Shown here: positions 1 to 64,000 of the stretch, piece by piece
Layout: each line of letters begins with the position of its first letter
Numbering within the stretch: the first letter of the stretch is position 1
Virus record (IMG/VR): IMGVR_UViG_2579779105_000001
Direction: 5' to 3' (one strand)
Source of the DNA: a virus
Lineage: Duplodnaviria; Heunggongvirae; Uroviricota; Caudoviricetes
Length of the DNA: 64,000 bases
Notes under the pieces: generated by a model
The model's database searches: none
What the model saw: the letters and a program-made list of their open reading frames with translations, nothing else
What the model was told of the DNA's origin: nothing
Translations under genes and position numbers: made by a program

Positions 1-2556
1 GTCTTTAATGCCGCCGAAATGGGGCGTCTTGACCTGGCGTCAGGCAAGCACCGTGATGCGCAGAAGAAGAACAAGATTAAGGACCAGGCCGCGAATACCG
101 GTACAGCGAAGAAGCAGAATATCCCGTACTTTGAGGATATGAACTTCGATAGCGTAATTGCCGACGAAGGGCACAACTACCGCAACTCCTTTGGTGCCGG
201 GCGTGAAGCGGGGCAACTGGCATATTTACCTAATCCGGCGGTATCCAAAATGGCCCGTGACATGGCTGTAAAAGCTGCGTACATGATGAAACGTCACAAT
301 GGGCGCGGCGTCGTAATGCTGACAGCAACTCCGCTGGTTAATAGCCCTATTGACGCCTTCAACATGCTGTCAACGGTGATCCCTCAGCACGAGTGGATGC
401 ACATGGGGATTATTACCCCTGACGACTTTGTCCGAGTGTTCGGTAAAACAGCCACTGTTCAGGTCCAGAAAATTTCTGGCGAAGTGGAAGAGAAACAGGG
501 GCTGGTGGGCTTCCAGAACCTTGATGGTCTGCGTGGCATTTTCCACCGCTGGACAACGCTTAAAACGGCTTCCGATGTTGGTGCAACGGTAAAAATCCCG
601 GATATCGTCGAAAACACCTTGCAGATCCCAATGACTCCAGAGCAGCAAGCAGCTTATGAAGAGCTTCGTAAACGCGCGCAGGAGTTAAGTCGTGGTGATG
701 ACGTCACTGTCGATGATGAAGGCAATATCACTCGCGGGAAACCGGATGATTTCATTTTCTCTATCATTCGCGACATGGATAAGGTCGCTATCGACCCGGA
801 TCTTTACGCCAGCGCTATCACATTCCAGTTCCCTGTAGAACTTACTGAACAGGTGAAGTCTATAGCTAATAACCTACCAAAAGTGGCTGGTGGGAAAGCG
901 GCAGACGATGCAGAAGAAGCAGAGGAGGATGCGACCGGAGGCCTGGTCAGTACCCGTACCAGCAAGGTTGTAGCTACAACATTTAGTGAGCATCCAAATC
1001 ACGTCGAATTGCGTGCCAGCATTGACCTGGAGGCTGAAATACTCAAGGCAATTGCTGATGCAGGCATCGACATGAAACAGGTGTCACACCCGATCCCGCC
1101 TAAGTATGCCGCACTTATCGAGAACCTTCGTGAAGGGCTTAAGAACGGTAAGCAAATTATCTTTATCGACGAGAAAGCCCAGCACCAGAAACTACGTCGC
1201 ATCATTGCCAGTGCGTTGCAAATGCCAGAGCAGGAGATAGGCATTATCAATGCTACGACTGTTAGCCAGGCTGGTGGTGTTAAGCTGAAAAAGGTCAAAA
1301 AACCGACCGAACCGACGCCAAACAAAGACGGTGAATACAAAGAAGGCGCATGGGAAACCTACTACAGTAAACTGGCCCAATATGAGGATTATCTCTCTGC
1401 TAAAAATGATGCTGGCCTTGAGGGGATGGAAGGTATTGCTGCCGACTATAACGAAGGGCGCACGCAAATCATTATCTGTAACAAGAAAGCCGAAGTAGGT
1501 ATCAACCTGCATATTGGAACGACCGATATTCACCACCTGACACTACCCTGGACTCCTGCCAGTATCGACCAACGAAATGGGCGCGGTGCGCGCGTAGGTT
1601 CTCCGCAAGAGAAGGTTAATGTTCACTATTATTGTGGCAAAGGCACATTCGATGACTTCCGTCTGGATACGCTTAAACGTAAGAAAGACTGGATCAAGAT
1701 GGTGATGACCTCCGATATGTCAGAGATCGCCAATGGTGATGCGGATGACGCTGATGAACGCGCCATTATGCTGGCGGCAAATCCGGAAGAACGACGCGCA
1801 ATTATGGCTCGTCAGTCGAAAGAACGTGAGGAACGCCTGCGACTTAAAGCGCAACGCGAAGCCAATAATGCTCTCGATAACTACCTGAAAGCGGCGAATG
1901 CTGCCGGGAAGGATATCGGCATGATGGAGGCAGAACTGAAAAGCGCGATGGAGCAGGCGCAACGATACCAGAGTGATCTGGATGGACTGATTAAGAGCGG
2001 CATCAACAAAAACGGACAGAAATATACGCTTTCAGCACTAAGCAAAGCTAAAAAAAGAGTGCGTGAATTGCGATTTGCAATCACCAGGGCGAAGGACGCG
2101 GATACTGTTATGAAACGCTCTCGTGGTGATGTGGAGCGTGCTATTAAGTCTGGTGTGCTGGATATCAGTATCGATGTTATTCAGAACCCGCAGGAGTATA
2201 TGCGCACTGGCAAGAACATCCTGTTGCATAAAGGTAGTTACTACCGTGCAGTCATTGATGCTGAATACGAGACAACGGCGATTGTACGCGTGACACAAAT
2301 TGAGGGCGAAAAAGCGCAATACACCTGCCGCGTCGCCTGGCTGGATAGAGCAAGTCGCAACTCTCGTTCTCCTGGCTCAACCATGACATTACCGTTTGAC
2401 TCAGTGGTTGAAGCGGTAACATTTGAAGAGGGGGTGGCTGAATCACGAGAAATAGCGGCACGTGGTGTTCAAAGCCACCAGCTTTCAACCTCTCTTTCTC
2501 GCGATCAATTCTATGACGCTATTCGTAGCGGTGTTATGCGGGTAACCGCACGCTGA
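1..2556 (+). CDS. SNF2/DExH-family helicase-domain protein, DarB-like; 5' end lies outside the window
   Basis: Frame 1 is open from the window edge to the stop at 2554-2556. Translation contains DEGHNYRN (DExH box) and LTATPLVNSP (SNF2 motif III-like), followed by a long coiled-coil C-terminal region. Confidence 0.55.
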   Translation, partial: VFNAAEMGRLDLASGKHRDAQKKNKIKDQAANTGTAKKQNIPYFEDMNFDSVIADEGHNYRNSFGAGREAGQLAYLPNPAVSKMARDMAVKAAYMMKRHNGRGVVMLTATPLVNSPIDAFNMLSTVIPQHEWMHMGIITPDDFVRVFGKTATVQVQKISGEVEEKQGLVGFQNLDGLRGIFHRWTTLKTASDVGATVKIPDIVENTLQIPMTPEQQAAYEELRKRAQELSRGDDVTVDDEGNITRGKPDDFIFSIIRDMDKVAIDPDLYASAITFQFPVELTEQVKSIANNLPKVAGGKAADDAEEAEEDATGGLVSTRTSKVVATTFSEHPNHVELRASIDLEAEILKAIADAGIDMKQVSHPIPPKYAALIENLREGLKNGKQIIFIDEKAQHQKLRRIIASALQMPEQEIGIINATTVSQAGGVKLKKVKKPTEPTPNKDGEYKEGAWETYYSKLAQYEDYLSAKNDAGLEGMEGIAADYNEGRTQIIICNKKAEVGINLHIGTTDIHHLTLPWTPASIDQRNGRGARVGSPQEKVNVHYYCGKGTFDDFRLDTLKRKKDWIKMVMTSDMSEIANGDADDADERAIMLAANPEERRAIMARQSKEREERLRLKAQREANNALDNYLKAANAAGKDIGMMEAELKSAMEQAQRYQSDLDGLIKSGINKNGQKYTLSALSKAKKRVRELRFAITRAKDADTVMKRSRGDVERAIKSGVLDISIDVIQNPQEYMRTGKNILLHKGSYYRAVIDAEYETTAIVRVTQIEGEKAQYTCRVAWLDRASRNSRSPGSTMTLPFDSVVEAVTFEEGVAESREIAARGVQSHQLSTSLSRDQFYDAIRSGVMRVTAR

Positions 2557-2648
2557 AAAGAGAGCGCCGGGAACTAAAAGAGCGTTTAACCAGGCTCAAT
2601 CAGCAATGCATTGATTATCAAGGCGAAGGCGTCACACTGCGTAAAAAG

Positions 2649-3281
2649 TTGGCTACAGCGCAGAGCATTATCGAAACATTAAAGCGAGAGTGCTCACAGC
2701 TTGGTCACGATCTGAACCGTGCTTGTGGCATGGGACAAAGACCAGAGACATTTCCACTTATGTATGATGGGCGGGATGCCATTGCCTACATCCATGAGTA
2801 TCCGCACGGCCTGGTTGCGGAAACTGGGCAGCGTGGCGAAGCACTGCTGACGGCTAATTACCATCAACAAATCAGAACCAATCGCCTGTTAACGATGGAT
2901 GTGATCCCATCGGTGTGGGGAACGCCGCTTTACTATCGCCTGCCGGGCTTCGAAAAGGACTGGAATACCGACATAGACGAATGTCTCGCAGATAAAATTA
3001 TGGCGTACCTGGAGACGGATTTTCCGCGCTTATATCGCCGGATTATGGACTCTAAGGATGCGCCAATCGATGAATTAAAAATGCGTCCGGAGACGCTGGA
3101 GGCAATCAAGCAGACGGAGTTTGATACTGTATTCAGTGTGGCCTGCATTCCAAGCTGTTTCCATGAAAGCATTCCGTTCATGCAAGGAGATCGTCGTCAG
3201 GAAATCATTGACGCTTGCCGGGTATGGGCGAACGAATGGGATAAGAAGAATGGGGGTGTAGAAGATCTTTACGGGAAATAA
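2649..3281 (+). CDS. hypothetical protein
   Basis: 210-aa ORF with a TTG start in the track; the true start is uncertain (possible ATG near 2727). No recognisable motif. Confidence 0.35.
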   Translation: MATAQSIIETLKRECSQLGHDLNRACGMGQRPETFPLMYDGRDAIAYIHEYPHGLVAETGQRGEALLTANYHQQIRTNRLLTMDVIPSVWGTPLYYRLPGFEKDWNTDIDECLADKIMAYLETDFPRLYRRIMDSKDAPIDELKMRPETLEAIKQTEFDTVFSVACIPSCFHESIPFMQGDRRQEIIDACRVWANEWDKKNGGVEDLYGK

Positions 3282-3295
3282 TGTGTTAGAAATCT
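3281..3295 (-). promoter_or_regulatory. putative C1-type operator-like site (TTTCTAACA core)
   Basis: The reverse complement reads ATTTCTAACACAT, matching the motif that recurs at about ten intergenic positions in this window. Confidence 0.4.
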
Positions 3296-3350
3296 AAAAT
3301 TACGATTCGAATGTATTGATTGTGAAGGTAACTTAACATAGAATTTTCCT

Positions 3351-3424
3351 TGCTGGTGGGCGGCACCCACGTTTCGCTTGCTGGGCTTGATAGTCACTTA
3401 TTGGTTATTGTTCGCCCACCAGCA
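3351..3424. repeat. 12-bp perfect inverted repeat (TGCTGGTGGGCG / CGCCCACCAGCA) with a 50-nt loop
   Basis: Read directly from the sequence. Confidence 0.6.
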
Positions 3425-3652
3425 TTTAACAAATTAAAGCGTTAGAAAAGTATAGTAACGCAAGAGCACGCTTTGGCACCGTGCAGGCCAAAGTTCAGCA
3501 GGTTTAGTGCGGAAAGTGGTTTCAGAGAGAGCACTTTGCGGAGTAAACGACAGTACATGTTGAGCCACGGAAGGTCTTTTTAAGGTGTTCATTGATGATG
3601 GTCCGGCAGAGAGTAACGGTACATGCTGCATCTAATCATCAATGCACATCTT

Positions 3653-3717
3653 CAACATTAAGGAGGCATAGGGATTTTTGTGGCGGTTACCTTTTGCCCT
3701 GAGTCTCCTTAATGTTG
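3653..3717. repeat. 13-bp perfect inverted repeat (CAACATTAAGGAG / CTCCTTAATGTTG) enclosing an AAGGAGG Shine-Dalgarno-like element
   Basis: Read directly from the sequence. Confidence 0.6.
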
Positions 3718-3934
3718 CGGTAATGCACCTATGCGGATGTGGCCTTGCATTGTGTCTTGAAAGAATGGGGTAAGGCCGGGGACATCCCCAGGGGGAGGCA
3801 CCCCCGCTGCAACGAACAGCCACAGACGGCAGTCGAGTGATGGGAACGTGCAAAGACTTTAAACCTCGTTATGGCTGGCGTGGCAAACGCGACAACCGAG
3901 ACAGAGCGGTGACGGGCGGAGAGAGTGCCGCATC

Positions 3935-4011
3935 AAGAAAGAAGCCGACTTGTGATCCCTTTCAGCGGGCATTTGAAAGTGAATCCAGTTCAGGCAGTCG
4001 GCTTCTTTCTT
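3935..4011. repeat. 16-bp perfect inverted repeat (AAGAAAGAAGCCGACT / AGTCGGCTTCTTTCTT) with a 45-nt loop
   Basis: Read directly from the sequence. Confidence 0.6.
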
Positions 4012-4031
4012 GTGTGAGATGTAGCGTATTT

Positions 4032-4055
4032 GCCCATCTTCGGGTGGGCTTTTTT
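4032..4055 (+). terminator. rho-independent terminator-like hairpin
   Basis: GCCCATC-TTCG-GGTGGGC stem-loop followed by TTTTTT. Confidence 0.45.
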
Positions 4056-4222
4056 AGGGTTTTCGTCATGGTTAGCGACTTTGCGGCGGTTTAGAACCCG
4101 ACCATTAAAGTAAATGCAAACGATGATCTGATGATGGTAGCGGCCTAAGAAGCCTGACGCCACGGGGTATGAGTCGTCCCCCGTCAAAAAATCGACCGCA
4201 GAGTGTCCCCGTCTGTGTATTA

Positions 4223-4335
4223 GGGAACGGGGAGGCATAACAGGCAAGGGCGCTGGTGTGATTAACCAGATGAATGAGAAGGGTCAGGTCTTTCTGGTCA
4301 GCGCCCTTACCTGTTACGTCCCTCCCGCGTAACAG
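4223..4335. repeat. extended imperfect inverted repeat (17-bp core AACAGGCAAGGGCGCTG / CAGCGCCCTTACCTGTT, one mismatch)
   Basis: Read directly from the sequence; flanking GGGAACGGGGAGG / CCTCCCGCG segments extend the pairing. Confidence 0.5.
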
Positions 4336-4514
4336 CCATTGCTTGATGGTATATGGGAAAGTTTGTTGGTTACGGGTATATCCCGTCATGCTGAAGGCGC
4401 TAATCACGCTGGAAGCCAGGGTTATGCATCCCCTGTTACTGAATTGCAGCCAGGGCGCGGTGCGCCGAAAAGCATACGGAGGTGGAAGCCCTCGCCGGAG
4501 ACGTACCCGGCAAG

Positions 4515-4590
4515 TGATGGTGTAGCTCAGCGGTTAGAGCGGTTGACTGTTAATCAACGGGTCGATGGTTCAAATCCATCCACCATCGCC
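4515..4590 (+). tRNA. tRNA-Asn (anticodon GTT)
   Basis: Manual cloverleaf: acceptor GATGGTG/CACCATC, D-arm TAGCTCAGCGGTTAGAGC, anticodon loop CTGTTAA, T-loop GGTTCAAATCC, 3' CCA encoded. Confidence 0.85.
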
Positions 4591-4592
4591 AA

Positions 4593-4668
4593 TGCCGGTT
4601 TAGCTCAGTTGGTAGAGCGCCTGCCTTGTAAGCAGGATGTCAGCGGTTCGAGTCCGTTAACCGGCACC
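4593..4668 (+). tRNA. tRNA-Thr (anticodon TGT)
   Basis: Acceptor GCCGGTT/AACCGGC, anticodon stem-loop CCTGC-CTTGTAA-GCAGG, T-loop GGTTCGAGTCC, CCA encoded. Confidence 0.85.
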
Positions 4669-4677
4669 AACACAACA

Positions 4678-4750
4678 GGTAAGGGTATTTTGCGACGTCG
4701 GAGATCGCCGTGCTTGGCAGAGGGTTCGAATCCCTACGAAGTACCCTTAC
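4678..4750 (+). pseudogene. degenerate tRNA-like element
   Basis: 10-bp perfect outer stem (GGTAAGGGTA / TACCCTTACC) encloses a T-arm-like AGGGTTCGAATCCCT hairpin, but the T-arm is not adjacent to the acceptor stem and no D or anticodon arm fits. Confidence 0.3.
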
Positions 4751-4882
4751 CGTTGTGATGAAGTGCAGCTCTTTGAAGCAACCAGAAGATAAGCATCTGG
4801 CTTCACAACATAAACCGCAGGAACGACCAATAAACGGTAGTCCGTATGGAGAACACCCCGTTGAGGAAGAGGCCTGGCCGGA

Positions 4883-4993
4883 ACCGTAACCGGCACCACA
4901 ACGTTGAGAACATTGGCGTAACGGGATCATATCCCAATCTATGAATAAATGTCGCGAGGCAGCGTGACAACCAGTGTTCTCAACGTTGTGGTG
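4883..4993. repeat. 19-bp perfect inverted repeat (CACCACAACGTTGAGAACA and its reverse complement) around a 73-nt loop
   Basis: Read directly from the sequence; the loop contains a GGGATCATATCCC palindrome with a GATC site. Confidence 0.6.
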
Positions 4994-5133
4994 GATTCGC
5001 AGACTGATGCGATAGCTTTCTTGGATGTTAGGGAAATGCGGCCGCAAATCTTCCCTTTCGCGAGCGGTGATCGTCCGTAGTCCTAATTGGCTGCACCGTA
5101 TGCCGGAGATTCAGTACCGGCCACCACAACGGC

Positions 5134-5220
5134 CGGAGAGTAGGGAGCATGGTGCTCAAGCGGTCTTGAAAACCGTCCCATTGCGCAAGCGATGATGGTT
5201 CGATTCCATTACTCTCCGCC
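5134..5220 (+). tRNA. tRNA-Ser-like (anticodon TGA), class II with long variable arm; slightly non-canonical D-arm
   Basis: Acceptor GGAGAGT/ACTCTCC, anticodon arm GCGGT-CTTGAAA-ACCGT (near-identical to the E. coli tRNA-Ser(UGA) arm), T-arm GATGG-TTCGATT-CCATT, discriminator G, CCA encoded. Confidence 0.5.
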
Positions 5221-5484
5221 AGCGCAACGTTAAGAGTATTTGGCTAATTAAGCGAATGCCGGAAGCAGAACCGGATCACCAAATGCGTACAGGCGTCATC
5301 GCCGCCCAGCCAGCCAAGTGCTCTTACCATTGCGGTGAATGCGGCTAAGCGCACGCGGAACAGTTAAAACAATCCTTATTAGTGGTTAAATCAAACATCC
5401 CGGCGTTAATTGTTAACTGGTTAACGTCACCTGGAGGCACCAGGCACCGCAGCTTTTTTATTCGTTAAATAATGGAGTGAGAGG

Positions 5485-5703
5485 ATGCAGAACAATCCGA
5501 ACAAATGTCGAACGCTATGGGTGCGGCTATATATTTATGTCGTCCTCTGTTTGATTGTGTCACTGGTTCTGTATGTTTGGCTTTTGCCAAATATGATCTC
5601 ATCTGACAGCACAATACTTGTATTGTTGGGAGTCCTTCTCGCGCTCATTTACCCGGCTTTTGCAGTAGTCTTTTTTCGCAAAAAAATCCAGGAAATTGAT
5701 TAA
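5485..5703 (+). CDS. small hydrophobic membrane protein (two predicted TM helices)
   Basis: 72-aa ORF with hydrophobic segments; its stop overlaps the start of the next gene (ATTAATG). Confidence 0.45.
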   Translation: MQNNPNKCRTLWVRLYIYVVLCLIVSLVLYVWLLPNMISSDSTILVLLGVLLALIYPAFAVVFFRKKIQEID

Positions 5704-6530
5704 TGAAAAAAACGTTGATTAGTGCAGCGATTATTTTTGGTTCTTTATGTCTGACCGGATGCGACCGGGTAGAACCAGGCAATGTAGGGATCAAAGTAAA
5801 TAAGCTGGGGGATGATAAAGGTGTCGGCGAAGTAGTTGGCGTTGGTCGCTACTGGACAGGCTGGAACACAGAAGTTTATATCTTCCCGACCTTTAAGCAA
5901 ATGAAGACCTATGATGATCCGTTCAGCTTCCAAATGAGCGACGGGACAACAATTGGTTACCACATTGGTGTAGCTTACAAGGTTGATCCGGCAAAAGTCA
6001 CAACTGTATTTCAGACCTACCGCAAAGGCGTGGATGACATTACCGACACCGACCTGCGCCAGAAGATTGCCGACGCACTTAACCGACTGGCCAGCAAAAT
6101 GACCACCGACAAATTTATCGACGGTGGCAAGTCTGAACTGCTGGATGCAGCTCTTAAAGACATCCAGGAAGAAATGACGCCCATCGGTATTCAGGTAATG
6201 AGCCTCTCATATGTGGGCAAGCCGGAGTACCCGCCAACCGTTATCGACAGCATTAATGCCAAAGTCACGGCGAACCAGAAAACTCTGCAACGCGAGCAGG
6301 AAGTCAAGCAACGCGAAGCAGAAGCCAACATGCTGCGCGCAGAAGCTGCCGGACAGGCCGATGCCATTCGCACAAAAGCCCAGGCTGAAGCTGATGCCAT
6401 TCGTTTACGCGGTGAGGCTCTGCGCCAGAACCCCGGCGTTATGGAGTTGGAAGCGATCAACAAATGGAACGGAACGCTACCGCAGTATATGACCAGTAAT
6501 ACCGCTGTTCCGTTTGTTCCGGTGAAATAA
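5703..6530 (+). CDS. SPFH/band-7 (HflK/C-stomatin-like) domain lipoprotein
   Basis: Lipoprotein signal with LTGC lipobox; SPFH-like core and a C-terminal Ala/Glu/Arg-rich coiled coil (AEANMLRAEAAGQADAIRTKAQAEADAIRLRGEA). Confidence 0.6.
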   Translation: MKKTLISAAIIFGSLCLTGCDRVEPGNVGIKVNKLGDDKGVGEVVGVGRYWTGWNTEVYIFPTFKQMKTYDDPFSFQMSDGTTIGYHIGVAYKVDPAKVTTVFQTYRKGVDDITDTDLRQKIADALNRLASKMTTDKFIDGGKSELLDAALKDIQEEMTPIGIQVMSLSYVGKPEYPPTVIDSINAKVTANQKTLQREQEVKQREAEANMLRAEAAGQADAIRTKAQAEADAIRLRGEALRQNPGVMELEAINKWNGTLPQYMTSNTAVPFVPVK

Positions 6531-6543
6531 CCAAATAGAGAAC

Positions 6544-6675
6544 ATGATGGAATTTTGGACGTTTGCCGACAAGAACCCTTGGTGGACATTTTTATTTCTG
6601 CTGGTGGTTGCATATGGGGTCGAGCAAGCAGCAAAAGCCTTACGCGGTCCTGGCAAAAAGCGTAAGCGGAATTAA
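6544..6675 (+). CDS. small membrane protein (43 aa), below the ORF-track length cutoff
   Basis: Translation MMEFWTFADKNPWWTFLFLLVVAYGVEQAAKALRGPGKKRKRN: one TM segment and a basic tail, immediately downstream of the SPFH gene. Confidence 0.3.
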   Translation: MMEFWTFADKNPWWTFLFLLVVAYGVEQAAKALRGPGKKRKRN

Positions 6676-6684
6676 CAGTAATCT

Positions 6685-6760
6685 GGCCCTTTAGCTCAGT
6701 GGTTAGAGCTGGCGACTCATAATCGCACGGTCACCGGTTCAAGTCCGGTAGGGGCCACCA
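6685..6760 (+). tRNA. tRNA with CAT anticodon (Met, or Ile2 if lysidine-modified)
   Basis: Acceptor GGCCCTT/AGGGGCC with one G-U pair, D-arm TAGCTCAGTGGTTAGAGC, anticodon loop CTCATAA, T-loop GGTTCAAGTCC, CCA encoded. Confidence 0.8.
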
Positions 6761-7214
6761 TATTTGGTTGTAACACGGCGTATGGCACATGCGTCGTTAG
6801 CGGTCTGGTGACGTTAAAGGGGTTATCTTTTCCCCTAGCTCAGGCAACAAACCAGGTAGCCGGAATGTGCAAGCCCCGTTCATATCGTCGGACCGAGGAC
6901 TCACCATCCTGGCGATTCGGTGTGACAGCCGGAAGAGTACGGCGCACAACAGGAAAAGGCGTTTAATTAACGCGAGCGCCGTTTCCGTTGTGGTAATTGC
7001 GGCTATGCGCTCGTGGCGAAGCCATTTTCATTCATTGAGGTTCTGATAAGTGTCGTCGCCGGGCGTGGCTGACCTGGCAGGTGGAGGCACCACCGCCACA
7101 ACTCCTTTCAATTCATCATATAGCCGCTCAGGCTGTAACCCTTAATTAATACGAAGTTTCGACATCTCTATCGGTTTAACCGAGAGATGGTCGCGCGTGT
7201 AAAAAGGAGACGTT

Positions 7215-7790
7215 ATGTTAATGGCGAACGATAACGCATATGCAGAAGAAGATCTCATTTTGAGTGACTTCATAGGGAAGCAGGAACGCTGGACCCAAAA
7301 GCGAGAGGAACTTTACGCCTCATTAGTTCGCAAAGGCGTCAATATCGAAACCGCACAGAGCGGCGATATGACAGTGGTAAGCGTTGGATTGCACGGTGTA
7401 AGCGTGTCAGCAATCAATCATGAGCCATACGTTGCGTTATCCGAGTCAATGGTAAGGTTAGTTAAGTTCCTGAAGTACACAGAAGCGAATAATGTAATCA
7501 TTGGCAAAAAGAATATCCCTTTTTCCTCGGCTTTTTACTGGATGATGAAAGGGCTTGATGCCAGGCGGACATCATGGCCTAAAGGGAGCTATATATCGAT
7601 GTTCCGTGGCAGCATTGGCAGCAAAGAAAAGCTCTTCGAATTCTTGCCGGAAGAGGCATTCGATATTGTGGAAGGGTGCGATGTGATGGTGATGCCTCGC
7701 CTGGTAATGATGAATGGTGATTTACAGGCGCAGACAGACTGGTTTGCAACTGGTGTGGATATTATCGCGACTGACTGGGAGGCTTTCTGA
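7215..7790 (+). CDS. hypothetical phage protein with DUF2829-like C-terminal motif
   Basis: 191-aa ORF with an upstream AAAGGAGA RBS; the C-terminus (AFYWMMKGLDARRTSW ... ATDWEAF) resembles the motif in the 15441-16142 protein. Confidence 0.5.
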   Translation: MLMANDNAYAEEDLILSDFIGKQERWTQKREELYASLVRKGVNIETAQSGDMTVVSVGLHGVSVSAINHEPYVALSESMVRLVKFLKYTEANNVIIGKKNIPFSSAFYWMMKGLDARRTSWPKGSYISMFRGSIGSKEKLFEFLPEEAFDIVEGCDVMVMPRLVMMNGDLQAQTDWFATGVDIIATDWEAF

Positions 7791-8182
7791 TGTACGGGAC
7801 TACCAAATTAAGCACTCAACAGGCCACCAATATGGAGTGGTCTATCGCTAACTGTAAGATCGTGTCATGCAATGCCACGCGTACTGATGTGGGCCATAAA
7901 AGCACTATAACAGGCTATCTGGTAATGACCACCAGGGGGATGAGGGTTAGATTTCGCTGGAAAGCAGAGCAAGTAACGCCATTCAGAGAGCCATCAATGC
8001 CGCTGCAGGTTGAGCAGGATTATCTATGTTTACCAGAAATAGATGGCGGAATGCTGGTGGAGTCTGATGGTAGTAAGGCTGATTTTGAAGCCAATTTGAA
8101 GCTGGCACAGGCCGTAATCAATAGTTATCGCGGACAGTGGATCGCAAAAGTGAAACATGTTGTTCGTTTGTCTCGCTGGTAG
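7790..8182 (+). CDS. hypothetical protein
   Basis: 130-aa ORF; its start overlaps the stop of the upstream gene (translational coupling). Confidence 0.45.
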   Translation: MYGTTKLSTQQATNMEWSIANCKIVSCNATRTDVGHKSTITGYLVMTTRGMRVRFRWKAEQVTPFREPSMPLQVEQDYLCLPEIDGGMLVESDGSKADFEANLKLAQAVINSYRGQWIAKVKHVVRLSRW

Positions 8183-8200
8183 CATTAGATATTTAGTATT

Positions 8201-8215
8201 AATTTTCTAATACAA
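8201..8215 (+). promoter_or_regulatory. variant operator-like site (TTTTCTAATACA)
   Basis: Shares the TTTTCTAA core; lies upstream of the lpa-like gene. Confidence 0.3.
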
Positions 8216-8290
8216 TCATCTTTTTGCCAGTCTATACAGTTTTAACATTCTCATTATCATCCCCTCGGTCATTTCCTGCCCGGGGGATTA

Positions 8291-8683
8291 ATGGAACAAA
8301 TCAGCAGCGCAGAAATTGCGGATATCATGATTAGGGCTGACTGCTATCTGACAGTCACTGAAATTACCATTCTCGCCAAAGAAAAATACCCTCATCTCCA
8401 TGTTTCACGGGTAAGTGTAACTAACATCATTCGTCATTTTGTTCGTTCAAGCAGGGCAATCTGTGAGCTTGATGATCGCGTTTACCCACGAAAATACTGG
8501 TTGCATGGCCTGAACGGATATCAGTTCAAGGTGCGTGGGCGAACCCCTGAATACGGCAGTTTACTGGTTAAAAACTGTAGCAGGAAATCAGTCGAACAGG
8601 CGCGAAAAGAGCAACGAGAGCTGGTGGACATGGCGAATAAGCTGTGGAATGCCGCCGTTAAAAAGCGTGGTGTTGCTTTATGA
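8291..8683 (+). CDS. putative late promoter activator (Lpa-like), by position upstream of pacA
   Basis: 130-aa ORF overlapping the pacA start by 4 nt. P1 has lpa directly upstream of pacA; no sequence comparison was possible. Confidence 0.35.
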   Translation: MEQISSAEIADIMIRADCYLTVTEITILAKEKYPHLHVSRVSVTNIIRHFVRSSRAICELDDRVYPRKYWLHGLNGYQFKVRGRTPEYGSLLVKNCSRKSVEQARKEQRELVDMANKLWNAAVKKRGVAL

Positions 8684-10044
8684 GTCTGGTTAATTGGGAG
8701 GAGCACCGCGCCCGCTTTATAGCGTTGCGTGAAGAAAAAGGGATCACTGTAAAGGAATACTGTGAGGAGCATGGCCTTAGCTTCAATACAGCCAGAAAGC
8801 ATCTCAATATGAAAAAAAATGAGGTGCGGTCGCAGGTAAAGACAACAAAAAAAAGCACCAAATCACCTGAAAAAAAACGGGCAGGAAGAGCAACAAAAAA
8901 GCAGGAAGAGGGTGCAGGAAAAACAAAATTTACAGAAATTGACAATTCGCAGGGCGCAGGTTCTTTCCGAAGTATGCCGAGAAAGAAAACTTCGGATCAT
9001 GAAAATAATTCAAATAATAACAATGAGATAAAAGAATCCGTCAGGAGATCATTACGCGAAAAAATGGCGAAAATGATCCCCGAAGAAGATAAAAGCGCCC
9101 CAAAAATTGAGGGATCTTCTGCAATGATCCCTGACGGTGCTGTGCAGCGTGCCACATTGCCAACTACGAATGTAGCTCGCGATATGATGAAGAACGGCGC
9201 AGAAGAACACCTGCGGTTAGCAATTCAAATGGCGCAAGAGCGCGCACTTCAGTATCAAAGCATTGTTGATCAGGAGGCCGAACGTCTACAGGCGGAAATA
9301 GACACCCTGGGCGATAAAGAGCCAGAAGGAATGCACCCTGGGCAGCGCCTTCTCGGTCTAATCAGTGACGCGGCCTACTACATGAATGATTTTATCAGTA
9401 GGTTGGCAGCTATTTATCAGTCCGAACAAAAGCTGCGACAGGGGGATGAAAAGCTTCGTCAGAGCGCTCGCCAGCAAGCATTCAAAGAGGCTGAGGCCAG
9501 AGAAAAACTCGAATTAGCACGCCTACAGGCCGAACAGCGTGGCAAAGAGATTGAATATCGCATTGGCGCTGACGCACGCGCAGCCAGAGTTATCGCCGCC
9601 GCTATACGTATGCGTGAGCGCGAGGAACTGGATGATATCGGTGTTGCTGAATACATCGAGCGCCAGGGTGTCAGCGTCCCGGCTATCCTCGCGGCGCGCG
9701 CGGCGAAAGCTATCACTCTTCTCGAACCACCTGTTTCTGACGTCAATGATGTTGATGATGAACAGCTGGACAAAGAGGCAAGGGAGTTTGCAACGCTTCA
9801 GGCTAACCATCCGCAATGGCTGGCAGAGCGCCGGGCGGATGTGGCAACCATTGTTGAAGAATTGGGGTGCGGAGATTACGACCGCAATGGCGAGCGTAAA
9901 GCTGGAGAATTCGAGGCCAACGACGAAGAGCTGGATATTGACCCTTCGGCAACGGCTGAAATTTACGGTGATTATGATGCATCTGATGCAGGGTATGACG
10001 CCGGAGATGATGATATCGCGATAGAACCGCCGGAGGATGATTAA
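8680..10044 (+). CDS. pacA: terminase small subunit / pac-site recognition protein (PacA-like)
   Basis: 454-aa ORF with N-terminal HTH-like region, basic/acidic low-complexity linker and acidic C-terminus; lies directly upstream of the large terminase. Confidence 0.55.
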   Translation: MSLVNWEEHRARFIALREEKGITVKEYCEEHGLSFNTARKHLNMKKNEVRSQVKTTKKSTKSPEKKRAGRATKKQEEGAGKTKFTEIDNSQGAGSFRSMPRKKTSDHENNSNNNNEIKESVRRSLREKMAKMIPEEDKSAPKIEGSSAMIPDGAVQRATLPTTNVARDMMKNGAEEHLRLAIQMAQERALQYQSIVDQEAERLQAEIDTLGDKEPEGMHPGQRLLGLISDAAYYMNDFISRLAAIYQSEQKLRQGDEKLRQSARQQAFKEAEAREKLELARLQAEQRGKEIEYRIGADARAARVIAAAIRMREREELDDIGVAEYIERQGVSVPAILAARAAKAITLLEPPVSDVNDVDDEQLDKEAREFATLQANHPQWLAERRADVATIVEELGCGDYDRNGERKAGEFEANDEELDIDPSATAEIYGDYDASDAGYDAGDDDIAIEPPEDD

Positions 10045-11552
10045 TGGCTGGCAGGCGCAAGGTTAAATGCGTCACCAGAGATCCACGCTGGCGCGATATG
10101 GTAATCAAATACCGCTACAACTTTACCCAGGCTGTTGTCGATATTTTTGGGATGTTCCCCTCCCACCAGCAGCAGCAGATCATTCAGTCCGTACAGGAAA
10201 CGGGGAGTAGGACTACCGTCACGTCCGGACACGGAACGGGGAAGTCGTCCCTTACCGCGATGTTGCTGTTGATTTTTATGATCCTGTTCCCCGATGCCCG
10301 TGTCATCATTGTTGCTAACAAGATAGGCCAGGTAAAAACAGGCGTATTCAAATACGTTAAACAGTATTGGGCGAATGCAGTTAAGCGTCATGGGTGGTTG
10401 CAGACCTATTTTGTCCTCTCTGACACCATGTTTTATGAGCGCTCCCGTAAGGGGATTTGGGAAGTTCTCTGCAAAGGTTATCGACTCGGCAACGAAGAAG
10501 CGCTGGCGGGGGAACACGCGGCACATTTGCTTCTAATTCTGGATGAAGCATCTGGTATATCTGATAAGGCGATCGGCGTAATGACCGGTGCTCTTACTGA
10601 AGAAGATAACCGGATGTTGATGCTATCCCAGCCAACAAGGCCAAGTGGTTATTTCTACGATTCGCACCATTCTCGAGCAAAAACCCCAGACAACCCGAAA
10701 GGGATCTGGACAGCAATTGTTCTTAACTCGGAAGAATCACCGTTCGTCACACCACAATTCATCAAGGAGAAGCTTCTGGAATATGGCGGGCGCGATTCTA
10801 TTGAGTACATGGTCAAGGTGCTTGGTCAGTTCCCACGAGAAATTAACGGCTATTTGCTTGGTCGTGATGAATGCGATCGCGCTGCTCGCCGCAAGGTGTT
10901 GTTGGAGAAAAACTGGGGATGGGTGGCAACGGCTGACGTTGGTAATGGGCGAGATAAGTCGGTCCTCAACATCTGCAAGGTATCAGGTCACAGGGATAAG
11001 CGGCGCGTTGTTAACTTTAAGGTAATGGAGATGCCTGGCACTATGGACCCATTGGCCTTTGCTGACTTCATATATAACGAATGTACGCCGGAAAAATACC
11101 CGAATATAACAATCGCGGTTGATGCTGATGGTTTTGGTTCTGATACGTGTGCGCAGTTGGTGCGTCGTGGTGCGAACCCGGTACGTATTCGGTGGGGAAA
11201 ACCCATGTTTGCGAACAAAGACAGGGAGCGATTTGTTAATCAGCGAGCCTACGCAAATATTATGGCGCGTGATGCCATAAAGTCAGGGCGTATGCGGATA
11301 GACAGTGACTCTAAAACGGCAGAGCAAGCGTCAAAAATCCCCTTTTTACTGAATGAAGAAGGGAAAATGGCGATGATGCGCAAAGAGCACATGCGGCAAA
11401 AGCTAAACATCAAATCGCCTGACCGATGGGATACCTACTGCTTCACTATGCTGGTGGACTATGTGCCTGCTAATGAAGATATTGGTGCCGAAATGGCAAC
11501 TTTCCGAGATCAGGTTCTGGCGGATATCGAAATGCCGGATCTGGATATATAA
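10044..11552 (+). CDS. pacB: terminase large subunit (PacB-like)
   Basis: 502-aa ORF with Walker A-like GHGTGKSS and LILDEAS Walker B-like motifs; start overlaps the pacA stop. Confidence 0.6.
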   Translation: MAGRRKVKCVTRDPRWRDMVIKYRYNFTQAVVDIFGMFPSHQQQQIIQSVQETGSRTTVTSGHGTGKSSLTAMLLLIFMILFPDARVIIVANKIGQVKTGVFKYVKQYWANAVKRHGWLQTYFVLSDTMFYERSRKGIWEVLCKGYRLGNEEALAGEHAAHLLLILDEASGISDKAIGVMTGALTEEDNRMLMLSQPTRPSGYFYDSHHSRAKTPDNPKGIWTAIVLNSEESPFVTPQFIKEKLLEYGGRDSIEYMVKVLGQFPREINGYLLGRDECDRAARRKVLLEKNWGWVATADVGNGRDKSVLNICKVSGHRDKRRVVNFKVMEMPGTMDPLAFADFIYNECTPEKYPNITIAVDADGFGSDTCAQLVRRGANPVRIRWGKPMFANKDRERFVNQRAYANIMARDAIKSGRMRIDSDSKTAEQASKIPFLLNEEGKMAMMRKEHMRQKLNIKSPDRWDTYCFTMLVDYVPANEDIGAEMATFRDQVLADIEMPDLDI

Positions 11553-11555
11553 AAG

Positions 11556-11572
11556 CCCCGCAGTGCGGGGCC
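11556..11572 (-). terminator. hairpin GCCCCGCAGTGCGGGGC between convergent pacB and the 11581-12618 gene
   Basis: On the minus strand the hairpin is followed by TTTTAT. Confidence 0.4.
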
Positions 11573-11580
11573 GGTGGTGA

Positions 11581-12618
11581 TTACCAGAGCTTTGCGGCGC
11601 GCTGCGTTTGGGGGAATGTGTATCCGTAACGTTCTTCGATTGCTTTGCCGTATTTTTTACGCGCTTCATTCAGTTTGATGCCGGTCAGGTCGTCTCCAGA
11701 GGCCATCATTACGTCTAACAATTCCAGATCCATTTTATCCAGCCTTGCCATTGCTTCACGCGATGTACGAATCTTACGTTCAATGATATGGCGAATAGCC
11801 GGATCGGCATCCTCCAGCATCTTAGCTGATTTCTGCTTAAGGTTTTCGTTGCGGATATCGATGTTCCTTAAGATATACGACTTCGCAACGTAGCTTGGCT
11901 GATGTTTTTCCAGGTCACGAACACGATATAAGCTAAAGTCGCCGAGAAGGCTGCAAGGCACCGATTCGACGCCAGAATAAATTGTAATGCTACGGCGTTC
12001 ACCAACATTATTGACAACGGGGATCGTTGTCTTCGGTAGTTTTGCGAAAACGAATGCGCCATGTGCGCCAACTCTAAAGCGAGAAAGGGCATTGCTGCCT
12101 TCGATGTTTGTTGTCAGCACAACATCTGTATATGCCTCTTTACGCGCCCGGTAGACCTCGCCTTCAGGCTCAGCTTCAAAGAAGCGCTGTTCTTCTTCAA
12201 GAGCACCTACGATTTGAGAAAAAACCCTATTTTTCAGGCTTTTCTTTATGATTTTGTCGTATTTTTTGAGCAATTGTTCACGTGTAAATGTACGTGTTGT
12301 TGTAGCGCTTTGCACAACAACATGCGTGCTTTGATTGGTGTCCTCAATGATGAATGGGATCGGAGAATATACAGACTCAACAATGTTAGACGCTTTGCCG
12401 TCAGCATTACGGCACAAGTCAACAAAGGCTTTCCATTCTGCGAGGCACTTTTCAGCTTCTTCTAGTACATTTTGGTCGTGTGTTAGTGCAACGTGGCGGA
12501 ATTCCTCGCCAGCATAACTGGTATCATGGAAAACAGAGTTTGCGACCACCAGCTCTTTCCACCGTTCAGCGGTTTGCAGGAACCGTTTGTACTCTTTCTC
12601 GATCGACTTCTTACTCAT
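11581..12618 (-). CDS. hypothetical protein; candidate C1-like repressor by position and operator context
   Basis: 345-aa ORF convergent with pacB; an operator-like motif sits just upstream at 12637-12652. No sequence-level confirmation. Confidence 0.3.
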   Translation of the reverse strand: MSKKSIEKEYKRFLQTAERWKELVVANSVFHDTSYAGEEFRHVALTHDQNVLEEAEKCLAEWKAFVDLCRNADGKASNIVESVYSPIPFIIEDTNQSTHVVVQSATTTRTFTREQLLKKYDKIIKKSLKNRVFSQIVGALEEEQRFFEAEPEGEVYRARKEAYTDVVLTTNIEGSNALSRFRVGAHGAFVFAKLPKTTIPVVNNVGERRSITIYSGVESVPCSLLGDFSLYRVRDLEKHQPSYVAKSYILRNIDIRNENLKQKSAKMLEDADPAIRHIIERKIRTSREAMARLDKMDLELLDVMMASGDDLTGIKLNEARKKYGKAIEERYGYTFPQTQRAAKLW

Positions 12619-12636
12619 TATTCCTACTCGATTTAG

Positions 12637-12652
12637 TTTTCTAACATAAAAT
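12637..12652 (+). promoter_or_regulatory. operator-like site TTTTCTAACATAAAAT
   Basis: Motif instance 19 bp upstream of the start of the 11581-12618 gene. Confidence 0.45.
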
Positions 12653-12830
12653 CCCTATGACAAATCTATGTCGAATAACAGAGTGAGTAAAGGATCGAAC
12701 TATGATTTTTTTGTCATCAACTTTAGAAAACCAACCGTTGAAACCACACTTCGCAAATTAAAGACCATGAAGGCAACGTGTTACTGTCCATCATCAATCT
12801 ATGATGGATTACAAAAAAAATCGGCATTTT

Positions 12831-12864
12831 ATAACTTTAAATAATGGGGATTATTTAAAGTTAG
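12831..12864. other. lox-like recombination site (13-bp inverted arms, 8-bp spacer)
   Basis: ATAACTTTAAATA-ATGGGGAT-TATTTAAAGTTAG; arms match 12/13. Same architecture as loxP (ATAACTTCGTATA-ATGTATGC-TATACGAAGTTAT), sharing the outer ATAACTT and the spacer ATG start; 150 bp upstream of the Cre-like gene. Confidence 0.65.
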
Positions 12865-13015
12865 GCTATAATCATGTGTAGATGAACAGTATTGACATCA
12901 CTGAAAATACGTGCCTCGAATCAAAGGCTTGTATTTTGAAAATTAACTTATAGCTACCCTGTCATTTTTATATTTTTCGCGTAGCGTCATATGTATATAG
13001 AGGCGAAATAGTTTC

Positions 13016-14044
13016 ATGGGAGAATTAATTATCTCTGGCAGTTCCGGTGGTTTTCTGCGCAACATTGGCAAAGAGTACCAGGAAGCCGCAGAAAACTTTA
13101 TGCGGTTCATGAATGACCAGGGGGCTTATGCGCCGAATACTCTGCGCGACCTCCGGTTGGTGTTTCATTCCTGGGCGCGCTGGTGTCACGCTCGCCAGCT
13201 CGCCTGGTTCCCGATCTCACCAGAAATGGCCCGCGAGTATTTTCTTCAGCTGCATGATGCCGATCTGGCTTCGACCACCATTGATAAGCACTACGCCATG
13301 CTGAACATGCTGCTTTCGCATTGTGGCCTTCCGCCACTTTCGGATGATAAAAGTGTTTCTCTGGCTATGCGGCGCATCCGGCGCGAAGCGGCAACTGAAA
13401 AAGGCGAACGAACAGGCCAGGCTATACCGCTGCGGTGGGACGATCTGAAACTGCTCGACGTCCTGTTGTCCAGGTCAGAACGGCTGGTGGACCTGCGCAA
13501 CCGGGCTTTTCTCTTTGTTGCATACAATACGCTGATGCGTATGTCGGAAATCTCGCGTATTCGTGTAGGAGATCTGGACCAAACAGGTGACACTGTCACG
13601 CTACATATTTCACACACGAAGACAATAACGACCGCCGCCGGGCTTGATAAGGTGCTTTCCCGTCGCACTACCGCTGTGCTGAATGACTGGCTGGATGTTT
13701 CCGGGCTTCGCGAACATCGTGACGCAGTGCTGTTCCCGCCGATACACCGTAGCAATAAGGCCAGGATCACGACAACGCCCCTTACTGCACCTGCAATGGA
13801 GAAAATATTCAGCGACGCCTGGGTGTTGCTGAATAAAAGAGATGCTACGCCAAACAAAGGGAGATACCGGACGTGGACCGGGCATAGTGCACGCGTCGGG
13901 GCCGCTATTGATATGGCTGAAAAGCAGGTGTCTATGGTGGAGATCATGCAGGAAGGAACCTGGAAGAAACCGGAAACACTTATGCGGTATCTGCGCCGTG
14001 GCGGTGTGTCTGTGGGGGCTAATAGCCGCCTGATGGATTCGTAA
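13016..14044 (+). CDS. Cre-like tyrosine site-specific recombinase (divergent from P1 Cre)
   Basis: 342 aa. Conserved blocks shared with Cre: WFPxxPEDVRDYLL-like, SVSLAMRRIRREA, LAFxxIAYNTLLRIAEIARIRVxDI, WSGHSARVGAAxDMA, and the C-terminal Tyr region (MRYLRR). Confidence 0.85.
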   Translation: MGELIISGSSGGFLRNIGKEYQEAAENFMRFMNDQGAYAPNTLRDLRLVFHSWARWCHARQLAWFPISPEMAREYFLQLHDADLASTTIDKHYAMLNMLLSHCGLPPLSDDKSVSLAMRRIRREAATEKGERTGQAIPLRWDDLKLLDVLLSRSERLVDLRNRAFLFVAYNTLMRMSEISRIRVGDLDQTGDTVTLHISHTKTITTAAGLDKVLSRRTTAVLNDWLDVSGLREHRDAVLFPPIHRSNKARITTTPLTAPAMEKIFSDAWVLLNKRDATPNKGRYRTWTGHSARVGAAIDMAEKQVSMVEIMQEGTWKKPETLMRYLRRGGVSVGANSRLMDS

Positions 14045-14047
14045 ATT

Positions 14048-14062
14048 AAATTTCTAACACAT
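14048..14062 (+). promoter_or_regulatory. operator-like site AAATTTCTAACACAT
   Basis: Motif instance just after the cre-like stop and upstream of the 14118 ORF. Confidence 0.4.
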
Positions 14063-14117
14063 CTTTTTAGATTAACGCCTTTGATGTAAAGTACCCTCGC
14101 CTATTTAGGAGGGTGCT

Positions 14118-14462
14118 TTGCAGAGTCAAATCACGGAATCAAGACGCTTCAAGGTGGATGGTTACACCGTAACCTTCGCTGCTGGTGTTAAGAACAGTCA
14201 TGCTGTCGTTGTGTTCGGCATCATGACCGGGCTTGAGGCCGTCCCTGTGTTTACCCTCGAAAAAAACTGGCGAAATCTGGAGGAAGCAGAAAGCTACGTC
14301 CGGAAAGTAACCATCATTGCCGCCGAAAAACTCCTGGCCCACTATCAGGAAAATTATCGCACTATGGTCGAGAAGATTAATCTCGCTTTCACTCGCCCCA
14401 CTACCGGCTTTATTGCACCGGATACTAATGCAGGTCGCTATCCTGCAAGGGGGCGTCGGTGA
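14118..14462 (+). CDS. hypothetical protein (cra-like position)
   Basis: 114-aa ORF downstream of the cre-like gene; stop overlaps the next start. Confidence 0.4.
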   Translation: MQSQITESRRFKVDGYTVTFAAGVKNSHAVVVFGIMTGLEAVPVFTLEKNWRNLEEAESYVRKVTIIAAEKLLAHYQENYRTMVEKINLAFTRPTTGFIAPDTNAGRYPARGRR

Positions 14463-14935
14463 AAACTTATTACACATCTCTGAATTGTTACCCGTCTTCC
14501 TATCCAGAATTATCCGGGAAGCTGTTAGCTCTATTAGCTAAAGCACCTACGGAATGGTTTAAGCCAGTCGTTATCAATCCACACTTCCTGGATTACGGAT
14601 CTGTTCGCACTCGTAACGAACTCAAAAACCTACTGGCGCATGGATTCATTCGACACCGTGCCGCGAAAGGCTATCAGTTAGCGATTGCGCCAGAAGAGGC
14701 TGTGCGGCTATTCGCATATCGTGACAGCCAGACAAAAGCTCGGGTAATAGCTCAAATACTTCATAACGGCAGCACCTATGCCCGCCAGTTTGGCGGCGAC
14801 ACGTCGCAGTTCTTGCGGGCGGTGCGATCGCTGGAGGAGCAAGGAGTTATTGAAAGTTCCTGTCTTCCTGTTCCTACCGTTCCACATATCAAACGTCGGG
14901 TTTACACCTTCACGCAGAGAGCTAAAAAACAATGA
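14459..14935 (+). CDS. hypothetical protein
   Basis: 158-aa ORF, translationally coupled to its neighbours. Confidence 0.4.
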   Translation: MKTYYTSLNCYPSSYPELSGKLLALLAKAPTEWFKPVVINPHFLDYGSVRTRNELKNLLAHGFIRHRAAKGYQLAIAPEEAVRLFAYRDSQTKARVIAQILHNGSTYARQFGGDTSQFLRAVRSLEEQGVIESSCLPVPTVPHIKRRVYTFTQRAKKQ

Positions 14936-15426
14936 TTTACGTAAAAGTGAAACGCCTACATCCGGCAGCAAAACTTCCAGCTTATGCCACCTCCGGATCG
15001 GCGGCGATGGATTTTGAGGCTGTTGAAATAAAACCATGCGTCGATAGCAATGGTGCAATTTCCTCAAGCTGGTGGGTGTATACCGGACTGGCTATGGAGA
15101 TCCCGCCCGGCTGGTGTCTGAAACTCTATCCGCGATCCGGATTGGGCTGCAAAAAACATACTCGCCTGGCTAACTGCGTAGGAATTATCGACTCCGATTA
15201 TCGCGGCGAAATCATGGCAAAACTGATTACTGATCCCGGCGGGGAAGGCGTTTGTCTCAAGCCTGGAATGGCTGTCATGCAAGGAATTTTTGAACGTGTT
15301 GAACAAGTCTCACTAGTCGAGGTTGAGGAACTCAACGAAACGGAACGTGGTGCTGGTGGCTTTGGTAGCACATCGGAAGGCCACTTTGAAATTAAGCGTT
15401 CACCGCTTCAGTACGAAAAGTTATAA
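14932..15426 (+). CDS. dut: dUTP diphosphatase (dUTPase)
   Basis: Motifs PRSGLG (II), GIIDSDYRGE (III) and ERGAGGFGST (V); motif IV is divergent (GMAVMQGIF rather than GERIAQ). Confidence 0.75.
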   Translation: MIYVKVKRLHPAAKLPAYATSGSAAMDFEAVEIKPCVDSNGAISSSWWVYTGLAMEIPPGWCLKLYPRSGLGCKKHTRLANCVGIIDSDYRGEIMAKLITDPGGEGVCLKPGMAVMQGIFERVEQVSLVEVEELNETERGAGGFGSTSEGHFEIKRSPLQYEKL

Positions 15427-15440
15427 GCAGAGAAAAGACT

Positions 15441-16142
15441 ATGAATAACATGGCAACGAAAGAGCTTTTTAAGTTCCTTCCCAAATACAAAGCTCACAAA
15501 AACGTTAGTGCATCGAAAATCAAAAATGTTGTTATTTTCGGAGTAACTGATGCCCCACTTTGGGGCAGCATCGAACTCGTTGAACCAAAAGGGGCAACAG
15601 TTTGTGTTGACGCAATGTTTTTACAAAAACACCGACCAAAAACTGGCGGGTATCTGATCGTTTATGAAAACGGTTATCTGTTCTATGCCCCGGAGAAACC
15701 ATTTGAGGAACGCTATGGCCTGGTTAACGACGTCTCCAAAAATGGAACCACGGTCATCATTACGGATGACAACGGCGAGATGATTAATCTTACCGGGAGC
15801 GTAACTATTTCTGCTGGTGGCATCACCACCCAGCAAGAAGAAATCGACCTTGAAGCAGCCGACTTTTCTGACGCGCTGATGTGGCTGAAGGATGGCAAGA
15901 AAGTTGCCCGGCGCGGGTGGAACGGCGAAAACCAATTCTGCTGGCTGGTTCCAGACAAACACGGCGCTTCAAGACTAACCCCTATAAAACATGCCATCAA
16001 TGGAGAGCTTGAAATCAATTTCGACTCTCCTCTTGCTCCTTATGGTACGCATTTCGCTTTGAAAAATGCACAAGGTGTAGTTGTTCCGTGGGTGCCTTCT
16101 GTAGGCGACTTACTGGCATGTGACTGGTTTGTAGTGGAGTGA
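15441..16142 (+). CDS. phage protein with DUF2829-like C-terminal domain
   Basis: ALMWLKDGKKVARRGWNG ... VVPWVPSVGDLLACDWFVVE; family name recalled from memory, not verified. Confidence 0.45.
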   Translation: MNNMATKELFKFLPKYKAHKNVSASKIKNVVIFGVTDAPLWGSIELVEPKGATVCVDAMFLQKHRPKTGGYLIVYENGYLFYAPEKPFEERYGLVNDVSKNGTTVIITDDNGEMINLTGSVTISAGGITTQQEEIDLEAADFSDALMWLKDGKKVARRGWNGENQFCWLVPDKHGASRLTPIKHAINGELEINFDSPLAPYGTHFALKNAQGVVVPWVPSVGDLLACDWFVVE

Positions 16143-16148
16143 TTTAAC

Positions 16149-16949
16149 GTGGAAAATACTAAAGCAATTCAATACCGCTTGCGTAATGGCCTGCTGGTGG
16201 CTGTTAACGCCGACATGTCACTGCCGTTTGACACGATTGAACGTACTATCATGACGTATCTCGGCTTTAATGAAGAGCTGAATGAAGAGCATGGCGTAGC
16301 TATATGGAGTGATGCAGGAAGCGGCGTTCATCGTTACATCACCGCCAGGGGCAAAGACTACTCTCTGGAAGAACTGTTTACCCTTGCACAGTCTTTCGAA
16401 TGTGTAGCATTAGACATGTTTAATGATCCTGCTATAGCGCAACGACTTATACGCGAGCTTGGGCTATCCGTTACACCAATTATCTTTAAGAATGGCAGCC
16501 TGACTGGCACATGGCGCGTAGAACGCATCTCAAACTACCTTCCATATAACCGACAGTTAAATGGAGTAATCTCCGGCGTTAATCAGCCCGTAGCGTGTGA
16601 AAATGTAAACCTGGTTGCCGCTGTTTTGGCAACCGCATGTCGTGTTATCGGTTTGGCTAAACAGGCTTTTATTCATTTCCCAAATGGTGCAGAAGGTAGC
16701 GCAGAGATTATCGCGTGTGATTTCGAATTTACCTGGATGCTACGCGAATATCTGGACCAAACAGTGTTCCGCGCCGAAGAACTGGATATGTATATCACGT
16801 CAACGATTCCTGATGATGTACGTGCTGAAGCAATCGCCACAGCAAGGGCCAAATGCCGTGCGGCGATTGCAGAGCAGGCCAAAGAAGAACCGTCCGATGA
16901 AGCCGTGGCTGATGTTGAAGCAGAGGTAGCGGAGGATGCTGACGCCTAA
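16149..16949 (+). CDS. hypothetical protein with acidic C-terminus
   Basis: 266-aa ORF followed by a terminator hairpin. Confidence 0.45.
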   Translation: MENTKAIQYRLRNGLLVAVNADMSLPFDTIERTIMTYLGFNEELNEEHGVAIWSDAGSGVHRYITARGKDYSLEELFTLAQSFECVALDMFNDPAIAQRLIRELGLSVTPIIFKNGSLTGTWRVERISNYLPYNRQLNGVISGVNQPVACENVNLVAAVLATACRVIGLAKQAFIHFPNGAEGSAEIIACDFEFTWMLREYLDQTVFRAEELDMYITSTIPDDVRAEAIATARAKCRAAIAEQAKEEPSDEAVADVEAEVAEDADA

Positions 16950-17004
16950 AAACATCACCGAATTAGCTGGCTGACAGCAGAAAAAATCATTGAGTGATAG
17001 TAGG

Positions 17005-17034
17005 AAGCCCGCCTGGTTGAGCGGGCTTCTTTTC
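17005..17034. terminator. bidirectional terminator-like hairpin (GAAGCCCGC ... GCGGGCTTC)
   Basis: Sits between the convergent 16149-16949 gene and doc; flanked by A-rich and T-rich runs. Confidence 0.5.
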
Positions 17035-17413
17035 AAATATTGGGACCAAATAATTCACGTAGTTTTTCCGCTACTGAAGATACGGGGATTTCACCAGTTG
17101 CGGCCCCCACCGCTAGTTCCACCAGCACGGGAGAATCATATACCTGTATGCCGTTACGGCGTAGAAATAGCAGCGCACTGTTTAGCGCGGTACGCTTATT
17201 GGCATCATTGAATATATGCCCTCTCGCCGTAGCTACCAGGTAGGTGGCGGAGACTTCGAAAAGGTCGGTGATCTCTTCGTAGGCAACTCTGGCCTGAACT
17301 CTACCGATAATGGCCTCTGCCCTACCCGGATCTGACATTCCCGGCAGGCCGCCGTAGCGGCTTATATTCGCATCATGAAGCGCAATAAGTTCTTCCGGTG
17401 ATATATGCCTCAT
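17033..17413 (-). CDS. doc: Doc toxin (death on curing; Fic-fold kinase)
   Basis: 126 aa, [39 protein letters not shown]...; close to P1 Doc as recalled. Confidence 0.9.
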
Positions 17414-17634
17414 TATCGGTTAACCAGTTCCTTGTTGGTGGAGTCCAGGGTGTCAAACAGGGATGCAAATTCAGCATCCAGCGCCGCTTTTTTGTAGGCT
17501 TCAAAAGTAGCCTTGCTGACAATTACTGCTGGCTCTCGGCCTCTGCGGGTGATTTCAACCTCTTCCCCGGCTTCAACATTGTTGAGCACTTCAGAAAGGT
17601 TGCCGCGCGCGGTACGGAAGTTAATGGATTGCAT
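17413..17634 (-). CDS. phd: Phd antitoxin (prevent host death)
   Basis: 73 aa from [73 protein letters not shown]; matches P1 Phd as recalled. Overlaps the doc start. Confidence 0.9.
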
Positions 17635-17706
17635 AAACACCTCATGTACTCGTTATGTGTACACAACTATAAACTTCACAGGTATAAAGCACCAGCACTT
17701 TGCAGC

Positions 17707-18096
17707 TTAAATCACCGGACAATCGTCAAATTCCCCACTTCGGACATCATTGATGACATGAGTGATCACACCAAAAACAGCATTACTCCCCGTGCATCCA
17801 TCGTCATCCACTGGTAACGCCTCTTTCCTCCCGGTGCTTAAATCCTCCAGGTGCTGGCGCGGATACTTCCTGTATCTCTTTATGCGATATTCACCCTCCA
17901 TAGCGCACACAAGCAGAGAACCATCAACCGGAGTAAGCGAGGAATCAACCACCAGCAAAGCACCCTGCAATATTCCCTCACGGTGATGGCTATCAGCTGC
18001 CCGCATGAAGTAGGTTGCTGATGGATGCCTGATTAGTTGCTGATCAAGAGAAATTCGGCTTTCAACATAATCCGCCGCAGGAGAAGGGAAGCCCAT
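17707..18096 (-). CDS. humD: UmuD-like protein (HumD homolog)
   Basis: LIRHPSATYFMRA ... VVDSSLTPVDGSLLVCAMEGEYRIKRY ... VFGVITHVIN matches the UmuD' peptidase S24 fold. Confidence 0.8.
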   Translation of the reverse strand: MGFPSPAADYVESRISLDQQLIRHPSATYFMRAADSHHREGILQGALLVVDSSLTPVDGSLLVCAMEGEYRIKRYRKYPRQHLEDLSTGRKEALPVDDDGCTGSNAVFGVITHVINDVRSGEFDDCPVI

Positions 18097-18194
18097 AGCG
18101 TTTTACCTCAATGATACTGTTTATTCATACAGTATACATTAAAGATGCTTGAAGTGTGCAATAGCGCGATGCTTTGCGCTCGCCTGGTGGTGCG

Positions 18195-18446
18195 TTATTT
18201 TTTGGCTATATCTTCTTTCTGATACACCGGATCGCTCCCTTTTGGCAACTGGAGGCTTAACTGCCGGTAGTGCCGTAGCCGTTCCATGAAATAGGCGCGC
18301 AGGTTTTCCGGTTGCTCACGGGCCACCTGCTCTGCAATCACAGGTATATTCAGCCGTTCTTTGTAAGCAACGCCGCTGGCGGCAAGGTCTACGTTCACCT
18401 TGTCTCGCTCTTCCTGGCTTTTAGCTGCTATATTTCGATCTGACAC
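18195..18446 (-). CDS. hot: DNA polymerase III theta-subunit homolog (Hot)
   Basis: [43 protein letters not shown] aligns with E. coli HolE ([43 protein letters not shown]). Confidence 0.8.
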
Positions 18447-18478
18447 AAGAAACCTCCAGGAGTTAGTGGATCAGGCAC

Positions 18479-18829
18479 ATGCACAACAACGTTCTCAATG
18501 TTAGCCGTTCAATTCAGACAATCAGAGACTGCACCAGTGTGGTGGCATCAATCCCATTGCGAAACAGCATAGACGAACTGCAAATTCGTGTATTGAATCT
18601 GAATCAGGCTAATAAGCAATTGCGCTTTATTTTGACGCTGAAAAGTGAAACAGAGGGGATAAAGCACAGCGTAAAAGTATTTTCTGAGGCCATTCTGCTT
18701 AATGAGAAGCTCCGGCATCTGGTAAGGCCAGAACGTCAATATCCTGACGTCCTGGCGCGTGAAAAAGACCTTCTTTCTGAAGTTCAGGATAGGGTGATCG
18801 ATTTCGTCAAATGCTATCCCCTGCATTGA
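18479..18829 (+). CDS. hypothetical protein
   Basis: 116-aa ORF divergent from hot; preferred over the overlapping antisense ORF 18548-18826 on composition. Confidence 0.3.
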   Translation: MHNNVLNVSRSIQTIRDCTSVVASIPLRNSIDELQIRVLNLNQANKQLRFILTLKSETEGIKHSVKVFSEAILLNEKLRHLVRPERQYPDVLAREKDLLSEVQDRVIDFVKCYPLH

Positions 18830-19098
18830 GGGCAGGTGTTCCCTTCCGCAAAGTAGGGAAAACTGCTATCAAGTTCATCACACCATCTGCGATGGTCGTA
18901 GCACCAAAACGCCTCCCACGGTGCACGGAAATACTTCATCCACCAGGACACTCGATCAGGTATATCTGCTGGTGGCAGTTCTTCTGGCAATAATTTGCCT
19001 GATAATTCCCTTTCCGCCCGCGACAGCATTTTTTTGAGGCTCGCGTTCTCTTTTTCAAGCTCATCTACGCGCACCTGTAATTCAGCTTTCGTTGGCAT
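18814..19098 (-). CDS. hypothetical protein with C-terminal CPQC zinc-ribbon-like motif
   Basis: Start placed at internal Met (MPTKAEL); coiled-coil region. Confidence 0.35.
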   Translation of the reverse strand: MPTKAELQVRVDELEKENASLKKMLSRAERELSGKLLPEELPPADIPDRVSWWMKYFRAPWEAFWCYDHRRWCDELDSSFPYFAEGNTCPQCRG

Positions 19099-20020
19099 GG
19101 CCCGCCTCATGCTTTTCAGCCACCAGCGGCAATAAAGCCCTGGCCATCTTATGAACCAATAGTGCATCAATAATGCCAAGCGTATGCCCCGGCTTAATGT
19201 TTAATGCCGCCTCAAGGTGACACCTTTCCAGGCCACTTTTCTCGGCTTGTTTATGATGATCTGGTGTAATAACGTCGCCCAAAACACGGCTAATTCTTTC
19301 TCGTAATTGCTGGGTGCCAGCACACTTGATCGCTGTATCGTGGAGACGGTTAACCAGTTCGCGATAAACATGCGGCTTAATTCGGATACGTTCACCGGTG
19401 ACGCCCTTTCCTGGCGCTGGCACCGAACTATCCGGAATATCCGGATAGTTGCCAGCCTCGTAAGCTACCCGCAGCCAGTGCATGAATGTTTCAGTGGACA
19501 CACAACCACAGTCCACATCGATTTTCCCGCGTTGCTGTTCCAGCCATTGCCCAAAATCCAACCTGTAAGTCTTACTTTCAAGTTCATCACCATTGAACTC
19601 GACTTTCTGCGACGCTATGAGAGCTGATTCGTATTGTTCGCGAGTGACAACTGACTGGTATTCATCGCTATCAAGGTCACCAATTGGAAGCTCAATCTCA
19701 CAACAAAAATTGCGCCCAAAGAAAGTGTCTTTTTTGTGGTCTGAGCCAAAAGCAAAAGTCGCGCATGGTGCCATTAAATTGACACTGGGTAGGTAACAAT
19801 AACTCATTCCATCAGGCCACCCGCCGCACTTAGGCAGCTCCTTCACTAACAAGTCGATAAGCTTCATTTTTTTATCATCTTTGCAAGCCGCCAAAGCCAT
19901 TTGGGCAAGTGCCAATACTTCATCTGCCGTATATCCAGCACCGTGACCATACATTTCGATACGGGAAATAATCTCTGATATACGCTCTTCAGTGATTCTG
20001 GTCATTTCTTTTTGCGCCAT
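19082..20020 (-). CDS. hypothetical phage protein
   Basis: 312 aa; shares the segment HxYRELVNxLxD...GT(Q/E)QLRERL with the 29161-29772 protein. Confidence 0.5.
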   Translation of the reverse strand: MAQKEMTRITEERISEIISRIEMYGHGAGYTADEVLALAQMALAACKDDKKMKLIDLLVKELPKCGGWPDGMSYCYLPSVNLMAPCATFAFGSDHKKDTFFGRNFCCEIELPIGDLDSDEYQSVVTREQYESALIASQKVEFNGDELESKTYRLDFGQWLEQQRGKIDVDCGCVSTETFMHWLRVAYEAGNYPDIPDSSVPAPGKGVTGERIRIKPHVYRELVNRLHDTAIKCAGTQQLRERISRVLGDVITPDHHKQAEKSGLERCHLEAALNIKPGHTLGIIDALLVHKMARALLPLVAEKHEAGHANES

Positions 20021-20376
20021 TTCTTTTCACATTCCTTAGTCCATTTTTCAATGTTCATTTTGGCAATATCAGTCATTCCATCACCTAAGAAATACTTTCT
20101 CCGGTATGTCTTGCACTTAAACCACACTACAACAGCCACCAGCCAGAAAATAAAAGGCCATACAGCAATACCAACGACAGCCGCGATAAAGCCCAATATC
20201 CATAAATGAAGCTCTCCAACTTCTGTTTCCGGCAATATTCTTAAAGAATTAAACAGCAGGCTGAACGAATGGTCGTATGCATTGGCAGTATAAGACATGC
20301 AATCCATATAATTAAAGTCATAGCCTGCGGCTGCCGCCCCTAATGGGGGGGCAAGAAAAAGTTTTTGTGTCATCAT
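20002..20376 (-). CDS. small membrane protein
   Basis: 124 aa with two hydrophobic helices and a basic C-terminal tail. Confidence 0.4.
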   Translation of the reverse strand: MMTQKLFLAPPLGAAAAGYDFNYMDCMSYTANAYDHSFSLLFNSLRILPETEVGELHLWILGFIAAVVGIAVWPFIFWLVAVVVWFKCKTYRRKYFLGDGMTDIAKMNIEKWTKECEKKWRKKK

Positions 20377-20382
20377 ATTAAT

Positions 20383-20772
20383 TTAAGGTTCAGACCAGTT
20401 ATCTTCAATAGCAATGCTTAATCTTTGTAGCCATTCTGCTAATTTCAGCATTGCTTCTCTTTCGCTTAAACCACGAGGAAAATCATCAAGCGATATTGTT
20501 GGCTTGAAGCCCCCGTAATTATCCATTTCAACGGTCAGATTTTGCTCCAGTACGGTATTCCTTACGCGGCTATTGTGGCGAAGCAAATATACTGAACGTG
20601 ATTTATTGGTTTTGTGGTCGAGCTGATGTTCGGTAAGTATCATCTGGCTTTTGCCATGACTATTACCTCTCCACATACTTACCTCACTTAATAAAACAAC
20701 TCCATACGTAGTTGATGATTTTTTCCCACGTAATATAAATCTGCACTCCGGCAGTAAAACCAAAGCCAACAA
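20383..20772 (-). CDS. hypothetical protein
   Basis: 129-aa ORF; start uncertain. Confidence 0.35.
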   Translation of the reverse strand: MLALVLLPECRFILRGKKSSTTYGVVLLSEVSMWRGNSHGKSQMILTEHQLDHKTNKSRSVYLLRHNSRVRNTVLEQNLTVEMDNYGGFKPTISLDDFPRGLSEREAMLKLAEWLQRLSIAIEDNWSEP

Positions 20773-20854
20773 TTGCTGAAAAAATCAAAACATTTACTTT
20801 TGACATTATAAATTTTCTCTCGGTGTCGTAGGTGATAGCACCATAATTGATAAT

Positions 20855-21106
20855 TTAGTGAGTTAGCAGTTCCATTTTTTGGATGATTTCCGCATGAGCA
20901 TCATCGTTATCAACACTTAACTCGTTTAATGCCTCTCGCACCACATCAACTTCTTCTGGTTGGAAGAAATCATCTCGGTAGTCACCAAATAGAACCGAAA
21001 CAAGCCTGCCACCAGCAACATCAAGATTGGCGCTAACAGGTGGCTCTTTACCATCCTCAAATTCGACTACAAAAGTTATTTTTCCCATCGTTACCACCAG
21101 CGACAA
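20855..21106 (-). CDS. hypothetical protein
   Basis: 83-aa acidic ORF. Confidence 0.35.
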   Translation of the reverse strand: MSLVVTMGKITFVVEFEDGKEPPVSANLDVAGGRLVSVLFGDYRDDFFQPEEVDVVREALNELSVDNDDAHAEIIQKMELLTH

Positions 21107-21170
21107 ATTGAATACAAACCCAGTGCTGCCGCCATCACAATTCCTACCGTGGTGAATGCTTCAGGCCAGC

Positions 21171-22013
21171 TCATTGATTCACCTCCTGCGGCGGTTCTGG
21201 TAGCGGCATCCAGTGGGTTACCTCTTTGAGATGCAGGTCTTCGCCGTCGCCGTCATCCCACGTTGGATTGCCATCATCAAACCAGTCGCCATATACGCCA
21301 ACCTGAGTGTTTGGTATGTTGGGCCAATAGTTATTTTTGAAATCAGCAGCTAATACATAGCGCTGCTTTTCACCCATTTCCGGCATCCGCTCGCTTACCG
21401 GAATCCATTTACCCGGCACGGTAGCGGGTTCACTGCCGGGTAGTTGCGGCGCGGCTGCGAGCATGGCCTCGGTTTCCGCAATCAGGTTGTGAGGTAGTTG
21501 GCATCCTGCATTTTGCATGCCGTGGCCAAATGCCAGCCAGCGCCGAAGCATGTCCGCTGAACCATCCGGAATTACCGGAGAGTTGCCAGCCAGCGCGTTC
21601 AACTTGTAAGCCTGGCTTACAGGTTCGGCACTATGAAGCATGGCAGCTCGGCAGGCGTTCCAGCCAGATGTTCGCCCAAGCGCGTAAACTTCAGATGGCT
21701 CAAGATAATCAATGTCATGCCCGTCCTCATCGTCGTTCTCAGGTAATGCAGCAGGTACTACCGGTACTGGCGGGGCGGCATAAACAGGAATAACGTCCGA
21801 TTGCTCTTTATTGCTTTCATCCGTTAAAGCCCAGAATAATTTTCCAGCCGGATGTTTGAAAATATAAGCAACTGGTTCTGCTTCCAGCGATGCCAGAGCA
21901 ATTCGTGCCAGTTCTTCCGCTTCTTCTGCTGGCAGTACAACGTTGCTACCAGGTCCGTATGTTTCGCGCCACTGCTTGATTGTCAGCAGTCGCTCTTTGG
22001 TAATAGTGGTCAT
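21171..22013 (-). CDS. phage protein with DUF551-like C-terminus
   Basis: 280 aa ending ...VTHWMPLPEPPQ, typical of lambdoid prophage accessory proteins; family name from memory. Confidence 0.5.
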   Translation of the reverse strand: MTTITKERLLTIKQWRETYGPGSNVVLPAEEAEELARIALASLEAEPVAYIFKHPAGKLFWALTDESNKEQSDVIPVYAAPPVPVVPAALPENDDEDGHDIDYLEPSEVYALGRTSGWNACRAAMLHSAEPVSQAYKLNALAGNSPVIPDGSADMLRRWLAFGHGMQNAGCQLPHNLIAETEAMLAAAPQLPGSEPATVPGKWIPVSERMPEMGEKQRYVLAADFKNNYWPNIPNTQVGVYGDWFDDGNPTWDDGDGEDLHLKEVTHWMPLPEPPQEVNQ

Positions 22014-22351
22014 TTGTTAATCCTCAAAACTTTATGCCCGGGCGCAAAAGCACGCGTTTTGTCTTTGCTTATTCGCCAGCCATCCTTGCGCGCCTCTTTT
22101 GCACAGCCAGCCCATGACGTACCTATATACTCACCGAAGTCTGGCGACTTATATTTGCCATCTGTACACTGGAGGCAGTCACAATAGAGATGCATGGTGT
22201 AACTTGCGGCAATAGCCATATCACTCTCCTTTAGTGCGCAAATGGTTTTTTCCAGCGGTTTTGCGCCGCGCTGGGCTTTTTGCAAAAACCACAATCCATC
22301 ATCCCGTAATATTTCATCAACCCCATCCGTCGGTTGCTGAGTCTCACCCAC
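22010..22351 (-). CDS. hypothetical Cys-rich protein
   Basis: 113-aa ORF containing CDCLQC. Confidence 0.35.
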   Translation of the reverse strand: MGETQQPTDGVDEILRDDGLWFLQKAQRGAKPLEKTICALKESDMAIAASYTMHLYCDCLQCTDGKYKSPDFGEYIGTSWAGCAKEARKDGWRISKDKTRAFAPGHKVLRINK

Positions 22352-22582
22352 TGCCAGACGCCAGGAGCGTTTCTACGAACTAACAGAATCTTTGCTTTAC
22401 GGTTTTTCATCGCTTTGCTCTCCTGCGTCTCTTTGCTGCTCGTCGTGCCGCTGCAATACCGGTATGGCGGCGCTTTGGTGCCGGGATGATGTTGTCAGCC
22501 ATCAGGACATGTGGCTTTGCAATTAGCGCAGAAGCCCAAAAACGAGTCGGGTACGGTAACAAGCCGATACATGCCACACGCA

Positions 22583-22840
22583 TTACTCACCTCCTTTAAT
22601 GCGAATGCCAGCGGCGCGGATGGCGTCAGCGCAATAATCGATAGCGCAGTTGTGTCCTTTGCCGAAATCATCCTCAGCCATCACTTTGTCATCGAGTTTT
22701 ATCTCGATAGCTGCGCGAGATGCCTGCCATGCCCTCCATGCCATTTCCGTGGATGAATAAACATACCCGCAATCACCATATACAAGGCTTAAATTTTGCT
22801 TTTTCGCGAACTCCAAAAACTGCTTTCTTGATTCGTCCAT
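22583..22840 (-). CDS. hypothetical protein ending ...GIRIKGGE
   Basis: Start set at the ATG immediately after the upstream stop (AAAGGAGAGTGATATG junction). Confidence 0.4.
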   Translation of the reverse strand: MDESRKQFLEFAKKQNLSLVYGDCGYVYSSTEMAWRAWQASRAAIEIKLDDKVMAEDDFGKGHNCAIDYCADAIRAAGIRIKGGE

Positions 22841-22841
22841 A

Positions 22842-23744
22842 TCACTCTCCTTTGATGCGAATACCAGCAAGCCAGTTTCTTATGCCGATATATTCAGCAT
22901 TCCTGAAACCGCTTTTTACATATATAAATGGCAAGCGAAGATTGTGACCATTGGCTGCCAGGTAGTCTTTACAACCCTGTTCGGTGAAACAGCAGGTAAC
23001 GAATTCATCAATATCTTTCACAGCAACGCGCCGCCATTTTTCTGGTGGCTCTCGAAAGTTTTCGTGAAGTAGTTCGAGACGACGACTTTGGCGTTTATTG
23101 GCTTCATTGCCATCTTCATCAACCCAGACAATCCGGTCATAGTCATAATCAGCATCAACAACGATTTCGCGCTTTTGATACACACAAAACATAGGGTCTG
23201 ACGTTATTCGATTATCCTGTGTTCGAATATTTTCACCGATGATGCCAAACGAATCTGGTGCAGATTTTGTCTGCAACTCTTCGATACGTTCAGCCATCGC
23301 AGCACACTCTTCAAAGTTGCTTAATGCTTTTCGCTCCGATTCAGCGCATTGTTTTTCCAGTTCTGCTATGCGCTTACCTCCATCCGCGATTACTCCCTCG
23401 TAATGCTCGCGCTGCTCGTTGAGTTTTGATTTTGCCGACTCCAGTTGTTTTGTTAGTTCCACAATACGGCAAACATCGTTGATACGCGTTTCCTCTAATG
23501 CGTTGATCTCATCCAGTAGTGCCAGTGCAACTTTTGGTGGGATAGCCGCGATATAACGGGCATTGGCACTAGCGTTCCTCTGTCCATCAATGCCAGGCCA
23601 GTCAATAAAGTATCCGCAATGCCTACCCTCAGACGTGCGCGCAGGATAAATGCCGTTATGTCCCGGCAAAATATATGCTACCCATTCATCTTGCGTTGCC
23701 TGCTCCGCTGCCTCGCGCAACTCCTGATAGTTAGTTTCACTCAC
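22842..23744 (-). CDS. Ead/Ea22-like protein (lambdoid ea-region family)
   Basis: 300 aa; N-terminal MSETNYQELREAAEQATQDEW motif, central coiled coil, C-terminus ...GIRIKGE. Confidence 0.5.
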   Translation of the reverse strand: MSETNYQELREAAEQATQDEWVAYILPGHNGIYPARTSEGRHCGYFIDWPGIDGQRNASANARYIAAIPPKVALALLDEINALEETRINDVCRIVELTKQLESAKSKLNEQREHYEGVIADGGKRIAELEKQCAESERKALSNFEECAAMAERIEELQTKSAPDSFGIIGENIRTQDNRITSDPMFCVYQKREIVVDADYDYDRIVWVDEDGNEANKRQSRRLELLHENFREPPEKWRRVAVKDIDEFVTCCFTEQGCKDYLAANGHNLRLPFIYVKSGFRNAEYIGIRNWLAGIRIKGE

Positions 23745-23931
23745 TATCTGCTCCTTCCGCTTTCTCTGCTTTATCCGCCATGATTTCCAGCTTTTGTGCT
23801 GCTGATGCCGCTAACATTTGAAATTCTTCATCTGTTTCAACTGGAATTGGTACAAACCTGACTCCAATTTGAGCAAGGCTATGCGCCATCTCTAGACTTG
23901 CTCTTAACTCTGCTGGTGAGGCTTTATTCAT
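23737..23931 (-). CDS. hypothetical small protein
   Basis: 64-aa ORF overlapping the downstream start. Confidence 0.3.
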   Translation of the reverse strand: MNKASPAELRASLEMAHSLAQIGVRFVPIPVETDEEFQMLAASAAQKLEIMADKAEKAEGADSE

Positions 23932-24027
23932 TTGGCTTCCTCCTTCCGATACATCATGATTGCCAGACCTCCCTTTGTAGTAATGCGGATGGTGCTGCCT
24001 GGCTCCATGCTCATGCCTTTATCCCAA

Positions 24028-25023
24028 TCAGTTATTAAACGTGATTACTCCGCGCTCGATGGCGAAGTCAAAAAGCTGGTTAGCGGCTACGTAAAGGCGT
24101 ATGCCATGTGCTTTTTCCCATGCCCGGACATCGTTTTCTGCGCTTCTGGCGCAGTCATCGCAAAGAGGAACAGCCCAGCGGTCGTGTTCGTTTAACGAGC
24201 GGGCGCGGTACATGAACGGGTGGTTAACTTTGCCACCGCATCCGATGCACGGACGAGAAACCACAAACCGGAGATAAGCCGGGCTTTTACCGAGGACCGC
24301 TTTTGGTCGGCGCATATAAAGCAGGCCGGAATCCTCATCTACAGACAGGTTGACGATCTGCTCTGCGGTTATGTCCACCAGCTCGCGGGTACTGTGCTCC
24401 CAGGTGATATCTGATTCTTTCAGCGTACCGGTAGGGATTTCAGTTTTTGGCTGACAAAATGCAATGCGACCGGCTTCATCTGGCAGCTCATCTTTCAGAT
24501 TCCGGCGAATGGCCCAAAAAGTGAGTTCAACCATACTCAGATCGCGTTCTGGCGGTAGTTTTAACTCGCTCGCAGCCCAGTTCATAACCCAGTTGGCACG
24601 ATTCAGGGATAACTGGTCGTCCAGCTTGCTGTACCCCTTCATCATGTATTCCGCATCATGCTTCCAGCACAGGCGAACGGCAGAGCCGTTATAGAAATGA
24701 GTGGTTAGCTGGTGGCTGCAATCGCGCTTATCGTGCGCCTGGCAATCGTGGATATTGGAACTTACCCAATGAACAAGCGAATCTTCACCGCCCAACGCGT
24801 TAAATACGCGCTCGCTTTGAAAAAACGGTTTCAGAGACTGGTTGGCAACCAGCGAATAATTCAGATCCACTACGCCATCTGGAGTGTTTTCAGCCTGTTC
24901 ACGCGGAAGTGGGGAGATAATGAAACGGCGACCTGCGCCAATGTAGTTACTGGTGGGCTTGTCTACCGGAAAGACAGCCACACCAGCTCCGTTTACGAAA
25001 TGAGGTGTGATTATTGCACTCAT
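24028..25023 (-). CDS. hypothetical protein with C-terminal Cys-cluster (CIGCGG ... CDDC)
   Basis: 331-aa ORF; operator-like motifs sit in its upstream region. Confidence 0.45.
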   Translation of the reverse strand: MSAIITPHFVNGAGVAVFPVDKPTSNYIGAGRRFIISPLPREQAENTPDGVVDLNYSLVANQSLKPFFQSERVFNALGGEDSLVHWVSSNIHDCQAHDKRDCSHQLTTHFYNGSAVRLCWKHDAEYMMKGYSKLDDQLSLNRANWVMNWAASELKLPPERDLSMVELTFWAIRRNLKDELPDEAGRIAFCQPKTEIPTGTLKESDITWEHSTRELVDITAEQIVNLSVDEDSGLLYMRRPKAVLGKSPAYLRFVVSRPCIGCGGKVNHPFMYRARSLNEHDRWAVPLCDDCARSAENDVRAWEKAHGIRLYVAANQLFDFAIERGVITFNN

Positions 25024-25064
25024 AATGTATACCGACTCTGTTTTGTTCCGAGCGGTAAAATAAT

Positions 25065-25098
25065 ATGTTAGAAAACTAAAATCAACGTTCTAACGTAA
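25065..25098. promoter_or_regulatory. two operator-like sites (ATGTTAGAAAACT and GTTCTAACGTA)
   Basis: Motif instances between the phosphatase gene and the 24028-25023 gene. Confidence 0.4.
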
Positions 25099-25121
25099 TT
25101 TTGAGTGCGTAAATGATTTGA

Positions 25122-25814
25122 TCAGACTTTAAGCTGCCCTCCCTTCACCTGCATTAGCGTCAGATTTCCGCAAAAAACCGCGCCCGTGTCTATGTAGTGC
25201 TGATTCCAGTATGCTTTTGGTCTTCGTACCGGTGTGTGCCCAAAGATAAAGCGATCTGCGCCTGTGATTTCTCCACCAATGCCATCTATCGAATCACCGA
25301 CGCGACTGCGCGACCAGACAACATCAAAAAGCGACACATCCTTACCGAACTGGTACTCTCCACCTGGATAGTCGGCATGGGCTATAACGATAGTTTCATG
25401 CCCGGTGTTCAGCTCAATGATATAGGGCAGACGCTTTACCAGCTCCACCAGCGCCCAGGCTAATATTTCCTGATCAGTGTCCAGCATGAAGAACCATTGT
25501 CCGCCATTCATTAGCCAGTTATTCACGTTGCCATCAGGACTTAACGCATCAAGCATCAACCGCTCATGGTTCCCCATTACTGCCCTGAACCAGGGCATCT
25601 GCAATAGTTCCAGACATTCGACATTTTCAGTACCGCGATCGATAAGGTCGCCAACCGATATCAGTAAATCCTGCGCCGGGTCAAAATCCACACGATGGAG
25701 TTCGGACATCAGTCTGGTGTAGCAACCATGCAGATCACCAACAACCCATATGTTTCTATAGCCAGAACCATCAATACGGCTATATAAATTCACTTCATGC
25801 AGAGCCTGGGTCAT
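25122..25814 (-). CDS. ppp: Ser/Thr protein phosphatase (lambda PPase / P1 Ppp-like metallophosphatase)
   Basis: GDLHG, GDLIDRG and GNHE metallophosphoesterase motifs. Confidence 0.8.
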
Positions 25815-26122
25815 GCGGCAACCTTCTCACGCAGCCAGATACAAACCGGACCATCTTCAGTGTCATGAATAGAGCCAACAAACCAGCCTTCACCCTCTGG
25901 TCGCTCCGGTTCCCAGGCGGCAATATCGGGACCAGCTGCGTCCAGATCAAAATCATCTTCATCCATACTGCGAATAGTCCACTGAAGATTATTTTCCTTC
26001 ATCCAGGCGTCAAATTCCTCAGTGGAAATATATTCACGGCCTGCGCAAAACTTTTCATACTCCGGATGTGTCCAGCAGCCATATTCATCACGTTCTACCG
26101 GCATTTCTTTAATTGTGCTCAC
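25811..26122 (-). CDS. hypothetical protein
   Basis: 103-aa acidic ORF, translationally coupled. Confidence 0.4.
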
Positions 26123-26343
26123 TCTTCATCCTCCAAGTCGGCAACGGCCTCCATCACATCAGAACCGCGAATAAACTCAAAAGCACGGCAAGCCATTTCA
26201 AACACCTGTTGTTCTTGCGGATGCGGTGACTCCCAATACTTAAAACCAGGTCGATGCTCGTAACCCATCATGGAATAAAAATCGCCAGCAAGTTCAATCG
26301 CGGCATCAACAAGTTCGCGATTTGTCATCGTTTGTTCTGTCAT
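26119..26343 (-). CDS. hypothetical protein
   Basis: 74-aa ORF, coupled. Confidence 0.35.
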   Translation of the reverse strand: MTEQTMTNRELVDAAIELAGDFYSMMGYEHRPGFKYWESPHPQEQQVFEMACRAFEFIRGSDVMEAVADLEDEE

Positions 26344-26648
26344 TTTGTTTTCTCCTGTCTGAACATCACTATCATCAGGTCGCCTTTTGTCGCTATCCTC
26401 GCTGTTGTGCCTGGTTCAATGCTGCCAAGTTCAAATGCGTCATAGAACGCTTCTAATGCCTTCTGGCGTAGTTCCTGTTTGCGCCGTTTTTTCCACTGTT
26501 TCAGGAAAATGGAACCCAGCCATCGCCATGTACGGGACATGATGAAAAACCAACCGAGAAGTGCCAGACCGGTATTCAGGAGCGTATCGATCGTTATTGT
26601 CGTGTCGATATTCACTGGCTGCTTCCGTTGCGAATCTGTTCCGCCCAT
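26340..26648 (-). CDS. small membrane protein
   Basis: 102-aa ORF with a hydrophobic helix. Confidence 0.35.
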   Translation of the reverse strand: MGGTDSQRKQPVNIDTTITIDTLLNTGLALLGWFFIMSRTWRWLGSIFLKQWKKRRKQELRQKALEAFYDAFELGSIEPGTTARIATKGDLMIVMFRQEKTK

Positions 26649-27544
26649 TCTTCAAGGGATTTCTCCGCATATTCACCGGACAGGCCATCAAGCGGATGCG
26701 GTTCATTAGCCAACTCTTCTTTCGCTGACAAAATCATGCGTGTAACGTCGAAAACTTCACGCAAAGACTTATTGATAAATCCGTGATTGAACGCAGCAGC
26801 AAGACGGCTTGCGGTGTAGTTAATCCCCTCGTTGCGTGCCTCCGCACGTACTTCAGCCAGGAAAGCGTCGGTTGCTGGGGTGTCGATATTAGGCAGAAGC
26901 GCATAATCGCAAATCGTATCGATCGCAGGATCACAACAGTCATCCTCGTTGCGTGGTCGTTCGCCAACCTTCGTTGACGATTGCATGATGATTCCCCAGC
27001 AAATACTATCGACCTCTTCGCTCCATCCATCGCAAGCATCACCGCGATAGTCGTCGATTGCAGCCTCAGCCGATTCGATAGCTTCCTCAGCAGTTTTGTG
27101 CCATTCGAAATTATGCTCAGAGCCATATGAGAAATATGAATGTCCCGCCTTCAGCCCCGCATTCTCCGCCGCCAGCGCCGCGCAATTACCCTCCAGCTCT
27201 GCAATGCGCTGTTTTGCGGCATCAAGTTCAATCGATAATTTTTCCAACTGCTCTTTATGCTTCTTGTATTCCTGATATGCGTGCCAGGACTGACCTTTGC
27301 GCACACTATCAGTAATATCAGTAATCTGTTCTGGTGTTAGCGTGGTCAGTGGCTGTGCTGGGAAAATCAGCACTTTCCCGGAATCCCAATCAAAACCAGC
27401 GTGAATTGACTGAACCTCAACTGAAGGTGTTGAACCAATGCTGCCAGGCGAATGAACAACGATCGTTACATCCATATCGCGACGATGGCTGTGGTTGTTG
27501 GACAAAATACGATTCACCAACTCAGAAAATTTGGAAAATTTCAT
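26612..27544 (-). CDS. hypothetical coiled-coil protein, paralog of 28348-28857
   Basis: Start set at MKFSKF; shares [17 protein letters not shown] ... RMILSAKE and [11 protein letters not shown] segments with its paralog. Confidence 0.5.
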
Positions 27545-27864
27545 GCTGATTCCCTTTGATCTTCCTGGATAATGTTGTTGCAATCTTTCACGCACTCGTT
27601 GCAGATGAAAGCGTTGTCCCCAGCAATTAACTTTTTAACGGTGTGCTGGGATTTGTTGCAGAAGCTGCAATAAAGCGTTGGACTGGCTGATACGGATGGT
27701 GCGCCAGATGTCAGCCGCGCGATGTCGTTCTTGCGACGCAATATCACACGGCTGCACTCAACCAGCATCTCCGGGGATATACCCTCCTCCGTGGCGAGCG
27801 CCTCCAGACGTTCGAGCAAGCGAAATACTTTTTCCTGGGTGATTGCATAATGCGATGTGGTCAT
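27541..27864 (-). CDS. small protein with ClpX-type N-terminal zinc-binding domain (ZBD-like C4 zinc finger)
   Basis: C-terminus [38 protein letters not shown] aligns with E. coli ClpX residues about 13-50 ([38 protein letters not shown]). Confidence 0.6.
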
Positions 27865-27865
27865 C

Positions 27866-28351
27866 TCACTCTCCTTTGATGCGAATGCCTGTTGCAATGC
27901 TGTTTATGATGCTGTCAGTGCATGGGGTAGAAAGCTGGGCATCTCCAGCAATTTTCATGACATCAACATCTGCATATCGAATACCGAGGTGTATCAGACC
28001 GGCTATACCTGACTTAAGCCGAGCATTTTCCATAAACAGATCCTTTGCCCGCTGTTTTTCTGCCTCAAGCTCAACGCGCAACTTCCCTACCGTTAGCGCA
28101 ATATCCTCGTTCTCCTGGTCGCGGCGTTTGATGTACTGCTGGTTTCTTTCCCGTTCATCCAGTAGTGCCAGCACGGTTTCTGGTCCGGCCAGAAATTTGA
28201 AGGCGTTGAGCGCATCAATATCCACACCGTAATCTTTAAGTTCCTGTTCACTTAACAAATCATCATCAGCTGGCAACATTAACAGGCGTTCCATTGCTGG
28301 AATTGCACGTTCCGCCGCCTCACGCAGTGCCTGATAATCAATCTTGCTCAT
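27866..28351 (-). CDS. Ead/Ea22-like protein (paralog of 22842-23744)
   Basis: N-terminal [16 protein letters not shown] and C-terminus ...GIRIKGE. Confidence 0.5.
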
Positions 28352-28857
28352 TGGATGACTCCTTTACGAAGCTGTTCGGCGATATCTTCGAGAACGCCAT
28401 CAGAGAATGAGCGGTCAAAATCGCCTTCCGGCGCATTAGCCATAAACTCAGTAGAGGTAAGAATCATCCGGGCAATATCCGCGGCGTTCTTCGCAGTATC
28501 ATCAATAAAACCAGCTACCCAGGCAGCCAGCATTCTGTTCGCCACAAAGTAAGCGCCCTCCTTGCGTGCTTCAGTCTTCACTTCATCCAGGAAAGTGTCG
28601 GTCGCAGGAGTAGTTTTTTGTGGTGATAGGGCGATACGAATTGTTTCAAGAGCTGGATCTATTTCCACTGTTGGCACCTTGATAAAACCAAGCTGCACGC
28701 CATTCATAATGAACGTGCGGCGATCCTCACATATCGCCTTCAGTCTCGCATTCTCCGCAGCCAGCGCCGCGCGCTCTTTCTCAAGTCGGGAAATTTCCGT
28801 TACATACTCAGCGTTACGCTCTGCCAGTTGTGCGGGCGTTAAACCTTCAGACTTCAT
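28348..28857 (-). CDS. hypothetical coiled-coil protein, paralog of 26612-27544
   Basis: LAAENARLKAI and ATDTFLDEVKTEARKEG ... RMILTSTE segments. Confidence 0.5.
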   Translation of the reverse strand: MKSEGLTPAQLAERNAEYVTEISRLEKERAALAAENARLKAICEDRRTFIMNGVQLGFIKVPTVEIDPALETIRIALSPQKTTPATDTFLDEVKTEARKEGAYFVANRMLAAWVAGFIDDTAKNAADIARMILTSTEFMANAPEGDFDRSFSDGVLEDIAEQLRKGVIQ

Positions 28858-29164
28858 ACACTCTCCTTTCGAAATAAACGTACTGATTAATCATGCCCAG
28901 GGGCATTTCGAGTTTTTCTGCGATCTCACGGCGGGGAACACCACACCGATGAAGCTGCCGTGCCAGTTCTATATCGCCCTGCCGGTATTTGGCTGACGGG
29001 TGAAAGTCTCCTTTCAGAATCATGCAGATCCGCAGTTGCCGCGCTTTGGTTCTGACAGCACTACCGGTACGCCCGATCAGCCTCCCAATACTCTCGACTG
29101 TCATAGTCCCGGCGCACTGGCGGAGTATCATGATTTCTGCCCTTCCCCATCCCCGCCAGCTCAC
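28847..29164 (-). CDS. hypothetical protein (possible HTH)
   Basis: 105-aa ORF. Confidence 0.35.
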   Translation of the reverse strand: MSWRGWGRAEIMILRQCAGTMTVESIGRLIGRTGSAVRTKARQLRICMILKGDFHPSAKYRQGDIELARQLHRCGVPRREIAEKLEMPLGMINQYVYFERRVYEV

Positions 29165-29772
29165 ACAGAACTCCTTCTAACCAAAAGAACGCCATCTTCA
29201 GAAACAACGTTGCAGGACTTCAGGTAATTCATTGCCTCTTTCGGTAATGGATTCTTTGGATCGGCGTTTGCCAGGGATTTCGATAACCTCATGATAAATT
29301 TGATCATTACCTTCTGGCGGAGCTTGTGCTCATGAGATAAAGACAGGTAATAGGAAATGGTATGGGCTAAACGCTCACGAAGCTGTTCTGTGCCGTGATA
29401 TACAGCAGCGATATCACGCAGTGCATTGACCAGTTCCCGGTAAATATGCGGAGCAACCTGGCATTCAATGTTGGTTGGTGACTCATAAATTACATTCAGC
29501 CCCAGCTTTTTAGCCAGCTCGTGCTCTGCACGAGCGCCAACTGATTCCTCCCACCCCTTGAGCAAATAGACCGCATTAGCCGAACGCACCATTGCAAGGC
29601 AAATATCCATGTATTCGCTCTGGCAGAGGCCAGCAGGTAACAGCGCCGGATTCATAACAATATGCCCTACCTCCATCAGCTCTTTTGCTTTCGAAAAAAA
29701 CGCTGTGCGGTTGTAGTCGGGATAACCAGTCATCGGACCCGCGATGTAAATTTTCATAATGCGTTTTGACAT
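29161..29772 (-). CDS. DUF4406-like (nucleoside 2-deoxyribosyltransferase-like fold) phage protein
   Basis: KIYIAGPMTG motif; start set at MSKRIM with a GGGGA RBS. Confidence 0.5.
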   Translation of the reverse strand: MSKRIMKIYIAGPMTGYPDYNRTAFFSKAKELMEVGHIVMNPALLPAGLCQSEYMDICLAMVRSANAVYLLKGWEESVGARAEHELAKKLGLNVIYESPTNIECQVAPHIYRELVNALRDIAAVYHGTEQLRERLAHTISYYLSLSHEHKLRQKVMIKFIMRLSKSLANADPKNPLPKEAMNYLKSCNVVSEDGVLLVRRSSV

Positions 29773-29967
29773 CAAAGTTTCCCCAGGAACGTTACGCAAA
29801 AGTTGATGAGAGCAAAGAGTTCAATGCCCAGCTCAAACAACGCCAGGACAGTGAAAAACAGGACATATAGCAACCCAATTTCTGTATCGGATTGCTGGTG
29901 GATTGCACTAATTGCGACAAGCATCATGACCTCCTGATATAGCGTCTGAAAAAAGTATCTTCATTTT

Positions 29968-29997
29968 GTGTTAGAAAATCAATTTTGATTTTCTAAC
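29968..29997. promoter_or_regulatory. palindromic double operator (TGTTAGAAAATCAA / TTGATTTTCTAACA)
   Basis: Perfect 14-bp inverted repeat of the recurring motif, in the divergent promoter region between the 29161-29772 gene and the ref-like gene. Confidence 0.55.
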
Positions 29998-30043
29998 ATG
30001 TTTGATCAACCATAGCGGCTATGTAGACAAACCGGGTATTTCT

Positions 30044-30619
30044 ATGAAGCAAAGCTATTGGGAGAAACAGACACAAAAAGCCCTGCAAAAACTGGCTGAT
30101 CCGAAATGGCGGGAGGAACAAAGGGCAAAGCGTCTTCAGCAAGCTCAACGCCAGCAGCAGCGTGCGCGAGAAAAAGCCGCATCGCCTGAATATCGGCAAA
30201 AGAAAATTGAAAAAGCGAAGCAATATGAACAGCGAAGAAAAGAGAAGGCCGCTTCTGCTCCTGTCAAAAAAACTCGCGCGTCACGCGGCCTGAAAGGCAG
30301 AACACTCACAGCAGATGAGCGCCGGATACAAACTGCCATCGGTGCTCTCCCCTGCATTGCCTGCCATATGCACGGACAGCATAGCCCTGTGGTATCCCTG
30401 CACCACATCTTCGGAAGAACAGCAGAGAACGCGCATAAATACGTCCTCCCTTTGTGTAAATGGCACCATCAACACGCAGCGCCAGCAGAGATCCGCGAGC
30501 AATACCCCTGGTTGGTTCCTGTTCATGCTGATGGAAAAATAGGCGGTAAAGCAGATTTCAGGCGGCACAATGCTGATGAAATGACGTTGTATCAGATGGC
30601 GATTGAATTGACGAATTAG
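30044..30619 (+). CDS. ref: Ref-like HNH endonuclease (recombination enhancement function)
   Basis: Highly basic N-terminal region plus C-terminal HNH-like Cys/His cluster (CIACHMHG ... HHIFG ... CKWHHQH). In P1, ref is C1-controlled, consistent with the upstream operator palindrome. Confidence 0.55.
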   Translation: MKQSYWEKQTQKALQKLADPKWREEQRAKRLQQAQRQQQRAREKAASPEYRQKKIEKAKQYEQRRKEKAASAPVKKTRASRGLKGRTLTADERRIQTAIGALPCIACHMHGQHSPVVSLHHIFGRTAENAHKYVLPLCKWHHQHAAPAEIREQYPWLVPVHADGKIGGKADFRRHNADEMTLYQMAIELTN

Positions 30620-30634
30620 TTTTCTAACATTTTA
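30618..30634 (+). promoter_or_regulatory. operator-like site AGTTTTCTAACATTTTA
   Basis: Motif instance overlapping the ref stop codon. Confidence 0.4.
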
Positions 30635-30950
30635 AGTTGAATTATAAATTTCTCCGATGTACATTCACTACCGATTGGCACACCGGTCAACTTTTTGAGA
30701 CAAACTGTATAGTTTTTCGTATTATTGCCGCCGCCATACCTATGGCGGTGCAATATAGGTGGCTGAAAAGCCCCCGTTGACTCACGGTGTTCCAGCCTTT
30801 ATTGCGCCGCCACCAGACCGTGGAACAGTCGATGGCGGCTCCGAAAGCAAGGAGTCACTACACTATGAACAGCTACTGTCTTTTCCCGTCACTCGTTGTC
30901 CGCCACTCACGCGATAATCTGCATTCTTTACTCGCGCTGGGGGTGTCAAA

Positions 30951-31118
30951 ATGACCGTTCGCTACCTCAACTTTCAAATCCAGAACATCACTGGCGGTTG
31001 CTATGACTGGTTTGTCACTCTCGGAAAAGAAGTGATCACCGGGAAGCTGGATGAAGTGAAAGCTAAAGCAATGGCCTACGCCTGCAAGCAAGCCCGGAAG
31101 AAATCCGCCAAAGCATAA
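30951..31118 (+). CDS. small ORF (55 aa), below the ORF-track cutoff
   Basis: ATG preceded by a GGGGGTG RBS-like element; translation MTVRYLNFQIQNITGGCYDWFVTLGKEVITGKLDEVKAKAMAYACKQARKKSAKA. Confidence 0.25.
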   Translation: MTVRYLNFQIQNITGGCYDWFVTLGKEVITGKLDEVKAKAMAYACKQARKKSAKA

Positions 31119-31505
31119 AATACTGACTTTTGCGCCCTGGCATTATCGTGGGGTATATTTCTACGGCACCTTAGAAAAACGGGTGCCGGGATTGGAACCT
31201 CACGCGGTAGCTCCTTAACTTAGTCAAAGGAGGCTGCCAATATCGCTACTATCCCCACCCCAACTCATTCTGAATTTATCTGGCGTTTCTATTCCTGCCA
31301 AAAACACCTGTATATCTGCGTCATGGCTGCAACCGAAGCAGAAGCTCGTTCATACCTTCCCCTGGCGGAACGGGGCGTAATTGGTGATAAACAGATACTG
31401 GGAAACAGTGGAACTACATGAGGCGGGAGTAATTCGTGACCTGATGGAGAATTCCGTTCCCCGCCGCTATCGTGCAGGGAACGGCATCTCCGTGGTTAAA
31501 GGTGT

Positions 31506-31898
31506 TTAAAGCTCACCTGCGCGCTGTTTTTCAAGCACAGATTTAACATTTGGCGCTTTCCCTTTAAAAGAATGGAAAGTGCCACATTTTTCTGTTTTAA
31601 CCTCGCGCAGAGCTTCGCCGTCGGCGTTCTGCCATTGATGGGATAATGTCATATCACCGCGAGAAGGAACATCCAGCGAGTACAGCGTGTAAGTTCCCCC
31701 CATCTCCGCATACTCCTGGAACACATAGCTCATTACGTCAGATTCAGTTTTTCGGTGTGCGTTATCAACCTTATTCCCATTCAGAAATATGGCATCTGGA
31801 TAGATTTTTATATCAAACCGACCGCACTTAACTTGTAAATCTCCGGCGCTCGCGATCAAAGGGAAAGACGCCAGTAAAGCAATAGCCAATCTTTTCAA
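31506..31898 (-). CDS. secreted protein with signal peptide
   Basis: N-terminal MKRLAIALLASFPLIASA signal-peptide-like sequence; 130 aa. Confidence 0.5.
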   Translation of the reverse strand: MKRLAIALLASFPLIASAGDLQVKCGRFDIKIYPDAIFLNGNKVDNAHRKTESDVMSYVFQEYAEMGGTYTLYSLDVPSRGDMTLSHQWQNADGEALREVKTEKCGTFHSFKGKAPNVKSVLEKQRAGEL

Positions 31899-31918
31899 TT
31901 CTGCCTCCGCTGCGTAAC

Positions 31919-32542
31919 TTATTGCCCGTATTTTTTACACCATTGCTCTGCCATTTGTTTGGCTAAAGGCCCGGCTACTGCACTGTATTCTGCTGTTTTA
32001 CTTTGCACACATGAAGCAGATGGTTTTTTATTTCGCTGCTCGGTTAGTTTGCGCTCATAAGCCATCATGCTATCGAACCCGGCAATATCACTTTGGCGAA
32101 GCATTCCCTTTTTAACCAAAAATTGCTGCCCCTCTGGCACCAACGCAAGCATAAAAAGAGGTTGCAATAACTCACCTAATCCTTGCTGGCGATACACTTC
32201 GAATTGCTGCCATCCCTGACTTAATCTGGAAAGAGTATCTTTGGTTGAATAACCTGTTTTTGTTATAGCTTTGTCCGTCAGATATGCTGTATATGCAAAA
32301 ACGCAAAAGTCAGTTTTACCAATAAACTGAGTTCCAACAGGCCGTAATGGAATGCCCTCCCTCTTGCAAAAGTCCATAATGGCCGCTTGTGAATGAACTC
32401 CACCAGCGTTATTCATAACCTGCTGCCCTGCCCTGAATTGTGCAGGTAACGCAGTTGCATTGGCAGTATTAGCAGATACGCATCCCAACATAGCCGCGAG
32501 CGCGGCCCCTAAAGCCCTTAACTTCACTACACCATCCTTCAT
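31919..32542 (-). CDS. secreted or periplasmic protein with signal peptide
   Basis: Signal-like N-terminus ...ALGAALAAMLGCVSANTANA; 207 aa. Confidence 0.5.
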   Translation of the reverse strand: MKDGVVKLRALGAALAAMLGCVSANTANATALPAQFRAGQQVMNNAGGVHSQAAIMDFCKREGIPLRPVGTQFIGKTDFCVFAYTAYLTDKAITKTGYSTKDTLSRLSQGWQQFEVYRQQGLGELLQPLFMLALVPEGQQFLVKKGMLRQSDIAGFDSMMAYERKLTEQRNKKPSASCVQSKTAEYSAVAGPLAKQMAEQWCKKYGQ

Positions 32543-32758
32543 GCAAACAAAATGAAGTTTTATGTTATAAAAACAATTAACTACATAAACATGATTTAGG
32601 CCAAATTTCGGTTAAAAAATAAAATCCACCAAAAGTGGTTGACACTATTTTGGAAATCACAAACTGCACATAATCCATCGCGCTAACGGCTCCCGTTGAA
32701 GGTTCTTTTGACGATTAACTTTCAGCCGAAGCGCGGTAGGGAGTCATAACGCCAAAGC

Positions 32759-32783
32759 AGGCCGCCATGTGCGGCCTTTTTTT
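32759..32783 (+). terminator. terminator-like hairpin AGGCCGC-CATGT-GCGGCCT + T7
   Basis: Read directly from the sequence; lies 28 bp upstream of the 32811 start, so it could be a leader or attenuator. Confidence 0.4.
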
Positions 32784-32810
32784 GTATCCGTCATCCGTGG
32801 AGGAAGGACA

Positions 32811-33464
32811 ATGGAAAAGATCGCAATATTCAGCCTGACCACCAGCAAGCCTCAAATGCTCACTGCAATACTGAAAGACGGTGCTCTCATTATTAACGAA
32901 GTAAAACCCCTTCCCGCGTCAGCATTGGAGCAAAAGCAAAAAATTCCTCCAGCTATAGCAGCCCTGCGGAAAAGCAAATTTAAGGTACTGGTAGACGAAA
33001 TTACGCCAACGATCTCCGCTGGCACCGGAGCAAGCCAGGTGACTCTCAAGACCCGTCATGCCGATGGCAGAGCAGCAATCATCGTCGGGATGGAAAGATA
33101 CAGAGAGTTAAAACTCCAGAAGCTATTATCCCTGCCGCAAAATAACAAAGGTGCTTTCGAAATCCCTGACTCCATCGTTGACACCGAATACAACGGTAAC
33201 GGAGAAGAAGTCTACCGGGTGAACTGGCAGGATATCAGGCCGGAGCATATTTTGATGATCCTGTGTTGCTACGCGACCGTATACCACAATGTAGCCAGTG
33301 CGGATTACGTAGAGCAGATGACCGGTACAGTCGAGAAAGAGCAAAAAACAGGCATACTCGCTTCGTTCCTGTCCATTATTGGGCATGAAAAAGTTAAAGC
33401 AGGCACCTCCCAGCCAAAGGCACTGACTGGGAAAGAAGTTGATGAAGATACCGTGATACTTTGA
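32811..33464 (+). CDS. hypothetical protein
   Basis: Start set at MEKIAIF with a GGAGGAAGG RBS. Confidence 0.5.
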   Translation: MEKIAIFSLTTSKPQMLTAILKDGALIINEVKPLPASALEQKQKIPPAIAALRKSKFKVLVDEITPTISAGTGASQVTLKTRHADGRAAIIVGMERYRELKLQKLLSLPQNNKGAFEIPDSIVDTEYNGNGEEVYRVNWQDIRPEHILMILCCYATVYHNVASADYVEQMTGTVEKEQKTGILASFLSIIGHEKVKAGTSQPKALTGKEVDEDTVIL

Positions 33465-33792
33465 TCACATTAGTAGCTTTGTTAACTCCCTCAATACCAG
33501 GTAGAAGAGTAACAAAAATATTGACGCCAGTATTTGCGTGGTCAATGAAGCGTTCATAAACAGATCAATTAGCATTAATAATTCGAAGATAACATCCATG
33601 TCATTCACTCCGTTTAATTTTTAATCTAATGCCAGCAAATGAAGCTGGCCCCCGCATAAAGATTAATGAAAGTCACTTGTCACCAGTGAGGGGATTTATG
33701 AACCACATCCCCCTGAACTGGTGTCCTGTCTGTTTCTCGCATTTCACACCCTGCATACAGTTTCCCCCAGGTTATGACTGAGAGGCTTTGTT

Positions 33793-34122
33793 ATGGGCTA
33801 TAGCAGACTCGACGATAGGTACATTGAAGACGATATTTTTCGTGCGCTGTTTCACCAGGAAATGATTAAGCGGGTATCGGAGTATCACTCTGATAATTTC
33901 CAGTACACGATAAAGATTGATGAAGTATATCGTTCAGACCTTGCAGCCTACAGGGCGTATGGCAATGCAGATTTGCGCTGGGTATTCCGGGTGCTGGTGG
34001 GCCATGAGTCAGAAATGGAAGAAATGCCCGCCGGGACCACGTTAACTCTTCCTGATGTGGCATGGCTGAGGAACAAGATCCGTGATTACGCGAGCGCGGA
34101 ACCGGAGATAGAAAATGCCTGA
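33793..34122 (+). CDS. hypothetical protein
   Basis: 109-aa ORF overlapping the next start. Confidence 0.45.
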   Translation: MGYSRLDDRYIEDDIFRALFHQEMIKRVSEYHSDNFQYTIKIDEVYRSDLAAYRAYGNADLRWVFRVLVGHESEMEEMPAGTTLTLPDVAWLRNKIRDYASAEPEIENA

Positions 34123-35308
34123 TTTCCTGAAAAAACAGGACGGGCGCTATATCACTGACGGCCTGTCCTCTAAGGACTTCACGCGTTTATTCGAGATTAT
34201 CAGGAAAGAACAAACCCGTAAGCGCCGACAAGCTCACCGGACGCTGACGCCAGGTAGACTGAGGAACAAATCCGCCGAAGATATTCTCAAGTTAGGGAAG
34301 AAAAAAGGCGGCACGTTCTTCACGCGAGACGACCTGAAAGGTTTCGAAAAGCTACGGAGTAAAACGCGCGAAAAATATGACAGCAAGACGGCTGGCATCA
34401 CATACGCCCAGCTGGTGGCATCCAGCCAGGCAATCGATATTAAGCGTGCAAATAACGCCGTGGATGACGGATCTGGTATCAAAAGAGCTACCCCCGTATC
34501 TCTTCGCCACAATGTGATTAATATCCGCGTAGAAGCATCGGATATATCCGTCCACCAGCACCATATCGTCCGGATACGCTTTGAAGAATGGGATCAGATG
34601 GTTGATGACATCGCAGAAGACGATAAATCAGCTCTCAAAATCACTAAATCACTGTGCGCCGGGCGAGTGTCTTTCGATTGTGACTGTGGTCGTCATCAAT
34701 ACTGGTATCGTTACATCGCCACTGCGGGTAACTTTGCCCTGGCACCGCCAAAAGAATACGCCTATCCAAAAGTTCGCAACCCGAACCTGCAAGGCGTCGC
34801 CTGTAAACACGTGATCCACTCAATGACGCGGTTACAGTCCGCCAGTTGGCAAATGAGTATTGCTCGTGCGCTACAAAAGGCTGCAACGCAAATTGCATTT
34901 GGTGACGATCGCCGCCGTACAACCAAACACTTCTCAAAAGAAGACGAGAAGGAGTTTAATCGCAATCGTAGCAGTAAAACGAACGTTGAAGCCGCCAAAC
35001 GCGAATGGAGACTCTATCAGAAGCGCCAGGCAGCTTTAAGTTCAAAACTGGCAAAGGACAACGGCAAGATCGACAAGCTACGTGACCAATTGACCAGGGC
35101 CAGAAAGTTGTCAGACGCACAGAAAAAACGGGCGGCTGCAAAAGAAGCGGCCTTGCAACGAGAGAAGCAGAAAAACAAGGAGCTTCAGCAACGCCTTGCC
35201 GATCAGTTCGCACTGAAGAAGCAGGCGTTCATTGATGCGCTTGTCATGGCAGGAACGTCACCTGAGCAAGCTGAAAAAATGTTTATAGAGTACGTGAAAA
35301 AAGCATAA
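34115..35308 (+). CDS. hypothetical protein with Cys/His cluster (zinc-finger-like) and basic coiled-coil C-terminus
   Basis: FDCDCGRH ... CKHVIH cluster; Lys/Arg-rich C-terminal coiled coil. Confidence 0.5.
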   Translation: MPDFLKKQDGRYITDGLSSKDFTRLFEIIRKEQTRKRRQAHRTLTPGRLRNKSAEDILKLGKKKGGTFFTRDDLKGFEKLRSKTREKYDSKTAGITYAQLVASSQAIDIKRANNAVDDGSGIKRATPVSLRHNVINIRVEASDISVHQHHIVRIRFEEWDQMVDDIAEDDKSALKITKSLCAGRVSFDCDCGRHQYWYRYIATAGNFALAPPKEYAYPKVRNPNLQGVACKHVIHSMTRLQSASWQMSIARALQKAATQIAFGDDRRRTTKHFSKEDEKEFNRNRSSKTNVEAAKREWRLYQKRQAALSSKLAKDNGKIDKLRDQLTRARKLSDAQKKRAAAKEAALQREKQKNKELQQRLADQFALKKQAFIDALVMAGTSPEQAEKMFIEYVKKA

Positions 35309-35341
35309 ACCACACATAGCCTAGTAGTTTATGCTGGGCTT

Positions 35342-36070
35342 TCATTTTTTTGAAAGATCAATTCCAGTATTATCAAATAAACTGGAAATATCAGACACCA
35401 ATTTATTAAAATGCTTGTCATCATTATAGAATGATGTGCTTTTTATAGCGACTATAAAATCACATAAATCTTGCGGAGATTCAATGCTAACACCCTTATT
35501 TTTATATAGTTCAATAATACTGCCAACATCAGTATGCAATAGTTTTATCGCACCACAAATTTCTCGCTGTTTCGTAGCTAGGTCATTAAGTTTATTTTCA
35601 TTTTCATCTAATATTTGTTTTGAATATTTAGCGTCATTGGTTGCTTGATTTAACTTTGTTTTCTTTCTTTGCAATTCTATTCTTTTATCATAATCAGCAA
35701 CTTCATCTAAATATCTTATTTCAGTGTATAATTTACTTGTTAGCTTAGATATCGTCAGTGTGAGAATAGGAGCTAATACAGATGCAAATACTCCATAAAT
35801 AAATGGGATTACAACGTGACAAACCCACGGGGGTACAATCCAATTATCAAAGAACGGTACATTACCACCAACAAAAACAATAGATAATGTATATAGGATG
35901 TCGTCCTTTGACTTTAATATAATTAAAATATCCTTCCAGTTAAGGATTAGAAAAGAAATGACAACATATGCAAAAACCTTGTTAAATATTTTATCTTTTA
36001 TTATTTCAGAAAATGATTTTAGTTCTGTTTCATTTATAGACGGATTATCTTTAACTTTTTCTGACATCAT
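35342..36070 (-). CDS. AT-rich membrane protein (three predicted TM helices plus cytoplasmic coiled coil)
   Basis: 242-aa ORF with visibly lower GC than its neighbours; hydrophobic segments near the N-terminus; Asn/Lys-rich. Confidence 0.5.
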   Translation of the reverse strand: MMSEKVKDNPSINETELKSFSEIIKDKIFNKVFAYVVISFLILNWKDILIILKSKDDILYTLSIVFVGGNVPFFDNWIVPPWVCHVVIPFIYGVFASVLAPILTLTISKLTSKLYTEIRYLDEVADYDKRIELQRKKTKLNQATNDAKYSKQILDENENKLNDLATKQREICGAIKLLHTDVGSIIELYKNKGVSIESPQDLCDFIVAIKSTSFYNDDKHFNKLVSDISSLFDNTGIDLSKK

Positions 36071-36091
36071 AGCTTATCCTGATTACTTTTA

Positions 36092-36292
36092 TTATGGATA
36101 GTTAAAAGATTCAACAGGTGATGGTGGCTGAATTGGGTAATGTTTCTTCTCGTACTCCTCAATGAGAAGACTCATAACCTCAAAGAAATCACCTTCCGGA
36201 GTATTCATTTCCGGTTCGTTATCGAACATCGGTTCGACCGCACGCAGTGCGGCCTCATAATCTTGTTCTGTACGGATAGGTTTAATGTTCAT
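36092..36292 (-). CDS. small acidic protein resembling the N-terminal region of HigA-type antitoxins
   Basis: 66 aa; IRTEQDYEAALRAVEPMF resembles the HigA N-terminal segment, recalled from memory. Confidence 0.35.
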   Translation of the reverse strand: MNIKPIRTEQDYEAALRAVEPMFDNEPEMNTPEGDFFEVMSLLIEEYEKKHYPIQPPSPVESFNYP

Positions 36293-36348
36293 TAATTACA
36301 AAGGAAAGCCCACTTGCTAAGTGGGCTTTTTGTATGTGTTTTACTATA

Positions 36349-36687
36349 TCAGGCTGCTTTTTTATTCATGTTCCGCTGAGAAATAAATTTTTCAGCAGTA
36401 TTGATACGACTTAACTCTTCCTGAACGCGCATATCATTTTCGACTTCCCACAGATCTACTGCGGTCTGAAGATTAATCCAAAAATCTACAGAAGTATCGA
36501 ATGCTTTTGCCAGGCGATATGCCATATCCATCGTTAGCTTACGATTATTATTAACAAGAGCACTTACGGTGTTACGATGAACATGAAGTATTTCTGCTAA
36601 CTCGTTGATCTTCAGCTCTAACGGCTCCAGGTATTCGTACAGCAGGATATCACCTACGGTCGTCGGTTTTCTGGTTGCCTGTTTCAT
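36349..36687 (-). CDS. higA: HigA-family antitoxin (XRE-type HTH)
   Basis: HTH LKINELAEILHVHRNTVSALVNNNRKLTMDMAYRLAKAF; directly downstream of higB. Confidence 0.65.
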   Translation of the reverse strand: MKQATRKPTTVGDILLYEYLEPLELKINELAEILHVHRNTVSALVNNNRKLTMDMAYRLAKAFDTSVDFWINLQTAVDLWEVENDMRVQEELSRINTAEKFISQRNMNKKAA

Positions 36688-36758
36688 TTTTTTGCCCTTA
36701 CTAGCGTGCGTATTAAGTGGACTCTGGTCAGAACCCGGTCCGTAACCGGGTATCTGTT

Positions 36759-37061
36759 TTAGTATTTGTGAGGGTCGAGATACAAGTCCTCGGCCTTTCC
36801 GTTAACCCACTTAAAAATTAACCTATATTGCTTATTCACCCTTACTGATGAATAGCCATTTAGCTTCCCTGACAGTTCCTCATACCGATTACCTGGTGGT
36901 GATCTTAAATCCTTACAGGTAGTTGCGGCATTGATAATGTCCAACTTCCGTGACAATGTCATATGAATATCAGGAGGTATCTTTCTATGTGGTGTTGAAA
37001 ATTCAAAAAAATCATCAAGCCACGCATCCCTGAAATCCTTTATGTTAATTTTTTTGGTCAT
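36759..37061 (-). CDS. higB: HigB toxin (RelE/ParE superfamily, killer protein)
   Basis: 100 aa with ...LRSPPGNRYEELSGKLNGYSSVRVNKQYRLIFKW ... LDPHKY signature; toxin-upstream arrangement typical of higBA. Confidence 0.65.
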   Translation of the reverse strand: MTKKINIKDFRDAWLDDFFEFSTPHRKIPPDIHMTLSRKLDIINAATTCKDLRSPPGNRYEELSGKLNGYSSVRVNKQYRLIFKWVNGKAEDLYLDPHKY

Positions 37062-37211
37062 TAGTCATTTGATCCTCCGTGATGATTACCGAATGCCATA
37101 ACTATAGCGCACCGTTGCACTGTGCGCAAGTGCATTTTATGAATTCCCCCTCCTTCATCCAAAATCACAATCTCCCGAAAATCTTCCTTTCGATACCTGA
37201 CAGATCGACCT

Positions 37212-38015
37212 TTGAGGATGCTTATGGGCCGTTTTGACGAATGGTTTGCTGACGATGCAAACCTGGCAAGTAAGGAGTCAGAACATGACAGCACGCAGAG
37301 AGAAACGCCAGCGCCGATTGAAGCGAATGCAGGAGGCGCGCCGGAACATGGCAATACCGGTTCGGATTCATTCAGCATTCTGGAAGAGCAACCCGCCGCC
37401 AAAGCTGATAGCCATGATAATTTTGCTGATAGCAACGGTGGCCTTACTCCGGATGCTGGCGAATCAGATATAGCCATACTTCCACCTTCCCTGGCTGGCA
37501 GAGAACCAACTCCACAGCTAAAAGCACGCTATAACGGGCATAAAGCCTTTAACGACCAAATCCGCGCAGACTGGATGCTGATTATTGAATCCAGCCCAGA
37601 CGCGTTTCAGGCTCTCTTATATCGACCAGATGTTGGCACATATGGGGTAGTCAGCGACGAAACAGGAGAAGAGTCATTCACTGAACTGGATAACAACCAA
37701 CGCGAACTGACTTACCAGGAACCTGAAATCGTTTATGTGCTGGATAACCCTGACGGACGTGACTCTTTCCATGCGATTGACGCAGACGGTGAGCAGGATG
37801 GCTTAACCGATGATGTTCTGATTCTGCGTATTGCAGCAAATAACGTCCCCGTCGGCTCAATTCTTGAATGGAATGAAGAGATGGTAAACGGCGTAGCCCG
37901 CCGCTGGTGGTACGTGCACCGTATTTTTAGCTACGGCACACAGCATGTTGGTTCGCTTTACTACTGCATACCTGCCAGGAATTTTGATACGACTCAAAAC
38001 GGAGTGATCGAATGA
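37212..38015 (+). CDS. hypothetical acidic protein
   Basis: 267-aa ORF, first of four coupled plus-strand genes upstream of hrdC. Confidence 0.45.
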   Translation: MRMLMGRFDEWFADDANLASKESEHDSTQRETPAPIEANAGGAPEHGNTGSDSFSILEEQPAAKADSHDNFADSNGGLTPDAGESDIAILPPSLAGREPTPQLKARYNGHKAFNDQIRADWMLIIESSPDAFQALLYRPDVGTYGVVSDETGEESFTELDNNQRELTYQEPEIVYVLDNPDGRDSFHAIDADGEQDGLTDDVLILRIAANNVPVGSILEWNEEMVNGVARRWWYVHRIFSYGTQHVGSLYYCIPARNFDTTQNGVIE

Positions 38016-38779
38016 CTTCAAATAAAACCCTCCTGGCGCGAACAGGTGAATGGCAAACCTCACGCACAGGAAAATTCCAGACCACGGGCTTTGAAAACGT
38101 GGATAACGCGTTTGCGACGCTAATCAGCAACATTTTTTCTGATATCTTACTGGTGGCCCCCGCGCCGGAAGAAAAACGCTTTGCGTCATTCCTGAATCGT
38201 CCACCAGCAGAGCGTGTCTATGTGGCCCGTTTCGACAATGCGATCGAGTTTCTTAAAGCAGTTCGTCGCGCAAATGCCGGGCAAGGGAGAAAACCTGAAA
38301 ACCAGAACATTAACCGGGATGCTCTCCCCCTGGTCAATATCTCACGCACTATGGATATCAATTATATCAACGATGATCAGCAGATTGACCGCAAAAAAGT
38401 AGCCAGTTTTTGCGAACCAGATACCGGAATGCCTTTAGCAGAACTGGAATACACCCAGGCCATTCTGACGTATGACGTTACGTTAATGGCAACTGATAAA
38501 GCGACCATGAGTCTGATGTGTAATTCGCTGGGCGCACGGCTTCGCCTGATGACAGGTACACAATTTGAAGCAACCACTCACCTTGTTCGTGTCCCGGTCC
38601 CGCTGATTTGCTCGATACAGGATGCCAAAGAAGTCGGCTTTACGGATGTTTCAGCACCAATTGGAGAAGAGCGTATTTATGCCACACAAGCGCCGATAAG
38701 TGTGATTGCAGACGTGATCACAGCATGGGAGTTGGACGCAAAACGTATTATTACCGAAACCTCGATATCTATGGGGTGA
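38012..38779 (+). CDS. hypothetical protein
   Basis: 255-aa ORF, coupled. Confidence 0.45.
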   Translation: MTSNKTLLARTGEWQTSRTGKFQTTGFENVDNAFATLISNIFSDILLVAPAPEEKRFASFLNRPPAERVYVARFDNAIEFLKAVRRANAGQGRKPENQNINRDALPLVNISRTMDINYINDDQQIDRKKVASFCEPDTGMPLAELEYTQAILTYDVTLMATDKATMSLMCNSLGARLRLMTGTQFEATTHLVRVPVPLICSIQDAKEVGFTDVSAPIGEERIYATQAPISVIADVITAWELDAKRIITETSISMG

Positions 38780-38782
38780 TAA

Positions 38783-39763
38783 GTGGCCCAGGAGTTACAA
38801 CAATATTTTCTACAGTCAGTGCTCATTAACGATAACAAAGTGCCACGAGACTGGATTTTTACCGCAGTATATGTAGAAAAAACCAGCCTCAAAGCCCCTT
38901 TGCTAAAACTGGAAATTCATGACGCTACCGGCACCGTAATTGATGACTGGAAAGCCAAATACGGTGCATCGCTGGTGGCTGAAATGGGCGATCCAAACGG
39001 TAATGCAGGCACTTTTAAAACAGATTTCTTTGTTACGTCTGCAATGCTGGCTGGTGATGTTGTTACCGTTATTGCTGTCAGTGAAGACGTGCGCAGGTTT
39101 AAGATCCCCTCCCCGCGCACAAATTTACATACCAACAAAACACCAGACGCTATATTCAAGGCATATTCCGGCAAACTTAAAATTACCAGCAGCGTGCTAA
39201 AACGCGCAGTTACATATCATCTGAATGCTGGTGACAAACCGTCAAAAATGCTTTCGGAGATAGCGCGAGACAAAGGTGCATTGTGTTGGGTATGTCGGGG
39301 GGAATTTAACTTTTACACCCTGGCTGATCTGATGAAGCAAACGCCATCATTTACCTACGAGGGGAATAACCCTAAAGCAGAATACACTTTGTCCAAAATG
39401 CGCCTACTCCAACAGGAACATGCGACAACAGCAAAGAATCAATATCGTTTTGTTGGGTATTCCATGACCGATGGCTACGTCGAATATGGCGATAGCTCAC
39501 TCCCAGTGCGTTATATATCCGACTCTGATATGGAAACTCTTCGCAATATGCAGCTGTCTCTCGTCCCCAAAATGGATATAGAAGTCGCAGGCAATCCTGA
39601 TATAAAACCGGGGATGGTAATAGAGATTATCGTATACCGCTATGACCAGGAAAACCGCATTGATGAATCAATGCCCCGTAAGCTGATAGTAAAAAATGTT
39701 GCGCACTTTGAGGACCGCGTAGGCTACACAACACGAATGATATTGGGAGTGCCTAACAAATGA
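38783..39763 (+). CDS. hypothetical protein (possible baseplate or tail component)
   Basis: 326-aa ORF, coupled. Confidence 0.4.
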   Translation: MAQELQQYFLQSVLINDNKVPRDWIFTAVYVEKTSLKAPLLKLEIHDATGTVIDDWKAKYGASLVAEMGDPNGNAGTFKTDFFVTSAMLAGDVVTVIAVSEDVRRFKIPSPRTNLHTNKTPDAIFKAYSGKLKITSSVLKRAVTYHLNAGDKPSKMLSEIARDKGALCWVCRGEFNFYTLADLMKQTPSFTYEGNNPKAEYTLSKMRLLQQEHATTAKNQYRFVGYSMTDGYVEYGDSSLPVRYISDSDMETLRNMQLSLVPKMDIEVAGNPDIKPGMVIEIIVYRYDQENRIDESMPRKLIVKNVAHFEDRVGYTTRMILGVPNK

Positions 39764-40413
39764 AGCGTAGAGCGCAAATTGTTGGAACTGTGCACCCGGC
39801 AGGGCTTATGCGTGCTCAAGTCCGTGTTTTACCTGACTGGAATGGCGTTCCTGATGACGATCTACCCTGGGCGGAATACCAGTTACCCATCGGGAACGCT
39901 TTTGTACCTACAGTCAAAGGTGACCTGGTCTGGGTAGAGTTTCCTTATTTAGATGTTAACGGTCGAATAGACACCAGACGCCCAATGATAGTTGGTGCCG
40001 CTCAGGATGCGCCAGGCGGAGTTCCAAACGTCGCGCCGGAGGCGTCAGGCAATGGTAGCGGCTGGACGCCGCCTGAAGTAGACGGAGCGCCTCCCCGCCC
40101 GCAATTTTCGGCGACAAAAGATTTCGTTATTCACCGCAATAATGTGCTAGAAGTGCGAACGGCTGGCGGTGGATATGAAATAGCCAATACGGCAGCAGGT
40201 TCAAGGATTGGCATGAATGAGTCCGGGCAGATATATATCATTGGTCCGGCTGATGTAATCGTGAATGCAGGAGGGAGTGTTAACGTCAAATCAGCCAACA
40301 ACATCAATGTTAATGGGGAAAATATTGCTGTCACCGCTAACGGGGACATAGCTTTCAAGGCAGGGGGAACCTTTCAGGCCACTGCTGGCAACTTCGATTT
40401 CAAGAAAGGATAG
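39760..40413 (+). CDS. possible baseplate spike/hub-like protein
   Basis: 217 aa; N-terminal OB-fold-like region and Gly/Asn-rich beta-strand-like C-terminus. Inference only. Confidence 0.35.
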   Translation: MKRRAQIVGTVHPAGLMRAQVRVLPDWNGVPDDDLPWAEYQLPIGNAFVPTVKGDLVWVEFPYLDVNGRIDTRRPMIVGAAQDAPGGVPNVAPEASGNGSGWTPPEVDGAPPRPQFSATKDFVIHRNNVLEVRTAGGGYEIANTAAGSRIGMNESGQIYIIGPADVIVNAGGSVNVKSANNINVNGENIAVTANGDIAFKAGGTFQATAGNFDFKKG

Positions 40414-40447
40414 AAAATGCACCCATTTGTGTTAGATAATTAACGCG

Positions 40448-40464
40448 TATTTTCTAACATAAAT
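40448..40464 (+). promoter_or_regulatory. operator-like site TATTTTCTAACATAAAT
   Basis: Motif instance 9 bp upstream of hrdC. Confidence 0.45.
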
Positions 40465-40472
40465 GGTGAGAA

Positions 40473-41378
40473 ATGAGATCAGTCGCTTTCAAAAATATCT
40501 TCATCTATCGTCTTTCACGCGAAGTTAACTGGGATACCGCAGAAGTAAATGCAGCCCTTAGCAAGTTTGTGTTTACCCCATGCGGTTCTCAGGATATGGC
40601 TAAAGCTGGTTGGACCCCAATTCTTGGCGACAACCTCACCCATGAATACCAGGGTTTTCTTCTGATGCAGCATAAACGAGAGGAAAAAATCCTGCCTTCT
40701 CAAGTACTCAAAGAAGAGTTACAGAAAAAAATCCTGAAACTTGAAGAAGAGCAAGACAGAAAGCTGAAGAAGACCGAAAAAGATTCGCTGAAGGATGAAG
40801 TGCTTCACTCTCTTCTTCCTCGCGCTTTCACGAGAAAATCAGTCGCTAAAATCCTGATAGACCGAAGCAATCATCTGGTTTTTGTCGAGGCCAGCAGTGC
40901 TAAAAAAGCAGAGGATCAGCTGGCTTTGTTACGGAAATCGCTTGGCAGCTTGCCCGTTGTCCCCTTCTCTCCGAAAGACCCATTAGAACTGACCATCACT
41001 GGCTGGATTAAAGATGGCTTCCCGAACGGTTTCCGTGCTGGTGAGGAAGCGACTTTAAAAGCATTGCTTGATGATGGCGGCGCGGTCCGCTGCAAAAAAG
41101 TGGACCTGCTATCCGACGAGATCATGAGTCATATAGAAGCTGGTAAGGTTGCAACCACAGTTGCGGTTAACTGGCAAGACCGTGCATTTTTCAGACTGAA
41201 TGACGATATGAGTATCAAGGCTTTGTCGTTCAGCGACGAATTGTACGACCAAAACGACGATATTGATCGAGAGGATGTAGCGCAACGATTTGACGCTGAC
41301 TTTATCCTGTTTACTGCTGAATTATCAGCCATGTTCACTTCGCTAGTGGAGGCCGTTGGTGGTGAAGCAGAACGTTAA
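40473..41378 (+). CDS. hrdC: RdgC-like recombination-associated protein (HrdC)
   Basis: Extended similarity to E. coli RdgC ([76 protein letters not shown]). Confidence 0.85.
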
Positions 41379-43650
41379 CCTTAGATATGGTTCTGTTTGC
41401 AGTGGAATTGAAGCAGCGAGCATTGCCTGGGAACCGTTGGGTATGCGTCCGGCGTGGTTTGCTGAAATCGAGCCTTTTCCATCTGCCGTTCTTGCGCACC
41501 GCTGGCCCCATGTCGCCAACCTTGGCGATATGACAAAACTTGCCAAAAAAGTCCTGGCTGGGGAAATCGAATCCCCTGATGTGCTCGTCGGGGGAACACC
41601 TTGTCAGGCATTCAGTATCGCGGGATTACGTGGTGGGCTTGATGATGAGCGTGGCGCGCTAACTTTAAAGTATGTGGAGCTTGCAAATGCAATTGACGAC
41701 AAACGGGCTGAGTCATTTCTCAAACCAGCCGTTATCGTCTGGGAAAATGTCCCAGGAGTCTTGTCATCGGCAGATAACGCCTTCGGATGTTTCCTTGCCG
41801 GATTGGCTGGAGAAGATGCGCCATTCGAACCAGGTGCTCGACCTGAATCACGAAAAAGTAACGCGTTCTGGCGGTGGGATGTCAAAACCAGTTGCCATGC
41901 TCCAAAGTGGCCGCAGTGTGGTTGTATTTATGGACCGCAGCGAAAAGTGGCCTGGAGAATCCTTGATGCCCAATACTTCGGAGTGGCACAACGACGCCGA
42001 CGCGTGTTTGTTGTCGCAAGTGCTCGAACAGACCTCGATCCCGCAACGATACTTTTTGAGTTCGAAGGCGTGCGCCGGAATATTGCGCCGAGCCGAAAAA
42101 AGAAGGAAATCGCTTCCGCCATTATTGCAAATGGCGCTGCAATCAGTGGCGAAAGTCTAAATCCATGCCTACACGCTGACATGCCCCCCGGTATGAAATC
42201 GACGAAAGCCGTAAACGCTTTCAGGATGGCGGCATTTGGGGAATATATTGACGATGAAACCGCATCGACAGTAAAGGCAAGAGACTTTAAAGATGCCACT
42301 GACCTTGCCGTTTTTAGCAGCACAGGAGCAGGTTTTTGGTCAGAGGGGCATGGTACATTGCGGGCGCGTGAGCAAGAAAGCCATGAGCATCTTGTTACAT
42401 TAGCTTTTCCTGAGCATATGAGCGGTACACAACATGCTGCAACTAAGAATACTTCACCATCTCTAATGGCTCAAAATCCAACAGCCGTTTGCTATGAAGC
42501 AAGAAACGCAAAAGTAGCTGTTCGCCGTCTTACCCCTGTCGAATGTGAAAGGCTGCAAGGTTTTCCTGATGGGCATACGTTGATCCCTACGGAAAAGCGT
42601 AAAACAATTTCCTCAGATGAACTGGCATACCTTCGCAATCACTATCCAGATTTAAGCGAAGAAGAGGCCGCGATGCTCGCTGCTGACGGGCCGCGTTACA
42701 AAGCGATTGGCAACAGCATGGCAGTTCCTGTTATGCAATGGATTGGGTGTTGCATTCTTGCGACTGTGGAAGCTAAACAGCCAAAAACAATAAATACCAT
42801 TACCTACACAAGAATACTCCGGACTCCGGATGAATATGAGCGTCCGATCTTCAAATGGGTAGGAGGTAAATTCTCAGAGTTACCTACAGTGCTTGAGCAT
42901 CTACCACACGGCAAGCGGTTAATAGAACCATTCGTTGGTGGCGGTTCCGTATTTACGAATGCAGGATTTCGCCACAACCTGCTTAATGATATTAACGGTG
43001 ACCTGATTAACTTCTATCAGACATTGCAGCGAGAAGGACATTCGCTCGTCACGCTGTCATATAGTTTTTTCCAAAATTACAACAACGCTGACGCTTACCT
43101 CGAAGTGCGTGAGGCATTTAACAGAGGAAAGTATGACCAGCTACATCATGCTGCCGCCTTTTTGTACCTTAATCGGCACTGTTTTAATGGCGTAACGCGG
43201 TACAACCAAAATGGCGAGTTCAACGTGGGGTATGGCAAATACAAAGCGCCCTACTTCCCACATGCAGAGATGGAGGCATTTTTGGCTGATGACGTACTCA
43301 AAAACACGTCCTTTGTATCAGGTGACTTTGCTGGCGTCATCGAGGCGGCTGGTGAAGGCGATGTGATTTTTTGCGATCCGCCGTATGAACCGCTGCCGGA
43401 TACAGAAGGGTTTACCAGTTATTCAGGAAATAGCTTCCGTTTCGACGAACAGAAACGGCTGGTATCTCTATTGGTGGAAGCCCACCAGCGCGGCGCTAAG
43501 GTAGTGATTACAAATAGTGGTGCGCCAAACATCCGTGAACTATATGAAGGAAACGGGTTTAAAGTACATCATATGGCAGCCAGACGGTCGGTTTCCTGCA
43601 AGGCGTCAACACGTGTAGTTGCTAACGATATAATTGCAATAATGAAGTAA
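41356..43650 (+). CDS. dmt: bifunctional DNA methyltransferase (N-terminal C5-cytosine MTase fused to C-terminal Dam-like N6-adenine MTase; Dmt-like)
   Basis: [12 protein letters not shown] (C5-MTase PCQ motif) and ENVPGV in the N-terminal half; WVGGKF and FCDPPYEP (DPPY) in the C-terminal half. Overlaps the hrdC 3' end. Confidence 0.8.
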
Positions 43651-43652
43651 AA

Positions 43653-43681
43653 AACGCCGCAGTAGCGGCGTTTACTTTTTT
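43653..43681. terminator. bidirectional rho-independent terminator (AACGCCGC-AGTA-GCGGCGTT)
   Basis: Flanked by A-run and T-run, between convergent dmt and glnS. Confidence 0.6.
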
Positions 43682-43698
43682 ATGTGGCGAAATACCTA

Positions 43699-45360
43699 TT
43701 AACCTAACTTCGCCCAGGTATCACGCAGCCCAACGGTGCGGTTAAATACCGGTTTTTCCGCCGTAGAATGGCGGCTGTCGAGGCAGAAATAACCTTCACG
43801 CTCAAACTGGAATGCTTTACCAGCTACCGCTTCTTTCAGCGACGGTTCAGCAAAGCCCTGTTTGATCACCAGCGATTCCGGGTTAATCACCGACAGAAAA
43901 TCATCCGCAGCACCTGGGTTCGGTACACTGAACAGACGGTCGTACAGGCGAATTTCAACCGGCAGCGCATGGGCCGCGCTTACCCAGTGGATAACGCCTT
44001 TCACTTTACGACCATCTGCCGGATCTTTGCTTAAAGTATCGGCATCGTAGGTACAGAAGATGGTGGTGATATTGCCTTCGGCATCTTTCTCCACGCGTTC
44101 AGCCTTAATGACGTAAGCATTACGCAGACGCACTTCTTTACCCAGCACCAGACGTTTGTACTGCTTGTTAGCTTCTTCGCGGAAATCGGCGCGGTCGATC
44201 CAAATCTCACCGCTAAACGGCACCTGACGGCTACCCATTTCCGGTTTGTTCGGATGGTTCGGCATGGTGACCATTTCGCCTTCGCCCTGGTAGTTTTCGA
44301 TAACCAGTTTCACCGGATCGATAACCGCCATTGCGCGCGGCGCATTTTCGTTGAGATCTTCACGGATGCAGGATTCCAGCGACGCCATCTCAATGGTGTT
44401 GTCCTGCTTGGTCACGCCGATGCGTTTGCAGAACTCACGAATAGAAGCCGCAGTGTAACCACGACGACGCAGACCGGAAATGGTCGGCATACGCGGGTCA
44501 TCCCAGCCTTCAACGTGCTTGTCGGTCACCAGCAGGTTCAGCTTACGCTTGGACATCACAGTGTATTCCAGATTCAGGCGCGAGAATTCGTACTGGCGCG
44601 GGTGAACAGGAATGGTGATGTTGTCCAGCACCCAGTCGTACAGGCGACGGTTGTCCTGGAACTCAAGCGTACACAGAGAGTGCGTAATACCTTCCAGCGC
44701 ATCGCTGATGCAGTGGGTGAAGTCGTACATCGGGTAGATGCACCACTTGTTGCCAGTCTGGTGGTGTTCAGCAAACTTAATGCGGTACAGCACCGGATCG
44801 CGCATCACGATAAACGGCGACGCCATGTCGATTTTCGCACGCAGGCAGGCTTTACCTTCTTCAAAACCACCGGCACGCATTTTTTCGAACAGCGCCAGGT
44901 TCTCTTCAACGCTGCGATCGCGGTACGGGCTGTTTTTACCCGGCTGCGTCAGGGTGCCGCGGTATTCGCGGATCTGTTCCGGCGTCAGTTCGTCAACATA
45001 CGCCAGGCCTTTGTTGATCAGTTCAACAGCATAGGCGTGGAGCTGATCAAAATAATCGGAGGAGTAACGGACGTTACCAGACCAGTGAAAACCTAACCAT
45101 TCAACGTCGTTTTTAATCGACTCGACGTACTCGATATCTTCTTTTACCGGGTTAGTGTCGTCGAAACGCAGGTTGCACTGGCCTTTATAGTCCTGGGCGA
45201 TCCCGAAGTTCAGGCAGATAGATTTCGCATGACCAATATGCAGATAGCCATTCGGTTCCGGCGGGAAACGGGTATGTACTGTGGTGTGCTTACCACTTGC
45301 CAGATCTTCATCGATGATCTGACGAATAAAGTTAGTCGGGCGGGCTTCTGCCTCACTCAT
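43699..45360 (-). CDS. glnS: glutaminyl-tRNA synthetase (full length, host-like)
   Basis: 553 aa, essentially co-linear with E. coli GlnS from [20 protein letters not shown] through the C-terminal anticodon-binding domain; HIGH motif (HIGH) and VMSKR present. Confidence 0.95.
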
Positions 45361-45628
45361 TGTGGATTCCTCAAAGCGTAAAAAACGTATAACAGCGTAT
45401 GATCTTATAAGCCGAATAGGCTGACAACCACTAGTTGATTAGAAATTGCTTTCTATCGTTATTTCAATAATGAGCTTTTTCATGAAGCCCACTTTTGCGC
45501 ATAAGTAAATTAATGACAAATGGTACACAATTGGAACCAAAAAGGATGTAAAGGTGCACCAAATTAGTGGTGTATTGGTGCATCTTTGGTTCAAGATTTT
45601 TTAAGTTCTAAAACCACCCTGAAAGACT

Positions 45629-45916
45629 TTATTTTGCTTCCTCAGACTCCGCTAACATGAGGATAGCATGGCGGATCATATTCAATTTGCTGCGATTATG
45701 CTTTTTACTTAACGCATCAAGTACCTGGTACTCGTATTCATTGAAACCAACACGAATAGATTTAAAATCACGTGGAGCGTCCTTATCGAGCACTTTGTTG
45801 TCTTCTGGTTGCTCACCCGGCACCAAATCAGCCTTACTTGCAAAATCCTCAATTCGGCGTTCAAGATCGGGGTCTTTTACTTCGGGGGCTTTTACCGATT
45901 TACGAGGTTTAATCAC
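45629..45916 (-). CDS. small centromere-binding partition protein (ParG/ParB-like, type Ib)
   Basis: 95 aa immediately downstream of and overlapping the ParA-like ATPase gene. Confidence 0.5.
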   Translation of the reverse strand: MIKPRKSVKAPEVKDPDLERRIEDFASKADLVPGEQPEDNKVLDKDAPRDFKSIRVGFNEYEYQVLDALSKKHNRSKLNMIRHAILMLAESEEAK

Positions 45917-46550
45917 TTAATAACTCCTTAACCAACATCTGGATTTCACCTTTAGCTTTCCCGTTGTCCATCTCAACAACGCCCTTCCCTTCAGCCATGC
46001 AATCGCGGTAAACCTTACGATCACGAATGATGGTTTTCAGCAACTTCAGTTGCGGATATTCAGCCAGGTACTCTTTGGCCTCATTGGTTTCATTCACAAC
46101 CGGATTGGATGGGGCCATTGTTAAGACTGCGAACGCCTTAATGCTAGGATTAGGCATCAGGTCCAAAGCCTCTTCAAACACTTCAACAAAGTGTGCCAGC
46201 GTGTCTAAATCTGGTTGAGATGGTCTGAATGGGACCAACACAATATCTGCAGCGGTTATGCCTGTACGCATCTCTTTGCTATCGCGCCCGGCTGTATCAA
46301 CAACTACAAATTCATAACGCTTATCCAGATCGAGAAGTGTTTCTCGAATATTACCAAACTTCTGGACACAATGAATTACAGGAGAAACCTCTGCCGTGTT
46401 ACGGTCAGCGGCCCAGCGGGCAGCTGTTCCTTGCTTGTCTGCATCTAGTAACACTACATCCTTATTTTCGCGGGCAAGCTCCGCACAGATGTTTACGCTT
46501 GTGGTTGATTTTCCACAGCCACCTTTTTGGCTGACTACCAATATAATCAT
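45909..46550 (-). CDS. ParA/ParF-family partition ATPase (small, type Ib)
   Basis: Deviant Walker A KGGCGKST at the N-terminus; 213 aa. Confidence 0.75.
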   Translation of the reverse strand: MIILVVSQKGGCGKSTTSVNICAELARENKDVVLLDADKQGTAARWAADRNTAEVSPVIHCVQKFGNIRETLLDLDKRYEFVVVDTAGRDSKEMRTGITAADIVLVPFRPSQPDLDTLAHFVEVFEEALDLMPNPSIKAFAVLTMAPSNPVVNETNEAKEYLAEYPQLKLLKTIIRDRKVYRDCMAEGKGVVEMDNGKAKGEIQMLVKELLSD

Positions 46551-46569
46551 ATCCGTTCCTCGGTGTTAT

Positions 46570-46800
46570 TTTGGTATCAAACTGGTTCCAAACAGAAGCC
46601 TTATTGATGCAGTTTTGGCTCTATAGTGGAGTCATTATGCTTTGCAAAAGTATAACACTAATCATTCTAAATTTGCCCTCTGTTGCATCCTGTTTAACAC
46701 GAAATCAGCCCTAAATTGGAACCAGATACAAAACTGCACCATAACAGCACCTAACCGGTGCCAGATTAACACCAATTAGGCACCATTAAGGCATAAAAAA
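46570..46800. repeat. centromere/operator-like repeat region upstream of the ParA-like gene
   Basis: Repeated TGGAACCA and (T/G)GCACCA motifs; related repeats also occur downstream at about 45530-45600. Confidence 0.4.
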
Positions 46801-46837
46801 GGCTGCAATTTGCAGCCTTAAACCAGCACATCTTCTG

Positions 46838-47182
46838 TCAATCAGGTAGAGAGTCAGCCAGATTGCGCGCCGACGCGCTTTTGGCAACAACTTGCTCCTT
46901 CACTGGCTCAATGGAGGCAGGGCGCTCCTCAACCGCAGCTGGTAGTTCCAGGAAGGATGCCAGCATTTTTCGGATCAGCTCCGGATTATTATCTTCGGTC
47001 AGCAGGGAAGCCAGTAATCCTGGAAGCCTGCTATCGACTTCTCCCAGCGCAAGCCCTGCCAACAATGCGGTTCTTGCCATATCGCTATGTTTTTTTATCT
47101 TCTCGCTCGCCGCCTTTTCATTGGCATAAGCCTCTGGGCGAAGATAAATCATCACTTTCTTACGTTCCTGAGACATGGACAT
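46838..47182 (-). CDS. parR: ParR (StbB-like) centromere-binding protein
   Basis: 114 aa downstream of parM; ARTALLAGLALG region resembles R1 ParR. Confidence 0.6.
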   Translation of the reverse strand: MSMSQERKKVMIYLRPEAYANEKAASEKIKKHSDMARTALLAGLALGEVDSRLPGLLASLLTEDNNPELIRKMLASFLELPAAVEERPASIEPVKEQVVAKSASARNLADSLPD

Positions 47183-47189
47183 TACCTCG

Positions 47190-48146
47190 TTAACCGATTG
47201 CTTTCAGGCCATGAACAAGAGCAAGTTGCGGGTCATCCGCCACGAAGAAACGGTCATCACGAATATTAACTTGCTCGCGAATTGCATCTGCCACCAGCGG
47301 TGCGCCACCACCGATCACCATGACATGCGTATATCCTTTAAAGTCGCCAATCACATCAAGAACGCGGGTACGCAGACGGTCAATGCTTGCGGCAATGGCC
47401 TTTTTCACATCACCAATCGCTGATGGGTCATTGATATTGTCGTTCAGATAATCTTCATCGTGGCGGTTAATAATGAGCTGATCGACATTGTAATTTGACG
47501 TTTCGGTATTGGCCCTTGCAAGTGCTTGCCTTACTTCCCTGGTGACCAGTGATACACCAAGATTCGAATCGCCAAAAACACGGGAAACTGCCGTCATTTG
47601 CCCGGCGACCATTGAAACATCAAGGGTAGTTCCACCCAAATCGACGATAAGAACAGAATGGGCAGGGTTCAGATTGTCGCACAGGCCAATTCCTGCCGGA
47701 ATAGACTCCGGTCGTACCGTAACTTTCTTAATCGTGAACACATTGCCTTTATTCAGCGTGACGGGGCGCATAAGACTGGCTTTCTTGCGCTCGATGTTAT
47801 CGAGATTGTATTGCGCGTCGTCGTCGTAAAACTCCGCCAGAGGCAGCGTGACCACAATTTCTACTTCCTGCGGCTCAATGCCACTTGTCAGCAGGGCATG
47901 GTGAACAGCCAGGACGTTAAGCGGGCTGTATTGCCATTCCACGTTATTCGTCGGCAGAACATCTGGCGAGATCAAATCATACGAATACTTTTCGTCGTCA
48001 ATGACATAGTTAAACGGCTTGCCCGCACCAAATGTTGCTGACCATCCGCGCTTAAAGCTGTTAGGGCTGATGTGAGTGCGAGTTTCCCCGTCGTGCTCCC
48101 ACAGCATTTTGATATTGGTTGAACCATCATCGATAAAAATGCGCAT
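47190..48146 (-). CDS. parM: ParM (StbA) actin-like partition ATPase
   Basis: Start set at MRIFIDDGSTNIK; extensive similarity to R1 ParM (ISPNSFKR, NVLAVHHALLTSG, IERKKA, MPESIPAG, IVDLGGTTLDVS, GDSNLGVSLVT, GYTHVMVIGGGA, RDDRFF). Confidence 0.85.
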   Translation of the reverse strand: MRIFIDDGSTNIKMLWEHDGETRTHISPNSFKRGWSATFGAGKPFNYVIDDEKYSYDLISPDVLPTNNVEWQYSPLNVLAVHHALLTSGIEPQEVEIVVTLPLAEFYDDDAQYNLDNIERKKASLMRPVTLNKGNVFTIKKVTVRPESIPAGIGLCDNLNPAHSVLIVDLGGTTLDVSMVAGQMTAVSRVFGDSNLGVSLVTREVRQALARANTETSNYNVDQLIINRHDEDYLNDNINDPSAIGDVKKAIAASIDRLRTRVLDVIGDFKGYTHVMVIGGGAPLVADAIREQVNIRDDRFFVADDPQLALVHGLKAIG

Positions 48147-48170
48147 CTTCTTGCTCCACTTCTGAGACAC

Positions 48171-48345
48171 ATTTGAGAATCATAATGCAATTTTAAAAGA
48201 GAAGCCCCCAAAAATCCACACCAAAAGAGATAAAAAAAGAGTGATTATTGAGTTCATTTTGAGAATACCTTAATCACCCAATGAATTATGGTCTGACAGT
48301 GAGATTTATTTGAGAATGAAGTGAGAATACAGAAATATTCCGAAA
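48171..48345. repeat. parC-like iteron region (repeated TTTGAGAAT units) upstream of parM
   Basis: At least four TGAGAAT-containing repeats. Confidence 0.45.
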
Positions 48346-48413
48346 TTTAACTCTCAGTTTGAATGATGAAATAACAAAGTGATGACAATAGGAGGATAAC
48401 CCGGAGGTGAAGA

Positions 48414-48698
48414 ATGAGCGCAATAGCCACCAGCGACACCCTTTGTTCTGGTCACGGAGGATTTCCGCCGCGACTGGTAGCTGAAACTGTTCCCTGGTTC
48501 ACCGTTAACGGTAAGCCAATTGTTGTAGATGGTGCCATGTTTCCCAGTCACACTGACGGTAACAGTGCACATCCAGGGGCAGCTGTATCGACGCGAGTAT
48601 GGTTTTCGATAGGTGGAAAGGGAGTTGTCTGTGTAGGCGATCCGCTTTCTTGTGGTTCTGTTATCGCCAACGGCGAGGATATTTTTCAGGTTGCATAA
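48414..48698 (+). CDS. PAAR-like (spike-tip) domain protein
   Basis: 94 aa, Gly/Cys/His-rich (CSGHGG ... NGKPIVVDGAMFPSH ... CVGDPLSCGS), resembling PAAR-repeat proteins; from memory. Confidence 0.4.
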   Translation: MSAIATSDTLCSGHGGFPPRLVAETVPWFTVNGKPIVVDGAMFPSHTDGNSAHPGAAVSTRVWFSIGGKGVVCVGDPLSCGSVIANGEDIFQVA

Positions 48699-49501
48699 TG
48701 CTTGATTCAATAGGTGAAGTTAAAGCCTTCAAAATTCTGTCAGATGCCGGTATCTCTACACCAGAATCTATAACCATAAGCCGGGCAGCGTCTGTAAAAG
48801 CCTCATCACTCGCCAGCGCCATACAGGGAATAGTTCACGCCGATAAAACCTATCCTGATTCTGTTTCGGCCTGGACTACTCAATTGCTTGGCTTTTCTGA
48901 ACAGCTCAATGAGGCCAGCAAAGCGTCTTCATTACTGGCTGATTCTCTTTCCCCATACACCAAGCCATCAGAGCTGTTACAGATGAAGATTGGCTGGGAA
49001 TGCTACGTAAAAGGTAACGAGCTGACCCCCATACCTGCTTTCGCCCTTGTTGAGGGGATGGGGAATGTTTCCATTCCGCAATCTCTAACGGACGCATTGA
49101 CGGCGCTAAAACTTGATGCTCTGAAAACCGCCATGAACGCCATTAACGCAAAAATAGAAGCTGCTGGAAGTGCTGGTGGTGATAGCAATGGTGGACAGGG
49201 TGGTGCTGGGGGCGCTCAGGCTCCAGTCATTACTCAGGATGAAATTGATGCTCTACGGGAAGCAGTGACAGCCGCCGAAGTTTTACTCTCCGAAATTAAC
49301 TCAGCAAGTGAGAGTGTCGTAGCCCTTACAGGTCGCATTAAAACGTCAACCACTCAGGCAACCAAAGGTTTAGAGAACGCTGTCGCCATCACGTTAACTG
49401 GTTCTCTACTGGATGATGCAGTAATGAGTCCGGCAATCAGTTTAATCATGCCACAAGGCGTTATCGATGCGCTCCAAAAGAACACCAAAAAGGAACAATA
49501 G
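48698..49501 (+). CDS. hypothetical protein (Ala/Ser/Gly-rich)
   Basis: Start set at MLDSIGEV overlapping the upstream stop. Confidence 0.45.
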   Translation: MLDSIGEVKAFKILSDAGISTPESITISRAASVKASSLASAIQGIVHADKTYPDSVSAWTTQLLGFSEQLNEASKASSLLADSLSPYTKPSELLQMKIGWECYVKGNELTPIPAFALVEGMGNVSIPQSLTDALTALKLDALKTAMNAINAKIEAAGSAGGDSNGGQGGAGGAQAPVITQDEIDALREAVTAAEVLLSEINSASESVVALTGRIKTSTTQATKGLENAVAITLTGSLLDDAVMSPAISLIMPQGVIDALQKNTKKEQ

Positions 49502-49571
49502 CAACACCACTTAGGAACACAAAAGGATGTAAATTGGTACATGTTTAACACCAATAGTAAACCTGAAGAGG

Positions 49572-50030
49572 ATGGTTTTGAAAAAGATAATTTTGATTGT
49601 AATTGCTCTTTTAGCCATTTCTGGAATTTACCGAACAACGACGGCAGTTATCGAACACATCAGGTATGTCCGATCGCTTGAAGACTCAAAATCACAACTG
49701 GAAAGCACGAACAACACGCTTTCTACCGCATTACAGTTAAGTGAGAACGCTCGCTCAGCCATGCTGACCGAAAACGAAAGAATTAAAGCACTGGAAAAGG
49801 AGTACCAACGCAAAACAGCAGAACTGAATGCCAACCTAATCAAACAACGGGAGGAAAGCCAGAATGAAATCACTCGTCTTGAAAATGCGTTACGCCGTGC
49901 TGGGATTAACGATGTACGTGTGCCTGATGACGTTATCAGGATGCAGCGGGAACGGGCAAAAGCCATCAACCAGCGTGCCAGTGAAAATTACCGTAGAAGC
50001 CACCAGCAGGCCGCAGGCAAATCTGATTGA
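49572..50030 (+). CDS. putative i-spanin-like protein (N-terminal TM anchor plus coiled coil)
   Basis: MVLKKIILIVIALLAISGIY TM segment followed by coiled coil. Confidence 0.4.
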   Translation: MVLKKIILIVIALLAISGIYRTTTAVIEHIRYVRSLEDSKSQLESTNNTLSTALQLSENARSAMLTENERIKALEKEYQRKTAELNANLIKQREESQNEITRLENALRRAGINDVRVPDDVIRMQRERAKAINQRASENYRRSHQQAAGKSD

Positions 50031-50196
50031 CTACTCCCCTTGTTTAGTGCCAGAAGACACGCCAGTGCTGTTAAACAAGTATCCGACATACGCTGAACAG
50101 TTATTCAGCACGATCGACGAATGCAACCAACGAAACGCACTGAATAACCAAAAAAACAGGGAGATTTGGGAAGGGAAGGGGGATCAAGGCTCCTGA
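49864..50196 (+). CDS. putative o-spanin-like lipoprotein, partly embedded in the +1 frame of the preceding gene
   Basis: Lipoprotein signal with LSGC lipobox; overlaps the 3' end of 49572-50030 in another frame. Confidence 0.35.
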   Translation: MKSLVLKMRYAVLGLTMYVCLMTLSGCSGNGQKPSTSVPVKITVEATSRPQANLIDYSPCLVPEDTPVLLNKYPTYAEQLFSTIDECNQRNALNNQKNREIWEGKGDQGS

Positions 50197-50642
50197 AGCC
50201 AGATGTCCTGGCTGTCAGCTTCTTCGAAACCGTGACAGACGTTAAAGTCACTCAAACGATACTGACGCTGACGGCCCCTATTTCGCTCATGCCAATGCAT
50301 ATATCCACCAGCAAATGCCAGCGGACAATCGCTATAGTCTATGTAACCAATACCATTCCCCAAACGTGCTTCGCGCGCACCAGCTTTCCAGGACAGTAGA
50401 AAAGAGTCACGATCCGCCAGCATAACAACAAAATCGTCCGGTTCTCCGATACAGTGAAGAATACCTGCCTTACATAACTGCTTGAGCGCTTTTGACTGGC
50501 TCAGGATGTCTTCTCCGTAATACTGAAAACAATCATCAACAACAGCGGGATAGCCTGTCGGGGGATTCAGGCTGGTTGGTATAGCTGACGCGATCGCCAG
50601 CATTAAGCGATATTGTGTTTTTGAGGGGTTAACGTGACTCAT
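50184..50642 (-). CDS. hypothetical protein
   Basis: 152-aa ORF. Confidence 0.4.
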   Translation of the reverse strand: MSHVNPSKTQYRLMLAIASAIPTSLNPPTGYPAVVDDCFQYYGEDILSQSKALKQLCKAGILHCIGEPDDFVVMLADRDSFLLSWKAGAREARLGNGIGYIDYSDCPLAFAGGYMHWHERNRGRQRQYRLSDFNVCHGFEEADSQDIWLQEP

Positions 50643-50658
50643 TTTGTCCCTTGTTTAC

Positions 50659-51051
50659 TCATTGTCGCCATGCATTTTTTAACTCAGGAATATCTGCCAT
50701 TTCAATTAACTTGCGAAGTCCAGCACTGACTTTCCCATTGCCAACCATAGCAAGCCAATCTCTTACAGCTTTCGGCATGTAGAGCGTTGCAGTTACCGGC
50801 TCTTCAACCCTGGCAGGACATCCGCATACAGGCCATTTAATTGATTCCATAACTTCGGATGCCGGGGTGAGGGTGGGGACATTGAGTATATCTCTACCAG
50901 AAAACTGGATAACGATCCGTTCAGCGAGCGAGAGTATCTCACTTTCGGCAAGAATTGATGCCAACTGCGCCTCAACAAGAAAGCGACTTGTTGTGTTCAG
51001 AGAGTGGCTCTTAGCGCCATTTTTATATGAAACAAAGATTCGATACGCCAT
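50659..51051 (-). CDS. hypothetical protein
   Basis: Start set at MAYRIF; an operator-like motif sits immediately upstream. Confidence 0.4.
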   Translation of the reverse strand: MAYRIFVSYKNGAKSHSLNTTSRFLVEAQLASILAESEILSLAERIVIQFSGRDILNVPTLTPASEVMESIKWPVCGCPARVEEPVTATLYMPKAVRDWLAMVGNGKVSAGLRKLIEMADIPELKNAWRQ

Positions 51052-51064
51052 AACTCTAATGTTT

Positions 51065-51078
51065 TGTGTTAGAAAATT
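51065..51078 (-). promoter_or_regulatory. operator-like site (reverse complement AATTTTCTAACACA)
   Basis: Motif instance in the promoter region of the 50659-51051 gene. Confidence 0.4.
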
Positions 51079-51209
51079 AAAATTAAAACACATAACAACA
51101 TGACTGTTAATAGATTTTATTTTACTAAAACTATTGACTAAATCACAAAGTAGGTATTGTTAGCCCGTCAAAAGAACCTTCACGCCGCGCCCGAATTTAG
51201 GGCTTAACC

Positions 51210-52907
51210 GTGAATAAAAACATTCAGCCAGCTCGTGATCGCGAGCGCGAGATTATGAATCGGGCGGCAAGCGTCATGGCTATGACCGTCGATCCGACCA
51301 CCGATGCAGCAGGCAACATGATTGCTGACCAGGCAGTAATGATGGAAAACCTGGATAAAGCAATCCAGAAAGTGCCTATGTTTGAAGGCGTAAATCCAGA
51401 GGTCGCTCGTCAGATCACTGGTGGGTGGGCTATGTCTCTGCATGAGTATAAACGTCAACATGGTCATTACCCGGCAAGTGACATCCTGGCGAACGCACAC
51501 ATGGCTCTTGAACGCCTGATGACTGAATGTGCCAGTGATACCCATGAAGGCACGGGTAAGGCAATGTTTGAGTCTGTCGCGCAATCAATGCGTAGCTCTG
51601 ACGGCGTAATGAAAGTTGCTCAATATGCTGCTCTAATTCTGCCTGCTTCTCTGGGCGCTGCTACCAGTGATGCCTGTACTTTTGTTCCTTGTGATCGTGA
51701 CGAGTCAAATATTTATGAACTGGTCAACGTAGCAGGCACAAAATTCGGCACCTTCAACCAAGGTGACGAACTGAATATGCAGTCAGCTGGTGTTTATTCT
51801 CAAATGAAGCGCCTGTATACCCTTACCACTAAAGGGGATGGCAGCACCAAAACCTTCCAGTTCAACATCCAAAATTTTGAGGGGCAATCCTGCCCGCTTC
51901 GCGCTGGTTATAACAAACTGCTGATCAACCGCAAACCGTCCAAAGTTGACGACGGCGATGGCAACCTTTATTTCAATGCTAAAGACAGCAAAGGTAATGC
52001 TTTCTCAGCGACTGCCAAAGTTGCTTATGACACTGGTGTCATTGACATTACATTTACCCAGGCTCCGCCAGAAGGTACTGAAATTGCTGTTCAGGTCGAA
52101 ATTAACATCGAGCGCAATCCAAGCCTGATTCCGGTGATCAACCAGGCTATGCGTAAGTACGAAGTTCGTCCGTCCCAGTACGTACTTGCTTCCGAACACA
52201 CGGTAATGTCCGCATCCGATTTAAGCCGTGAGCACGGCCTTGAATTAGCGGCACTTCAGTTCTCCGCGATGCGTAACTGGATCTCCCATGAAACCGACAT
52301 CATGCGTCTGCGCACCCTGGTATTCCATACCGTTTATGGTCGTGAATTTGATGTGGCTCTGCCGGAAGCTCAAAACTATGAGTCCTGGGTCGGCCTCCTG
52401 CGTCACGTAGTAAACGCTCTGTCTCAAGAAATGGCAAATCGTACCCTGACAACGGGTATTCGTGGCGGCTTTGCTGGTAGTGACGCCGCGAACTTCCTGC
52501 GCTCTTTGCCTCCACAGCACTTCCAGATCGCACCAGGTTACGTTCAGTCGCCGTATGTACAGTACATCGGCACCCTGTTTGGCACGATTCGTATTTACGA
52601 AGTGCCGCAACCTGTCTGTGAGCAATTCAAGGCACAGGGATATGACTTCGGGCTGGATGACATCTTCTTCTATGGGCGTGGCGAAGGCATCGGTAAAGCC
52701 GGGCTGATTGCTGGTGATGCAGTCCCAGCAATCCCTTACGTTCACGAAACCAATCCGTCTCTCGTTAACCGTACCACTCTCTGGGGCAGTGCCATCAACG
52801 AAGTACATCCTCGCAACGGTGAAAACTACTTCCCCCGCCTGCGTCTGACTCGTGCCAAAGAAGGTGCTATCGACATGCTGACAGGCAAGGTTAACGAAAA
52901 AAAGTGA
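51210..52907 (+). CDS. virion structural protein, probably major head protein (P1 gp23-like by size and position)
   Basis: 565-aa ORF with GTG start, directly upstream of the Ig-like and sheath genes. Assignment is inference. Confidence 0.45.
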   Translation: MNKNIQPARDREREIMNRAASVMAMTVDPTTDAAGNMIADQAVMMENLDKAIQKVPMFEGVNPEVARQITGGWAMSLHEYKRQHGHYPASDILANAHMALERLMTECASDTHEGTGKAMFESVAQSMRSSDGVMKVAQYAALILPASLGAATSDACTFVPCDRDESNIYELVNVAGTKFGTFNQGDELNMQSAGVYSQMKRLYTLTTKGDGSTKTFQFNIQNFEGQSCPLRAGYNKLLINRKPSKVDDGDGNLYFNAKDSKGNAFSATAKVAYDTGVIDITFTQAPPEGTEIAVQVEINIERNPSLIPVINQAMRKYEVRPSQYVLASEHTVMSASDLSREHGLELAALQFSAMRNWISHETDIMRLRTLVFHTVYGREFDVALPEAQNYESWVGLLRHVVNALSQEMANRTLTTGIRGGFAGSDAANFLRSLPPQHFQIAPGYVQSPYVQYIGTLFGTIRIYEVPQPVCEQFKAQGYDFGLDDIFFYGRGEGIGKAGLIAGDAVPAIPYVHETNPSLVNRTTLWGSAINEVHPRNGENYFPRLRLTRAKEGAIDMLTGKVNEKK

Positions 52908-53054
52908 TGGTGGCGAACGTGTCGGTATCACCAACATCACTTGACGTAGATGAAGGTGAAACTATCGCCGCGAACACTTCAAAGGCACAGAAAAAAACAA
53001 AGCAGAAGTAAGGAAAAAACACGCCCCTGATTAAGGGGCGTTCAGGAGAAAAAA

Positions 53055-53333
53055 ATGGCAAACATTCAAGTAACTATCACGCCATCTGACGCAACAGACA
53101 AATCTTTCACTGTTGAGTCAGATCACCCTGATATTGTCCAGGTTGATGGCACTACATGTACCGCTCTTAAGGCCGGGCAGGCAGTGCTGACAATCAAAAC
53201 AAATGACGGCAATAAAACCGCACAGTGCACAGTCACTGTTAGGGAGGCACATAAAAGCGTAAGCGCCGTCAGTGTTGAACCAACTACGAAAGAAGTAACC
53301 GTAGGCGATAACTTCACGGTAAGCGAATCCTGA
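53055..53333 (+). CDS. Ig-like (Big_2-type) domain protein, possible decoration protein
   Basis: Beta-rich 92-aa ORF with a Big_2-like pattern (VTITPSDATDKSFTVES ... LKAGQAVLTIKTNDG). Confidence 0.4.
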   Translation: MANIQVTITPSDATDKSFTVESDHPDIVQVDGTTCTALKAGQAVLTIKTNDGNKTAQCTVTVREAHKSVSAVSVEPTTKEVTVGDNFTVSES

Positions 53334-53400
53334 TCAGAGGCTGCCCATTAACCGTGGGTAGCCTTGCCTCGTTCTCTCGCTTTAGAGGATAAGAACCAGC

Positions 53401-55059
53401 ATGAATAAGATTAGTTTTTCGGTAGGGCAGGCAGCTGGCGTTGCTGTAATGTCAGTAAATGCTGACGCTAACCTCACCAATACCAGCGGTGGCGCATCCG
53501 TCTTTGCTGGGCTTGTAATATCGCGTCGTGGCGCACCGGGTAAGGTACTGAAAGTTGACGATACGACTTATCAAAGCGTATTAGGTTCACCGATTCACCC
53601 TCGCCTGGGCGCGGCTTTTGAACCATATCGCCACGTGGAGCGTGCAGTAAAAGGCGGCTCTGGATATGTCGTTCGAGTTTGCGCTAAAGACATGAAGGTG
53701 CCGGGTATTTCTGTTTCCGTTGTGGGCAAAGTAAAAGCGGCAAAGGCGAGTAAAGAACTTTCCGTTGAACCAACTGAAACCACAGTAAATCCAGGTGTCA
53801 CATTAAGCGTTGGTGTTGCTTCAACTGCAACGACTCAATCAGTGACCTTCACACCCAAAGAGACGCCCCAGATTAAAGGTGAAGAGAAGGCATTATTCTT
53901 CATCAAAGATGGTGATGCATCTCAAAATCGCACGTTATCACTAACTCGCGATGATGAAGAAAGCGAACTCTTTACGCTGACGCTGAAAGAAAAACAAACC
54001 GATGGGTCCATTGAGGTGCTGGAAAGCCACCAGGTGTCTTTCAATCCAGAAGGCACTAACGACATGGGCCAACCAGCATGGATTCCGACACTGCTTGAAA
54101 GCCAGTCCACTCGCATTGGTGCCGTACTGGCAGATAATGCAGAAGCATCCGCTGCTCAACTCATTTTTGAGGATGTAGCTTTTGAAGGTGGTACTGATGG
54201 AAATCTGTCCGAAATTGGCGCTGCAGACTATCTGGAAGCATTAAAGGTTCTCGAAGCTTCAGAGGTTAATTACACCGCATTGCTGTCATTGGGTTGTTAT
54301 GACGCATCCGCCTTAGCCGCAATCAAAAAGCTGGCTGAAGATGTTCGCGTAGACATGTTCTATGACCTGAAGGGCAACCAGACACCTGAAAACGCTATTT
54401 CAGAAGCGAAAAGCCATAATTTTGGCGGCTCACATCAACCAAGCCGTTACTACTTCCCGCTCTCCTGCCGAGATACTTTCACTGGAATGAATGTCGTCTA
54501 TGGCATTAGCTGCGACGCATTCGTAGCGAAGGCAAAAGGAGTGGCGCTGGTACCGGATGTTGGTGGTTGGCATTACGCACCGGCAGGTATATCACGCGCG
54601 ATTATTGATCGACAGAACATTGCCCGAATTCCAAATATCGGTGCAGTTGATCGTGAAGCGTTCGTTCTTGCGCGCATTAATCCAGTTTCAGTTGCTGCTG
54701 ACGGGTCCGTTTACATTGACGACTCTTTAACAACTTACAGCAAAAACAACTATCTGCGATTCCAGCATGTGTCTTCCTTGATGAACGCCATCGCCAGAGA
54801 TTTCTATGAAGTAGCTCAGGCGATTAAGCACGAACCGGATGGCATTACCAAAGAAGCGCTAATGAAAGCAATGACTGAATTGCTTGACCGTTACGTTGCA
54901 GCCGGTGCGCTGGTTACTCCACGTGACAAGTCCCAGGGTGAAGATCCATATGTTGTTCAGGTTGCCCAAAAGGACATCGATCTGTGGGAAGTGGCCTGGT
55001 CTGTTTGTCCGACCGGTACAGCTCGCCGAATCGTCGGTAAGCCAATTCTGATGCGCTGA
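53401..55059 (+). CDS. tail sheath protein
   Basis: 552 aa; C-terminal region (GGWHYAPAGISRAIIDR ... IGAVDREAFVLARINPV) resembles the conserved sheath C-terminal domain. Confidence 0.55.
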   Translation: MNKISFSVGQAAGVAVMSVNADANLTNTSGGASVFAGLVISRRGAPGKVLKVDDTTYQSVLGSPIHPRLGAAFEPYRHVERAVKGGSGYVVRVCAKDMKVPGISVSVVGKVKAAKASKELSVEPTETTVNPGVTLSVGVASTATTQSVTFTPKETPQIKGEEKALFFIKDGDASQNRTLSLTRDDEESELFTLTLKEKQTDGSIEVLESHQVSFNPEGTNDMGQPAWIPTLLESQSTRIGAVLADNAEASAAQLIFEDVAFEGGTDGNLSEIGAADYLEALKVLEASEVNYTALLSLGCYDASALAAIKKLAEDVRVDMFYDLKGNQTPENAISEAKSHNFGGSHQPSRYYFPLSCRDTFTGMNVVYGISCDAFVAKAKGVALVPDVGGWHYAPAGISRAIIDRQNIARIPNIGAVDREAFVLARINPVSVAADGSVYIDDSLTTYSKNNYLRFQHVSSLMNAIARDFYEVAQAIKHEPDGITKEALMKAMTELLDRYVAAGALVTPRDKSQGEDPYVVQVAQKDIDLWEVAWSVCPTGTARRIVGKPILMR

Positions 55060-55096
55060 TTTATAACCCCCGCTAAATGATGCGGGGGAGAGAGGT

Positions 55097-55837
55097 TTGA
55101 ATATGAAAAATTATACTGCTGATCCTTTTATGCGTGCGATTTTCGGTTCTGGCTGCTTTGAAAGCGGTGATAAATCCACTCAGGACAATAATGATAACGC
55201 CATGCTGGAAAGCGCAGGACAGAAAGGAAAGGACACTCAACCAAAGCCCAAAGACGACATTGAAACCGCGATGATGGAAGCGGTTGAATCCCGTGCACAA
55301 GGTGATATGCGCAGCCTGGCAGCGTCCATGCTTGCTGGTTGGGTTGAAGATGGTGATCCGGAGGCTGACTCATTTGATGCATTAGCAATCACTATGGCTG
55401 GCCTGGCTGATATCGATGAAGGCACCGATTTCACCGATGAACAAATCGATGCTTATAACGATGCTCTCGCAGCTCTTGCTGATGCAGCTGTTGCGCTTGG
55501 CGCTGATCAGGACGATGTAACCGAAATGATCGACGATGAAGATGACTCAGCTGCCGAACGTGTTTTTGACGCTCTTTCCGAAAGCGACACCGACATGATG
55601 GAAACAGCTATTGCCATTTACACCGTTGCTGGTGGTGATAGCGCAATGCTGGAAGCGGTACGTAAAAAAGTGGTTCGTGATGGCAAGGTTACCATCATCC
55701 GTAAACGCCCGCGTCCTCGCCGCATGACGTCATTGCAAAAACAGGCGCTGAAAAAAGCACGCCGCAAAGCGCATACATCCGTAGCGAATATCAACCGCAA
55801 AAAATCAATGCGCATTCGCAAAAAACGCGGTTTGTAA
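55097..55837 (+). CDS. acidic virion-associated protein with basic C-terminal tail
   Basis: 246 aa; Asp/Glu-rich with C-terminal RKRPRPRRM ... RIRKKRGL. Confidence 0.45.
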   Translation: MNMKNYTADPFMRAIFGSGCFESGDKSTQDNNDNAMLESAGQKGKDTQPKPKDDIETAMMEAVESRAQGDMRSLAASMLAGWVEDGDPEADSFDALAITMAGLADIDEGTDFTDEQIDAYNDALAALADAAVALGADQDDVTEMIDDEDDSAAERVFDALSESDTDMMETAIAIYTVAGGDSAMLEAVRKKVVRDGKVTIIRKRPRPRRMTSLQKQALKKARRKAHTSVANINRKKSMRIRKKRGL

Positions 55838-55928
55838 GTGACATAGGCCGCCTGCAAAGGTGGCCTCTACCTGGGAGAAATAGCGTTTGATTTGCGGCGC
55901 GATAATGCCTGACGGAATAAGTCCGTTA

Positions 55929-56477
55929 ATGAAGGTTTATATCCTCTCTTCAGAGGATATGGTCGTCGGTTATATCGGTGAAGGATCTACCGCAGAGCTA
56001 TCATCAATGTGGCAATCACCATTTGAAAACCAGTCAGTAGGAGGTTTGCTTGGTGGTATTAGCGCTGCGGCTGGCTCTCTTGCAGATACGCTTCAGACCG
56101 CAACCGGCGTAACAACAAAAACCCTCTTCAACTCAATGCTTGTTTGGGAAGGTCAGCAACCGCCTGAATTTAATCTGGTAATTGATTTCATGGCGACAAC
56201 GAACGCGCAACTTGAAGTGAACGCAGCCATTACAGCATTGCTGAAGATGGAATCGCCGGAACTGAACAATGTAGCGCCATTCGGTCGTCGCCCGGAGACA
56301 GTAACGTTAAACATAGGTAGGAACATAGCCCTTACCGACGTTGTTATCAAAAGCGTGAGTTACCAACTGGACGCCCCGCGCACACCAGAAGGCTATTTCA
56401 CTCATAACACGGTAACCCTGCAATGCAGCGGTAATACATCGATCAACCGTAGCAATATCTCATCTGTTTTTGTGTAG
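55929..56477 (+). CDS. putative tail tube protein
   Basis: Start set at MKVYIL; about 180 aa, beta-rich, downstream of sheath. Inference. Confidence 0.4.
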   Translation: MKVYILSSEDMVVGYIGEGSTAELSSMWQSPFENQSVGGLLGGISAAAGSLADTLQTATGVTTKTLFNSMLVWEGQQPPEFNLVIDFMATTNAQLEVNAAITALLKMESPELNNVAPFGRRPETVTLNIGRNIALTDVVIKSVSYQLDAPRTPEGYFTHNTVTLQCSGNTSINRSNISSVFV

Positions 56478-56485
56478 GAGTATTT

Positions 56486-56977
56486 ATGTCCGGTTTTGCA
56501 AATACAAAAGCCGATATGGCCTTTCTAAAATCCCGGTTTAATAAAAACCTGGCTGCAGGCGAAAAACTTATTGGTTCTGAATATTGGATGACCATTAAGG
56601 GTTACGAACATCTGTCTGTACTTGTTCGTTCCACTCAGTTACCAGAAATGACACGCGAAGATGTGGAGGATTACGCCCCTGGCGGCATGAAATTCAACCA
56701 GCACGGACCATTACGCAACTCTGGTGAATTTCAGGTCACATGCGCGGAAACTATCGAAGGCGCAGTTCTCGCCGCTGTAAAACAGATGGTATACGGAAAA
56801 GAATATCTGGAAATTACCTTACAGGCGGCGGCGGAATCGAATAGCGGTAACCATAAAGGTCTGATCCGCACATATTCTCATTGCAAAGTGTATTCCGACG
56901 CCGTGGACTTCTCATCCGAAGACGTAACAGCGGTCGTTAAGCCTTCCCTGCGTATTGTTTACAACTGGGTAGAGTGA
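56486..56977 (+). CDS. tail-associated protein (tube or assembly)
   Basis: 163-aa ORF in the tail module. Confidence 0.4.
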   Translation: MSGFANTKADMAFLKSRFNKNLAAGEKLIGSEYWMTIKGYEHLSVLVRSTQLPEMTREDVEDYAPGGMKFNQHGPLRNSGEFQVTCAETIEGAVLAAVKQMVYGKEYLEITLQAAAESNSGNHKGLIRTYSHCKVYSDAVDFSSEDVTAVVKPSLRIVYNWVE

Positions 56978-57029
56978 TCTTTTTCCCGCCCTTGTGGCGG
57001 GAATTCCTTGTATTTGAGTTGTAGGTACG

Positions 57030-57581
57030 ATGACACCAACCGAATTATTAGAAAGCGTTAAAGCACGATTTAATCCACTGCTTGTGCGTGAAGAAGAAAC
57101 GCTGAAAGCCTTCCTGATCAAAGCTCTGACCACGTATCAGGACAGGGCAGGGGTAGTGAAAACGTTAAAACTTGAAAAAGCTGGTGGTACTGCAATCCCG
57201 TTGCCAGAAGATTATCTCTCTCTGGTTCATGTTACCGACAACAATGGCTTGTTGGTCTATTCGGATGAATTATCCGGATTTATTGAATTAGAGCTAACAG
57301 GTTCAGAACGCTGGCCTTTTCGAATGCTGTATCTGGTTAATCTACGCGACAGAAAGCTGGATGAATGGCAAGTGCCTCCTGCAATCATTGGAATGCTGGA
57401 GGAATATCTGGAGGCGCTTATCAATGTAAGAAATGTCGCCCGGCAGCGTAGAGCGTCCATCGACGGGAAATTTGACTACTCCGATCTGCCCGATGAAGCC
57501 ACGCTATATGCCCGCGTGCAGGAGATTGAGGAAAAAATGTCCTCAAACCGGGCCATTATTCCGGGGGCTACCATTTTTTAA
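57030..57581 (+). CDS. hypothetical structural protein
   Basis: 183-aa ORF. Confidence 0.4.
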   Translation: MTPTELLESVKARFNPLLVREEETLKAFLIKALTTYQDRAGVVKTLKLEKAGGTAIPLPEDYLSLVHVTDNNGLLVYSDELSGFIELELTGSERWPFRMLYLVNLRDRKLDEWQVPPAIIGMLEEYLEALINVRNVARQRRASIDGKFDYSDLPDEATLYARVQEIEEKMSSNRAIIPGATIF

Positions 57582-57596
57582 CGCTGGAGGCGCAGA

Positions 57597-58304
57597 GTGA
57601 GTATTTTCAGCAGCGTTGGTAGAACGTTGACCACCGCATTGTCATTTAACACGAAATCATTCACCAGCAACCTCATTAGCGACATTCTTGATAAAGCCAT
57701 ATCAGGCGGCGGGGTAAGCGGGAATTACAGTAGCGATATTGCCTACGGGAAAAATATTGTTGCTGCCGCTATGCGTATCCGTTACGCCCAGGGGTGGCAG
57801 TGGACCGTTGAAGTGGATGGTCTGAACGGCTTCGATATGTTCGTGAAGGATATCACCTACAGCAGTGGGAACATCGAGACAGAAAGCAAGGTGATCGGCA
57901 GCGTAGAATTCAGCAAGCCAACCTATGTTAGCGCCGGACCGGTCACTATGACCGTGAGGGATACCGAAGATGGCAAGATCATGGACTGGTTCAAAGAGCG
58001 TCGTTCTCGTGTAACAAATCCTGATGGAACAATAAACCTTCCTCCGGAATATCTGATGAAAATCCGTGTCTACCGGGTAACTCAGGACGGCGGAAAAGAA
58101 CTGGAAGAAGAAATGCGCGTATTTCCTACTCAACTTGGGGAAATCACTCGCTCACGTGATCAGGTGTCAGAGTTCTTGTCATACCCAATCACTTTCCAGA
58201 AATACACATCCGCAGGCTCAGGTGTTTCTGCTTTGGTCAACGGTGCCGCTGGCATGGCTACAAGTGCGTTAAAGGGGGCTGTGAGTGGAGTGATCAAATT
58301 CTGA
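57597..58304 (+). CDS. hypothetical structural protein
   Basis: 235-aa ORF. Confidence 0.4.
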   Translation: MSIFSSVGRTLTTALSFNTKSFTSNLISDILDKAISGGGVSGNYSSDIAYGKNIVAAAMRIRYAQGWQWTVEVDGLNGFDMFVKDITYSSGNIETESKVIGSVEFSKPTYVSAGPVTMTVRDTEDGKIMDWFKERRSRVTNPDGTINLPPEYLMKIRVYRVTQDGGKELEEEMRVFPTQLGEITRSRDQVSEFLSYPITFQKYTSAGSGVSALVNGAAGMATSALKGAVSGVIKF

Positions 58305-58394
58305 ATAGCTTTAATTATGTGTGCTGGAGGGTTGCTCATTTCCCGTCAGCACCCACGACCTCAACGATAGCGGGTAGGGAAGGTAGCGCAATGT

Positions 58395-58688
58395 TGAGGG
58401 CATTTTTTACATCATCAATCCATCAGCAATGAAGGCATTCTTTACATATTTCAATAATATCAATCAGTTAACACAGTGAATGATAATAAAAAAGCGCAAT
58501 AAGAATGCACGATACGCACGATATTGGTTGAGGGCGATTTTTACATAATCCTTACATATCAATATGTTATATAAAAACACAACTTGCTAATAACGAGATA
58601 CATGCAATTAAGATGTAAAAATTGCCCTCAATTGCCGATCGTTAAGGGCAAATTCTACACCTTGAGAGGGGTGTAAAAATTGCCCTTA
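58395..58688. repeat. incA-like iteron cluster downstream of repA (at least 5 iterons, both orientations)
   Basis: TGAGGGC(A/G)(T/A)TTTTTACA-type units at about 58395, 58529, 58612 (inverted), 58643 and 58669 (inverted). Confidence 0.6.
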
Positions 58689-59441
58689 AGACTGCTGATA
58701 GGTAAATTTTATCCTGGTAACTTTGCCGCCTTCCGTCACCTCTGAGAAGACTATTTTCATTTTTGTATTTTTTTCAATCTCTGCTACAGCCTTCGTTAAA
58801 AAACTTCTCTTAAATTCGGCATACCGCTGATAACTTTTTGGTAACCCATAACGCTCCCGCATCCATTCGACGCCAAGTATGGCAAAGCCGCTTCCATCAT
58901 CCTTCCTGTACTGGCATAAGGACTCATAAAGCCGCATAGAATAAGGATTTGTAAGGCGAGATACTTCGGTAAAATTCAGCCTTGTGAATCTCTTATCAAG
59001 CAGAGTAAAAAACGGCATGAGATATGGATTAAGATGAATAATGTAAGTCCCGCGCCGTGGTGAATAGGCATCCTTAATCATCCAGGGATAAGACTCATAA
59101 CTGTCTTCTGATTCGGTCGATTCATCAGGGTTATATATCGTAACTTTCTTCTCGCTAAGACCTGAAATGGCCTTACGAATATCCTTGCTGGCTTCAGCAG
59201 AGGGCAAATTATACATCTCTGCATATTCGTTGACCGTCAACTCACAGGCACCTGAACCAAGAACGCCATCCTTAGAAGCATAGCGAAGTCTTCCCACCAC
59301 AATAAACAACAGTCGCTTTTGGTCGCGAGTCAGGTGATAAGCAGCCTCCGTGATCTCATTGGCTTGTGCCAGACTACGACTAATAGGTGTCGCTGACTCA
59401 ATCAGGCTGACGGCTTTTGCTGTTAATTCCGCTCTGTTCAT
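58686..59441 (-). CDS. repA: iteron-binding replication initiator RepA
   Basis: Start set at MNRAEL; flanked by origin iterons upstream and control iterons downstream, as in P1/RepFIB-type replicons. Confidence 0.7.
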   Translation of the reverse strand: MNRAELTAKAVSLIESATPISRSLAQANEITEAAYHLTRDQKRLLFIVVGRLRYASKDGVLGSGACELTVNEYAEMYNLPSAEASKDIRKAISGLSEKKVTIYNPDESTESEDSYESYPWMIKDAYSPRRGTYIIHLNPYLMPFFTLLDKRFTRLNFTEVSRLTNPYSMRLYESLCQYRKDDGSGFAILGVEWMRERYGLPKSYQRYAEFKRSFLTKAVAEIEKNTKMKIVFSEVTEGGKVTRIKFTYQQS

Positions 59442-59465
59442 AACCCTGTGTGATCCTTCAAATGG

Positions 59466-59583
59466 TGAGGGCAATTTTTACACCACTTTGAGGGCAATTA
59501 CTACACCTTTTGAGGGCAAATCTTACACCTTCTGAGGGCAAATCTTACACCGATCGTATTTAATTGAGGGCAAATCTTACACC
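59466..59583 (+). repeat. origin iterons: five direct 19-bp repeats TGAGGGCAA(A/T)T(C/T)TTACACC
   Basis: Units at 59466, 59489, 59511, 59533 and 59565; an inverted copy at 59706-59724. Confidence 0.8.
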
Positions 59584-59679
59584 AGCCTCCTCTACAGCCC
59601 GCGCCACTACTGGCCCCAGCGACGCCTAAAAAGGATCTAAAAAGGATTAAAAATGGAAAAAGGTTTATAAAAATACTCT

Positions 59680-59688
59680 GTGGATATG
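59680..59688 (-). promoter_or_regulatory. DnaA-box-like site (ATATCCACA)
   Basis: 8/9 match to TTATCCACA, adjacent to an AT-rich stretch with AAAAAGGAT repeats and the iterons. Confidence 0.4.
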
Positions 59689-59829
59689 TGAGTAGCGTCA
59701 CTTAAGGTGTAAAAATCACCCTCAATAATCGCTTCTCGACCGGCAAAGATCTTCATTCAATCCCCATCGCAAATCACACACTCCCTATCCTCTGGAAAAT
59801 GAACAGATACCTGCTTTTCGGAGGAATAA

Positions 59830-60651
59830 TTGAACATTCCAAAATTCCCATTGCCTTCCCGTCCTGAGACAGAAATTCAGTTCCACGCCCCTACCGTGAA
59901 GGATGCGCTGAAATATTCTGACCTGAACCCGGCAGAAGATGAGGCAACGACTACAGAGTACCTTAACTCTATGCAGGATGGTGAAATTAACGACAGTGCT
60001 AACTGGACAGTTCAGGATCGCAGAACTGCTCTTTGGTGGATATTTGTTAATTCGCGCCCCGATGCTGTAATGACCTACTCCTATGAGTGCAGTCACTGCG
60101 GTAATACGCATCATGCCGATATTAACCTGAGCGACCTGGCCCAAACAGTAGAAATACTCACTGTACCTCCTTACGTGAAAACCAACGTACCAGTAAATGG
60201 AGTACCAACTGACTGGATACTTAAACCATTAACCGGGAAAGGCGCGGAACTCCTTGAACGAATGCGAGCGTCACTTCCTGATATGAAAAGTCCCGAATAC
60301 AGTGCTGGCGTAGCACGGATGCGAATTGCTGAACTCGCTTTATGCACGGCGCTTAAAGACGATCCGGAGGACTTCACGCAGGCCGCTAACCGACGCTTTG
60401 ACATCATTGAAAGCATGGCGCTTGAAACCGAATTTACCCCGCTTGTGGCTCGCATACAGCTTATGCAAAAAGACCTACGCCACGGCCTGAAAATGTCTAT
60501 TGAGAGAGGCTCAAGCCGACTGATCCTGCCTCCGCAACATTGCAAAAACGCTAAGGAGGGTGCAGATGTGACAACCACACTGTACGTCCCCTTTCTCAAT
60601 AGAGAGTTTATCCCATCAATTAGATCTGAATGGATGGCTAACCATTATTAA
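59830..60651 (+). CDS. hypothetical protein
   Basis: 273-aa ORF downstream of the origin. Confidence 0.45.
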   Translation: MNIPKFPLPSRPETEIQFHAPTVKDALKYSDLNPAEDEATTTEYLNSMQDGEINDSANWTVQDRRTALWWIFVNSRPDAVMTYSYECSHCGNTHHADINLSDLAQTVEILTVPPYVKTNVPVNGVPTDWILKPLTGKGAELLERMRASLPDMKSPEYSAGVARMRIAELALCTALKDDPEDFTQAANRRFDIIESMALETEFTPLVARIQLMQKDLRHGLKMSIERGSSRLILPPQHCKNAKEGADVTTTLYVPFLNREFIPSIRSEWMANHY

Positions 60652-60705
60652 CAACCTGACTCTGTATGGATATCAGCCCGTTAGTGACGTTGAACAATTG
60701 CCACA

Positions 60706-63700
60706 ATGGCGAGCACTCCATATGTCAAAAGCCCTGGAAGAAAAATACAAAGCTCAAGCCGGGAAACGTTGATCGCCGCTGGCAAAAGAGAGGTTATTTT
60801 GAAAGAGAATAAAGACCGTATCGCAATAATTGACGCTATTCAGGGGGCGAGCACAAACGAACTTAACGCTCTTGCTGAGATCAAAGACGCCATTCTCTCT
60901 GGTAGAGGGTCTATAACTCAACTTGGTGAAAATCAAGGTAAAGTAAGTCAAAGACTATCCCGTAGACTCATAGCAAGCGAACCCTATGTCTCTGATGATG
61001 CCAAGAATACCCAAGCTAACCCATATATAAAACGCCTTCCGATGAAAAAAGGGAGGACGCAGATCAACAACGGAGAAGAACGTCTCATTGTTGCAACCAA
61101 CACATCAGAGCGCGTTCATTTTTCGTCATCACGCCAATCCGCCCAAAAGTTGAAAGGTTCTGTGCCAGTAGCCGCTAATTCTGCTCCTCTTGAACCACAA
61201 TCCCCCCAAAGCCAAAAAGGACCGCTTCGGGATAGTAACGGACGCTTTGTATCCCAGAAAAACAACGAAGATATAGCCAGAAAAAAAGAATGGCAGAAAG
61301 CACGTAAGGCTGACGCCAAACTACAAGAAGGCTTCCTCCGAAAATTAGGCTCCATTATAGGGGTAGATGGCAATCAGTCTTCCAGTGAAGAGTCTTTAAC
61401 AGATGCCGCAGGTGTTGGCGCTGGTGGTCCGTTGTGGATGGCTGCTCGCGGCATGTACGACATTACTAAAGAGATCACAGGTAAAGCAGTATCTCTTAAA
61501 GAATGGGTAGAAAAGGGGAAAGGTGAGGCTTCACCTTCGAAAGCGACATCTCCAGCTATCGCTTATCCGGCGGTGGTGAACACTCAAAAAGCAACCTCTG
61601 CAACAGCATTTAATAATGCTGTTGAGACAAAATCAGCACAAGCAGTAGAAGAGCAAACAAAAATTCTTCAGACCAATGACAACAAAATCATTGATGGTCT
61701 GGAAAATGTCTCCGACGAAGTAGTTAAGCTACGCAAATCAGTATCTTCTGGGAATAAGTTCGGCTTAAGTGATCTCTGGAAAAATCGAGCAAGCAGAAGA
61801 AATAAAATCAATATTGGCGATCAGGCTGGTAAAAATAAACGGAACAAACCGAAAAGGAAAGGTCGCAATCTGGGGAAAAAAGCCCTTTCTGTTGGTGAAA
61901 AAGCCGCTGCCGGAACCGCTGCTGCTGGAGCTGGTGCCGTAGCTGCAAAGACTGTTAAAACAAAGGTTAGTAAAGCCAAAGACATCAGCACCACAAGCGA
62001 CGCATCTAAGGGTATTGCTAAAGAAACAAAAAACACAACAAAGGCAGTTAAGTCAGCAGGTGTTGTTGCCGAAGAGGCCACAATTAAAACAGGTGAAACT
62101 GTTGCAAAGAAAAAAACCGAATCCTTAGCACTCAAAAGTGCTGCAAAAATAGGTGTTAAATCAGCTGCTTCTACAGCTGCAAGAGCTATCCCGATCATCG
62201 GCTCAGTGGCTATGGCGGGATATGACGCTATAGATGGTTACACTGATACAGATGCGCAAAAGGCAGCCTTTGGATTAAGTGACGATGATGCTGTATCCGA
62301 ACAGCAAAAAACGGCTTACGCAACAGCTAATGTGCTCGATATGGGGGGCTTGGTGTCGGGCGCAACTAACTTGATAGGGAAAGGAATTTCTGCGCTAGGA
62401 TTTGAAAGAGCAGGTGAAAAACTTCAGGATTTTGATACCGGAGATATTGCTCGTGGTGTTAACGGCGCGGTAGATATCACCAAATCTGTTTTTGGTAGCC
62501 TTAAGGATACATTTTTATCCACTGACGAAAACACGAAACAAGTAAAAAAAGCTGTTGAAGACGGCACCAAAAAAACTGTCGATGCGATTCATTCTCTAGG
62601 TGAACAATTACAAGGTGGGCGTAATGGCGAGGATGGAGTTGGTGAGCACGGGTATACTTCTCCAACTGAATTTAGTGCACCTGCCAACAACACCATTGCA
62701 GCGGATCTGAATATTGGCGGCAGCAACGCTAAAAACCGCAATTACCGAAATAATAATCTCGGCAATCTTGTTTTTGCCAACCAGGAAGGGGCGACACTGG
62801 AATCGCCAAATGCAAAAGGTGAACAACGTTTTGCGCGATTTAACACACCTGAAGAAGGGATCAGGGCACTGGCAAACCAGGTTTCCAGCTATTACAACGG
62901 CACCAGTGCCGCAGCGGGATATCAGAAGTTGCAGACGGTATCCAGCATCATTTCAAAATGGGCACCGCCAAATGAAAACAATACTAACCAATATATTGAT
63001 AACGTCAGTAAATATCTTGGTGTATCGCCTAATGAAAAAATAGATGTCAGCAAACCAGAGGTTATGACGCAATTAGTTCGTGCAATTGCGACGAAAGAAG
63101 GCGGAAATCCGGCAGTTAATAATGAGTTCATTAAGAACGCACTTGGAGCATTTAACACAAACACTGGTCGATGGGAGGGACAATTCTCTGACGAAACATT
63201 GGCGCGGATTAATAAAATTCAGAAAGAAAATGGTGGTCAGCTAATTGCCCGCGATTCGCAATATAGTGTTGGTCGCAAGGTAAAATATGCTAATGGAAAA
63301 TCTCCAGCTCAACCAGTTTTGAATGCCGTTCCGACAGCAACACAACAGCCAATTGAGGTTGCACAACATGCCCAGGCAGTCAAAAAGCCACAAAAAACAG
63401 GTAACCAACCACAACCGATTAATCCAGAGAACGCTGATGTTAATACCGGCTCTCCATCGAGTTTGCTTGAGCGGTTAATCGCAATAAATGAAAGCGGAAT
63501 CAGTGGTGCAAGTAATTTATTTGGCGGCGCGGCTACCAGCCTTGCTGGAACAAGTCTGGATCTGGTAAAGGATTTTGCGTTGGCTACTTCGTTTGGTTCT
63601 ATATCTTCGCTTTCCGAAAAAGCGAAAGGAATGGATCAGGCTCTTACTGAAAAGATATCCGGCTTAACCGGTAAATCTTTTGGATTTAAAAAAGCTTCTC

Positions 63701-64000
63701 AAGTGGCTGATATCGCAACAGCCATACAACAAAAACGCACTGTTAATCACGATACAGAAATCATTGATCTACTTCCGGGAGATCAAGTATCCCCTTTTAC
63801 TCCGAAAACCCCACAGCAGGAGCAGGCTCTAGCAATCAACCAGGCTATGGCGGGCTTTTCGTCTGCAGCGCCAGCACCGAAAACCCCACAGCAGGAGCAG
63901 GCTATAGCAATCAGCCAGGCTATGGAGGGCTTTTCGTCTGTAGCGCCAGCACCGAAAACCCCACAGCAGGAGCTGGCTCTAGCAATCAACCAGGCTATGG
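60706..64000 (+). CDS. large virion protein, tape-measure/Sit-like; 3' end lies outside the window
   Basis: Frame 1 is open from ATG 60706 to the window end (at least 1098 codons) and is absent from the ORF track because it has no stop. Gly/Ala-rich hydrophobic segments and C-terminal tandem repeats. Confidence 0.6.
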   Translation, partial: MASTPYVKSPGRKIQSSSRETLIAAGKREVILKENKDRIAIIDAIQGASTNELNALAEIKDAILSGRGSITQLGENQGKVSQRLSRRLIASEPYVSDDAKNTQANPYIKRLPMKKGRTQINNGEERLIVATNTSERVHFSSSRQSAQKLKGSVPVAANSAPLEPQSPQSQKGPLRDSNGRFVSQKNNEDIARKKEWQKARKADAKLQEGFLRKLGSIIGVDGNQSSSEESLTDAAGVGAGGPLWMAARGMYDITKEITGKAVSLKEWVEKGKGEASPSKATSPAIAYPAVVNTQKATSATAFNNAVETKSAQAVEEQTKILQTNDNKIIDGLENVSDEVVKLRKSVSSGNKFGLSDLWKNRASRRNKINIGDQAGKNKRNKPKRKGRNLGKKALSVGEKAAAGTAAAGAGAVAAKTVKTKVSKAKDISTTSDASKGIAKETKNTTKAVKSAGVVAEEATIKTGETVAKKKTESLALKSAAKIGVKSAASTAARAIPIIGSVAMAGYDAIDGYTDTDAQKAAFGLSDDDAVSEQQKTAYATANVLDMGGLVSGATNLIGKGISALGFERAGEKLQDFDTGDIARGVNGAVDITKSVFGSLKDTFLSTDENTKQVKKAVEDGTKKTVDAIHSLGEQLQGGRNGEDGVGEHGYTSPTEFSAPANNTIAADLNIGGSNAKNRNYRNNNLGNLVFANQEGATLESPNAKGEQRFARFNTPEEGIRALANQVSSYYNGTSAAAGYQKLQTVSSIISKWAPPNENNTNQYIDNVSKYLGVSPNEKIDVSKPEVMTQLVRAIATKEGGNPAVNNEFIKNALGAFNTNTGRWEGQFSDETLARINKIQKENGGQLIARDSQYSVGRKVKYANGKSPAQPVLNAVPTATQQPIEVAQHAQAVKKPQKTGNQPQPINPENADVNTGSPSSLLERLIAINESGISGASNLFGGAATSLAGTSLDLVKDFALATSFGSISSLSEKAKGMDQALTEKISGLTGKSFGFKKASQVADIATAIQQKRTVNHDTEIIDLLPGDQVSPFTPKTPQQEQALAINQAMAGFSSAAPAPKTPQQEQAIAISQAMEGFSSVAPAPKTPQQELALAINQAM
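63802..64000 (+). repeat. 75-bp tandem repeat (at least 2.6 copies) encoding a 25-aa unit PKTPQQEQALAINQAMAGFSSAAPA
   Basis: Copies begin at 63802, 63877 and 63952, with a few substitutions between copies. Confidence 0.85.

What the first reader, a model, noticed from the sequence alone, without database searches (positions are those of the whole stretch)
3296..4500. 1.2-kb non-coding stretch packed with long perfect inverted repeats upstream of the tRNA array
No convincing ORF covers this region, yet it holds a 12-bp IR (3351/3413), a 13-bp IR enclosing an AAGGAGG element (3653/3705), a 16-bp IR (3935/3996) followed by a terminator hairpin with T6 (4032-4055), and an extended roughly 35-bp imperfect IR (4223-4335). 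An operator-like site (3281-3295) precedes it. This is consistent with one or more structured regulatory RNAs or a processed leader of the tRNA operon. In P1 the immunity RNA C4 is a structured RNA matured by RNase P.
Basis: partly seen in the sequence, partly recalled or inferred. Interest (0 to 1): 0.5.

Follow-up and report, generated by a model that had tools for sequence, protein, structure and literature searches.

The report
Phage RNA that targets host tmRNA
The "non-coding" stretch holds a small hidden peptide gene and, more notably, a widespread unannotated phage RNA that carries a tmRNA-style degradation-tag template without the tRNA-like part, joined to an arm complementary to the host's own tmRNA, so phages may rewrite or block the host's ribosome-rescue tag.

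Summary
All the inverted repeats and the terminator are present, and the RNA folds far better than shuffles (z -6.3 and -3.0). The window is a phage D6-like P1-family element. In P1 the homologous part is the leader of the C1-controlled ban/tRNA operon.

The 1.2 kb resolves into three parts.
- 3316-4055: a promoter flanked by operator-like motifs drives a structured ~700-nt transcript that ends at the T6 terminator. It encodes a conserved 31-aa hydrophobic peptide whose AAGGAGG and start codon are trapped in the 13-bp hairpin.
- 4057-4235: a tmRNA-like module. It has a GCA resume codon preceded by U-5/A-4, a 10-codon tag (ANDDLMMVAA), a stop codon in a hairpin loop, and two covariation-supported pseudoknots. 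It has no tRNA-like domain. Its invariant 5' arm is antisense to E. coli tmRNA nt 57-106, which include the resume codon.
- 4229-4325: one copy of a recurrent "stalk" hairpin, followed by a spacer up to tRNA-Asn.

The module occurs in 763 phage records and in 660 of 5426 E. coli genomes. It is never annotated, and I found no paper describing it. I infer, without experimental proof, that it docks on host tmRNA and substitutes its own tag template.

The parts
3280..3293 (+). Operator-like motif AATGTGTTAGAAAT. It is a candidate C1-type operator of the D6 lineage.
   Evidence: The motif occurs 11 times in the window against 3.9 expected. It is conserved in D6-like plasmids.
3316..3344 (+). Sigma-70-like promoter TTGATT-17-TAGAAT.
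   Evidence: Consensus scan. Both hexamers are conserved in D6-like plasmids, except that pHX138 reads TAAAAT in the second. Function is not shown.
3351..3424 (+). 5'-proximal hairpin formed by the perfect 12-bp inverted repeat.
   Evidence: The stem core GCTGGTGG/CCACCAGC is kept in the divergent plasmid pHX138.
3436..3449 (+). Second operator-like motif, AAAGCGTTAGAAAA.
3653..3717 (+). Hairpin that sequesters the Shine-Dalgarno sequence AAGGAGG (3660-3666) and the TTG start codon (3678).
   Evidence: A compensatory A:T to G:C change in the stem is seen in p98205 and ECdb0009.
3678..3773 (+). Small ORF of 31 aa, MWRLPFALSLLNVAVMHLCGCGLALCLERMG. It is a hydrophobic peptide.
   Evidence: This is the most conserved block of the D6-specific part. 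It shows three synonymous changes and one conservative change, and a replaced N-terminus stays in frame. No Pfam or NCBIfam family matches.
3934..4012 (+). Long hairpin with a perfect 17-bp stem, in the 3' part of the same transcript.
4032..4055 (+). Intrinsic-terminator-like hairpin (UUCG loop) followed by T6. P1 homology starts here.
4057..4103 (+). 5' arm antisense to host tmRNA nt 57-106. The target covers the 3' half of pseudoknot PK1, the linker, the resume codon and tag codons 1-5.
4104..4115 (+). A/U-rich linker ending in UAAAU. U-5 (4111) and A-4 (4112) lie in front of the resume codon.
   Evidence: These positions are invariant in the alignments. They correspond to E. coli U85/A86 (PMC2481249).
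4116..4148 (+). Tag reading frame: GCA resume codon, 10 codons (ANDDLMMVAA) and a TAA stop.
4135..4162 (+). Helix H5-like hairpin (UGGU/GCCA and GGC/GCC) with the stop codon in its loop.
   Evidence: Covariation.
4163..4196 (+). Pseudoknot a. Stem 1 is CGGGG/CCCCG. The loop sequence GUCG pairs with CGAC at 4193-4196.
   Evidence: Covariation in both stems.
4198..4233 (+). Pseudoknot b. Its stems are GCAGA/UCUGU and UCCCCG/CGGGGA.
   Evidence: Covariation. The covariance-model hit ends at 4235.
4229..4325 (+). 'Stalk' hairpin, a member of a recurrent family.
   Evidence: A compensatory UA/CG pair is seen among P1-like copies. The same module flanks tag and tRNA-like units in other phages.
4326..4515 (+). 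P1-lineage spacer up to tRNA-Asn, containing short hairpins. Its function is not resolved.
   Evidence: It is 92% identical to P1. Covariation is weak.
4516..4669 (+). tRNA-Asn (GTT) and tRNA-Thr (TGT), the start of the tRNA array.

Best explanation
The stretch is the upstream half of a ~2.2-kb array of processed, structured RNAs in a phage D6-like P1-family element. It has three parts.

(1) 3316-4055. A promoter bracketed by two operator-like motifs makes a highly structured ~700-nt RNA that ends at the T6 terminator. This RNA encodes a 31-aa hydrophobic peptide. The peptide's Shine-Dalgarno sequence and TTG start codon are locked in the 13-bp hairpin, so translation is gated by RNA structure. 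This layout is like that of a type I toxin mRNA.

(2) 4057-4235. This RNA module copies the messenger half of tmRNA. It has the U-5/A-4 frame-setting context, a GCA resume codon, a 10-codon proteolysis-type tag (ANDDLMMVAA), a stop codon in a hairpin loop and two pseudoknots. It has no tRNA-like domain.

Its 5' arm is instead complementary to host tmRNA nt 57-106. I propose that the arm docks on alanine-charged host tmRNA, which supplies the tRNA-like domain and SmpB. Docking would mask the host resume codon and place the phage resume codon next to the PK1 position. Rescued ribosomes would then add the phage-specified tag in place of ANDENYALAA.

(3) 4229-4515. A stalk hairpin and a spacer act as processing punctuation before the tRNAs.

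What is shown: the sequence anatomy, the covariation, the peptide-level conservation, the complementarity to tmRNA and the distribution. What is inferred: transcription and processing, the docking itself, use of the phage tag template by ribosomes, and the role of the peptide.
For: Identity and context.
- The region is 98.4% identical to phage D6.
- The P1 homologue lies between Op72/Pban and trnA.

Tag frame.
- It is conserved across Ackermannviridae, Schitoviridae, Drexlerviridae, Felix O1-like, P22-like and P1-like phages.
- There are 37 distinct ORFs. All have 10 codons followed by a stop.
- Codon 10 uses all four Ala codons. TAA, TAG and TGA are all seen as the stop.
- The UAAAU|GCA context keeps the equivalents of U85/A86, the key frame determinants.

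Structure.
- 94.7% of cells are paired, against 26-43% when partners are slid.
- 12 pairs show compensatory changes, and 0 of 500 shuffles match this. Both pseudoknots are included.
- The result is confirmed on 21 sequences not used to build the model.

No tRNA-like domain.
- ARAGORN finds no tmRNA in 128 loci.
- There is no T-loop motif near the window copy.
- Rfam tmRNA scores 6.5 bits and tmRNA_permuted 23 bits, against a gathering score of 47 for each.
- In phage CS01 a CDS follows the module directly.

Anti-tmRNA arm.
- Blastn of window 4040-4520, which contains the module, against ssrA gives the minus-strand match 57-104 as the top hit.
- RNAduplex gives -42 to -50 kcal/mol, always on nt 56-106.
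- Six of seven arm variants, belonging to four architectures, score 26-41 against 14.6 +/- 2.3 for shuffles (0 of 1000 shuffles).
- The arm matches host tmRNA better than the phage's own tag region in 47 of 47 cases (34.7 against 13.4).
- Cofolding predicts a heterodimer that is 8.9 kcal/mol more stable than the two monomers.

5' end.
- In Akira-like and Felix O1-like phages a sigma-70-like promoter would place the RNA 5' end at the seed UAGUUUUCG.

Peptide gene.
Against: - There are no expression, end-mapping or interaction data.
- In the window a terminator (4032-4055) sits directly upstream of the module, and no good promoter lies between them.
- The target region of tmRNA includes half of pseudoknot PK1, which must open for full pairing.
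- A long RNA-RNA duplex could simply trigger RNase III cleavage, which would mean inhibition rather than tag swapping.
- Covariation between arm and target could not be tested. All identified hosts are Enterobacterales or Aeromonas and are expected to share the target. A host sequence predicted for Aeromonas was not found.
- Erwinia phage phiEa2809 pairs less well with the E. coli sequence (z -1.6).
- Aeromonas phage pAh6-C matches significantly only over the 11-nt seed.
- For the peptide, one plasmid (pNCYU) has TTA in place of the TTG start. No antitoxin RNA was found and no protein family matches.
Confidence: 0.5

Rival explanations
1. The module is only an antisense inhibitor or sponge of host tmRNA. 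The arm blocks or destroys the host tag template, for example through RNase III. The tmRNA-like 3' part serves only for stability or for binding tmRNA-associated proteins such as S1, SmpB or RNase R, and is never translated.
For: The complementarity covers the resume codon and the first five tag codons. A long interrupted duplex is predicted. A tRNA-like-domain-only phage tmRNA (DS6A) is reported to resemble a molecule that inhibits tmRNA (PMC4131195). This shows that phages may interfere with trans-translation.
Against: Inhibition alone does not explain several features. The frame is always 10 codons. All four Ala codons are used at the last position and all three stop codons occur. U-5/A-4 are retained. 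The pattern A-N-[DE]-[DEN]-x-[hydrophobic]-...-[AV]-A is kept across 22 peptide variants.
Confidence: 0.22
2. The module is an autonomous, unconventional tmRNA with a cryptic minimal acceptor. The 7-bp helix NNGUUUU/GAAACNN followed by ACCA would be cut after CCA and charged. The result would be a two-piece tmRNA that does not depend on host tmRNA.
For: In the majority and P1-type arms, a possible 7-bp helix is followed by an invariant ACCA, with partial covariation at the outer two pairs. This comes from my reading. Rfam tmRNA_permuted gives a weak match (23-24 bits).
Against: There is no T-arm and no G3:U70 pair. The Felix O1-like, Aeromonas and Rosenbergiella arm types lack the GAAACNN-ACCA segment altogether yet keep the tag module. 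After cleavage the two pieces would have nothing to hold them together. ARAGORN finds no tmRNA.
Confidence: 0.06
3. The region is an ordinary processed leader. The hairpins and tRNA-like pieces are only RNase III, RNase P or RNase E punctuation for maturing the tRNAs. The tmRNA-like piece is an inert relic of captured host sequence carried along by recombination of tRNA cassettes.
For: The element lies in tRNA arrays and is flanked by recurrent stalk hairpins and degenerate tRNA-like units. The region looks modular and shuffled among phages.
Against: A relic would not keep covarying pseudoknots, an intact 10-codon frame and an invariant antisense seed across 763 phage records from many families. 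It also occurs without any tRNA nearby, as in CS01, Magnus and pAh6-C.
Confidence: 0.1
4. One reading: the repeats encode immunity-type regulatory RNAs like P1 C4, which are matured by RNase P and pair with ribosome-binding sites elsewhere in the element.
For: Operator-like motifs bracket a promoter. The region is RNA-rich and highly structured.
Against: There is no similarity to C4 or to any Rfam family. The AAGGAGG hairpin belongs to a conserved small ORF. The best-supported complementarity is to host tmRNA, not to phage ribosome-binding sites.
Confidence: 0.05

Closest known systems
Bacterial tmRNA (SsrA; Rfam RF00023), mRNA-like domain plus helix 5 and pseudoknots
   Same: It has a GCA resume codon preceded by U-5/A-4. 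It has a 10-codon tag starting AND and ending in Ala, as in E. coli ANDENYALAA. The stop codon lies in a hairpin loop and is followed by H-type pseudoknots.
   Different: It has no acceptor stem, T-arm or D-loop analogue, and only two pseudoknots. Its total length is ~180 nt. ARAGORN and Rfam do not call it. My model of it does not hit E. coli ssrA at E <= 0.01. It carries an arm antisense to tmRNA itself.
Two-piece (permuted) tmRNA of Alpha- and Betaproteobacteria and cyanobacteria: coding piece held to acceptor piece by base pairing (RF04321)
   Same: Conceptually this is the closest. The template-bearing RNA pairs with a separate RNA that carries the chargeable tRNA-like end. The sequence UAAAUGCAAACGAU equals the consensus of the RF04321 model at the tag start.
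   Different: In permuted tmRNAs both pieces come from one gene of the same organism, and the pairing re-forms the tRNA-like domain. Here the proposed partner is the host's complete one-piece tmRNA. The pairing covers PK1, the linker and the tag start. The RF04321 score is 23 bits against a gathering score of 47.
Phage-encoded tmRNAs (mycobacteriophages Bxz1, Catera and others; Bacillus phage G) and the TLD-only tmRNA of mycobacteriophage DS6A
   Same: Both are phage-borne derivatives of tmRNA. DS6A shows that a partial tmRNA can be kept by a phage, and it is thought to interfere with host tmRNA (PMC4131195, PMC11915505).
   Different: Those are complete tmRNAs, or the tRNA-like half only. This element is the reciprocal case: the messenger half only, plus an antisense arm. 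It is found in phages of Enterobacterales, which are not in the 2014 phage tmRNA list.
Type I toxin mRNAs (hok, tisB, zorO, shoB class), for the 3316-4055 unit
   Same: A hydrophobic peptide of about 30 aa is encoded. The Shine-Dalgarno sequence and start codon are sequestered in a conserved hairpin within a long, highly structured mRNA on a plasmid-prophage.
   Different: No antitoxin RNA or antisense promoter was found. No family model matches. The promoter appears to be under a phage-repressor-type operator rather than constitutive.
P1 C4 immunity RNA
   Same: Both are structured RNAs of a P1-family phage that would need processing from a longer transcript.
   Different: There is no sequence or Rfam similarity. 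The locus differs (ban/tRNA leader rather than immI). The best complementarity is to host tmRNA, not to phage ribosome-binding sites.

Membership tests
tmRNA (standard or permuted) | tRNA-like domain: acceptor stem with G3:U70, a T-arm and a 3' ACCA that can be charged with alanine | tested here: not met
   ARAGORN calls no tmRNA in the window or in 127 related loci, yet finds E. coli ssrA. No T-loop motif lies within -400 to +420 of the window copy. Phage CS01 has a CDS directly after the module.
tmRNA (standard or permuted) | Score at or above the curated Rfam gathering threshold | tested here: not met
   RF00023 scores 6.5 bits against a gathering score of 47. RF04321 scores 23.1 bits in the window and 24.1 bits in P1 against 47. 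RF01850 scores 13.1 bits against 84.
tmRNA (standard or permuted) | Internal tag reading frame that starts at a resume codon without an initiation codon, has a conserved upstream U/A context and ends in a proteolysis-type C-terminus | tested here: met
   GCA is preceded by the invariant UAAAU. The frame has 10 codons, shows synonymous variation and ends in [AV]-A in 36 of 37 distinct ORFs. The role of U85/A86 comes from PMC2481249.
tmRNA (standard or permuted) | Stop codon in the helix 5 loop, followed by pseudoknots | tested here: met
   Helix 5 and two H-type pseudoknots are supported by covariation.
tmRNA (standard or permuted) | Aminoacylation, SmpB binding and tagging activity | not testable with these tools
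   This needs biochemistry or proteomics.
Trans-acting antisense RNA against host tmRNA (functional class) | Extended, conserved complementarity to the target beyond chance, located in the conserved part of the RNA | tested here: met
   The invariant blocks GUUUUCGU, GCGAC and UUUGCGG are the complementary blocks.
Trans-acting antisense RNA against host tmRNA (functional class) | Compensatory co-variation between the arm and the tmRNA of each phage's host | tested here: inconclusive
   True genomic hits occur only in Enterobacterales. The Aeromonas target I predicted was not found. The host tmRNA sequences themselves were not retrieved.
Type I toxin-antitoxin (toxin mRNA) | Small hydrophobic peptide ORF under purifying selection with a structurally sequestered ribosome-binding site | tested here: met
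   The mRNA fold has z -6.3.
Type I toxin-antitoxin (toxin mRNA) | Cognate antisense antitoxin RNA, and membership of a known toxin family | tested here: not met
   No minus-strand promoter was found in 3296-4055 at the scan's threshold. There are no Pfam or NCBIfam hits. Toxicity was not tested.
DicF sRNA (P1 record annotates a 'dicF-like region' here) | Match to Rfam DicF | tested here: not met
   No DicF hit at E <= 5 in P1 L002:4800-5500 or at E <= 10 in the window.

The most novel reading that the evidence does not exclude
A phage RNA converts the host's one-piece tmRNA into a hybrid two-piece tmRNA in trans. Its 5' arm pairs with tmRNA nt 57-106 and silences the host template. Its own resume codon is then read by rescued ribosomes, so stalled proteins receive a phage-chosen tag (ANDDLMMVAA, ANDDVVLMAA, ANDEQFLAVA and others). 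These tags differ from ANDENYALAA at the positions that, from my own knowledge and not checked here, ClpX and SspB read. This would be a new way for viruses to reprogram host protein quality control. It would be shared by P1, HK620, Vi01-like, Felix O1-like, G7C-like and many other enterobacterial phages.
Probability: 0.45. Interest if true: 0.95.

Novelty: new variant of a known kind. Interest (0 to 1): 0.85.

Why it matters
tmRNA-SmpB is the main ribosome-rescue system of bacteria. Its tag decides the fate of every rescued protein.

This module is a tag template that lacks its own tRNA-like domain and carries a conserved arm against the host tmRNA. It is present in hundreds of well-studied phages (P1, HK620, Vi01 and Felix O1 relatives) and in 12% of complete E. 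coli genomes. It therefore points to a widespread, overlooked phage strategy for editing or disabling trans-translation.

The idea is directly testable with existing phages, strains and non-stop reporters. It would also add a third natural tmRNA architecture, a template supplied in trans. In addition it would explain an unannotated conserved block in phage tRNA regions.

The small structured peptide gene and the recurrent stalk and tRNA-like punctuation are secondary findings. They are still useful for annotation.

Tried and rejected
- I looked for a hidden tRNA-like domain. ARAGORN on 128 loci and a T-loop motif scan found T-arms only in neighbouring tRNA or tRNA-like units, whose acceptor stems (GUUGUGG/CCACAAC) do not match the module. 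Rejected.
- I considered the helix NNGUUUU/GAAACNN plus ACCA as a mini-acceptor or RNase P site. It is absent from the Felix O1-like, Aeromonas and Rosenbergiella arm types, so it is not a defining feature.
- I considered pairing of UUUGCGG with the downstream CCGCAG within the module. It holds only in the P1 type and conflicts with the covarying stem of pseudoknot b. Rejected.
- I considered pairing of the arm with the phage's own tag region. The scores are at background level.
- From the pAh6-C arm I predicted an Aeromonas tmRNA sequence (AAAAACAGACGCAAACGACGAAAAC). It has no match in 185,579 genomes. On the assumption, not checked because no Aeromonas tmRNA was retrieved, that Aeromonas shares the E. 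coli-type target, the arm more likely tolerates a U:U mismatch.
- The genome scan for the module gave 40 hits. Most, from non-Enterobacterales, were chance matches without a 10-codon frame.
- DicF ('dicF-like region' in the P1 record): no Rfam support.
- P22 small RNA P22E, from the equivalent late-leader position (PMC13397905), has an unrelated sequence.
- Literature searches for the tag peptides, 'tmRNA-like phage' and antisense/tmRNA/phage found nothing relevant. The P1 genome paper could not be fetched under the PMC id I recalled from memory.
- Pfam and NCBIfam searches for the 31-aa peptide gave no hits.
- Covariation in the spacer 4326-4515 among P1-like copies was too weak to call a structure.
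Full report
**Identity and context**

The window is 98.4% identical over 3200-4600 to Escherichia phage D6, a P1-family plasmid-prophage. The D6 record annotates nothing between its pmgS-like gene (which ends at window 3281) and tRNA-Asn.

P1, P7, SJ46 and RCS47 share only the part from ~4029 onward, at ~92% identity. In P1 that part lies downstream of the C1 operator Op72 and the promoters P1ban/P2ban, and upstream of trnA/trnT. It is therefore the leader of the repressor-controlled ban operon. The segment 3296-4029 is specific to the D6 lineage. It occurs in 99 of 5426 complete E. coli genomes, always on plasmids.

**Observation**

All the inverted repeats and the terminator hairpin are present. 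Both halves of the region fold much better than dinucleotide shuffles, with z -6.3 and -3.0.

The 'operator-like site' is one copy of a motif, AANGTGTTAGAAAW. The motif is over-represented in the window: 11 copies against 3.9 +/- 1.7 expected, including an inverted pair near 29.97 kb. Two copies (3280-3293 and 3436-3449) bracket a promoter-like site at 3316-3344.

**Unit 1, 3316-4055**

Five D6-like sequences were aligned, including a divergent plasmid. The best-conserved block is ~3640-3815. It contains AAGGAGG (3660-3666) and a TTG-initiated 31-codon ORF (3678-3773) that encodes the hydrophobic peptide MWRLPFALSLLNVAVMHLCGCGLALCLERMG.

Several observations indicate that the ORF is coding.
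- In this frame the substitutions are CGG>CGA, CTG>CTA and TGT>TGC, all synonymous, plus L>V.
- Two plasmids, p98205 and ECdb0009, have the first third of the ORF replaced, yet it stays in frame and hydrophobic (34 aa).
- In those plasmids the 13-bp stem that pairs the Shine-Dalgarno region with codons 8-12 carries a compensatory A:T>G:C change.

One plasmid has TTA in place of TTG. No protein family matches.

The unit ends with a perfect 17-bp hairpin and an intrinsic terminator. I read it as a structure-gated mRNA for a small membrane peptide, with a layout like a type I toxin mRNA. No antitoxin RNA was found and toxicity is untested.

**Unit 2, 4057-4235: the main result**

*How it was found.* A distant blastn search showed that window ~4058-4251 matches unannotated intergenic DNA in very different phages. 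These include Erwinia phiEa2809 and Klebsiella Magnus (Ackermannviridae), E. coli Bp4 (Schitoviridae), Cronobacter CS01 (Drexlerviridae) and Salmonella Akira.

*The tag frame.* The alignment exposes an invariant TAAAT|GCAAACGA followed by a 10-codon frame and a stop codon.
- Across 143 instances there are 37 distinct frames and 22 peptides, such as ANDDLMMVAA, ANDDVVLMAA, ANDEQFLAVA and ANEEMYLAVA.
- The frame is always 10 codons long.
- The last position uses all four Ala codons.
- Val at position 5 uses four codons.
- TAA, TAG and TGA all occur as the stop.
- This is the pattern of the tmRNA tag, which in E. coli is ANDENYALAA.
- Positions -5 and -4 are an invariant U and A. They are the equivalents of E. 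coli U85 and A86, the main determinants of frame choice on tmRNA (PMC2481249).

*The structure downstream.* The frame's 3' end and stop codon sit in a hairpin like tmRNA helix 5. Two H-type pseudoknots follow.
- On 37 sequences, 94.7% of cells pair, against 26-43% when partners are slid.
- 12 pairs show compensatory changes, a value reached by 0 of 500 shuffles. Both pseudoknot stems are included.
- A covariance model built from those sequences finds exactly one copy in the window, at 4101-4235 (56.6 bits).
- The same model finds copies in P1, D6, HK620, Felix O1-like skuden, Aeromonas pAh6-C and Erwinia Omen.
- It does not hit E. coli ssrA.
- The pairs hold on this independent set.

*No tRNA-like domain.* ARAGORN calls no tmRNA in any of 128 loci. 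No T-loop motif lies near the window copy. Rfam tmRNA models are far below threshold, and the weak RF04321 match comes from the tag start. In CS01 a CDS follows the module directly.

*The arm.* Comparing the region with E. coli ssrA gave an unexpected top hit on the opposite strand. The conserved 5' arm (4057-4103) is complementary to tmRNA nt 57-104.
- GUUUUCGUC pairs with GACGAAAAC, which is tag codons 3-5.
- GCGAC pairs with GUCGC, positions -3 to +2, which cover the resume codon.
- UUUGCGG pairs with CCGCAAA, at the end of PK1 and the start of the linker.
- The following U-run and GACC pair with the 3' half of PK1.

These are exactly the invariant blocks of the arm.

*Statistics for the arm.*
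- RNAduplex places eight different arms on nt 56-106 with -42 to -50 kcal/mol. The z-score is -3 to -5 against mononucleotide shuffles for seven of them and -1.6 for Erwinia phage phiEa2809.
- Four arm architectures exist: majority/P1, Bp4, Felix O1-like, and Aeromonas/Rosenbergiella. They differ in their middle parts, but all start with (UA)GUUUUCGU.
- Six of the seven arms tested align to ssrA 68-106 with scores never reached in 1000 shuffles.
- The arm matches the host tmRNA much better than the phage's own tag region in 47 of 47 cases.
- No phage tag contains ACGAAAAC.
- Cofolding predicts a heterodimer 8.9 kcal/mol more stable than the two monomers.

*The 5' end.* In Akira-like and Felix O1-like phages a sigma-70-like promoter sits so that the transcript would begin at the seed.

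**Mechanism (inferred)**

The module has everything a tmRNA template needs except the chargeable tRNA-like end, and it carries a docking arm for the host molecule that has one.

I propose the following.
- The arm pairs with host tmRNA, replacing PK1 and the linker with an intermolecular helix. PK1 and the coding sequence can be altered without loss of rescue (PMC2481249).
- This pairing hides the host resume codon.
- The phage resume codon, 12 nt beyond the duplex, is then presented at about the native distance from the PK1 position.
- Rescued ribosomes would add the phage tag.

The leading rival is pure inhibition of tmRNA. That does not explain the peptide-level conservation.

In the P1/D6 lineage the module is embedded in an operon leader, just after a terminator. 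Its expression there would need read-through and processing, which I could not assess.

**Unit 3 and surroundings**

The 35-bp imperfect repeat (4229-4325) belongs to a hairpin family with the consensus CACAACAGGTAAGAGCATT...AGTGCTCTTTCCGTTGTG. The family recurs at 4671-4756, 4894-4993 and ~5219-5345. These copies alternate with tRNAs and with degenerate tRNA-like units that end in ACCA. The same stalks flank tag modules and tRNA-like units in unrelated phages. They probably act as processing punctuation. The spacer 4326-4515 is unresolved.

**Distribution and prior knowledge**

- The module is found in 763 of 50,697 GenBank phage records. These are mainly Salmonella, Escherichia, Klebsiella, Erwinia and Shigella phages. 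They include HK620, where it lies between pR'/qut and tQ, as well as Vi01 and Felix O1 relatives.
- It is found in at least 120 IMG/VR contigs.
- It is found in 660 of 5426 complete E. coli genomes: 582 places on plasmids and 140 on chromosomes.
- Among species-representative genomes it occurs in Enterobacterales, apart from one P1-like copy on a contig labelled as a Bacillota MAG.
- In the rows listed, the match carries either no annotation or a 'hypothetical protein' CDS.
- Known phage tmRNAs are those of mycobacteriophages and Bacillus phage G, plus a TLD-only form in DS6A (PMC4131195). The 2025 tmRNA database counts 79 unique phage sequences and its first-pass search used Aragorn and Rfind (PMC11915505). 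ARAGORN does not call this element and the Rfam tmRNA models score it below threshold.
- Full-text searches for the tag peptides and related terms found nothing.

The element therefore appears to be undescribed, within the limits of the library searched.

Noticed in passing
window 4657-5345: The tRNA region is a repeating array. Stalk hairpins lie at 4671-4756 (with a T-arm-like GGTTCGAATCC insert), 4894-4993 and ~5219-5345. They alternate with tRNAs and with degenerate tRNA-like units that end in a T-arm-like hairpin, then ACCA, then CAAC. The direct repeat GTAACCGGCACCACAACG occurs at 4657, 4886 and 5114, ~229 nt apart.
   Followed up: partly
window 5331-5451: A sub-threshold Rfam match to the Salmonella sRNA STnc100 (40.4 bits against a gathering score of 47). 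It lies inside and just after the last stalk unit. The embedded sequence AATTAAGCGAATGCCGGAAGCAGAACCGGATCACC also occurs in an unrelated viral contig, L011.
   Followed up: no
window 3815-3924; L177:1501-1613: A 110-nt block of the D6-specific part is 80% identical to intergenic DNA of a Pantoea P1-like plasmid. There it directly precedes a stalk hairpin and a tRNA-like unit. It may be another mobile RNA module of unknown function.
   Followed up: partly
window 3280, 3436, 8203, 14050, 25062, 29965/29989, 30620, 51063 and others: The motif AANGTGTTAGAAAW is dispersed through the element: 11 copies against 3.9 expected, including an inverted pair at 29965-30002. It is a candidate operator set for the D6-lineage C1 repressor and is distinct from the P1 consensus.
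   Followed up: partly
window 4056-4064 and ~4482-4492: In the minimum-free-energy fold of 4056-4515 the start of the arm (AGGGUUUUC) pairs in cis with GGAAGCCCU, just before tRNA-Asn. The sequence GUGGAAGCCCU there is identical to E. coli ssrA nt 202-212. This could be a closing or processing stem in the P1 lineage, or coincidence.
   Followed up: no
window 6685-6760: A tRNA with a CAT anticodon lies downstream of a 275-aa ORF (window 5703-6530) that looked SPFH/band-7-like to me by eye but was not tested. The syntenic P1 gene is annotated tRNA-Ile2 (trnI), so this is probably a lysidine-modified tRNA-Ile rather than tRNA-Met.
   Followed up: no
L133 (phage HK620) 632-763; L047 1276-1411 and 1766-1901: HK620 carries the tag module in its late-operon leader, between pR'/qut and the tQ terminator. 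One IMG/VR contig carries two copies.
   Followed up: partly
L007 (Akira) ~1790-1930; L116; L071: Some phages have, after the stalk, tRNA-like units with acceptor stem GUUGUGG/CCACAAC, a D-arm, a T-arm and a 60-75-nt insert in place of the anticodon arm. ARAGORN does not call them.
   Followed up: no

What the first reader, a model, noticed from the sequence alone, without database searches (positions are those of the whole stretch)
4658..5220. tRNA array with non-canonical members and duplicated tRNA 3'-end fragments
Besides canonical tRNA-Asn and tRNA-Thr, the array has a degenerate tRNA-like hairpin (4678-4750) with a T-arm-like core, a tRNA-Ser(TGA)-like gene with an atypical D-arm (5134-5220), and repeated copies of the tRNA-Thr 3'-end-like sequence CCGGC(A/C)CCACAACG at 4879-4892 and 5117-5130. 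This points to past recombination among tRNA genes or to reuse of tRNA-like ends as processing signals.
Basis: seen in the sequence. Interest (0 to 1): 0.45.

Follow-up and report, generated by a model that had tools for sequence, protein, structure and literature searches.

The report
Phage tRNA array with structured-RNA spacers
In this P1/D6-like plasmid-phage, the stretch between the tRNA genes is not tRNA debris: it holds repeated, conserved folded-RNA modules (one carrying a tRNA-like "elbow") and ends in an unusual but widespread phage serine tRNA with an 8/4 instead of a 7/5 stem layout.

Summary
The window is a D6-like member of the phage P1 family (98% identity). tRNA-Asn and tRNA-Thr are canonical.

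The "tRNA-Ser-like" gene (5135-5221) is a non-canonical (8/4) allo-type tRNA-Ser(UGA). In 67 distinct phage homologues, base 8 covaries with the base after a 4-bp T stem. It is already annotated as tRNA-Ser or tRNA-OTHER.

The "degenerate hairpin" is the tip of a long covarying stem (H1, 4671-4757). That tip keeps D-like and T-like loops but has no anticodon arm.

The "duplicated tRNA-Thr 3' ends" are the last hairpin plus the closing strand of two folded domains (S1/M3 and S2). Relatives occur in many unrelated enterobacterial phages without tRNAs, including N-gene leaders of lambdoid phages. A third domain is an STnc100-like sRNA. The "CCA" is not conserved in homologues, so a tRNA-end mimic is unlikely.

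The spacer is three H-S units in all, two of them between tRNA-Thr and tRNA-Ser, and these units are gained, lost and reshuffled at their junctions.

Processing by RNase III, P and E into tRNAs and small RNAs is inferred, not shown.

The parts
4494..4511 (+). GCCGG-AGACGTAC-CCGGC hairpin 5 nt upstream of tRNA-Asn
   Evidence: Pattern search. It has the same stem as the two hairpins inside the spacer.
4516..4591 (+). Canonical tRNA-Asn(GUU)
   Evidence: ARAGORN; Rfam RF00005 at 74.5 bits. Corresponds to trnA of P1.
4594..4669 (+). Canonical tRNA-Thr(UGU). Its 3' end (4657-4674) is the first copy of the repeat.
   Evidence: ARAGORN; Rfam at 74.9 bits; repeat family D1.
4671..4757 (+). H1: long stem made of a CACAAC/GUUGUG base plus 15 bp. 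Its tip is tRNA-elbow-like, with a D-like hairpin at 4692-4708 and a T-like arm at 4720-4735, and has no anticodon arm.
   Evidence: Fold z = -4.7. In 18 distinct homologues, 8 stem pairs show compensatory changes while the tip is invariant. 43 variants were found in IMG/VR. No tRNA or tmRNA call, and no Rfam hit better than E = 0.78.
4752..4809 (+). S1 (the M2 motif). Closing helix P1 is GUUGUGAUG/CUUCACAAC. Inside it lie AAGUGCA, a short hairpin P2, CAA, and hairpin P3 (CCAG-AAGAUAAGCAU-CUGG).
   Evidence: The 16-mer core occurs in at least 120 IMG/VR contigs. In 25 distinct sequences 92% of cells are paired, 9 of 16 pairs change on both sides, and 0 of 500 shuffles reach this. It lies upstream of N genes in lambdoid contigs.
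4810..4903 (+). M3 module ending in hairpin GCCGGAACCGTAACCGGC (4877-4894) followed by CACCACAACG. Holds repeat copy 2 (4890-4903).
   Evidence: 87.8% identical to an intergenic stretch of Citrobacter phage phiNP. Hairpin found; repeat.
4894..4993 (+). H2: 23-bp near-perfect stem (4894-4916 with 4971-4993). Its tip contains the T-arm-like GGGAUCAUAUCCC.
   Evidence: Inverted repeat I1, 96% complementary. Fold -55 kcal/mol, z = -8.8. The same tip sits in a different stem in P1.
4984..5131 (+). S2 domain. P1 is CGUUGUGGUGG (4984-4994) paired with CCACCACAACG (5121-5131). P2 hairpin is at 4997-5012, the middle is variable, and the terminal hairpin GCCGG-AGAUUCAGUA-CCGGC is at 5102-5121. Holds repeat copy 3 (5117-5131).
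   Evidence: Inverted repeat I6, 11 of 11. In 16 distinct homologues 97.4% of cells are paired and 4 pairs change on both sides; 0 of 500 shuffles reach the observed paired fraction, double-change cell count or covariation score, and 8 of 500 reach the count of pairs with a double change. The middle section differs completely between phages.
5135..5221 (+). Non-canonical (8/4) tRNA-Ser(UGA). It has an 8-bp acceptor stem GGAGAGUA/UACUCUCC, a 4-bp T stem AUGG/CCAU, a short Sec-like D hairpin, a long variable arm, G73, and an encoded CCA.
   Evidence: ARAGORN. tRNA-Sec model at 46.6 bits. In 67 distinct homologues, base 8 pairs with the base after the 4-bp T stem in 88% against 52% in shuffles, with 0 of 2000 shuffles reaching this; the 7/5 alternative shows no covariation. 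Annotated tRNA-Ser or tRNA-OTHER in RefSeq.
5223..5336 (+). H3: long stem (GCGCAACGUUAAGAGUAUUUGGC with GCCAAGUGCUCUUACCAUUGCG) with a conserved tip.
   Evidence: Fold z = -4.2. The tip, together with tRNA-Ser, is 83.5% identical in rV5-like lytic phages, which have a different closing stem.
5330..5451 (+). S3: STnc100-like domain. P1 is UGCGGUG/CACCGCA and the terminal hairpin is CCUGG-AGGCA-CCAGG.
   Evidence: Rfam RF02076 at 40.4 bits against a gathering score of 47. Fold.

Best explanation
This segment is the untranslated, heavily folded tRNA and small-RNA part of the early 'ban' operon leader of a P1/D6-family plasmid-prophage; in P1 and P7 the operon is annotated as C1-repressed.

Contents:
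- Two ordinary tRNAs (Asn and Thr).
- One functional but non-canonical (8/4) tRNA-Ser(UGA).
- Three copies of a two-part RNA module, around and between the tRNAs.

The module:
- Part H is a stem of about 20 bp that presents an exchangeable tip. In H1 the tip is a tRNA 'elbow' mimic, with D-like and T-like loops and no anticodon arm.
- Part S is a compact multi-hairpin domain closed by GUUGUGGUG/CACCACAAC. S domains are relatives of an element in the N-gene leader of lambdoid phages and of the prophage sRNAs STnc100/PasD.

The sequences read as duplicated tRNA-Thr 3' ends are the last hairpin and closing strand of S-type domains. They resemble the tRNA-Thr end because every unit, tRNA or S domain, abuts the same CACAAC junction that opens the next H stem.

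Shown here: the structures, their covariation, their spread across phages, and module gain, loss and shuffling at the junctions.

Inferred:
- The long transcript is cut at H stems by RNase III and at tRNAs by RNase P and RNase E, releasing tRNAs and stable small RNAs.
- The shared junction motifs are the homology that lets modules recombine.
For: Identity and context:
- 98.3% identical to phage D6 and 95% to P7.
- P1 and P7 records place the region downstream of C1-controlled Pban operators and upstream of tciA, trnI and ban.

Structure:
- H1, H2 and H3 fold far better than shuffles (z = -4.7, -8.8 and -4.2).
- The H1 stem covaries while its tip is invariant.
- S1/M2 covaries strongly. S2 helices are 97% paired with compensatory changes.

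Spread:
- Each module recurs at 75-88% identity in unannotated intergenic DNA of unrelated phages, co-directional with the flanking genes.
- M2 lies about 33 nt upstream of N genes that carry three different arginine-rich motifs. It sits inside the outer stem that lambda also has.

Modularity:
- P7 has a different H1 tip in the same, compensated stem. P1 carries the H2 tip in another stem.
- Most P1-like contigs join H1 directly to an S2-type domain.
- Breakpoints in 709 E. coli records fall at module junctions.

tRNA-Ser:
- 8/4 covariation.
- (8/4) tRNA-Ser has been described in phages (PMC5389517).

Not protein-coding:
- PGAP calls no CDS over the spacer.
- The minus-strand 'plp' ORF changes its ends between variants and reads antisense through tRNA-Thr.
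Against: - No expression or cleavage data were available, so RNase III, P and E processing rests on analogy. The analogues are the lambda N leader, T7 early RNAs, rRNA operons and DicF, all from my own knowledge.
- The 3' strand of each H stem overlaps the 5' strand of the next S closing helix (4752-4757; 4984-4993). Both cannot be fully formed at once, and nothing here settles which forms in vivo.
- S1 and S2 get no hit from the Rfam STnc100 model. Their kinship with STnc100 rests on shared architecture and short motifs (GUGAAU, a terminal CCNGG hairpin, a closing CACC strand).
- An intrinsic-terminator-like hairpin at 4032-4049 lies upstream, so how much transcription reaches the array is unknown.
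- The 'plp' ORF stays open in all close relatives. Its ratio of synonymous to non-synonymous changes, about 1:1 on roughly ten sites, does not exclude coding.
Confidence: 0.6

Rival explanations
1. The spacer is decayed tRNA genes and recombination scars. On this view an older, larger tRNA array degenerated, leaving a T-arm relic, fragments of the tRNA-Thr 3' end and a crippled tRNA-Ser, none of them functional.
For: - T-arm-like sequences at 4720-4735 and 4923-4936, and an 18-nt similarity to the tRNA-Thr end.
- A relative (Ro157c2YLVW) has an extra tRNA-Tyr in the array. Cyrano has Thr and Ser adjacent, with no spacer.
- Units come and go between relatives.
Against: - The H1 tip is nearly invariant across 43 variants while its stem changes with compensation. 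That is the signature of selection on a folded RNA.
- The same modules occur in phages without tRNAs.
- The tRNA-Ser family keeps every helix through compensatory changes in 67 variants.
- The 5' half of each 'fragment' hairpin (GCCGG) would have no reason to persist in a scar.
Confidence: 0.13
2. The GCCGG-loop-CCGGC-ACCA elements are free-standing mimics of the tRNA-Thr acceptor end ('microhelices'). They would serve as RNase P or CCA-end processing signals.
For: - The stem equals the first five base pairs of the tRNA-Thr acceptor stem and is followed by A-CCA.
- By my own knowledge, the P1/P7 C4 antisense RNA precursor is an RNase P substrate (Hartmann et al. 1995).
Against: - In homologues the 'ACCA' reads ATCA (42 P1-like loci), GCCA, or lacks a C (phiNP, Sasha). 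These changes covary with the 5' strand of the closing helix.
- In S2 the whole CCACCACAACG is paired with 4984-4994 (repeat I6).
- The hairpin loop (AGAUCAGCA) is itself conserved, unlike a generic microhelix.
Confidence: 0.12
3. The region encodes proteins on the minus strand (Plp, a 'putative lipoprotein', and Upl, as annotated in the P1 record), and the apparent RNA structures are incidental.
For: - A 135-aa minus-strand ORF (4640-5047) is open here and in relatives.
- P1 and RCS47 records annotate plp and upl.
- Synonymous and non-synonymous changes are about 1:1.
Against: - The ORF's C-terminus is the antisense of tRNA-Thr.
- Its ends differ between the P1, P7, D6 and SJ46-type variants.
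- P7's H1 tip is 19 nt shorter, and a unit is 229 nt. Neither length is a multiple of three.
- PGAP calls no CDS in hundreds of RefSeq plasmids.
- The modules are conserved in other phages through helix-preserving changes and non-triplet indels.
Confidence: 0.06
4. The repeats are att-type duplications left by integrase-mediated insertion of small elements into the 3' end of tRNA-Thr.
For: Direct repeats of a tRNA 3' end are the classic footprint of tRNA-targeted integration. The copies are evenly spaced.
Against: - The inserts are only about 229 nt, and no integrase gene was seen among the annotated genes flanking the array in related phages.
- The similarity does not extend into the T loop.
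- The same ends occur far from any tRNA in other phages.
Confidence: 0.03

Closest known systems
(8/4) tRNA-Ser / allo-tRNA (Mukai et al. 2017, NAR 45:2776; PMC5389517)
   Same: - A 12-bp acceptor branch split 8/4.
- Long variable arm and G73.
- A Sec-like short D hairpin.
- Picked up as a near-miss by the tRNA-Sec covariance model.
- Serine anticodon.
- Reported from bacteriophages.
   Different: - The anticodon stem is 5 bp, not extended.
- The D loop here is 3-5 nt.
- The family is found in coliphages (P1/D6-like, Cyrano, rV5-like). The paper names 'unknown bacteriophages' from a macroalgal-surface metagenome as where it first found such tRNA gene clusters, and later alpha-proteobacterial phages.
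- Two bases after position 8 covary with the first two bases of the variable region. I could not check this against the paper's figure.
STnc100 (Rfam RF02076) / PasD prophage sRNAs
   Same: - S3 (5330-5451) aligns to the STnc100 model, sharing the closing helix xxGGUG/CACCxx, GAAU, internal hairpins and a terminal CCNGG-loop-CCNGG hairpin.
- Prophage origin (bioRxiv 10.64898/2026.05.13.724894).
   Different: - S3 scores 40.4 bits, below the gathering score of 47.
- S1 and S2 are not detected by that model at all.
- S1 and S2 sit inside a polycistronic leader with no terminator of their own.
Lambda N-leader stem (RNase III processing site between nutL and N)
   Same: In lambdoid contigs the M2 motif sits inside the same outer stem (GCUUUGG.../...CCAAAG) directly upstream of the N ribosome-binding site. 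Lambda has that stem with a different interior. A long duplex of about 20 bp is what RNase III needs (my own knowledge).
   Different: - Lambda itself lacks the M2 interior.
- In this window there is no N gene, and the element lies between tRNAs.
- RNase III cleavage was not tested here.
tRNA-like domains without a decoding function (bacterial Y RNA YrlA, tmRNA tRNA-like domain, mascRNA)
   Same: The H1 tip has a T loop plus a GG-containing D-like loop on a long helix and no anticodon arm. That is a tRNA elbow mimic.
   Different: - The Rfam YrlA model gives no hit on H1. The mascRNA hit is only 14.2 bits at E = 5, which is not significant. ARAGORN finds no tmRNA.
- No search for an Rsr/Ro gene was made in the window.
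Small stable RNAs in phage tRNA clusters (T4 species 1 and 2 RNAs), recalled from memory
   Same: Non-tRNA structured RNAs encoded among phage tRNA genes and matured from the same transcript.
   Different: No sequence comparison was made. This is a resemblance only.

Membership tests
Canonical tRNA (Rfam RF00005) | Cloverleaf scoring above the gathering score of 29 bits | tested here: met
   Asn scores 74.5 bits and Thr 74.9 bits. This applies to these two genes only.
Canonical tRNA (Rfam RF00005), applied to the Ser-like gene 5135-5221 | 7/5 cloverleaf above the gathering score | tested here: not met
   Not listed at gathering score. The best clan hit is tRNA-Sec at 46.6 bits. The 49:65 pair that a 7/5 fold requires shows no covariation: 46 of 67 paired, equal to the shuffle mean.
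(8/4) allo-type tRNA-Ser | 8-bp acceptor stem plus 4-bp T stem | tested here: met
   The pairing of base 8 with the base after the T stem is A:U in 35, G:C in 15, U:G in 5, U:A in 3 and C:G in 1. That is 59 of 67 paired against a shuffle mean of 34.8, with 0 of 2000 shuffles reaching it.
(8/4) allo-type tRNA-Ser | Long variable arm and G73/U73 (SerRS identity), with a serine anticodon | tested here: met
   The variable-arm hairpin shows compensatory changes. G73 occurs in 57 of 67 and U73 in 9 of 67. The anticodon is UGA.
(8/4) allo-type tRNA-Ser | Sec-like D stem-loop (long stem, tetraloop) and a longer anticodon stem | tested here: inconclusive
   The D hairpin is 4-5 bp with a 3-4 nt loop in most members. 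The anticodon stem is 5 bp, and the sixth pair would be A-C.
(8/4) allo-type tRNA-Ser | Charged by SerRS and used in translation | not testable with these tools
   Needs an aminoacylation assay or tRNA-seq.
tRNA gene or pseudogene, applied to hairpin 4678-4751 | Four-arm cloverleaf with an anticodon arm | tested here: not met
   There is no ARAGORN call even at a relaxed score and no RF00005 hit at E up to 10. Only 9-12 variable bases lie between the D-like and T-like arms.
YrlA / Y RNA (RF02553) | Match to the family model | tested here: not met
   The only weak hit (19.9 bits) spans the real tRNA-Asn and tRNA-Thr, not H1. Nothing is found in 4668-5134.
STnc100 sRNA (RF02076) | Score at or above 47 bits | tested here: not met
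   S3 scores 40.4 bits, E = 5e-7, covering model positions 31-147 of 206, which is below the gathering score of 47 although the alignment is clear. S1 and S2 give no hit.
RNase III processing stem | Duplex of about two helical turns in a transcribed region | tested here: met
   H1 has 6+15 bp, H2 has 23 bp and H3 has about 19 bp.
RNase III processing stem | Cleavage by RNase III | not testable with these tools
   Needs end mapping in rnc+ and rnc- hosts.
tRNA-targeted integrative element (att duplication) | Repeats flank an element that carries an integrase | tested here: not met
   The units are 229 and 228 nt and hold no ORF of that kind.

The most novel reading that the evidence does not exclude
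The H-S units are an undescribed, widespread class of phage RNA 'cassettes'. In this reading a constant scaffold is made of the junction CACAAC / GUUGUGGUGAAU, a long stem and a closing helix. The scaffold displays exchangeable cargo, such as tRNA-elbow mimics, variable sRNA seed regions and the invariant M2 core. The cassettes are swapped between P1-like, lambdoid, P22-like, 9NA-like and other enterobacterial phages.

The M2 core, which sits just before N genes, would be a new protein- or ligand-binding regulatory RNA. The tRNA-elbow cargo would be a decoy or recruiter for tRNA-handling enzymes or for tRNA-targeting defences.
Probability: 0.25. Interest if true: 0.75.

Novelty: new variant of a known kind. 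Interest (0 to 1): 0.5.

Why it matters
- It replaces two doubtful protein annotations in the reference P1 genome (plp and upl) with conserved structured RNAs.
- It shows that the odd 'tRNA-Ser/tRNA-OTHER' carried by hundreds of E. coli P1/D6-like plasmids and by lytic rV5-like phages is an (8/4) tRNA. The evidence is clear covariation, which gives an accessible E. coli system for studying non-canonical tRNA folds.
- It links three things previously treated separately: phage tRNA arrays, the N-leader stem of lambdoid phages and the STnc100/PasD prophage sRNAs. All three share one modular architecture whose junction motifs explain how such RNA modules spread.
- The M2 motif is invariant over about 30 bases, covaries in its helices and has no Rfam family. 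It is a concrete candidate for a new regulatory RNA.

Tried and rejected
- **Rfam, whole window at gathering score, then two relaxed scans of the region.** Nothing was found for 4670-5134 beyond T-arm look-alikes. Group I introns, ribozymes, riboswitches, YrlA, tmRNA and C4 are all absent.
- **boxA/boxB (nut site) reading of M2.** Rejected because the GCUCUUU is not conserved and real nut sites lie upstream in the same leaders, with three different boxB types.
- **CsrA-sponge idea (many GGA triplets).** Not pursued, because the conserved positions are not GGA.
- **Hairpin-ribozyme resemblance of CAACCAGAGAA/GUUGUGG.** Judged superficial, since there is no helix 4.
- **Coding test on 'plp' by synonymous against non-synonymous counts.** Too few independent sites, so the result is inconclusive.
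- **Literature.**
  - Searches for the motif strings found nothing relevant.
  - Searches for P1 plp/upl and for P1 transcriptomes found nothing useful.
  - The P1 genome paper is not held.
  - The N-leader search gave only Nus-factor papers.
- **Scaffold-pattern hit at 58643-58688.** Turned out to be an unrelated inverted repeat.
- **ARAGORN's 3-bp D stem for the Ser tRNA.** Most homologues do not support it; a 4-5 bp hairpin at offset 2 fits better.
Full report
**What the window is.** The region 4450-5450 is 98.3% identical to Escherichia phage D6 and 95% to P7. Phage P1 itself matches only in pieces. In the P1 and P7 records the equivalent DNA lies downstream of the C1-controlled Pban operators and a 'dicF-like region'. 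It lies upstream of tciA/terB, a tRNA(CAU) and the ban helicase gene. The finding therefore sits in the untranslated leader of an early operon of a P1-family plasmid-prophage.

**Checking the observation.**
- ARAGORN finds tRNA-Asn (4516-4591), tRNA-Thr (4594-4669), tRNA-Ser(tga) (5135-5221) and a tRNA(cat) at 6685-6760.
- At gathering score Rfam lists only Asn, Thr and the CAT tRNA.
- In a relaxed scan the Ser-like gene is best matched by the selenocysteine tRNA model, at 46.6 bits against a gathering score of 47.
- Nothing calls a tRNA at 4678-4750. That stretch is nevertheless a very stable hairpin (z = -4.7) with a T-arm-like GAGGGTTCGAATCCCT.
- The 14-mer is at 4890-4903, not 4879-4892. 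The second copy (5117-5131) has one extra base.
- Together with the real tRNA-Thr end, the copies are spaced 229 and 228 nt apart.
- Each non-tRNA copy is the 3' half of a GCCGG-loop-CCGGC hairpin. Three such hairpins occur in 64 kb against 0.4 expected.

**The Ser-like gene is an (8/4) tRNA.** A scan of IMG/VR for its anticodon arm and T loop, together with loci fetched earlier, gave 67 distinct tRNAs after parsing.
- The base after the 7-bp acceptor stem ('position 8') pairs with the base that follows a 4-bp T stem in 59 of 67 sequences. Five pair types occur: A:U 35, G:C 15, U:G 5, U:A 3 and C:G 1.
- Shuffles average 34.8, and none of 2000 reaches 59.
- The pair a normal 7/5 fold would need (49:65) is no better than shuffled, at 46 against 46.1.
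- Acceptor, D-hairpin and variable-arm helices all show compensatory changes between the window, Cyrano, rV5-like phages and metagenomic phages.
- G73, a long variable arm and the UGA anticodon fit serine identity.
- This matches the '(8/4) tRNA-Ser' included in the allo-tRNA group by Mukai et al. That work reports these tRNAs from bacteriophages and notes that they surface as near-misses of the tRNA-Sec model (PMC5389517).
- The gene is already annotated: 'tRNA-Ser... AA not called by tRNAscan-SE' in D6, tRNA-Ser or tRNA-OTHER by PGAP, and counted among four tRNAs of D6-like plasmids (PMC6799933).
- It is therefore a new member of a known kind, not a degenerate gene.
- One extra regularity I could not place: the two bases after position 8 covary with the first two bases of the variable region. 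The pairs are GG:CC, CC:GG, GC:GC and CG:CG, 53 of 67 against 33 expected.

**The 'degenerate tRNA-like hairpin'.** Forty-three distinct variants of this element were recovered.
- Its outer stem differs in sequence but stays paired. Examples are GGUAAGGGUAUUUUG/CGAAGUACCCUUACC here, AAUGAGAGCACUGUG/CUCAGUGCUCUCAUU, and GGCGAGGAUACUGUG/CGCAGCGUCCUCACC. Eight pairs have double changes in 18 sequences.
- The tip is almost invariant. It comprises a GCGA-[CGUCGGAGA]-UCGC hairpin with a GG, a short variable linker, and AGGG-UUCGAAU-CCCU.
- That is a tRNA elbow (D loop plus T loop) on a long helix with no anticodon arm.
- It is not a detectable tRNA, tmRNA or Y RNA.
- P7 has a different tip in the same stem, with a U-A to C-G compensation. 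The P7-type tip turns up after S2-type domains in other P1-like contigs. Tips are therefore exchangeable cargo.

**The repeats and the rest of the spacer.** A distant search showed that 4670-5134 is a mosaic. Each piece recurs at 75-88% identity in unannotated intergenic DNA of unrelated phages, in the same direction as the neighbouring genes. The phages are Enterobacter BUCT554, Sashavirus, P22-like SPN9CC, Citrobacter phiNP and Klebsiella BUCT_49532.

Reading those loci side by side gives a grammar:
- H is a long stem that opens with CACAAC and closes with GUUGUG.
- H is followed by S, a domain that starts GUUGUG(G/A)UG-(G/A)A(U/G)-hairpin and ends with a CCNGG hairpin plus CACCACAAC.

The window has H1-S1-M3, then H2-S2, then tRNA-Ser, then H3-S3.

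S1 (the M2 motif):
- It has a 16-base core present in at least 120 viral contigs.
- It shows excellent covariation: 92% paired, 9 of 16 pairs with double changes, 0 of 500 shuffles.
- In lambdoid contigs it lies about 33 nt before N antiterminator genes of lambda, P22 and 21 type, downstream of their own boxA/boxB. It is therefore not a nut site.
- It sits inside the outer stem that lambda also has. By my own knowledge, in lambda that stem is the RNase III site of the N leader.

S2:
- The 5' 30 nt and 3' 35 nt are conserved around a completely variable middle.
- Its helices are 97% paired, with some compensatory changes.

S3 aligns to the prophage sRNA family STnc100 at 40.4 bits, below the gathering score. 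STnc100 and PasD are described as prophage-encoded base-pairing sRNAs of still unclear role.

**What the 'tRNA-Thr 3' ends' are.** Copy 3 (5117-5131) is the 3' half of S2's terminal hairpin plus the strand that pairs 11 of 11 with 4984-4994 (repeat I6). Copy 2 (4890-4903) is the end of M3 and the start of the H2 stem.
- In homologues the supposed ACCA reads AUCA (42 P1-like loci), GCCA or ACA. These changes track the opposite strand, GUGAUG against GUGGUG.
- A conserved CCA tail is therefore not what is being kept; a helix is.
- The likeness to tRNA-Thr comes from a shared layout. Every unit, whether a tRNA or an S domain, is followed by (C)CACAAC, the first strand of the next H stem. This holds for tRNA-Thr here, for tRNA-Ser here (…GCCA-GCGCAAC) and for tRNA-Asn in contig L019.

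**Recombination.**
- P1 lacks the Ser tRNA and carries the H2 tip in another scaffold.
- Most P1-like contigs join H1 directly to an S2-type domain.
- Cyrano has Thr and Ser adjacent.
- Among 709 E. coli records, match boundaries cluster at window positions 4741-4747, 4767, 4813, 4894, 4973 and 5009, which are module junctions.

**Protein-coding rival.** P1's record annotates plp and upl on the minus strand, and a 135-aa ORF is open here. Four points argue against it:
- Its C-terminus is the antisense of tRNA-Thr.
- Its ends differ among variants.
- The indels between variants are not multiples of three.
- PGAP calls no CDS there.

Substitution counts are too few to be decisive.

**Mechanism.**
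- Shown: the folds, their conservation, and modular exchange.
- Inferred: the leader is transcribed from Pban. RNase III cuts the roughly 20-bp H stems, and RNase P and RNase E free the tRNAs. The S domains and H tips then persist as small RNAs. Precedents, from my own knowledge, are the lambda N leader, T7 early RNA, rRNA operons, DicF maturation and RNase P processing of P1 C4 RNA.
- An unresolved point is that each H 3' strand overlaps the next S closing helix (4752-4757; 4984-4993), so the two cannot fully coexist. This could mean ordered folding and cleavage or a switch; I cannot tell which.

**Verdict.** The finding is real and only partly as interpreted. One element is an already annotated but structurally interesting (8/4) tRNA-Ser. 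The rest is a modular structured-RNA array related to known prophage sRNAs and leader stems. Neither the architecture nor the M2 core matched any Rfam family or any paper in the searches I ran, and their function remains untested.

Noticed in passing
window 5330-5451: STnc100-like sRNA domain (Rfam RF02076, 40.4 bits against a gathering score of 47). In this window, but not in D6, P7 or P1, it is followed by a run of six T. It is the third S module of the array.
   Followed up: partly
window 4752-4809; loci L008, L022-L025, L037, L048, L050, L076 and others: The M2 motif (GAAUUGCAG, a small covarying hairpin, then CAACCAGAAGAUAAGC..CUGGC) lies about 33 nt upstream of N antiterminator genes of three different specificity types in lambdoid and P22-like contigs. 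It has no Rfam family. It is a candidate cis-regulatory RNA of N expression.
   Followed up: partly
window 4029-4049: Intrinsic-terminator-like hairpin GCCCATCTTCGGGTGGGC followed by T6, about 470 nt upstream of tRNA-Asn. The P1 record marks a 'dicF-like region' at the equivalent place. H-S arrays in phiNP, BUCT554 and several IMG/VR contigs also end in DicF-like sequences (UUUGGCGG...CCGCCCUUUUU).
   Followed up: no
window 6685-6760: ARAGORN labels the tRNA with anticodon CAT as Met. The P1 and P7 records annotate the orthologue as tRNA-Ile2 (lysidine-dependent, ileX-like).
   Followed up: no
window 5485-6530: Downstream of the array this element carries a 72-aa ORF and a 275-aa lipoprotein-like ORF in place of the tciA/tciB genes of D6, P7 and P1. 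The 275-aa ORF is 98% identical to the 'putative serine protease' of phage vB_EcoM-Ro157c2YLVW, and its sequence begins with the lipobox-like MKKTLISAAIIFGSLCLTGC.
   Followed up: partly
67 phage tRNA-Ser(UGA) homologues (loci L132-L229 and others): In the (8/4) tRNA-Ser family the two bases after position 8 covary with the first two bases of the variable region (GG:CC, CC:GG, GC:GC, CG:CG). This implies a 2-bp helix that encloses both the D hairpin and the anticodon arm, which is unlike the canonical cloverleaf.
   Followed up: partly
window 5222-5316; L006 1592-1672: tRNA-Ser and about 85 nt downstream of it (the tip of H3, which includes a GCCGG-AAGCAGAA-CCGG hairpin followed by AUCACCA) travel together. 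They are 83.5% identical between P1/D6-like temperate phages and lytic rV5-like phages, while the closing stem differs.
   Followed up: partly
window 58642-58689: Unrelated perfect-armed inverted repeat TTAAGGGCAAATT...AAATTGCCCTTAA in an AT-rich intergenic region, next to a 262-aa minus-strand ORF. A half-copy, AAAATTGCCCTCAATTGCC, lies just upstream. It may be an operator or a terminator.
   Followed up: no
window 4640-5047 (minus strand); P1 record plp/upl: The reference P1 annotations Plp ('putative lipoprotein') and Upl overlap tRNA-Thr and the structured modules. PGAP does not reproduce them in RefSeq E. coli plasmids, so they are probably annotation artefacts.
   Followed up: partly

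What the first reader, a model, noticed from the sequence alone, without database searches (positions are those of the whole stretch)
4883..4993. 19-bp perfect inverted repeat flanking a 73-bp core with a GATC-containing palindrome
CACCACAACGTTGAGAACA and its exact reverse complement bracket a short AT-rich core containing GGGATCATATCCC. The perfection and length exceed what a terminator needs. It could be a recombinase or invertase target, a miniature mobile remnant, or a long RNA stem protecting or processing the tRNA transcript. The element also encodes a Dam-like methyltransferase that would modify the GATC.
Basis: seen in the sequence. Interest (0 to 1): 0.4.

Follow-up and report, generated by a model that had tools for sequence, protein, structure and literature searches.

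The report
Phage tRNA-operon RNA processing hairpin
The inverted repeat is real and is one copy of an undescribed but widespread family of long RNA hairpins that sit next to tRNA and small-RNA genes in P1-like and other enterobacterial phages, and whose conserved stem looks like a cutting site for the host enzyme RNase III.

Summary
The window is a P1-like phage-plasmid (closest to D6 and P7). The GATC is private to this copy.

The hairpin lies on the tRNA-sense strand of a roughly 2-kb untranslated stretch, between tRNA-Thr and tRNA-Ser. It is conserved in P1, P7, D6 and SSU5-like phage-plasmids. It occurs about once per carrying genome and is never inverted.

It belongs to a family of hairpins with a sequence-conserved ~20-bp stem (CACAACG-N-U-R-AG-R-GCA-Y-U-K...) and unrelated loops. 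Members sit beside phage tRNAs and in lambdoid early leaders. The stems covary strongly, and G.U pairs favour the sense strand, so the hairpin acts as RNA.

In one register only, the conserved pairs match the published E. coli RNase III determinants. Predicted cuts are 4904^4905 and 4984^4985. Cleavage was not tested.

The recombinase, MITE, Dam and coding (P1 "plp") readings are not supported. The loop carries a conserved module that, in lambdoid relatives, is identical over 14 nt to the initiator-tRNA anticodon arm. Its role is unknown.

The parts
4894..4916 (+). 5' arm of the hairpin (type A). Family stem position 1 is C4897.
   Evidence: Pairs 4894-4916 with 4993-4971: 22 Watson-Crick pairs plus U4913.G4974.
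4971..4993 (+). 3' arm of the hairpin
4905..4908 (+). Predicted RNase III proximal box: U4905-A4982 (pb4), G4906-C4981 (pb3, non-canonical), A4907-U4980 (pb2), G4908-C4979 (pb1). The predicted 5'-arm cut is 4904^4905.
   Evidence: Consensus from PMC1540722. Register scan. Inference; cleavage not tested.
4913..4914 (+). Predicted distal box: U4913.G4974 (db2) and U4914-A4973 (db1), the 9th and 10th bp from the cut
   Evidence: The U.G is present in 11 of 20 family members and the U-A in 19 of 20.
4984..4985 (+). Predicted 3'-arm RNase III cut C4984^G4985. This would release an 80-nt hairpin (4905-4984) with a 2-nt 3' overhang.
   Evidence: Geometry from PMC6212723 and PMC1540722. Inference.
4917..4970 (+). 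Loop region with two small helices (4923-4935, and about 4950-4969)
4918..4941 (+). Conserved apical module GUA-AC-GGG[NUCAUAU]CCC-AAUC-UA. The closing helix covaries. In lambdoid relatives it reads CGGGCUCAUAACCC, identical to the initiator tRNA anticodon arm.
4997..5012 (+). Small conserved hairpin just 3' of the long stem (UCGCA-GACUGA-UGCGA). Its stem covaries in relatives (GCACA/UGUGC, GCGCA/UGCGC).
4877..4897 (+). tRNA-Thr 3'-end-like minihelix GCCGG-AACCGUAA-CCGGC-ACCA that leads into the 5' arm
   Evidence: (direct-repeat family D1).
4671..4760 (+). Paralogous family hairpin U1, directly after tRNA-Thr. It matches the RNase III consensus 6 of 6 (predicted cuts 4679^4680 and 4751^4752). 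Its loop has D-arm-like and T-arm-like (GGGUUCGAAUCCC) hairpins.
   Evidence: (compensatory change in P7).
5222..5337 (+). Paralogous family hairpin U3, directly after tRNA-Ser. It matches the consensus 6 of 6 (predicted cuts 5230^5231 and 5328^5329).
   Evidence: rV5-like phages keep the loop with a different stem.
4229..4325 (+). Further family hairpin (class CAACAG...CUGUUG) upstream of tRNA-Asn
3653..3717 (+). Further long hairpin with a family-like arm (CAACAUUAAGGAGGCAU...)
4516..4669 (+). tRNA-Asn(GUU) and tRNA-Thr(UGU)
5135..5221 (+). tRNA-Ser(UGA)
5331..5451 (+). STnc100/PasD-like small RNA (below the Rfam threshold), immediately 3' of U3

Best explanation
The repeat is the stem of a roughly 100-nt RNA hairpin transcribed on the + strand. 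It is part of a long untranslated tRNA and small-RNA precursor in the P1-type early ('ban') operon. It is one copy of a family of hairpins found in enterobacterial phages. The family shares a ~20-bp stem conserved in sequence, while the loops differ between types.

The stem most likely serves as a double-strand cleavage site for host RNase III. The enzyme would cut at U4904^U4905 and C4984^G4985. This would separate the upstream tRNA-like end from the downstream RNA and release an 80-nt capped hairpin.

Where such hairpins abut real tRNAs, the predicted cuts leave 6-10-nt 3' trailers or 3-6-nt 5' leaders. Exonucleases and RNase P can finish ends of that length.

Shown here: the structure, its conservation, the strand, membership of the family, and the match to the consensus. 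Inferred: transcription, and cleavage by RNase III.
For: 1. Real and conserved. The stem is 23 bp and folds at -55 kcal/mol, z = -8.1. It is kept in D6, P7 and P1, in 939 plasmid records and in 633 of 5426 complete E. coli genomes.

2. Changes within type A preserve pairing. C-G becomes U.G at three stem positions. One pair runs C-G (window, D6), then C.A (P1), then U-A (SSU5-like).

3. Family-wide covariation. In 20 hairpin types, 95.8% of cells are paired and 11 of 20 pairs change on both sides. No shuffle of 500 reaches the observed value.

4. RNA on the tRNA-sense strand. The sense strand folds better in 17 of 20 members. The stems hold 31 G.U pairs against 8 A.C. There is a conserved U.G at stem position 17.

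5. Context. Hairpins start 0-4 nt after the CCA of tRNA-Thr or tRNA-Ser, or end at the 5' end of tRNA-Arg. Of 58 distinct family hairpins, 39 lie within 300 nt of a tRNA and 19 within 12 nt.

6. Match to RNase III rules. Published consensus (PMC1540722): pb4 A-U/U-A, pb3 A-U, pb2 A-U/U-A with G-C forbidden, pb1 G-C, db U.G then U-A at bp 9-10, and an 11-bp helix. The family fits in one register only, scoring 94 of 120 against 59 for the next best. Column-shuffle P = 0.01.

7. Invariant pairs. The only two invariant pairs, bp 4 and bp 11, both A-U, are the D'/D positions. In-vivo mapping found those to be almost always A-U (PMC6212723).

8. Neighbouring paralogues. U1 and U3 each score 6 of 6 (P about 0.002-0.003 each). 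This hairpin scores 5 of 6.

9. The same operon contains a 'dicF-like region'. From my own knowledge, DicF in the dicB operon is matured by RNase III and RNase E.
Against: - No experiment or RNA-seq end mapping was available, so cleavage and even transcription are inferred.
- For this hairpin alone the 5 of 6 consensus match is weak (P about 0.10).
- Its pb3 is G-C, which is non-canonical. In D6, P7 and P1 the distal-box U.G is C-G.
- The basal side offers only 9 bp and has a G-C next to the cut, which is a catalytic antideterminant.
- The family-level register test gives P about 0.01, not overwhelming. Family members are related by descent, so shuffle controls overstate independence.
- RNase III cleavage does not explain why a loop module is conserved.
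- A strong intrinsic terminator at 4032-4049 lies upstream. The promoter that feeds the tRNA segment was not identified.
Confidence: 0.6

Rival explanations
1. The hairpin is chiefly a functional stable RNA. Its active part would be the conserved apical module, a mimic of the initiator or Met-type tRNA anticodon arm. It could act as a decoy or binding site for a factor that reads the CAU anticodon arm. The long stem would only package or liberate it. This reading is compatible with RNase III release.
For: - The 24-nt loop module recurs in hairpins with different stems: P1 H3, L112 and lambdoid leaders.
- Its closing helix covaries: 5 of 7 pairs change on both sides, and 0 of 500 shuffles reach the covariation score.
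- U-C-A-U-A and the three G-C pairs never vary, although the search pattern itself fixed them.
- The lambdoid form CGGGCUCAUAACCC equals E. coli metZ positions 28-41.
Against: - Most family members have entirely different loops while keeping the stem. The stem, not this loop, is therefore the family's common denominator.
- The mimic has only 3 bp of stem.
- The P1-type loop (NUCAUAU) has drifted from the tRNA sequence.
- No partner protein or target was identified, and no complementary target was found in the window.
Confidence: 0.2
2. The hairpin is a passive structural element in a long untranslated transcript. It would block 3' exonucleases, insulate the folding of neighbouring tRNAs, or deny Rho a loading site, with no specific endonucleolytic cut.
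For: - Five of the nine longest inverted repeats of the 64-kb window cluster at 3579-4993.
- The 471-nt spacer is far more structured than shuffles, z = -6.6.
- A boxA-like, N-leader-like element lies nearby.
Against: A purely structural role does not explain conservation of the stem sequence across phage families. In particular it does not explain the invariant A-U pairs and the conserved U.G/U-A step.
Confidence: 0.12
3. It is a decaying remnant of tRNA genes and their flanks, carried along by recombination, with no function of its own.
For: - tRNA-end-like repeats occur at 4657, 4886 and 5114.
- T-arm-like and D-arm-like pieces are found in family loops.
- The segment distribution among phages is mosaic.
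- The region is non-essential for P1 plaque formation in a CRISPRi screen (PMC10695390).
Against: Compensatory changes keep 23 bp paired across P1-like, SSU5-like and other phages. Neutral remnants would lose the pairing.
Confidence: 0.05
4. It is a DNA-level element: a recombinase or invertase site, a MITE-like mobile remnant, a Dam-controlled site, or part of the protein gene plp on the - strand.
For: - The arms are long, perfect terminal inverted repeats.
- P1 encodes Cin, Cre and Dmt.
- The P1 annotation places plp over this region.
Against: - No inverted variant exists among 49 distinct sequences.
- There is one copy per genome.
- Arm spacing varies by type, about 66-110 bp centre to centre by my count from the hairpins, so the arms are not helically phased.
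- The arm palindrome CAACGTTG is lost in other types while complementarity is kept.
- The G.U asymmetry points to RNA.
- The GATC is not conserved.
- plp is broken by a 19-nt deletion in P7 and a 1-nt deletion in L007. NCBI's PGAP annotation pipeline almost never calls a gene at this position in RefSeq records: all but one of the 40 listed rows show 'none'.
Confidence: 0.03

Closest known systems
RNase III processing signals of phage T7 early RNA (R1.1 and its minimal form uR1.1)
   Same: Both are hairpins of about two helical turns inside a polycistronic phage transcript. From the predicted cut the stem reads U-G-A-G / A-A-C-A / U(.G)-U(-A). uR1.1 reads A-A-A-G / G-U-C-A / U(.G)-U(-A). So pb1 G-C, pb2 A-U and the distal box U.G/U-A fall at the same distances. 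The uR1.1 sequence is recalled from memory and checked against the numbering given in the paper's text.
   Different: T7 sites lie between mRNAs and usually carry an internal loop that gives a single cut. This stem is fully paired, has G-C at pb3, flanks tRNAs and sRNAs, and has a large structured loop. Cleavage is untested here, and homology with the T7 sites was not tested.
RNase III stems of rRNA operons, the lambda N-leader and sib hairpins, and DicF maturation in the dicB operon
   Same: All are host RNase III sites used to excise stable RNAs or control expression from long structured transcripts. Related family members sit in lambdoid pL leaders. A dicF-like region lies in the same P1 operon.
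   Different: No alignable similarity to the lambda N leader was established; I only noticed an AAGCAUUGG...CCAAUGUG stretch on reading it. The roles of those sites are known from experiments; this one is predicted only.
Stable RNAs 'species 1 and 2' (rnaC, rnaD) of the phage T4 tRNA cluster
   Same: These are non-tRNA structured RNAs embedded in a phage tRNA cluster. Their function is still unknown. Species 1 is cleaved by RNase III in vitro (own knowledge).
   Different: The phage group is different, no similarity was tested, and the T4 RNAs are not part of a repeated hairpin family.
STnc100 / PasD prophage small RNAs (Rfam RF02076)
   Same: A sub-threshold STnc100 match lies 3' of the sister hairpin U3. 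The STnc100 consensus starts with the same ..UGGUGAAU + small hairpin that follows the family stems.
   Different: The hairpin itself has no Rfam match at E <= 10. STnc100/PasD are Hfq-binding, terminator-ended sRNAs.
MITEs, ERIC/REP elements and integron attC sites
   Same: Conserved inverted ends around a variable core, with a total length of about 100 bp.
   Different: It is single-copy. No target-site duplication was seen at the hairpin ends (not searched for systematically). No integrase-type R/L boxes are present (read by eye). Pairing is maintained by compensatory change with sense-strand G.U pairs.

Membership tests
E. coli RNase III double-strand cleavage substrate | Helix of about two turns, with at least 11 bp beyond the scissile bond | tested here: met
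   The stem is 23 bp, with 12 bp distal to the predicted cut. The rule comes from PMC1540722.
E. coli RNase III double-strand cleavage substrate | Proximal box: pb2 A-U/U-A (G-C forbidden), pb1 G-C, pb4 A-U/U-A | tested here: met
   A4907-U4980, G4908-C4979 and U4905-A4982. In the family these pairs are kept in 20/20, 19/20 and 19/20 members.
E. coli RNase III double-strand cleavage substrate | pb3 = A-U | tested here: not met
   The pair is G4906-C4981. The family shows G-C in 13 of 20 and A-U in 6 of 20. Substitutions here weaken binding but are not the strong antideterminant.
E. coli RNase III double-strand cleavage substrate | Distal box: U.G then U-A at bp 9-10 from the cut | tested here: met
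   U4913.G4974 and U4914-A4973. In the family these are present in 11/20 and 19/20. D6, P7 and P1 have C-G at db2.
E. coli RNase III double-strand cleavage substrate | rnc-dependent cleavage giving 5'-P ends and 2-nt 3' overhangs | not testable with these tools
   No RNA-end data or enzyme assay was available.
Intrinsic (Rho-independent) terminator | G+C-rich stem of 5-12 bp followed directly by a U run | tested here: not met
   The stem is followed by GAUUCGCAG, and the terminator scan does not call it.
tRNA or tRNA-like gene | Cloverleaf recognised by ARAGORN or the Rfam tRNA model | tested here: not met
   No call at 4670-5134. Only an anticodon-arm-like or T-arm-like hairpin is present.
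Any curated Rfam family | Covariance-model match | tested here: not met
   No match to 4894-4993 at E <= 10 in the window. The equivalent hairpins in P1 and an SSU5-like plasmid gave no bacterial or phage family at E <= 1. P1's copy drew only a far sub-threshold microRNA-precursor match on the minus strand (mir-142, 27.6 bits against a gathering score of 57), which reflects hairpin shape alone.
Site-specific inversion switch (Cin/Hin type) | Both orientations of the segment between the repeats occur in a population or among relatives | tested here: not met
   All 49 distinct variants have the same loop orientation relative to their flanks.
MITE / dispersed repeat | Multiple dispersed copies per genome | tested here: not met
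   The median is 1 and the maximum 2 places per genome, and 646 of 655 places are on plasmids. There is one copy in the window.
Dam (GATC) regulated site | GATC conserved at the site | tested here: not met
   GGGATC occurs only in this window and in one other of the distinct variants collected from viral contigs. The others read GGGGTC, GGGTTC or GGGCTC.
Protein-coding gene plp (P1 annotation, - strand) | Reading frame conserved among relatives | tested here: not met
   P7 has a 19-nt deletion and L007 a 1-nt deletion. In SSU5-like plasmids the segment is fused directly to tRNA-Thr. Almost all RefSeq rows show no annotated gene. No protein-homology search was run.

The most novel reading that the evidence does not exclude
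The 80-nt RNA released from this hairpin is itself a functional phage RNA. Its tip, a three-G-C stem with a seven-base loop N-U-C-A-U-A-W, would mimic the anticodon arm of initiator (or Met/Ile2-type, CAU) tRNA; in lambdoid relatives it is identical over 14 nt to E. coli tRNA-fMet. It would titrate or recruit a factor that reads that arm. Candidates include a VapC-type tRNA-fMet anticodon nuclease, MetRS or TilS, or the ribosomal P site. That would make the family a set of RNase III-released tRNA-fragment decoys encoded beside phage tRNAs.
Probability: 0.1. Interest if true: 0.8.

Novelty: new member of a known kind. Interest (0 to 1): 0.42.

Why it matters
If the prediction holds, P1-like and SSU5-like phage-plasmids, rV5-like phages and many lambdoid prophages share a modular and so far unannotated processing signal. 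It would use host RNase III to cut tRNAs and small RNAs out of long untranslated transcripts.

This would explain how phage tRNA operons mature without relying on RNase E sites. It would give exact, testable cleavage coordinates. It would also provide a sequence and structure signature for finding more phage non-coding RNA cassettes.

The result further implies that the long-standing P1 genes plp and upl are probably not genes but overlie structured RNA. The conserved loop module that resembles an initiator-tRNA anticodon arm is a separate lead that could connect to tRNA-targeting defence or toxin systems.

Tried and rejected
- Rfam scans of the window and of the P1, SSU5-like and lambdoid loci gave no family for the hairpin. 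They returned only tRNAs, a sub-threshold STnc100 next door, and meaningless microRNA-precursor hits that reflect hairpin shape.
- Literature searches by gene names, topic and literal sequence strings found no description of the element. The P1 genome paper was not held.
- The Dam/GATC idea is rejected because the GATC is not conserved.
- The invertase idea is rejected because no inverted variants exist.
- The MITE idea is rejected on copy number.
- The terminator idea is rejected because there is no U run.
- The minus-strand promoter hit at 4955-4926 is at background level: 3 found against 4.6 expected.
- A small ORF in the loop (MNKCREAA) loses its ATG in relatives.
- I first placed the RNase III dyad at the palindromic centre ACGU, which fits WSSW. 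I rejected this because it puts G-C at the forbidden pb2/D positions on both sides. Shifting by one bp puts the two invariant A-U pairs there.
- I searched the window for a target complementary to the loop motif and found nothing above chance.
- E. coli K-12 prophage CPS-53, a relative of the SfV-type phages that carry the lambdoid form, lacks the element. The published K-12 RNase III cleavage map therefore could not be used as a direct test.
- The proteins downstream of the lambdoid copies are not recognisable N antiterminators, so a boxB reading of the loop module is unsupported.
- The Y-RNA (YrlA) idea for the T-arm-bearing sister hairpin has no Rfam support.

Full report
**What the window is.** The 1.1 kb around the finding is 98% identical to phage D6 and 95% to P7, and matches P1 in pieces. 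The window is therefore a P1-like phage-plasmid. In P1 this region belongs to the C1-controlled 'ban' operon, which reads on the + strand: dmt, a 'dicF-like region', tRNA-Asn, tRNA-Thr, then tciA-C, tRNA-Ile2 and ban.

In the window, tRNA-Asn is at 4516-4591, tRNA-Thr at 4594-4669, tRNA-Ser(UGA) at 5135-5221 and a CAU tRNA at 6685-6760, all on the + strand. The finding lies in the 465-nt spacer between tRNA-Thr and tRNA-Ser. P1's annotation puts two hypothetical genes, plp and upl, on the opposite strand across this spacer.

**Checking the observation.** The 19-nt sequence and its exact reverse complement are at 4894-4912 and 4975-4993. With one T.G the repeat extends to 23 nt, 4894-4916 / 4971-4993. 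About 3.5e-5 such perfect repeats are expected by chance in 64 kb.

The stated start (4883) is 11 nt too early. The core is 62 nt, not 73, and its G+C (48%) equals the window average. GGGATCATATCCC is at 4923-4935. As RNA the + strand folds into a single long hairpin with two small helices in the loop, at -55 kcal/mol and z = -8.1. The - strand is weaker, at -49.1 kcal/mol.

**Conservation, copy number and the DNA-level ideas.**
- The hairpin is present at the same place in D6, P7 and P1, in 939 PLSDB plasmids, and in 633 of 5426 complete E. coli genomes.
- In those genomes the median is one copy, 646 of 655 places are on plasmids, and in nearly all listed RefSeq rows no gene is annotated under it.
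- The window has no second copy of the arm or of the loop motif.
- I collected loci through the loop motif alone, which does not bias the stems. This gave 49 distinct variants from more than 100 viral contigs. All have the loop in the same orientation relative to the flanks. This argues against an inversion switch.
- The GATC is found only in this window and one other distinct variant. Others read GGGGTC, GGGTTC or GGGCTC, so the Dam link fails.
- plp is interrupted by a 19-nt deletion in P7 and a 1-nt deletion in contig L007. In SSU5-like plasmids the hairpin is fused directly to the 3' end of tRNA-Thr. The coding reading is therefore not supported.

**Changes within this hairpin type keep the stem.** C4897 is U in D6, P7 and P1, where it pairs with G. 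U4913 is C in those phages, again opposite G. Other isolates add further U.G or G.U pairs on the + strand. One pair runs through C-G (window, D6), C.A (P1) and U-A (SSU5-like), which is a completed compensatory change.

**A family, not a singleton.** The same tRNA operons contain other long hairpins whose arms are recognisably the same sequence. In this window they are 4671-4760 (U1, directly after tRNA-Thr), 5222-5337 (U3, directly after tRNA-Ser), 4229-4325 and 3653-3717. Five of the nine longest inverted repeats in the whole 64 kb lie within 3579-4993.

Elsewhere:
- SSU5-like phage-plasmids have four or five such hairpins around tRNA-Asn, Tyr, Thr and Ser. At the position after tRNA-Thr, some carry this very hairpin and others a hairpin with the same base but a different distal stem and loop.
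- rV5-like virulent phages keep the U3 loop after tRNA-Ser with a different, still complementary, stem.
It found further types, including one that ends exactly at the 5' end of tRNA-Arg in phiV10-like phages, and types in lambdoid early (pL) leaders such as mEp460, SfV, ST64B, cdtI and Stx2c phages.
- A scan of one genome per species found members in Citrobacter, Pantoea, Erwinia, Rahnella and Ewingella.
- Of 58 distinct hairpins of the main class in the loci held, 19 lie within 12 nt of a tRNA gene and 39 within 300 nt.
- The left-arm consensus is (C)ACAACG-N-U-R-A-G-R-G-C-A-Y-U-K-G. Loops are unrelated between types.

**RNA, and on the sense strand.** I aligned the stems of 20 types (20 bp each; A3).
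- 95.8% of cells are paired.
- 11 of 20 pairs show changes on both sides.
- The covariation score is 0.374 against 0.177 in shuffles (0 of 500 reach it). Slid registers give 31-54% pairing.
- The members are related, so the shuffle count is not a probability. The slid controls and the number of doubly changed pairs are nevertheless clear.
- In sense orientation the stems contain 31 G.U pairs against 8 A.C.
- 17 of 20 hairpins fold more stably on the tRNA-sense strand.
- Stem position 17 is U.G in 11 of 20 types.
- Arm spacing varies by type, by my count about 66-110 bp between arm centres. In several types the arm is no longer palindromic but remains complementary. The conserved feature is therefore pairing, not two DNA sites.

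- pb4 A-U/U-A
- pb3 A-U
- pb2 A-U/U-A, with G-C or C-G blocking binding
- pb1 G-C
- a 2-bp middle box
- a distal box of U.G then U-A
- all within an 11-bp helix.

One such set is enough to specify a site (PMC1540722). In-vivo mapping adds three points: the two pairs between the staggered cuts are paired, usually with a G-C; the D/D' positions (= pb2) are almost always A-U; and the cuts leave 2-nt 3' overhangs (PMC6212723).

Scanning every register of the family alignment, one stands out: 94 of 120 rule-cells met, against 59 for the next best. In that register:
- pb4 is bp 9 (U-A in 19/20)
- pb2 is bp 11 (A-U in 20/20)
- pb1 is bp 12 (G-C in 19/20)
- db2 is bp 17 (U.G in 11/20)
- db1 is bp 18 (U-A in 19/20)
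- the symmetric D' position is bp 4 (A-U in 20/20).

Bp 4 and bp 11 are the only invariant pairs of the stem. Shuffling the columns reaches this score in 1% of trials.

For the window's hairpin the register gives cuts at U4904^U4905 and C4984^G4985, and five of six rules are met. The exception is pb3, which is G-C. For this hairpin alone that is not significant, P about 0.10. The sister hairpins U1 and U3 meet six of six, P about 0.002-0.003 each.

Where family hairpins follow a tRNA, the predicted cut leaves a 6-10-nt 3' trailer. Where one precedes tRNA-Arg, it leaves a 3-6-nt leader. These distances are my own counts. Exonucleases and RNase P normally finish such ends; that is established knowledge, not tested here.

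The RNA downstream of each cut begins ..GUUGUGGUGAAU followed by a small covarying hairpin. After U3, that is where a sub-threshold STnc100/PasD-like small RNA starts.

My reading is that these stems are RNase III sites that cut a long untranslated precursor into tRNAs, small RNAs and capped hairpins. Transcription and cleavage are inferences. No end-mapping data were available.

**The loop.** The 5' part of the loop, GUA-AC-GGG[NUCAUAU]CCC-AAUC-UA (4918-4941), recurs in other places:
- in a second hairpin 279 nt downstream in P1 proper, where deletions by recombination between the two copies also occur;
- in a hairpin with an unrelated stem downstream of a lambdoid late terminator;
- as GACGGGCUCAUAACCCAAUCCA in at least 90 lambdoid early leaders.

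Its closing helix covaries. The lambdoid form is identical over 14 nt to the anticodon stem-loop of E. coli initiator tRNA (metZ). It shares the three G-C pairs, U33, the CAU anticodon and A37. Other family loops carry T-arm-like hairpins instead.

This may be a tRNA fossil or a functional mimic. I could not find a partner or target.

**Comparison with what is known.** Functionally the closest things are the RNase III signals of T7 early RNA, the rRNA operon stems, the lambda N-leader and sib hairpins, and DicF maturation. The T4 tRNA-cluster stable RNAs are a positional analogue; that comparison rests on my own knowledge.

No Rfam family covers the hairpin. Literal sequence searches of the paper library found nothing. 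A CRISPRi screen scored trnT, plp and upl as non-essential for P1 (PMC10695390), as expected for an accessory RNA region.

**Verdict.** It is an RNA hairpin of a conserved phage family, and most likely an RNase III processing site (confidence about 0.6). It is a new member of a known kind, of moderate interest. There is a more speculative and more interesting lead in the anticodon-arm-like loop module.

Noticed in passing
window 4657-4674, 4886-4903, 5114-5131 (and 4877-4897): There are three direct copies of a tRNA-Thr 3'-end-like sequence (..ACCGGCACCA-CAACG), spaced 229 and 228 nt apart. 4877-4897 looks like an internally deleted tRNA-Thr. In SSU5-like plasmids the hairpin follows the intact tRNA-Thr directly, so 4670-4893 looks like an insertion or unequal-crossover product at a tRNA 3' end.
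   Followed up: partly
window 4750-4808: Another hairpin (GUUGUGAUGAAG...CUUCACAAC) has a loop and covarying stem that match the leader immediately upstream of the N antiterminator gene of the P22-like phage SPN9CC. The same stretch also matches Sashavirus and Klebsiella phage-plasmids. A boxA-like GCUCUUUGA lies at about 4769-4777. It could be a nut-like or N-leader-like element inside a P1 operon.
   Followed up: partly
window 5331-5451 (U run to about 5460): There is a sub-threshold match to Rfam STnc100 (40.4 bits against a gathering score of 47). STnc100 is a prophage small RNA recently linked to PasD. It starts 2 nt after the predicted RNase III cut of hairpin U3.
   Followed up: partly
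window 3934-4012 and 4032-4049: A perfect 17-bp hairpin is followed by a strong intrinsic terminator (GCCCATCTTCGGGTGGGC + T6). By position this appears to correspond to the 'dicF-like region' annotated in P1. It implies that the tRNA segment needs read-through or its own promoter, which I did not find.
   Followed up: no
L003 (P1) 2741-3310; window 4640-5047 minus strand: The P1 genes plp and upl overlie the structured-RNA hairpins and are broken by indels in relatives. They are probably annotation artefacts.
   Followed up: partly
window 5135-5221; L003 3281-3346: tRNA-Ser(UGA) is present in the window, D6, P7 and SSU5-like plasmids. In P1 proper it is replaced by a second hairpin carrying the same 24-nt loop motif. 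rV5-like virulent phages share this tRNA-Ser plus its downstream hairpin loop at 83% identity.
   Followed up: partly
L251 (mEp460) about 1745-1865; also SfV, SfII, ST64B, cdtI and Stx2c phages: Lambdoid early leaders carry a boxA-like CGCUCUUUUUAC followed by a family hairpin whose tip is CGGGCUCAUAACCC (the initiator tRNA anticodon arm). It lies just upstream of a conserved gene of unknown function (phrog_204, YfdP-like). E. coli K-12 CPS-53 has lost it.
   Followed up: partly
window 2649-3281: An ORF equal to the C-terminal half of a PmgS-like head-morphogenesis protein is stranded between dmt and the non-coding RNA region. This is a junction between a P1-like and a D6-like gene order.
   Followed up: no
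window 5485-6530: A 72-aa membrane protein and a 275-aa SPFH/Band-7 protein occupy the place where P1 and D6 have tciA/tciB/tciC.
   Followed up: no
window 58528-58689 and 60490-60609: Other long inverted repeats (30 nt at 80%, 20 nt at 90%, 20 nt at 85%) lie far from the tRNA region. They were not examined.
   Followed up: no
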